DNA of 27,021 nt from Candidatus Parcubacteria bacterium (GCA_039795895.1 JBDKKW010000011.1:1-27021), one strand, 5' to 3'. Counted from the first letter of the stretch, positions 1 through 27,021 are shown. Notes: generated by a model from the sequence alone, not told the origin. Program-made: numbers and translations.

Positions 1-410
1 CCGGGAACTGACCCACTACGCAAATGAATCTCAAGGCGACTTGCCACCTGACACATTTTTGACAAAAAACCGACATCTGCCCATTTCGGGTTCAAATAAT
101 CATGGATATTACCCCCAAGAAATACCGGAAACCTAATCTTGGGACGCTCCCCTGTAAGTGCTGTCTCAGTCACAAATGCAACAAGTGCAAGTGCGTTTTT
201 GACCAAGTTTGATTTTTTGAATCCAGGCTCGGAATCCATGAGCCCTTGGAGTTCTTTTGAAAAGAACACGCTAACTTTTTTCATATTTTATCCTTTTGGG
301 AATGGCATACTATGGCCGGTTTACTAGACGGATATCACCAACACTCTCAAAGAGCATCGTTATCCGTTTATAGTCATATCACAATGTTATAAAAAAGCAA
401 GATAAATGAA

Positions 411-441
411 CCCCCGGAAATCGCTTTGTGATTTCCGGGGG
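411..441. terminator. Palindromic hairpin (cccccggaaatc / gatttccggggg, 7-nt loop) downstream of the pilin gene; bidirectional terminator-like
   Basis: Perfect 12-bp stem read directly from the sequence. A-rich on one side and T-rich on the other. Lies 35 nt beyond the stop of the minus-strand ORF 477..1001. Confidence 0.5.
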
Positions 442-476
442 TTCTCACTTCATCAGACAATTCCACCTCTAACTCC

Positions 477-1001
477 TTAATTATTCGACATACAATATTC
501 CGTCGGACTCAACAGGGTGTAGACTCCCCCACTCACGGAGTACATCTTTAGTAAATTGTAACTCATTGTCTCGGTGGTAAAAGTAACTGCGTATTCTGAA
601 GTTCCATTGATACCACAACTAAATCCGCCACTCGTAAGCGTTTGTTTGCCGTAAAATTTATAACATAGCGTACCAGTGTTTGTCGGATCACTCGGAATCT
701 GAGCGATATGCTTTCCGGTCACCAAACTATTCAATACGGTGCTCAATGCGGTCGCACCACTCGCACACGAAGACGCTACAGGAAGAGTATCTGGAAATGT
801 CCCCGTGGTGGTACGGTAGAGCTCAATTGCCGCTCGCAATTGATTTGCTCCAGCCACTCGTGAGGTATCTCGCCCCTTTTGACGAGCCACATTGAGTCCT
901 GCAAATACAATCGAACTCAACAAGGCAATAATCGATATCACCACCAAGAGCTCTACGAGGGTGAAGCCTGAATTTTGTTTTGTTTTAGAATAAAGAGACA
1001 T
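477..1001 (-). CDS. Type IV pilin / pseudopilin-like protein (prepilin N-terminal methylation motif)
   Basis: The N-terminus MSLYSKTKQNSGFTLVELLVVISIIALLSSIV is a classic class III signal peptide: G|FTLVE cleavage/methylation motif followed by a hydrophobic helix. 174 aa, Ser/Thr/Gly-rich C-terminal part with paired Cys. Start is 9 nt after the stop of the upstream large ORF, so probably co-transcribed. Confidence 0.7.
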   Translation of the reverse strand: MSLYSKTKQNSGFTLVELLVVISIIALLSSIVFAGLNVARQKGRDTSRVAGANQLRAAIELYRTTTGTFPDTLPVASSCASGATALSTVLNSLVTGKHIAQIPSDPTNTGTLCYKFYGKQTLTSGGFSCGINGTSEYAVTFTTETMSYNLLKMYSVSGGVYTLLSPTEYCMSNN

Positions 1002-1010
1002 AGAAGTATA

Positions 1011-4000
1011 TTATCGTGATCGTGTTGAGACCTGTGTAGGAAAATCTTGTCCTAATCCAGGTGATCCAGGTAAACCGTAACCATTGGTCCAATCGAGGTT
1101 TGATTCCGAGTAGGTGTCTGCAACAGGAGTGGTGGTCGAGAATGGTGACCAAATAATATTTGCACTCGCAGATGCACCTAGACCAATCACGCCACTAGCA
1201 ATCTGAGACACCGTACCCATCAATCGCGATAGGCTTGGGTAGACTCTATCCGCCAAAAGAGTTACTGAGATAGTATCTTGTGAAGGTGCTGGCGAGTACG
1301 GCGTTAACATTGTAGCAACCAAGGTATACACTTTTGTACTATTCGCCGACACTATTTTTGCTGGAGATGAAGATGCGAAATCAACGGTCACATACTCTGT
1401 ATTAACCCCTCCATGCACTAACACTGGAAAACCAGCAGGTGCCCCATCAGCAAGTAGTATAAATCTACCTACAGCACTACCTGATGTAGCAACACTGAAA
1501 GTCACTCGCTTAAGCACTAAATCTCGAGATGTATTTGGATTAGTAACCGTAAACTTATACAATTCGGTATTTACGCCCAGTGTTCCCGCGGTTGGCACCA
1601 TTGCAAACCTTGGCACATTTCTAAAGATTCTAAAACCATCAGATTGCAACACCGCAGTTGTACCCCCAGAGATATTTTGACCTGACGACTGCCCGACTGC
1701 GTAGTTGCCAGATGTACCATTTACTGCACCATTATAGGCAATAGACAACAATGCCCCATAACCACCTAGATCTGGTATTGAATACAAGTTGGTATTCGAG
1801 TCATGAGGAGTGAGATCACCTTTTATCAAGAGTGTTTTGGTGGTGCCAGCAGGGATTGAAACTGGAGTAGCCAGTGTAGAGATGGCGTAATCAGGATTTG
1901 CGCCACCAAATTGTGCAATCCCCACTTGAGTCCCTCCATCCCACAGACTCACTTGTTGACCCACCAAGTCACTAGGTGAACTTGATGCAGTACTTCCCAA
2001 CTTAAGTGCTATTTGTTTAAGCATCACACCTTCTTGCGCGCCCGCAGTAAAATTAAATGCTCCGAGCACCGCGATCGCTGCCGCTTTTTCTATATGATAC
2101 AGGGAAGACGGCAACGACTGATTAAGACTTACGGTATATGAACCAGGTGCAATAACGAATATTGTCTGTCCTGCAGAGGCCAACATTGTTTCTGGTACAA
2201 CTAATCCAGATAATGCCCCTGTCGCCGAGGTATACGTGGCTTGATTAGGAGTCAGACCCCACGCAACAGATCCAGTGCTTACTGCTCCCGAAAGCGTACA
2301 CCTCAAAGAAATTGTCTTTATCGTACCCTTTGGAACAATCAAGCCTGTACCATCAAAGGTAAACACCTCATCGCCCCCATTTGGAACTGTCGGATTCTTA
2401 ATATTAGAACCTGTTGTAACAGCTGTCACACCATCAAACAACTGACATGAGGTTAGGCTTAATCCCGTGAATCCTGTATAGGTCAATTTAAGCGGTATCG
2501 AAGTTATTCGTATATCTCCACCAGACTGACGCGCATCAAAAATATACTGTGCAAATTCAAATCCAACAGTCCCAGGAAGAATAGTTCTGGTAGTTGTCGA
2601 TACAGGCATACTAATAGCCAAACTGAGCGGAGCAGTCGGTGTACTTACACTTACACTAAACGTCGCATCACTCGTATCCACCACCGACACCGATCCGCCA
2701 GCAGTCCCTGCGACCTCAATCTTGTATGTGCCGGACAAGGTACTGGTCGCAATAGTCACCGTCTGCATTCCATCATTTGGTGTGCCACCTGGAGTGAGAT
2801 TGACGCGAATTGGAGTCACCCCAGCAGTACCCACCAACGTAATTCCTACCGCCGGAATCGTACTAGTCGCATTTGAAGACCACTGCACATCCACACTAGA
2901 TCCTGGTGCAAAACTTTCTCCCCCATTTGGACTCAAGACCGTAATCGTCGGAGGTACATACGCTGGGATAGTCGCAGTGAGTACACCACCATCGGCAAAA
3001 GTCACCGTGATTGCTCCGCCGGTATACACCGTACGCTCCATCTGACCGTACATGGTAAACGGAACTACTGAGCCATTTTCAAGATAAAAATTCACTGCCC
3101 ACTTCCAATCAGTCGCTGGTCGCAAACCAGTATTCCCCTGACCTGGACCGAAAGTGCCCCAGACTCCGGCTCGGTCGTCTACATTTGGCACCACCGTAGC
3201 AGTAACCGCTGAAGCAGGCGCATTGGCTGGCAAAGTCACCAGATTGGTACTGTATGCCGTATTTAGCTTCTTGTCAGTCGCATCAAACACTACCAGTGGG
3301 TAATAAGCTGATTCGGAAGTAGACCAAATCCCTCCTTCTGCAGTGTGAGTGATTTTCACACTGGTAATCGCTGGGGTTGAGATCACGCCCGATACGAGCG
3401 TACCGTCAGTGAAGGTGACCGTAATCACCCCTCCCCCGTAGCGCAACTGCTCTTTCTGACCATATACAGAAAACTTGGTCGTCGAGGTAGCAACCATACC
3501 CGTACTGGTGCTGTATGTATAATTTACTTGCTGACCTGCAGTGTTTGTGATCACGAGCGGATAATAGGCGGATTCAGAAGTAGACCACACACCTCCCTCT
3601 TTGGTATGAGTAACCTTGATTGAAGCAATAGTCTTTGGAGAGTTTACTGAGACGGTGACATCCCATTTCCAATCATCACTTGGTCGATTCCCTGTATTTC
3701 CTCGGCCTGGACCAAAAACACTCCAGACTCCCGCTCGGTCGGTAGTGTTTGGTACCAAGACAGCAGAGACAGAATTGTTTGAAGGTGGCATGACTGGAGC
3801 AGGGTTGATGAGAATATACGCACTCGCCACATTTCGCTCTACCGTAGCAAGATCTGCTGACAAAGAAAATACCTCTGCAGTGAATGTCGCAGACGAAAGT
3901 GGACTTGAGGTGCTCATCATCGCAGTGTAGTAGGTGGTCGATGAGGCAATATTGAGTACTTGCACCTTTCCACACTGATCCTGTCCAAGAGAGAGGATAG

Positions 4001-4241
4001 TCACTCCAGCTGGACAGGTGACCTGAAGCTTGGAGATTTGGGTAGTTGCTGGTGATTTGACTGATACTGAAAATGCTCCGCCGGAATTTATCTGATCGAC
4101 TGAAGTGGTGACCAAGACCAGTGGATTTGAGATCCCCACCGCTGCCACGGTTGCTGTGTTTCGGAAATGACCCTGACTCAGTCCAAAAGTCATCACCGCA
4201 AACGCAACCAAAAAACTACCTAAAGCCACCTGTTTTAACAT
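1011..4241 (-). CDS. Large secreted Ser/Thr/Gly-rich repeat protein (1076 aa) with N-terminal signal peptide; adhesin-like or pilus-associated
   Basis: Long uninterrupted ORF. N-terminus MLKQVALGSFLVAFAVMTFGLSQG looks like a Sec signal peptide. Internal duplicated modules: DRAGVW..FGPG.GNTG.RP.DWKW appears twice, K.THT.EGG.WSTSESAYYPLV twice, YGQ.E...Y.GG.ITVTF.DG twice. Immediately upstream of the pilin gene with a 9-nt spacer. Confidence 0.6.
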   Translation of the reverse strand: MLKQVALGSFLVAFAVMTFGLSQGHFRNTATVAAVGISNPLVLVTTSVDQINSGGAFSVSVKSPATTQISKLQVTCPAGVTILSLGQDQCGKVQVLNIASSTTYYTAMMSTSSPLSSATFTAEVFSLSADLATVERNVASAYILINPAPVMPPSNNSVSAVLVPNTTDRAGVWSVFGPGRGNTGNRPSDDWKWDVTVSVNSPKTIASIKVTHTKEGGVWSTSESAYYPLVITNTAGQQVNYTYSTSTGMVATSTTKFSVYGQKEQLRYGGGVITVTFTDGTLVSGVISTPAITSVKITHTAEGGIWSTSESAYYPLVVFDATDKKLNTAYSTNLVTLPANAPASAVTATVVPNVDDRAGVWGTFGPGQGNTGLRPATDWKWAVNFYLENGSVVPFTMYGQMERTVYTGGAITVTFADGGVLTATIPAYVPPTITVLSPNGGESFAPGSSVDVQWSSNATSTIPAVGITLVGTAGVTPIRVNLTPGGTPNDGMQTVTIATSTLSGTYKIEVAGTAGGSVSVVDTSDATFSVSVSTPTAPLSLAISMPVSTTTRTILPGTVGFEFAQYIFDARQSGGDIRITSIPLKLTYTGFTGLSLTSCQLFDGVTAVTTGSNIKNPTVPNGGDEVFTFDGTGLIVPKGTIKTISLRCTLSGAVSTGSVAWGLTPNQATYTSATGALSGLVVPETMLASAGQTIFVIAPGSYTVSLNQSLPSSLYHIEKAAAIAVLGAFNFTAGAQEGVMLKQIALKLGSTASSSPSDLVGQQVSLWDGGTQVGIAQFGGANPDYAISTLATPVSIPAGTTKTLLIKGDLTPHDSNTNLYSIPDLGGYGALLSIAYNGAVNGTSGNYAVGQSSGQNISGGTTAVLQSDGFRIFRNVPRFAMVPTAGTLGVNTELYKFTVTNPNTSRDLVLKRVTFSVATSGSAVGRFILLADGAPAGFPVLVHGGVNTEYVTVDFASSSPAKIVSANSTKVYTLVATMLTPYSPAPSQDTISVTLLADRVYPSLSRLMGTVSQIASGVIGLGASASANIIWSPFSTTTPVADTYSESNLDWTNGYGLPGSPGLGQDFPTQVSTRSR
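2970..3745 (-). repeat. Intragenic duplicated coding modules within the large secreted protein, also visible at DNA level
   Basis: Protein residues about 168-423 contain three motif types, each present twice. DNA segments around 3300-3345 and 3555-3600 are recognisably similar (ggagg..tggtctacttc[cg]gaatc.gc.tattacc). Confidence 0.5.
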
Positions 4242-4335
4242 AGATATAAATAAAAATAAGTAATACTTCCCTCATTATGTCATTTATCGACGCAATCAAA
4301 AAATAGTTATCCCCACGAGGTGGTGAGAAAAAGAA

Positions 4336-4368
4336 ACCCCCCGGAAATCGCAAAGCGATTTCCGGGGG
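4336..4368. terminator. Palindromic hairpin (ccccccggaaatcgc aaa gcgatttccgggggg); terminator after rplB and an inverted copy of the 411-441 element
   Basis: Perfect 15-bp stem with a 3-nt loop. Flanked by A-run 4326-4335 and T-rich 4369-4374. Its reverse complement differs from the hairpin at 411-441 by one base in the loop region and shares the flanking 'ttctcac'. Confidence 0.55.
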
Positions 4369-4420
4369 GTTTCTTTTGTCCTCTTTTTAGAAATTATAAT
4401 TTAGGACTTAGAAATTTCTG

Positions 4421-5272
4421 TTATTCACCTTTCTTCTGCTTGCCTACTCGGCGTCGAGAAACAATGAAGACGTTTGAGTATTTCTTTGGAGTACGTGACT
4501 TCTGACCCTTTCCTACCGGCTTGCCCCAACGAGTCTTTGCTCGCTTGGTACCTCGGCCTTGGCGTCCTTCACCTCCTCCGTATGGGTGATCCACAGGGTT
4601 CATTACTGATCCACGCACGGTCGGTCGGATACCGAGCCATCGTGAGCGTCCTGCCTTACCGATCACCACGAGACGATTTTCATCGTTTGAGACGGTACCG
4701 ACAGTTGCCCAACAGGTTTCGGTCACCTTTCGCACTTCTGTTGAAGGCAATTTCAAGTGAGCGTAGCCCGCATCGTGCGCAATCACTTCCACAAAATTCC
4801 CCGCGCCTCGAGCAAGTTTAGCTCCACCAAAAGCCTTGAGCTCGACATTACATACAAAGGTACCTACAGGAATATTTTTGAGTGGAAGTCGGTTGTATGG
4901 CACAACTGGTGCTGATGCAGAGACAACAAAAGTATCACCGACTTTGAGACCCTTTGGAGCCAAGATATATCGCTTTTCACCATCTTTGTAGACCACGAGT
5001 GCGATAAAGCCAGTACGATTTGGATCGTATTCAATCGAAGCTACTTTCGCAGGGATTTCAAACTTATCAAAAAGAAAATCAACATGTCGATAGAGACGCT
5101 TCACACCGCCACCCTTGTGACGAGTGGTGAGGCGACCGTGACCATTGCGACCGACATCGCGCTTGAAGCCTGAAGTCAGCGCCTTGTGCGGATCATTTGT
5201 CGTGATGAAGTCGGCAAATGAGATGGTGGTCATCTGGCGACGTGGATTACTTGTTGGTTTATAGTGTTTCAT
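4421..5272 (-). CDS. rplB: 50S ribosomal protein L2
   Basis: 283-aa translation with hallmark L2 segments (GRNGHGRLTTRHKGGGVKRLYR, VMNPVDHPYGGGEGR). Sits after rplW in conserved order. Confidence 0.93.
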   Translation of the reverse strand: MKHYKPTSNPRRQMTTISFADFITTNDPHKALTSGFKRDVGRNGHGRLTTRHKGGGVKRLYRHVDFLFDKFEIPAKVASIEYDPNRTGFIALVVYKDGEKRYILAPKGLKVGDTFVVSASAPVVPYNRLPLKNIPVGTFVCNVELKAFGGAKLARGAGNFVEVIAHDAGYAHLKLPSTEVRKVTETCWATVGTVSNDENRLVVIGKAGRSRWLGIRPTVRGSVMNPVDHPYGGGEGRQGRGTKRAKTRWGKPVGKGQKSRTPKKYSNVFIVSRRRVGKQKKGE

Positions 5273-5281
5273 GGTCGTAAA

Positions 5282-5689
5282 TTAAATTGCATCAATAGTA
5301 TCCCCTTCTTTGAGGTATACATATGCTTTTTTAACACCAGCAGAGAAGCCGACAATTCCCTTGCGGAACAATTTCTTGCCAGAATTTCGCACGGTTGCGA
5401 TTTTCACTGGAGTCACTTTGTACTGAGCGATGATCGCCTGAGCGATTTGCTTCTTGGTCGCTGATTCAGATACTTCAAAGGTAAAGACTTTCTTTTCTGA
5501 AAGTGCAGCCGCCTTTTCAGTGATGCGTGGACGGAGAATCACATCATTTGCAGGATTAGCTGATGCAGTCGCAGGAGCAGTAGTCTTTTTTGCCACTACT
5601 TTCTTCGCAACCTTGGTTGCCTTCGCTACTACAGGCTTATCAGCCTTTACTTCCTCTGTCTTTTTGGTTTTTGAGCTAAAGATTCCCAT
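5282..5689 (-). CDS. rplW: 50S ribosomal protein L23 with a Lys/Ala-rich N-terminal extension of about 45 aa
   Basis: The C-terminal 90 aa align with L23 (ILRPRITEKAA...KKAYVYLKEGDTID). The N-terminus is rich in KAKKVVAKK repeats. Confidence 0.88.
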   Translation of the reverse strand: MGIFSSKTKKTEEVKADKPVVAKATKVAKKVVAKKTTAPATASANPANDVILRPRITEKAAALSEKKVFTFEVSESATKKQIAQAIIAQYKVTPVKIATVRNSGKKLFRKGIVGFSAGVKKAYVYLKEGDTIDAI

Positions 5690-5695
5690 AGTAGT

Positions 5696-6469
5696 TTATT
5701 TAGTAGTTTTAGTAACTGCTTTTTTGACCTTTGGTGCCTTTACGGTAGCAACTTTCTTAGGAGCTACTACTTTTGGAGCAGTGGTAACAACATTTACCTT
5801 CTTTCGGCCCTCACTCTTGTGATTTAGGAATGCGACAGACGCTTCAGGATTCACAAATACCACATACTTGTGATTAAGAATTGATACTGGATCAATATTT
5901 CGAACAGCATCCAAGGTGATGTTGTTGATGTTTGAGAAACTCTTCACAATCGCGGTAGTTGGCTCTGATACGGCAATGTACGCTGCGTTGTTTTTCTTTG
6001 CAGTGAGTCCACCAAATCCTCGAACTGCTGAGAGTGCAGTGAGAGATTTGAGTGCCACAACCGTCTTTGGCTCAGTCATAGAAAAATTCTGCACAAAGAG
6101 TACTTCGCCATCCTTAAATTTCTTAGACAAAATAGTGAAGAGCGCCTTTGCTTTGGTCTTCTTGTTGATCTTGCGAGAGTAATTCTTCTCGTTGCGCGGA
6201 CCGTGTGCTACACCTCCTCCCACCCAGATCGGTGAGCGAGTAGATCCGTGTCGAGCGCGACCGGTACCCTTTTGTTTCCAAGGCTTCTTGCCTCCTCCAG
6301 AGACTTCACCTCGAGTCTTGGTGTGCGCGATAGAGTCACGCTTGTTTGAAAGGAGTGCGGTCACTGTCTGGTGCACAAGGTCACCGTTCCATGGCAATCC
6401 GAAGATTGCTTCTGGGAGTGCAATTGATCCTGCTTCCTTACCGTTTTCGTTGTAGATTTTTGTTTCCAT
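5696..6469 (-). CDS. rplD: 50S ribosomal protein L4 with a Lys/Ala/Val-rich C-terminal tail
   Basis: The L4 core is present (GGGKKPWKQKGTGRARHGSTRSPIWVGGGVAHGPR). Conserved position between rplC and rplW. C-terminal tail is PKVVAPKKVATVKAPKVKKAVTKTTK. Confidence 0.9.
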   Translation of the reverse strand: METKIYNENGKEAGSIALPEAIFGLPWNGDLVHQTVTALLSNKRDSIAHTKTRGEVSGGGKKPWKQKGTGRARHGSTRSPIWVGGGVAHGPRNEKNYSRKINKKTKAKALFTILSKKFKDGEVLFVQNFSMTEPKTVVALKSLTALSAVRGFGGLTAKKNNAAYIAVSEPTTAIVKSFSNINNITLDAVRNIDPVSILNHKYVVFVNPEASVAFLNHKSEGRKKVNVVTTAPKVVAPKKVATVKAPKVKKAVTKTTK

Positions 6470-6492
6470 AAAAATAAGATTAGGTAAGAAGA

Positions 6493-7131
6493 TTAGCCTC
6501 GGATTTCGAGGATTGCTCCACGAACGCCAGGGACAGCTCCTTTGACCAAGAGGAGATTTGCTTCAGTATTGATTTGAACCACTTTAAGATTTTTGACAGT
6601 CACGCGATCAGAACCCATTCGTCCGGCCATACGCAAGCCTTTTGCCACGCGTCCTCCGGCACGACCTCCTCCAGAAATAGTACCCACTTCACGCTCTGAG
6701 TGCTTCTGACCGTGTGTTCGGCGACCTCCGGCAAAATTGTGTCGCTTCACACCTCCTTGGAAGCCCTTACCTTTTGAGGTACCAACAACAGTGACTTCAT
6801 CCCCTTCTTTGAAGGCTGATACGTCCACTTTGTCACCTCGCTTTACAGTAATATCACTTTCGGTGCGAAATTCTCGAAGTACTTTAAACGTACCCAAATC
6901 TTTTGAGTGTCCTGCTTCTGCTTTAGTAGCAAGGGTTGCTCGTTTGGTACCAAAACCAAACTGCACTGCTTTGTATCCGTCCTTTGCCATCTCACGGACT
7001 TGCGTCACGGTGATTGGTCCTGCAGAAATAACCGTCACAGGGACAGCAATCCCCTTGTCGGTGAAAATCTGAGTCATGGCGACTTTTTCTCCAATTAGAA
7101 ATTTCATGATTGTTTTGAACACAGCGGCCAC
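6493..7131 (-). CDS. rplC: 50S ribosomal protein L3 (start possibly the internal ATG at 7107, MKFLIGEK)
   Basis: L3 hallmarks: IGEKVAMTQIF, GKGFQGGVKRHNFAGG, RMAGRMGSDRVTVKNLKVV. Confidence 0.9.
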   Translation of the reverse strand: MAAVFKTIMKFLIGEKVAMTQIFTDKGIAVPVTVISAGPITVTQVREMAKDGYKAVQFGFGTKRATLATKAEAGHSKDLGTFKVLREFRTESDITVKRGDKVDVSAFKEGDEVTVVGTSKGKGFQGGVKRHNFAGGRRTHGQKHSEREVGTISGGGRAGGRVAKGLRMAGRMGSDRVTVKNLKVVQINTEANLLLVKGAVPGVRGAILEIRG

Positions 7132-7255
7132 TTTTCTTTAAAATGGCTTAACTGGCGGTTCTCTTACGTGAATAATGTGTCTTTCGGTGTACAGTCGGTA
7201 GTGGGAGTAGATTAGCAGATGTCAGCATTTTTGGCAAGGGAATTATCTTAAAGGT

Positions 7256-7290
7256 AAAGAAAAAGCTGCCAACCCTCACTAGGTGGCAGC
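7256..7290 (-). terminator. Hairpin plus T-run terminator (minus strand) downstream of ORF 7297..7836
   Basis: Stem gctgcca(a)cc / ggtggcagc with loop ctcacta. On the minus strand it is followed by tttttcttt. Confidence 0.4.
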
Positions 7291-7296
7291 AATGAA

Positions 7297-7836
7297 TTAG
7301 CACTCCTTCTTTTTCCACTCGGTGCTGGACATGAGTTGAGTCCCTGGATAGTGAGAGATCGAGTAGTGTGAGTGATTCGGATCAATTGATCGCAACACTG
7401 CAATCGTTGATTTTTCCCAGCGCGGGTCACAAGGAACAAGATTATTTTCGTTAAGACAAGCCATCGCCTTTTTTCTGGTCTTGAATAAAGCAACGACGGG
7501 CGATGTGGTTTTGCCCCAATAACGTGTATTTACCATTGCGATTTCCCTCTGGAATGAATTGCCTCCCCCTTCAGGAATAAAGGGGACAATTTGTCTCCCG
7601 ATTGAAATCAACTCACTCGGACTTTCTTGAAGATGACTACCGATAGCAATCTTACTCTTTTTATCCCCACGAATTGCTATCTTGACCACATCAATCCCTC
7701 CTTGAGGGCTTGGCCCGAGAGCGTAGACAGAGGTCGTCGTTACCGCAAAAAAGTCAGCTTTTGACTTCGGTGTTTGCAATGTTTCTTTCCTTTTCATTAT
7801 GCGCCTTTCTTTTTGAAGTTCCAATTCCAAATTCAT
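7297..7836 (-). CDS. Hypothetical protein (about 179 aa from the MNLELELQ start) inserted between rpsJ and rplC
   Basis: The ORF track extends to 7962, but a strong terminator hairpin (7872-7899) lies inside that extension. A TTGACA-like hexamer sits just upstream of the internal ATG at 7836. No family recognised. Bracketed by terminators on both sides. Confidence 0.4.
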   Translation of the reverse strand: MNLELELQKERRIMKRKETLQTPKSKADFFAVTTTSVYALGPSPQGGIDVVKIAIRGDKKSKIAIGSHLQESPSELISIGRQIVPFIPEGGGNSFQREIAMVNTRYWGKTTSPVVALFKTRKKAMACLNENNLVPCDPRWEKSTIAVLRSIDPNHSHYSISHYPGTQLMSSTEWKKKEC

Positions 7837-7871
7837 CTTACTGGTATTCCATCTACTGTCAACATAAAAAG

Positions 7872-7899
7872 AAAAAGACCGCTTCTGAGCGGTCTTTTT
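7872..7899 (-). terminator. Rho-independent terminator (aaaaagaccgc ttctga gcggtcttttt) ending the rpsJ transcript
   Basis: 11-bp perfect stem. The minus-strand reading is followed by tttttctttttat. Confidence 0.6.
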
Positions 7900-7904
7900 C
7901 TCGA

Positions 7905-8051
7905 TAGCGAGCGAGAAAGTATATTCAGAGCAGGGCGAGGAGCCGAGCGGGCACGGTGTCACATTCTGATGTGACGAGCGAGGCGAGCGGATAAGGAAAA
8001 ATCCCCGGCTGGGGGATTTTTCCGCTGCTCTGAATATACTTTCGAGCGAGC
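7905..8051 (-). repeat. Structured element of about 145 nt in the rpsJ 3' region: a 19-bp perfect inverted repeat enclosing two internal hairpins and GAGCG-rich repeats
   Basis: Arms are gaaagtatattcagagcag at 7915-7933 and ctgctctgaatatactttc at 8025-8043. Internal hairpins are gtcacat/atgtgac (7957-7976) and aaaaatcccc/ggggattttt (7996-8020). Repeated gagcgag/gccgagcgg/gacgagcgaggcgagcgg motifs. Direct 'cgagcgag' on both outer flanks. Confidence 0.45.
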
Positions 8052-8053
8052 CT

Positions 8054-8446
8054 TTACATCATCTTTACATCAATATTCACCCCACTCGGCAAACTCATGT
8101 TCGTGAGTGCCTCGATGATTTTTGCGTTCGGATTGACGATATCGATGAGTCGTTTGTGCACGCGCATTTCAAATTGTTCTCGCGCATTTTTGTATACGAA
8201 TGCAGAACGGTTCACGGTATACTTCTTGATTTCGGTAGGAAGCGGAACTGGGCCGAGCACCTTCACATCGAAGCGAAGAGCGGTATCCATAATCTGCTTT
8301 ACTGAAGCGTCAAGAATCTTACTTTCGTAAGCCCGAACTCGTATGCGCAGTCGCTGTGCAACATCCTCTTTCGGCGCTGTCTTTCGGACAGGCTTCACGG
8401 GAGTTTTAGCCACAACATCTTTTCGTGATGGATCTTTGACTGTCAT
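8054..8446 (-). CDS. rpsJ: 30S ribosomal protein S10 with a 27-aa Lys/Pro-rich N-terminal extension
   Basis: Residues 28-130 align with S10 (RLRIRVRAYESKILD...GPVPLPTEIKKYTVNRSAFVYKNAREQFEMRVHKRLIDI). The extension is MTVKDPSRKDVVAKTPVKPVRKTAPKEDVAQ. Confidence 0.9.
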   Translation of the reverse strand: MTVKDPSRKDVVAKTPVKPVRKTAPKEDVAQRLRIRVRAYESKILDASVKQIMDTALRFDVKVLGPVPLPTEIKKYTVNRSAFVYKNAREQFEMRVHKRLIDIVNPNAKIIEALTNMSLPSGVNIDVKMM

Positions 8447-8458
8447 AATTGGGAAGTA

Positions 8459-8484
8459 ATTAGTAGTTAGACATTAGTAGTTAG
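8459..8484. repeat. Tandem 12-bp direct repeat (attagtagttag x2, 2-bp spacer) in the rpsJ 5' leader
   Basis: Exact copies at 8459-8470 and 8473-8484, 13-38 bp upstream of the rpsJ start codon. Confidence 0.5.
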
Positions 8485-8535
8485 TAAAGAGGAAAATTCA
8501 CGCTTCACAAACTACACACATCTATCAACTACAAT

Positions 8536-9729
8536 TTATTTAGTAATTTTAGTAACAACACCTGCGCCCACTGTCTTACCACCCTCTCGGATCGCAAAGC
8601 GCATCTTCTCTTCAAGTGCGATTGGAGCTACCAATTTCACGTTGAAAGTCACGGTGTCGCCTGGCATAACCATTTCAACACCAGTTGCTAGGGTTACTTC
8701 ACCAGTCACATCAGTTGTTCGGATGTAGAACTGTGGCTTGTAGCCGTTGAAGAATGGAGTGTGTCGGCCACCTTCCTCTTTCTTCAAGATATACACTTCA
8801 CCTGAGAATTCAGTATGTGGCTTGGTGGTTCCTGGCTTGCAGAGCACCTGACCTCGAGTCACATCTTCCTTCTTGGTACCTCGGAGGAGCACGCCGGCAT
8901 TGTCGCCTGCCTGACCATCCGGAAGAGACTTGTTGAACATTTCGATACCAGTGACCGCAGTCTTTGCGATATCACGGAGACCAACGATTTCAACTTCCTC
9001 ACCTACCTTGATAGTACCTCGTTCGATACGACCGGTTACTACAGTACCTCGGCCTTCGATTGAGAAGATGTCTTCAATAGGCATCAAGAATGGCTTGTCG
9101 ATTTCTCGAACTGGGAGTGGGATATAGGTATCGAGCGCATTCATCAATTCATCGATTTTTGCAACCCATACTGGATCACCTTCGATAGCTTTGAGAGCAG
9201 AACCACGGATAACCGGAGTTGCCTTGCCATCGAAACCGTACTTGTTCAAAAGCTCACGGATTTCTTCTTCAACGAGGTCGATAAGGTCCTTGTCTGGCAC
9301 CATATCACACTTGTTGAGGAACACCACGATCGTAGGCACACCCACCTGCTTTGCAAGCAAGATGTGTTCCTTGGTCTGTGGCATAGGGCCGTCCACTGCT
9401 GACACCACGAGAATCGCACCGTCCATTTGAGCGGCACCGGTGATCATGTTCTTCACATAGTCAGCGTGTCCTGGACAGTCGACGTGTGCGTAGTGACGAG
9501 CCGCAGTTGAGTACTCAACGTGCGAAATCGCAATGGTGATAATCTTTGATGGATCACGACGACCTTCTTTTTCAGAAGCCTTCGCAACCTGATCGTAACT
9601 AACAATGTTTGCAAGACCCTTCTTTGACTGGATCGTAGTGATCGCAGAGGTCAAAGTAGTCTTACCATGGTCCACGTGACCGATGGTTCCCACATTTACG
9701 TGAGGCTTGTCTCGTTTAAATTCTGCCAT
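8536..9729 (-). CDS. tuf: Elongation factor Tu
   Basis: The sequence [27 protein letters not shown]...[26 protein letters not shown]...NKCD is unmistakable EF-Tu. The ORF track's 30-aa upstream extension (to 9819) has no homology, so the start is taken at the ATG at 9729 (397 aa). Confidence 0.95.
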
Positions 9730-9888
9730 AAGTTTTGATTCATTCGGAGAACTCATCGCGCGAGAACGCTCTATGAATTCTTCACCTGAATTAATAAGGC
9801 TAATTAGTAATGTACGCACATAAAAGACTCAGTGCACAATTTCAAAGAGAGAAATTAAGAACGAGTACGTTTTAAACGCGTATCCGCC

Positions 9889-9916
9889 ATTGTAGCAGAA
9901 GGAAAAGAGAAGTCAA
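9889..9916 (-). promoter_or_regulatory. Sigma70-like promoter candidate (TTGACT-N16-TACAAT on the minus strand), about 160 nt upstream of tuf
   Basis: The plus strand has attgta at 9889-9894 and agtcaa at 9911-9916 with a 16-nt spacer. On the minus strand these are near-consensus -35 and -10 hexamers oriented toward tuf. Confidence 0.4.
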
Positions 9917-9981
9917 ATTTTGCGGACAGAAGCCAGATTCAAGAATTAAGAATTATGATTCATGAATAAGAAAAGATCCTA

Positions 9982-9991
9982 CCCCCCCCCC
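9982..9991. repeat. Homopolymeric C10 tract (G10 on the minus strand) in the tuf-upstream intergenic region
   Basis: Ten consecutive C's read directly. Forms part of the imperfect hairpin cccccgaaa ... tttcggggg. Confidence 0.6.
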
Positions 9992-10074
9992 GAAAAACGA
10001 GGACTTCTTTCGGGGGATTTAACACACTATGCGTATAGTGTATACTTCTAGTACAAAGTGCCGAAAGGCTCCGA

Positions 10075-10100
10075 GAAACCCCACCTAACGGTGGGGTTTC
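10075..10100. terminator. Hairpin gaaaccccacc taac ggtggggtttc (11-bp stem) 17 nt beyond the stop of the aspartic-protease gene
   Basis: Perfect stem. Followed on the plus strand by gagtttt. Terminator-like, but the T-run is weak in the minus orientation. Confidence 0.35.
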
Positions 10101-10116
10101 GAGTTTTAACAAAGAC

Positions 10117-10518
10117 TTATTCTCTTCTTTTTAATTCTACTTCCCCCTTGATTAAATCGAATTTAACAACAAAATTATCAAAAAAGCCTTTTTGTCCGAC
10201 TAGTCCGTATGGCATTACTCTTCCCGCAACATCTGGCATAAATCCAGCATCGATAGTGTATGACCATCCTCCGACTTCAATATCAAGTTTATGAAGATAA
10301 TAGACTGAGGCTTTTCCTCCAACACCAAATACCTCTTTCATTTTTCCACTTTGAATATCAATACCAATAGCTTCACCTATTTCTGCATCAAAAATACACA
10401 AATCGGCTCCGGAATCTACAAGGACCTCGTATCCAATATTTAAATCACCATTCTTTAATCGAATAGGTACTACAGGTCTGAGAGTATTTTGACCATACTG
10501 TTTATACTGAAATTTCAT
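10117..10518 (-). CDS. Retropepsin-like (clan AA) aspartic protease, 133 aa
   Basis: Carries the catalytic motif LVDSGAD (D-S/T-G-A) at the expected position, about 35 residues from the N-terminus, and a Gly-rich flap-like region. Size is typical of single-domain retropepsin-like proteases that act as homodimers. Confidence 0.65.
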   Translation of the reverse strand: MKFQYKQYGQNTLRPVVPIRLKNGDLNIGYEVLVDSGADLCIFDAEIGEAIGIDIQSGKMKEVFGVGGKASVYYLHKLDIEVGGWSYTIDAGFMPDVAGRVMPYGLVGQKGFFDNFVVKFDLIKGEVELKRRE

Positions 10519-10781
10519 AGCACACCAACATACGAAAGAATACTCTCTGGCATACGAGTCAAAATCGGAGATAGGTTACCTTTTTTGTGCGCTTCTAGTA
10601 AAGCCTCTTTGACCGTTTTACCCACACCCAAAATCGTCTGTTCATCAGACGCAAGTGCCACCCAGAGACCTCTATTTTTCTTATATATTTTAGTCCAATC
10701 AATAGGCATAGTGTCATTATACCCCCCAAAGGATCCTTTGCAAATCAAAGTTCGAAGTATACCCATAATAAAAAGTTTCAT
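10515..10781 (-). CDS. Small protein (64-88 aa) translationally coupled to the aspartic protease (ATGA overlap); possibly a DUF5678-like partner
   Basis: The stop TGA overlaps the protease ATG at 10515-10518. The segment KNRGLWVALASDEQTILGVGKTVKEALLEAHKKG resembles small proteins I recall being paired with retropepsin-like proteases. Start uncertain: M1 or MPIDW. Confidence 0.45.
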   Translation of the reverse strand: MKLFIMGILRTLICKGSFGGYNDTMPIDWTKIYKKNRGLWVALASDEQTILGVGKTVKEALLEAHKKGNLSPILTRMPESILSYVGVL

Positions 10782-10796
10782 AATTTATGCCAAACC

Positions 10797-11051
10797 TTGT
10801 ATCATATAGTGATGAAAAGAAAAAGCTGGCCGAAAGGCAAAAATGGATGGTGCTTCGCTACTATAAACGGGAGACTCGGTGAAATCTTCTTCGAAACCGC
10901 CGGGGGCTTATCGAGTATATTTGCGCATTGTTATGTCGATCGGAAAGAATTTAAGACGAAACAAGAGCAAGAAATGATCGATACTGACATCAAAAGAAAT
11001 CGCTTCACATATCGGAACAAGAAGTATACACAAAAAATAAAAGGTGCCTGA
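10797..11051 (+). CDS. Possible small basic protein (84 aa), the only plus-strand candidate; weak
   Basis: ORF in an otherwise 280-nt gap. TATAGT hexamer immediately upstream. A weak hairpin (aaaagg..cctttt) overlaps the stop. No homology recognised. Confidence 0.2.
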   Translation: MYHIVMKRKSWPKGKNGWCFATINGRLGEIFFETAGGLSSIFAHCYVDRKEFKTKQEQEMIDTDIKRNRFTYRNKKYTQKIKGA

Positions 11052-11063
11052 ATCCTTTTATTC

Positions 11064-12722
11064 CTAATTAGTTAGCGTAATAAAACCAACAAACTGCCCT
11101 CCAAAATTCACTTGATGTTGTCCCAACCAAGAATCTTTTGGTTTAAACCTGATTTCTGTATTATTCCAAGAAATTATTTCAACTTCTTTATTTGATATAG
11201 TAATCCTGTCACCATACACCGGTGTATCAGTAAAATTATTTCCACCCAACGTAAATACCGTATTCAAATTACCTGTATTCGGAACCAGTCCACCAAAAGT
11301 CACTTGGGCACGCACACAACTACCAATAGATTGATCTGACAGCTGATACCCAGTCTTACAAAAGACCTTCTCACACATACCGTCTTTCAATTTTGAGTTA
11401 TAAATATTTTTTATTTCCTGATACGAAGTTTGCCCCTGTAACAATTGATACCCCGCATTTGCCTTAGTTAGTGCATCACTAAACAATGCCCGTGATTGAT
11501 CTAAATTAGTTCTAGGAAACACAAGGCTATTGTAAACAAATATCTTCTGATCATTAGTCAGAAGACTATACGCAGAAAGAGTAGTATCATAGGCTGTCGC
11601 ATAATCATCTAACCCTTCCAATACCCCTGATTTAAGCAAAGATAACACGTCATCACCCAAACTTACACTTAATCCATTTATTTTATCTTTTGCTTCAGAG
11701 ATCGTCCGATAATAAGACTTTTGTGCGGCAACCATTTTATGGTATCCATAATCAAAATCAAATTGTCCATCAAGCTTACCGTCAACTGACTGATTATAAC
11801 TTTTCATAACATCAACCAGTGCAGTCAGAATATTTCCATAATCTCTATCGAAAATCGAGAAGCTACCCTTAATAGACTCACACATCGTGGCTTTGCCTGT
11901 ATCTAAGGAACTAATTTTGTTTGGTAGTGATGAAATAACAACCCCTTTTTGAAGAGATAAAATCTCAGCTTTGGCAACGTTAATTGGAATAGCTAATTTT
12001 ATAGTCTCTCCAATCTGAATCCCTTGCGCAGAACTTCCATAAACAGCTGAATTGATACCCACTACTTGTCCATATCTATTAACCAAAGGTCCCCCGCTAT
12101 TTCCGGGATGAATTTCGGCTGAAGTCTCAAGATATCTATCAACTCTACGTGAAATTGTTCCCTCTTTAAAACTAACGTCCCCTTTTATACCGAAGGGAAA
12201 ACCCAATGTAAACACCTCATCACCTTGTTCCACCTTCTCCGAATCACCTAGATCGACTTTAGAAAAATTCTTTTCTGAGTCGATTTTTAGTATCGCAATA
12301 TCAACATCCTCATCTCGACCAGTTACTTTCGCCAAAAAAGTCTCTCCACTAGAAATCGAGATATTTGCCATACTAACCCCTTGTACCACATGAGCATTAG
12401 ATAACACGTATCCGTCAGCACTGACTATCATTCCACTCCCCTTACCATTTTCGGTTTCAATATACACCACCGCAGGCTTCACTTTTTTGATTATCTGCCC
12501 ATTAGTAAGTTTTGTAGGCACAGTTGGAACTAAAGGCTTTTTTACAACCGTAGTAGTTGCCATAAACTTACTGGGAGATGTCGGCTGGGTTGTTGTCGCT
12601 TGTTTCTGATTAGTACCAAAAGAAATCTGGACTTTCCAAGTCAGAGGATTCCACCACGCCGCAAAAAGTAGATTTGGAGCAAGAAGGCTAACTGCAATGA
12701 CCGTTGCCAGAGTTCGATTCAT
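11064..12722 (-). CDS. Secreted trypsin-like (S1C/HtrA-type) serine protease with a Cys-containing C-terminal region of about 300 aa of unknown type
   Basis: N-terminal hydrophobic signal/anchor. Catalytic triad context: SNAHVV (His), DVDIAILK (Asp), GNSGGPLV (Ser). No PDZ-like sequence recognised by eye. The C-terminus contains CESIKG and C..FC...C Cys clusters. Confidence 0.8.
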   Translation of the reverse strand: MNRTLATVIAVSLLAPNLLFAAWWNPLTWKVQISFGTNQKQATTTQPTSPSKFMATTTVVKKPLVPTVPTKLTNGQIIKKVKPAVVYIETENGKGSGMIVSADGYVLSNAHVVQGVSMANISISSGETFLAKVTGRDEDVDIAILKIDSEKNFSKVDLGDSEKVEQGDEVFTLGFPFGIKGDVSFKEGTISRRVDRYLETSAEIHPGNSGGPLVNRYGQVVGINSAVYGSSAQGIQIGETIKLAIPINVAKAEILSLQKGVVISSLPNKISSLDTGKATMCESIKGSFSIFDRDYGNILTALVDVMKSYNQSVDGKLDGQFDFDYGYHKMVAAQKSYYRTISEAKDKINGLSVSLGDDVLSLLKSGVLEGLDDYATAYDTTLSAYSLLTNDQKIFVYNSLVFPRTNLDQSRALFSDALTKANAGYQLLQGQTSYQEIKNIYNSKLKDGMCEKVFCKTGYQLSDQSIGSCVRAQVTFGGLVPNTGNLNTVFTLGGNNFTDTPVYGDRITISNKEVEIISWNNTEIRFKPKDSWLGQHQVNFGGQFVGFITLTN

Positions 12723-12728
12723 AAGTAA

Positions 12729-12977
12729 TTAATATTTATACGGATCTACCGTCCCGCTCTTTCCAGTATATGGATTATAATTCCCTTTTGCTGAGAAATT
12801 ATCAATTTTGGTTCTATTTGGAGTGGTTTTATAATGCGGAGCGACGTAAGTACCAGTAGACCGTTTGTAATATCCTCGAACACGAGTAGTTCGAGCTTCT
12901 GCGGACATCGAAAAGGATAGGAGTCCTATAGCAAAAAGAGTAAGTAATATTTTTTTCACAGTAATACTACTGTACAT
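12729..12977 (-). CDS. Small secreted protein (82 aa, signal peptide) immediately upstream of the serine protease (6-nt gap)
   Basis: KKILLTLFAIGLLSFSMSAEA signal-peptide-like N-terminus. Tyr/Lys/Thr-rich mature part. Probably co-transcribed with the protease. Confidence 0.5.
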   Translation of the reverse strand: MYSSITVKKILLTLFAIGLLSFSMSAEARTTRVRGYYKRSTGTYVAPHYKTTPNRTKIDNFSAKGNYNPYTGKSGTVDPYKY

Positions 12978-13003
12978 CTTTTGTAGTCATAATACAAGAC
13001 AAC

Positions 13004-13029
13004 AAAAAATCCCCTCTTGGGGATTTTTT
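13004..13029. terminator. Bidirectional hairpin terminator (aaaaaatcccc tctt ggggatttttt) 8 nt after the fusA stop
   Basis: Perfect 11-bp stem with A/T tracts forming both arms, so U-tracts occur in either orientation. Confidence 0.6.
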
Positions 13030-13037
13030 GTTTTAAA

Positions 13038-15179
13038 TTATTTCTTCGATTCCGCAATCAACTTCTCAATATTCGGAGGTACGATATCGTAGTGTGAGAA
13101 TTCCATTGTTGAACTCGCACGACCTTCAGACATCGAACGGAGGGTGGTCACATAGCCGAACATTTCAGAGAGAGGTACCTTGGCAGTAATCACCTTGTTC
13201 ATACCTCGGTCAGACATACTCTCGATCTGTCCGCGCTTTGAAGACAAGTGACCAGTGAGGTCTCCCATGAATTTGTCTGGGGTTACCACTTCCACTTTCA
13301 TAATCGGCTCGAGTACTACCGGTCGAGCACGCTTTGCTGCTTCTTGGAGTGCCATTGAGCCGGCAATCTTGTACGCGATTTCAGATGAGTCCACATCGTG
13401 GTATGAACCGAAGGTGAGTTCGCAAGAAACATTCACCAGCTTGTAGCCAGCGACCACTCCGCGTTCCATTCCCTCTTTCACACCCTTTTCAACTGCAGGA
13501 ATAAATTCTTGTGGAATCACACCTCCCTTGGTTGAATCGATAAATTCAAACTCATCGTAGCGCTTCACGTTCTTTGGAACCTTCTTGCCTTCTTCAAGCG
13601 GTTGCATAGGTCGGATCGTAATCTTGACGTGACCGTACTGACCCTTACCTCCAGACTGCTTGATGTACTTGTGTTCAGCTTCAGCTTCGGTGGTAATGGT
13701 TTCCTTGTAGGCTACTTGTGGCTTGCCGACATTAGCTTCGACGCCGAATTCACGCTTCATACGATCGACGATAATTTCAAGGTGGAGTTCTCCCATACCC
13801 ATGATCACCGTCTCGCCAGTCTCGGCATCAGACTTGATTTTAAATGTTGGATCTTCATCAGAAAGACGCTTGAGTGCGTAGCCCATCTTTTCTTGATCGG
13901 CTTTGGTCTTCGGCTCAATCTTGAGCGAGATCACCGGCTCAGGGAAGACGATTTGGTCGAGAATAACTGGATTATTTTCATCACAGAAGGTGTGCGAGGT
14001 GCGTGCATCCTTGAGACCTACCGCCGCGGCGATTTCTCCAGAGAATACTTTCTTTACTTCCTCGCGCTCGTTGGCCTGTAGACGCACGATTCGAGAGAGT
14101 CGTTCGCGAGAACCGGTGGTTGAGTTATACAAATATGAACCAGCTTCGATAGTACCTGAATACACACGGAAGAAAGTGAGCTGACCGACGAATGGATCAT
14201 TTTGGAGCTTGAAAGCGAGAGCAGAAAACGGTTCGCTATCAGATGCGTGACGGACCACAGGTGCTCCGGTGTTTGGATCAATACCAGTCACTGGCGGAAT
14301 GTCGAGTGGAGATGGAAGGTAGTCCACCACGCCATCGAGCACGAGTTGCACACCCTTGTTTTTGAGTGCGGTACCAGTAAAGACCGGCACGAGATTGTTG
14401 GCAATCGTTGCCTTGCGGAGAATTTTCTTGAGCTCTGCAACAGATGGCTCTTTACCATCGAGATATGCTGACATCGCAGCGTCGTCTTGTTCCACAATCT
14501 TTTCGACAAGCACGGCTCGCCACTTCTTTGCCTCATCGAGCACTTCAGCAGGGATTTCATCTTCACGCACGATTTTACCCATCTCCCCTTCAGAGTACAC
14601 GGCTTTCATTTTCAAAAGATCTACCACGCCTTTGAAATTTTCTTCGGCACCGATCGGGATCTGCATACGGATAGCGTGTGGAGTGAGACGCTCAATAATA
14701 GAAGCAAATGATCGTTCAAAAGATGCACCCATTCGGTCGAGCTTGTTGATGAAACAAATACGAGGCACCTTCCCTTCTTCAGCATAGCGCCAGTTGGTCT
14801 CTGACTGTGGCTCTACCCCAGCCACGCCGTCGAACACCACCACTGCACCGTCGAGTACGCGAAGAGAACGCTTTACTTCGGCGGTAAAGTCGATGTGTCC
14901 AGGAGTGTCGATAATATTGAATCGGTGTTTGTACGAAGTATCCGCGCCCATGTAGGTCGGGTTCCAGAAACAAGTAATCGCCGCGGCGGTAATAGTAATA
15001 CCTCGCTCTCGCTCCTGCTCCATCCAGTCGGTGGTCGTGTTACCCTCGTGCACCTCGCCGATTTTGTGTGATTCACCGGTGTAGTACAAGATACGTTCAG
15101 ACGTAGTAGTCTTGCCGGCATCAATATGCGCGATGATTCCGAAATTGCGTACTTTTTCTAGTGGGTAGTCTCGATTCAT
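13038..15179 (-). CDS. fusA: Elongation factor G
   Basis: The sequence [35 protein letters not shown]... is canonical EF-G through all five domains (713 aa). The ORF track's upstream extension is GTG-initiated and contains a terminator hairpin, so it is rejected. Confidence 0.95.
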
Positions 15180-15227
15180 AAATAAAAATGGGTAATTTAG
15201 ATTAGGTTGCCATAGTAACATATTTGA

Positions 15228-15273
15228 AGAAAAAAGAAACCCCGCAGTAGAAATATGAATTTCTACTGCGGGG
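15228..15273 (-). terminator. Hairpin (ccccgcagtagaaat atga atttctactgcgggg, 15-bp stem) plus T-run, between the small ORF 15296..15493 and the fusA promoter region
   Basis: Perfect 15-bp stem. The minus strand continues tttcttttttcttc. Confidence 0.55.
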
Positions 15274-15295
15274 TGATTCATCAACACCTGTGTTC

Positions 15296-15493
15296 TCAGA
15301 CGAACACGTGTGGGTTTCGATGAGCCCACTCTCGGGAAGCACGTATCGATTCGTGATGCATTGCTTTATCAGGCTCGGTCGATCGTAAGACCTCATCAGA
15401 GACTTCAGCAAAATCAATCTGTTTCAGTCGCCCCTCCAAGACTCGATACTCAGGAGGCAGACTAGGACGCGGAATGAGCGGATGTGTATTCAT
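15296..15493 (-). CDS. Small hypothetical protein (65 aa from MNTHPLIP) bracketed by terminators
   Basis: ATG at 15493. No homology recognised. Discrete unit between terminators 15547-15584 and 15228-15273. Confidence 0.3.
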
Positions 15494-15546
15494 AGGTGGT
15501 ATAAGAAAAACTATTCTACACACACACTAGCAAGTAGCGTATAGAC

Positions 15547-15584
15547 TTGCAAGAAAAAGCCGGCGCGATAGGAATCGCGCCGGC
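15547..15584 (-). terminator. Terminator module after ung: GC hairpin gccggcgcgat agga atcgcgccggc followed on the minus strand by TTTTTCTTGCAAG
   Basis: 11-bp stem. Member of a repeated module family (see 18019-18056 and 18828-18863). Confidence 0.6.
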
Positions 15585-15591
15585 CGTATCC

Positions 15592-16257
15592 CTACTCCAC
15601 CCACCGAATCTCCGATTTACCGTGTTTTTTTAAATACTGATTGGTCTTACTAAACGGCTTCGAGCCAAAAAATTGTGTAGCCGAAAAGGGCGACGGATGT
15701 GCCGACTCGAGAATCAAGTGTTTACTCAAATCAATCAATTTTTTCTTCTCTCGAGCGTACCTGCCCCACAAAATAAATACCACGTGTTCTTTCTGGTCTG
15801 AAATAGTCTGTATGACCGCATCGGTAAATGTTTCCCAGCCGTTGTGTTGATGTGACCCCGGACTTCCCGCTCGGACCGTCAGTGTGGCATTGAGCAATAG
15901 CACCCCTTCCCGAGCCCAGTGTTCGAGATTGCCGTGGCTCGGGATTGTCCCACCGACGTCGGTCGCGATTTCTTTGTAAATATTACGAAGCGATGGTGGT
16001 ATTGCTACCCCATGTGGTACCGAAAAAGAGAGGCCGTGCGCCTGACCGACTCCATGATACGGATCTTGTCCAAGGATCACCACCGAGACCTTGTCGAACG
16101 GACACAACTCAAACGCATGAAAAAGAAATTTTGGTGAAGGATAGATTTTGGCAGACAAATACTCTTTTTTAACAAACTCAGTGAGCGTTTGAAAATAGGG
16201 CTTGGTAAACTCTTCTGTCAGTGCCTTTTTCCATGAGGGTTCAATGCGTATTTCCAT
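15592..16257 (-). CDS. ung: Uracil-DNA glycosylase, family 1
   Basis: Motifs GQDPYHGVGQAHGLSFSV (water-activating loop) and ESAHPSPFSA (HPSPLS leucine-intercalation loop analogue). 221 aa from MEIRIEPSWKK. The ORF track's 29-aa extension is rejected. Confidence 0.85.
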   Translation of the reverse strand: MEIRIEPSWKKALTEEFTKPYFQTLTEFVKKEYLSAKIYPSPKFLFHAFELCPFDKVSVVILGQDPYHGVGQAHGLSFSVPHGVAIPPSLRNIYKEIATDVGGTIPSHGNLEHWAREGVLLLNATLTVRAGSPGSHQHNGWETFTDAVIQTISDQKEHVVFILWGRYAREKKKLIDLSKHLILESAHPSPFSATQFFGSKPFSKTNQYLKKHGKSEIRWVE

Positions 16258-16274
16258 AACCACAACAATAGCAC

Positions 16275-16314
16275 AAAAAGAAAACCCCGTAGCAGAGCAG
16301 AGCTCGCTACGGGG
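16275..16314 (-). terminator. Hairpin (ccccgtagc ... gctacgggg) plus T-run after the TMBIM gene; a degenerate copy of the gccggcgcgataggaatcgc module lies at 16321-16340
   Basis: 9-bp stem. The minus strand is followed by ttttctttttgtg. The segment ccgacggcgataggaatcgc resembles half of the repeated hairpin module. Confidence 0.5.
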
Positions 16315-16362
16315 CGGGTGCCGACGGCGATAGGAATCGCACATAGGCAGAATTAAACAGAC

Positions 16363-17031
16363 TCAGTCATCACTACTGGCGCTTCCAAAGATCCGGAGCA
16401 GATTGAGGAAGAGATTGATGACATCAAGGTAGAGATCTACCCCAACATCCACCGCGTTGTCGGCCGTCTTCGCAATACCGCTGGCCCGATGCATATCGTA
16501 GCCAATATAGAGCGAGAAGAGTCCGGCCGCGCAGTAATCAATCACTCCCCACGCCTGCATGGCGGGGACGAACATCTGCACGATGCGGATCACGAGGAGT
16601 CCACACAGAGCCATAAACAACACAGGCCCTAGATGTCGGAAGAGACTCGGAAAACACAATCCGAGGAAGCTCATAAATCCAGTGATACTCATGGTGAGCA
16701 GAAGTGCATTGCGCACCGCATCGGGTTTATACATCTGCACATACGGTCCCAAGATGATGCCATACGGAATGACGATCAAATTATAACCGATGAACGAGAG
16801 GAAGGCGTTGTCGCTCTTGATCGCGATGAAGATGCCGATGATCGGCAACACGAGACCACAAAGAATCACTCCTCCCCACCCCGGCTTGTATTCAGCCTGA
16901 ATCGAGAGATGTGCCGCCAAGGCTGTGAAGCCCAAGCCCCAAATCAGCACCATCCCCAACAACCCGAAGAATGCATTGTCGGTCATTTCATCCCGGCCAC
17001 TGCGATCAAACACACCAGTATTGACGTCCAT
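16363..17031 (-). CDS. TMBIM / Bax-inhibitor-1 / YccA-family membrane protein (7 predicted hydrophobic helices)
   Basis: Multiple hydrophobic segments. The C-terminal signature VDLYLDVINLFLNLLRIFG matches the conserved BI-1 family motif (D..LYLD.INLFL.LL). Start taken at MDVNTG (17031), which has an AAGGA SD 6 nt upstream. Confidence 0.7.
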   Translation of the reverse strand: MDVNTGVFDRSGRDEMTDNAFFGLLGMVLIWGLGFTALAAHLSIQAEYKPGWGGVILCGLVLPIIGIFIAIKSDNAFLSFIGYNLIVIPYGIILGPYVQMYKPDAVRNALLLTMSITGFMSFLGLCFPSLFRHLGPVLFMALCGLLVIRIVQMFVPAMQAWGVIDYCAAGLFSLYIGYDMHRASGIAKTADNAVDVGVDLYLDVINLFLNLLRIFGSASSDD

Positions 17032-17104
17032 AACGAGTCCTTTCTTTTTTGTTTTTGCGGAACTTTCCGTAGATGATAATAGCATATTCAATCAGGAAGT
17101 CAAG

Positions 17105-17141
17105 AATATAAAAAAACCGCGTCGCTATGCAACACGGTTTT
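17105..17141 (-). terminator. Hairpin with G-U wobble (aaaaccgug ... cgcgguuuu) plus T-run after paralog B
   Basis: About 9-bp stem on the minus-strand RNA, followed by tttttttatatt. Confidence 0.4.
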
Positions 17142-17168
17142 GAAACCAACAGAACAAGGACTCACGCC

Positions 17169-23381: not shown

Positions 23382-26300
23382 TTACTGACTCGTAGTAGTT
23401 GCTGTGGTGGAGCTAGCTATCTCTCCCCCAGTATCACTCGATGGGGTGACAGGACTACTTATCACAGAGACTGTGCGGGTAGAGGTGGCAGTATTTCCAG
23501 CAGTATCAGTCGCGACATAGGTCACTGTATGATCCCCTACTACTGACGTATCTATTTGATCACCAAATACGTGCACACCAAGATTAGTATCATGGTTGTC
23601 GGCTACAGTCGCTCCAGGATCAACATAAGTTGCTCCCACTAAAATCTGTGCGGGATTATTGCCGAGAATAGTGATAACTGGTGACTCGGTATCGGCCACC
23701 GAAGACGTCGCGTTTGTGCCTGATGTAGAGACAGTAGCTCCGGCATTTTTGATCAACGCCTTCAATCCCTCTTTATCAATACAAACGTCATCAACACACA
23801 ACTTATCCTCAATATGTAGCGTCTGAATAAACACTTCTTTAAAGCGAGCTACCGTATCAGACAAAGCGATGCCTAGTGACTGAAACGCTGAAATGATATT
23901 TGCTGTAAGACTACTCGAAGAAGTTGAGCTCGCCTGTCGCATAAGCTCTGCGATTTCTACTTGTTGTTCCTGAATCGCTTTTGCGAGCACGGCAGTCATT
24001 TCTCCGTATCGCACACCGTGCGGAGTGGTCGAAGCCGGCTCAAACACCGCAAGTCTCGGCTCAAGTGCGGCAACTTCTTCGGCAATAAAGCCTACGTGTG
24101 GTGAATTATCATTATTAAAAGTGAAACTCACTGGTCGAAGTGCATTCACCAAAGTAAGTCCCTGGGCACTGCTGAGCGTCTGAATATCATGCTTGAAGCG
24201 CTGAGATGATGCTGTACAATCGGTACCTCCTCCGTCATACAATACTCCACCTTGAATACACACCGCATTCGCCGAGCCCATCACACCCGAAAGTCCTGAA
24301 AAAGTAATTGAGCCTGAAGAAGTAATACCGGTTGCACCCGTAATCGTACCGCTGTTTACCGAGAAGGTGCCGTCGGTCAATGTACCTCCTTGAATAGTAC
24401 TCATCGCAGTAATTCCACCAGTTGAGACCGAGAGATTACCTGAACCAATATGAATCTCACCATTTACATCAAGTGGGTAACCAGGCGAGTTGGTGCCGAT
24501 ACCAAGACGTTTACTGGTATTGTCCCAGTAAAAGTTGGTGTTGTCTTGTGCGAGATTACCACTATCGACAAAGAGTACCGATCCTCCACTTGCACTTCCT
24601 ATCGGATCACCAATTGCAGAAATCCCTCCTCCGCCGCCACCACCGCCAGTGATACACGCACCATTCACCGCAAAACATCCGGAGGTGAGATTGATACCAC
24701 CGGTGCTTGAGAAAGTTGAAGTCGCGGTACTGAAATTAATACCATTCGTGTTACCGATAGAAAGCAGTGATCCCGGAGTACTTGTTCCGATACCGACGTT
24801 ATCGTCTGCTATTACCATTTCAGTCCCCGAATTATTTTGGAAATACATACTGGCTCCCTTGAAATAGGTATTTCTACTACCTTGATCGTAATTAAAATAC
24901 AAATCGCCACCCGAACCGGAATCAAACACAAAATTTCCAGTACTATCAATCCTTGCAACAGGCGAAGTTGTATCAACCCAAGCCGGAATCGAACCACCAA
25001 ATGCCACAGCATACCCTTTTGAATCTAAACTGACCATCTTTAGACCAAGTGTAGCGGATGAACCGTCTAGTTCCAACTTAACATCTGGTGTTGTGGTCCC
25101 AATTCCGACATATCCTGAAGATGACTGCACCACAAAACTTCCCGGACCAGCGATTCCTCCAGCGAACGTTGAGGTTGCCTCACTACTAGTAGCCGTAAAA
25201 TACGATCCGATAATACTGTTACCTAAAATATCACCTGCGACCGACAGCATTTGACCAGGAGAACTGGTGCCCACACCCACAGCCCCACTAGTGGTGAGTG
25301 TGCCCACATTGGTCAAATCATACACCGCTTCGGACCCTGAGGTGTTTCGATTAGCAAATGTGAGCCAGCTGTTTGATGCTTTGTTGAGCAGAGTTAATCC
25401 GCCACGAGCATAGAGATTTCCGGTCAAATCGAGATTATTACCCACATTGAGCTGATCCCCTACATTCAAGATACCGTCGGTTTTGATATTACCAGACGCC
25501 AAACGATAGATGTTTGCCAAAGGATCACCGCCAAAAGTAATTCCATTCGCCGATCCGGTCCCCCCAAGTGACAACAAGGTCGATGGAGTGGTGGTGCCGA
25601 TGCCGACCTTACCCGCAACTGATACGAGATACACATTGTCATTGGTGTTATCCATCACCAACGGGAAATTCGTACTCGCTCCATTATAAAACGCAAAATT
25701 TCCAGAACCAATAGCATAGTTGGTACTGCCCCCAATCATAAAGTCCCACACGTTTGCCACCGATGTGTTTTTAATCTGGAAACCAGACTGCCACGTGTCA
25801 TCCGACGAGAATGAAGCCACGAGGTCTCCTGAATTTGTTCCCGGGGTACTCTGAATGTCGAGCTTGGCAAGAGGATTGGTAGTGCCAATACCCACATTTG
25901 TGCCGTTGTCATAGACCGTTCCATTTATAAAACGTGATCCATCCCATCGTGGCACCTGATTGAGAGCGAGCGATGAGACAGTCGACGAGCCGAGCAGTCC
26001 AAGTGTCGATGTGGACATCAGTGCATACCCACCAAGATCGGTACCGACAAGTAGCTGACCGTATGCAGGAAGTGTAGTGAGTCCGGTACCACCACTTTCA
26101 ATACCCAGCGCACTACCTAAGGCCAAGGTGTCTGCTCGTAGCACCGTTGCAAAGAGTGTAGTTGAGGTAGCGTTGGTGGTAGTACTGTTGAACGCGGTAA
26201 CATCCTGGAGAGTCGATGAGCCCATCGTAAGTAAATTGCCAAATGAACCGCGACCCGAAACTAGTATATTTCCCGTTGCTTCAAAAATCGCATCTGAAGT

Positions 26301-27021
26301 GGTGGTTGCATTTCCACCCAAGATAAAGACGCTGGCGGTGTCGGTCGGATAGATAGCCAAACTATCGGTGGTGGTAGAAAATGATCCTGAACCACCACCG
26401 CCTCCTGCAATATCTGGTGCCCATGCTGGCACACCACCAACCAATTTCAACACCAATCCATTGGTTGAGATCGGAAGACGAGCGAGAGAGTTGTCGGCGT
26501 TTGCATACAGGATATCTCCCCTCGTGTAATTCGTCTGACCGGTACCACCATACACAACAGCGAGACTTGAAGTTGCCGAAATCACCCCATCAACAGCCTG
26601 CAATGGTCCGGTCACTGTACCCAAAAGAATATTGGTCGCAAAAAGTGACTCAGTGCTGATCGCCGTAGTCGATGCATATGGGAAAATACTCGCAACATCA
26701 GTCGATGTGGCGGTGAAGTATGATGCAACCAGATGATCTTGTGCCACAATAGTACCCGCCACATCGAGTGTCTGAGATGGTGCCGTAGTATTAATCCCAA
26801 AATTTCCACCAGAATAATAACTATCCCCGGTGCCAAAATTGATACTCAAGCGAACCGCATTACCACTATTTGAATCACGAATCTGAAACGCACGAGAGCC
26901 CGTAGAAGCACCGTTGAGGTTGATATTTTCTCCACCGAGCGAATCTTGGCCAAGGTACCAATTAGCATCTCCACTTCCCCGAAGGAAGATCTTTTTATTA
27001 AATGCGAGCGCCACATCACCA
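23382..27021 (-). CDS. Giant Gly/Thr/Ser-rich fibre-like surface protein, N-terminus outside the window. Contains a peptidase-S74 intramolecular-chaperone auto-processing domain (about 23940-24210) followed by a C-terminal DUF5011/Ig-like domain (about 23460-23690)
   Basis: Open frame of more than 1210 aa running to the window edge. Recurrent (N/Y)VGIGT(T/S)(T/N/S)P motifs typical of tail-fibre-like beta-structured repeat proteins. A G8 run. S74-like domain: SSQRFKHDIQTLSSAQGLTLVNALRPVSFTFNNDNSPHVGFIAEEVAALEPRLAVF...GVRYGEMTAVLAKAIQEQQVEIAEL. DUF5011-like domain: PVITILGNNPAQILVGATYVDPGATVADNHDTNLGVHVFGDQIDTSVVGDHTVTYVATDTAGNTATSTRTV. Confidence 0.7.
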   Translation of the reverse strand, partial: GDVALAFNKKIFLRGSGDANWYLGQDSLGGENINLNGASTGSRAFQIRDSNSGNAVRLSINFGTGDSYYSGGNFGINTTAPSQTLDVAGTIVAQDHLVASYFTATSTDVASIFPYASTTAISTESLFATNILLGTVTGPLQAVDGVISATSSLAVVYGGTGQTNYTRGDILYANADNSLARLPISTNGLVLKLVGGVPAWAPDIAGGGGGSGSFSTTTDSLAIYPTDTASVFILGGNATTTSDAIFEATGNILVSGRGSFGNLLTMGSSTLQDVTAFNSTTTNATSTTLFATVLRADTLALGSALGIESGGTGLTTLPAYGQLLVGTDLGGYALMSTSTLGLLGSSTVSSLALNQVPRWDGSRFINGTVYDNGTNVGIGTTNPLAKLDIQSTPGTNSGDLVASFSSDDTWQSGFQIKNTSVANVWDFMIGGSTNYAIGSGNFAFYNGASTNFPLVMDNTNDNVYLVSVAGKVGIGTTTPSTLLSLGGTGSANGITFGGDPLANIYRLASGNIKTDGILNVGDQLNVGNNLDLTGNLYARGGLTLLNKASNSWLTFANRNTSGSEAVYDLTNVGTLTTSGAVGVGTSSPGQMLSVAGDILGNSIIGSYFTATSSEATSTFAGGIAGPGSFVVQSSSGYVGIGTTTPDVKLELDGSSATLGLKMVSLDSKGYAVAFGGSIPAWVDTTSPVARIDSTGNFVFDSGSGGDLYFNYDQGSRNTYFKGASMYFQNNSGTEMVIADDNVGIGTSTPGSLLSIGNTNGINFSTATSTFSSTGGINLTSGCFAVNGACITGGGGGGGGISAIGDPIGSASGGSVLFVDSGNLAQDNTNFYWDNTSKRLGIGTNSPGYPLDVNGEIHIGSGNLSVSTGGITAMSTIQGGTLTDGTFSVNSGTITGATGITSSGSITFSGLSGVMGSANAVCIQGGVLYDGGGTDCTASSQRFKHDIQTLSSAQGLTLVNALRPVSFTFNNDNSPHVGFIAEEVAALEPRLAVFEPASTTPHGVRYGEMTAVLAKAIQEQQVEIAELMRQASSTSSSSLTANIISAFQSLGIALSDTVARFKEVFIQTLHIEDKLCVDDVCIDKEGLKALIKNAGATVSTSGTNATSSVADTESPVITILGNNPAQILVGATYVDPGATVADNHDTNLGVHVFGDQIDTSVVGDHTVTYVATDTAGNTATSTRTVSVISSPVTPSSDTGGEIASSTTATTTSQ

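Follow-up and report, generated by a model that had tools for sequence, protein, structure and literature searches.

The stretch of DNA analysed here (the window, 27,021 nucleotides) comprises an entire contig and ends inside a large open reading frame on the minus strand (23382-27020). The frame runs from 27020 to 23385, followed by a stop codon at 23382-23384, and no upstream stop codon was found in this frame before the window end. The identical JGI protein (P0001) is encoded on a 27,021-b contig, i.e. on this window. With the gene cut off by the contig end, the protein lacks its N-terminus, and 1,212 aa is a minimum length. The 5' flank of the gene lies beyond the contig end, so that only its 3' side (~23 kb) is visible. 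Directly 3' and on the same strand lie rpsL (22811-23257, minus strand, 124 b downstream) and rpsG. This agrees with a preliminary description, which had placed the gene directly upstream of rpsL on the same strand and had seen no obvious phage genes between the two; the ORF and the peptides quoted there were also recovered, on the minus strand.

The window covers the str/S10 ribosomal region. Ribosomal and housekeeping genes make up the remaining 23 kb, and no phage genes were seen there. Its EF-G shares 91% identity with a Patescibacteria EF-G, and the GC content of the fibre gene (0.46-0.49) is similar to that of the remaining window. Scans with Rfam and for promoters and terminators found nothing around the rpsL junction. 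The same rpsG occurs on only one further contig (L001), which is shorter than the window (9.2 kb), and in the relatives with a 91% identical EF-G the region upstream of fusA differs. A pilin-like gene at 477-1001 was considered as a partner of the fibre gene and rejected, as it is distant, not adjacent and not linked to it by any supporting evidence.

The encoded protein can be divided into a fibre region, an S74 domain and a C-terminal extension (Table 1).

Table 1. Features of the fibre-protein gene, with positions in the window and in the protein
Feature	Residues (aa)	Position	Strand	Basis or remark
Fibre-protein ORF		23382..27020	-	1,212 codons + stop; 5' end off contig
Fibre region	1-937	24210..27020	-	G/T/S 38%, motif and PHROG matches
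G5 run	206-210	26391..26405	-	Probable flexible hinge
G8 run	792-799	24624..24647	-	Probable flexible hinge, directly after the Cys782/Cys789 loop
S74 intramolecular chaperone/auto-cleavage domain	938-1032	23925..24209	-	Pfam, AF2, Foldseek, profile matches
S74 Pfam core	938-988	24057-24209	-	Pfam
Ser938 codon, predicted nucleophile	938	24207..24209	-	Conservation, alignment with the MYRF S587A position in 7dc3
Lys943 codon, predicted general base of Ser-Lys dyad (Ser+5)	943	24192..24194	-	Conservation
Post-chaperone module	1033-1094	23739..23924	-	Conservation, AF2 model
Beta-hairpin KLCVDDVCID	1073-1082	23775-23804	-	Carries invariant Cys1075/Cys1080
Low-complexity S/T/G linker	1095-1114	23679..23738	-	pLDDT <50; length variable among homologues
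Ig-like domain	1116-1186	23463..23675	-	PF16403 Bact_surface_Ig-like/DUF5011; weak HYR
S/T/P-rich C-terminal tail	1187-1212	23385..23462	-	Sequence; pLDDT <50

In the fibre region, the motif [VFIL]G[IV][GN]T occurs in seven copies (aa 74, 376, 472, 581, 638, 742 and 839), and these positions are the starts of the 'VGIGTTxP' modules. Repeated motifs of this type and a G8 hinge were part of the preliminary description; both are present, and a G5 run was found in addition. Comparing the protein to itself by BLAST gave no off-diagonal matches, so the modules have only this short motif in common. The matches of the protein in PHROGs are to tail-fibre families, and no solved structural relative was found for the fibre region. 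The AF2 monomer model of aa 366-660 is of low confidence (mean pLDDT 54), and it neither supports nor refutes a beta-helix. The region contains two close Cys pairs (782/789 and 921/935); together with a third pair further downstream (1075/1080), these are consistent with an extracellular location of the protein.

The fibre region is followed by a Peptidase_S74 domain (PF13884), which scores 39.5 bits against a Pfam cut-off of 22 (E 7e-10). The predicted nucleophile is Ser938, whose counterpart in the MYRF structure 7dc3 is the S587A position, and the spacing to Lys943 is identical to that in endoNF (S911/K916) and MYRF (S587/K592) (PMC8326128). Both residues are highly conserved. In the alignment of relatives with S74 followed by Ig (A1), Ser and Lys are found in 25/25 sequences each; of 67 S74 segments from homologues, 65 carry the Ser and all 67 the Lys. 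Judged by its sequence, the Ser938/Lys943 dyad is intact, from which we infer autocleavage at Ser938 with Ala937|Ser938 as the predicted scissile bond. The S74 core is modelled by AF2 with pLDDT >90, and model residues 101-128 are helical. The top Foldseek match of the model is the ICA domain of MYRF (7dc3, E 2.2e-4), a match that concerns the monomer fold only. The long C-terminal helix of the domain extends to ~aa 1032. As profile matches to the solved chains 8jov, 6f45, 7dc3 and 3gud cover only profile positions 14-127, the chaperone ends near aa 1032. Thus, the S74 domain and the conserved catalytic Ser that had been recognized earlier were both confirmed, as was the unusually internal position of the domain: 186 residues follow its helix 'AIQEQQVEIAEL' (aa 1015-1026), where ~185 had been estimated. 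The size of the C-terminal fragment had been given as ~25 kDa and needs correction, since a cut at Ser938 gives 275 aa and a computed mass of 28.6 kDa.

The 180 residues beyond the chaperone begin with a helical module that carries an invariant two-Cys hairpin; a flexible linker comes next, then the Ig domain and finally a tail rich in S/T. The helical module opens with an S-rich loop and continues with two amphipathic helices, the KLCVDDVCID hairpin and the helix 'KEGLKALIKN'. The two hairpin Cys (C171/C176) are invariant in A1 and in an alignment of the Cys-hairpin module alone (A3), and the AF2 model places them as cross-strand neighbours (E169-172/E175-178). The Ig domain, noticed before as DUF5011/Ig-like, matches Bact_surface_Ig-like (PF16403, formerly DUF5011) with 58.4 bits against a cut-off of 27 (E 7.6e-16), and the HYR match also lies above its cut-off (23.6 against 21.7 bits). 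It is modelled with pLDDT >90 (AF2 model residues 211-283), and its Foldseek matches are BT2262, SraP, Big_3 2kpn, SlpX and Rib. We recognized no TM segment or sorting motif in the tail, and a hydropathy scan of all 1,212 aa, including the part after S74, found no TM-like segment.

When comparing the protein to known S74 systems, we find similarities to both phage fibres and a eukaryotic protein. The C-terminal chaperone domains (CIMCD/ICA, MEROPS S74) of the phage endosialidase endoNF (K1F), the T5 L-shaped tail fibre pb1 and the GA-1/phi29 neck appendage gp12 belong to the same Pfam family and have the same predicted fold. The Ser-(x4)-Lys dyad and the position directly after a Gly/Ser/Thr-rich region, here a putative fibre, are also shared, and the profile matches include tail-fibre chains (8jov, 6f45) and phi29 gp12 (3gud). 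However, the phage S74 domains form the extreme C-terminus, with ~105-155 residues from the Ser onwards compared to 275 here. The phage fibres are furthermore anchored to the virion, whereas homologues of our protein are anchored by a signal/TM segment, and the gene in the window lies in a bacterial chromosome beside ribosomal genes. MYRF, a eukaryotic membrane-bound transcription factor, also has an internal ICA/S74 domain with further C-terminal domains; its structure 7dc3 is the best structural match, and the dyad aligns. In MYRF, however, the ICA is followed by a TM helix, and a DNA-binding trimer from the N-terminal side is set free on cleavage, whereas in the protein of the window S74 is followed by the Cys hairpin and then the Ig domain, with no TM segment, and the anchor of its homologues is N-terminal. 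A MYRF-type topology was thus rejected on account of the missing TM segment. An internal S74 is nevertheless precedented by MYRF, and it is the rule in a large Patescibacteria family.

Other members of this family resemble the protein closely in architecture. Patescibacteria proteins such as P0021, P0079, P0083 and P0114 have the same succession of fibre, S74, Cys module, linker, Ig domain and S/T tail and share 31-47% identity with it over the C-terminal 308 aa, ~47% being the maximum. An S74 domain followed by Ig was found in 33/119 retrieved homologues (best 120 of 343 retrieved), never in the reverse order; the Ig domain is duplicated in some homologues, and many family members carry an extension after S74 in which no Ig domain is detected. 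In 54 of the 67 homologue S74 segments, the chain continues for at least 230 residues past the catalytic Ser (median 272). Nearly all named homologues are Patescibacteria. To contrast CPR with other bacteria, we used 20 loci from a single-sequence scan of GTDB genomes. The Cys module is present in the CPR loci L007-L014 and absent from the non-CPR loci. The latter comprise 11 loci with 'tail fiber domain-containing proteins' of Bacteroidota, Acidobacteriota, Verrucomicrobiota and Dependentiae, which are large chromosomal proteins, bacterial and not annotated as phage, with VGIGTTxP-type modules followed by S74; here, S74 is terminal or matched in its core only, with 108-155 residues after the start of the match and neither Cys module nor Ig domain. 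Every phage match likewise has a terminal S74 or a core-only match. The sequences thus suggest that the extension after S74 is typical for CPR, a statement whose basis is the 20 genome loci and the 120 best among 343 retrieved homologues, not a census. In a profile search of 1.84 billion representatives with A1, the top list was dominated by tandem-Ig proteins, so that the architecture could not be counted there; a search with A3, which gave only 99 candidates and 9 short fragments, was likewise of no use for counting. No published description of this S74-to-Ig family of Patescibacteria was found in the literature searched.

The homologues also allow us to look at what is hidden behind the contig end. 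At their N-terminus, full-length homologues have either a signal/TM segment or an HTH-like domain with a TM helix behind it. Their genes lie among housekeeping or envelope genes in four neighbourhoods (L002/L003, L004/L005, L006 and L029), one of which is part of a complete 837-kb genome (L004/L005), and two of the four are syntenic (cysS, S41 peptidase, rplI). Within ~10 kb on either side, no phage structural genes were found in these neighbourhoods (L002-L006, L029). Among 50,697 phage genomes, there was no single place that matched beyond S74 residues <=125, except for one Ig-only match, and patterns in IMG/VR and folds in BFVD match single domains, never in combination.

We consider it probable that the gene encodes a chromosomal, host-encoded long surface fibre of a Patescibacteria (CPR, Paceibacteria-like) bacterium that is processed by S74. 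This fibre is most likely a homotrimer. Following the full-length homologues, the missing N-terminus would be a signal peptide or a single TM anchor. The chain would be exported from the N- to the C-terminus, so the C-terminal S74 domain would emerge last. As in other members of the S74 family, three S74 domains would then trimerise via their long helix and bring the chains into register for the folding of the upstream fibre, before the Ser938-Lys943 dyad cuts between Ala937 and Ser938. The mature fibre would end in '...GGGTDCTA', with a putative disulfide between Cys921 and Cys935 stapling the tip loop. The other product would be a separate acidic fragment (275 aa, 28.6 kDa as computed) that begins with 'SSQRFKHDIQTLSSAQGLTLVNALR' and comprises the chaperone, the Cys-hairpin module, the flexible linker, the Ig domain and the S/T tail. 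We can only guess at the role of the extension. It might act as an extracytoplasmic assembly handle, in which the disulfide-braced hairpin and the helices stabilise the trimer outside the cell and the Ig domain and the S/T tail retain the C-termini on the cell surface while the fibre is still folding. After folding, the fragment may be shed or bound to the wall.

The fragment could also have a different fate. It is possible, though rather unlikely, that it stays non-covalently at the fibre tip after the cut and that the three Ig domains, on their flexible linkers, are the working adhesin; the nick would then be a force-sensitive breakaway joint, like in nicked SEA or GAIN domains, and the Ig domains would contact the host or a substrate. 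This would fit the observation that the Ig domain is the best-conserved C-terminal part (with invariant P/G/A/D/G/T/R columns), its duplication in some homologues and its resemblance to the adhesin/S-layer domains of SraP, Rib and SlpX. Furthermore, discarding 3 x 28.6 kDa per fibre would be costly to a minimal cell. On the other hand, the many members without a detectable Ig domain after S74 indicate that Ig is not obligatory, and the studied S74 systems release both products apart. In endoNF, the T5 LTF and GA-1/phi29 gp12, the S74 products separate after cleavage. The same holds for the cleavage products of MYRF (PMC8326128, PMC3742443). The least probable of the readings is that S74 serves only for trimerisation and folding, without cleavage, and that Ig is the true C-terminal tip of a single chain. 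The extra C-terminal mass behind an internal domain might hinder the geometry of the active site, but this reading has no direct support, and the dyad's near-perfect conservation across divergent homologues would be difficult to account for if catalysis were not under selection. A precedent comes from MYRF, which cleaves despite a large C-terminal extension (PMC8326128).

The preliminary description had left open whether the gene encodes a host surface fibre or marks the edge of a prophage. A phage tail fibre, or a tailocin or eCIS fibre, with its other genes past the contig end would explain the PHROG tail-fibre matches; moreover, phage fibres are the best-known setting of S74, and the upstream side is hidden beyond the contig end. 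We nevertheless regard this origin as very unlikely: rpsL and rpsG follow directly on the same strand, the four homologue neighbourhoods contain housekeeping or envelope genes and no phage genes within ~10 kb, the homologues start with a signal/TM anchor and not with a virion-attachment domain, the phage and viral data sets searched gave no match to the combined architecture, and the GC content does not set the gene apart. Assignment to a phage, tailocin or eCIS module is thus disfavoured by the ribosomal and housekeeping genes in the 23 kb downstream and by the homologue loci, which are free of phage genes within ~10 kb, and it is the host surface fibre that the homologue neighbourhoods and the signal/TM N-termini support. 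A trimeric autotransporter adhesin, the JGI name of one homologue (P0073), was rejected as well, as Pfam gave no match to a YadA-type beta-barrel and the C-terminus consists of S74, Ig and tail.

CPR/Patescibacteria are ultra-small, mostly uncultured episymbionts, and how they attach to their hosts is largely unknown. The family described here suggests that CPR employ S74, the folding device of phage tail fibres, in giant proteins that are chromosomally encoded and membrane-anchored, and have added an extracytoplasmic module of their own. Should it become clear how the protein is cleaved and what happens to the Ig fragment, the surface fibre would be a concrete candidate for CPR attachment fibres and a natural example of S74-assisted folding outside the cytoplasm. 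A more far-reaching idea, which we think improbable, concerns both the S74 cut and the numerous paralogues that start with a cytoplasmic HTH-like domain and one TM helix. Beyond maturation, the S74 cut might create an organelle found only in CPR episymbionts, in which two pieces are joined non-covalently: a membrane-anchored trimeric fibre and an Ig tip that stays behind on the host or is released as a decoy. The HTH paralogues might also couple extracellular attachment or cleavage to an internal DNA-binding domain. If so, an HTH-linked fibre would be a bacterial counterpart of the MYRF logic with inverted topology. For the surface fibre that we favour, resolving cleavage and fragment fate would also correct the automatic 'tail fiber' labels, which can give such genes the look of prophage remnants in CPR annotation. 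In the databases, the Patescibacteria proteins carry the automatic names 'tail fiber domain-containing' or 'DUF5011 domain-containing' and are present as database entries only.

The fibre gene is stop-free from its first codon to the end of the window, which is the entire 27,021-b JGI contig; for the identical JGI protein (P0001, 100%), 27,021 b is the longest contig. Because no stop precedes the contig end, the N-terminus of the fibre protein is missing, and 1,212 aa is a lower bound. The peptides quoted in the preliminary description are all present in the translated frame, and when its proposed S74 and DUF5011/Ig-like domains were checked with HMMs, both scored above their Pfam cut-offs; HYR matches the same Ig region marginally. 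The repeated VGIGTTxP motifs and G8 run that it had reported were also recovered, as seven module starts and poly-Gly runs of one G5 and one G8. Gly, Thr and Ser make up 38% of the upstream 937 residues, and the protein has three close cysteine pairs (782/789, 921/935 and 1075/1080). Its PHROGs matches are tail-fibre families, self-BLAST yielded no off-diagonal matches, and AF2 predicted the fibre part, as a monomer, with low confidence only.

Features of the window, with positions in nucleotides or in residues (aa) of the fibre protein
Feature	Position	Strand	Remarks
Fibre-protein ORF	27020 to 23385; stop codon 23382-23384	-	open reading frame, translation
Peptidase_S74	aa 938-988	-	Pfam, 39.5 bits (cut-off 22), E 7e-10
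Bact_surface_Ig-like (PF16403, formerly DUF5011)	aa 1116-1186	-	Pfam, 58.4 bits (cut-off 27), E 7.6e-16
Major-vault-protein-like gene, 856 aa	18887-21457	-	MVP_shoulder E 3.9e-23, Vault_3 E 7.5e-12
268-aa ORF	18078-18884	-	paralogue-like with the 280-aa ORF, no Pfam match
280-aa ORF	17169-18011	-	paralogue-like with the 268-aa ORF, no Pfam match
Secreted trypsin-like protease (Trypsin_2 + TIG), 552 aa	11064-12722		low-GC stretch
Retropepsin-like aspartyl protease, 133 aa	10117-10518		low-GC stretch
221-aa ORF	7297-7962	-	no Pfam match; between rpsJ (8054-8446) and rplC (6493-7131)
Secreted protein, 1,076 aa, internal duplication	1011-4241	-	Kre9/KNH Ig-like match, sub-threshold only
Type IV pilin-like gene, N_methyl motif	477-1001	-	directly after the 1,076-aa protein gene

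To locate the end of the chaperone, we used a structure model of aa 905-1212, for which the tails of 24 homologues had been aligned. The S74 core and its long helix (model residues 40-128) are confident, with pLDDT >90 for 50-110. Next come two helices of low confidence and a beta-hairpin (169-178) with a helix behind it. A disordered linker then leads to the Ig sandwich (211-283), again confident, and the chain closes with a disordered S/T tail. The top PDB match of the model is the MyRF ICA domain (7dc3, Foldseek E 2.2e-4), and the Ig part is structurally similar to Big_3, BT2262, SraP, SlpX and Rib domains. Comparing the alignment profile with solved chains gave the tail fibres 8jov (E 3e-16) and 6f45 (E 9e-13), MyRF ICA 7dc3 (E 8e-12) and phi29 gp12 3gud (E 5e-4). 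Since all four matches are confined to profile positions 14-127 and the one to 8jov reaches its chain end, the canonical chaperone ends at about aa 1032, with 180 more residues after it.

Ser938 and Lys943 align with the S74 catalytic dyad in the profile alignment, where the Ala of the crystallised MyRF S587A mutant falls under the conserved Ser. Their spacing equals that of endoNF S911/K916 and MyRF S587/K592 (PMC8326128). Among 67 homologue S74 segments, the Ser is conserved in 65 and the Lys in all 67. Both residues, together with Cys1075, Cys1080 and Ig-core positions, are among the invariant columns of the alignment of S74-to-Ig tails.

The whole-protein search returned 343 relatives, 119 of which were listed and used for architecture counts (P0001 left out). 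One or two Ig domains follow S74 in 33 of these 119, and the order is never reversed. At least 230 residues lie between the catalytic Ser and the C-terminus in 54/67 segments (median 272; fibre protein 275), and a canonical length of at most 160 occurs in only seven. The combination of S74 and a post-chaperone extension is family-wide, not a one-off. The extension includes a module with two invariant cysteines (alignments of the tails and of the module; loci L009, L012 and L013), which has a short hairpin form (ELCxGxTCxTxxQLxxLL; C-x4-C, sometimes C-x9-10-C) and a long form (GI(T/E)(L/M)xDxxTGxxYCxxIxNGxxxxxxGxC; C-x13-C). In the predicted model Cys1075 and Cys1080 are cross-strand neighbours, a geometry consistent with a disulfide. 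Those listed homologues that are named in their sources carry the names Parcubacteria, Paceibacterota, Kaiserbacteria, Niyogibacteria and 'Patescibacteria group', with a single named exception (P0070, Vicinamibacterales) whose S74 is terminal. A profile search of S74 plus Ig against 1.84 billion representatives was dominated by multi-Ig proteins; the Cys module alone retrieved nine fragments.

A single-sequence scan of GTDB species genomes gave 20 loci. S74 is terminal in 11 (108-155 residues from match start to stop), from Acidobacteriota, Dependentiae, Pseudomonadota, Bacteroidota, Verrucomicrobiota, Delongbacteria and one other bacterium. In eight, 207-326 residues follow (Magasanikbacteria, Saccharibacteria and four further MAGs, three of them labelled Proteobacteria with proteins that look CPR-like); seven of the eight have the Cys module, and L010 has a different extension. 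In L016, from one more MAG, the extension is 298 residues long and lacks the module. In L007 (match 8001-8309 and downstream), a MAG labelled Alphaproteobacteria with a CPR-like fibre protein, the Ig domain breaks off after 'PPVIQINGENPAHIHIGDSYNDLGA' and an Arg/His/Pro-rich, out-of-frame-looking tail follows; the locus contains a frameshift error or is a pseudogene. On the phage side, tblastn of the C-terminal 308 aa against 50,697 phage genomes found 26 records, none matching past query residue 125 in one place except one Ig-only match, and an IMG/VR pattern scan found one domain at a time, as did a search of BFVD folds, in which no more than 141 columns aligned; these checks have limited sensitivity and are not a census.

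The preliminary description left a host fibre and the edge of a prophage side by side. The upstream side of the gene lies beyond the contig end, which leaves room for a prophage tail fibre, and the context seen is the downstream side. There, rpsL, as had been stated, and rpsG follow directly on the same strand, and then fusA, tuf, rpsJ, rplC, rplD, rplW and rplB of the str/S10 ribosomal region; Rfam, promoter and terminator scans around the rpsL junction found nothing. GC content is uniform between the fibre gene and its neighbours. The EF-G of the window shares 91% identity with 'Patescibacteria group' proteins and ~81% with those of Paceibacterota, Minisyncoccia and Taylorbacteria. No phage structural genes occur within ~10 kb in four homologue neighbourhoods (P0003; P0021, 150-kb contig; P0079, 269-kb contig; P0114, complete 837-kb genome CP066691), which contain housekeeping or envelope genes instead. 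The flanks of P0114 and P0079 are syntenic, with dnaE upstream and cysS, a CtpB-like S41 peptidase and rplI downstream; these family members sit in different Patescibacteria genomes (L004 10001-15019, L006 10001-15010), a hint that the chromosomal locus is passed on vertically. The adjoining S41 peptidase could bear on processing.

The N-termini of homologues also speak against a prophage. About 20 homologues besides P0012, P0033 and P0114 start with a cytoplasmic HTH_17-like domain of ~60 residues (weak Pfam matches, 18-29 bits, cut-off 27), then one TM helix (aa 90-230) and the giant extracellular fibre; in other full-length homologues a signal/TM segment lies among the first 40 residues. 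Because of these N-termini, the sequences point to a membrane-anchored, outward-pointing fibre with a distal C-terminus, and a prophage origin is thus very improbable; a host fibre is the probable reading. In the homologues with the HTH_17-like start, a DNA-binding-type domain would be joined to a surface fibre.

In S74 sequence, dyad and fold, the protein resembles phage tail-fibre ICA proteins and would work alike; the hallmarks of a prophage fibre, of MYRF-type topology and of a trimeric autotransporter were not found in the sequence seen. The characterised S74 systems are endoNF, T5 pb1, GA-1/phi29 gp12 and MYRF (PMC8326128, PMC3742443). What we observe is the domain order, the intact conserved dyad, the post-chaperone extension, the chromosomal context and the N-terminal anchor of homologues. 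By analogy with the characterised systems, three chains would be registered by the S74 helix bundle, the upstream fibre would then fold, the Ser938-Lys943 dyad would cut Ala937|Ser938, and the products, a fibre ending '...GGGTDCTA' and an acidic fragment of 275 aa (28.6 kDa, computed), would separate. Our preferred guess is that the extension serves as an extracytoplasmic assembly handle, in which a disulfide-braced Cys module might steady the trimer while the Ig domain and S/T tail might hold it at the surface. The main rival is that the cleaved fragment stays bound and its Ig domains form the actual adhesin tip. Family members already exist in databases, auto-named 'tail fiber domain-containing protein' or 'DUF5011 domain-containing protein', and full-text literature searches found no paper on S74 proteins in CPR bacteria or on the module behind the chaperone. 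The S74-Cys module-Ig architecture is real, recurrent and unstudied, and contradicts nothing in current understanding.

Lastly, the window contains further genes of interest. The MVP-like gene lies inside the str operon between rpsG and fusA. Although MVP homologues are on record from bacteria (bioRxiv 10.1101/872010), such a placement within a ribosomal operon is odd for a CPR genome. The gene is followed by the 268/280-aa ORF pair, Bax1-I and UDG, in the same order as on Logan contig L001. In two relatives with 91% identical EF-G (L030, L031), rpsJ and rplC are adjacent, so the 221-aa ORF resembles an insertion into the S10 operon that is specific to this genome. Between tuf and fusA, a low-GC stretch (10000-13000; 0.36-0.40 vs ~0.47 elsewhere), which also carries an 82-aa ORF, is possibly an acquired island. 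The 1,076-aa secreted protein and the pilin-like gene form another surface-structure pair.
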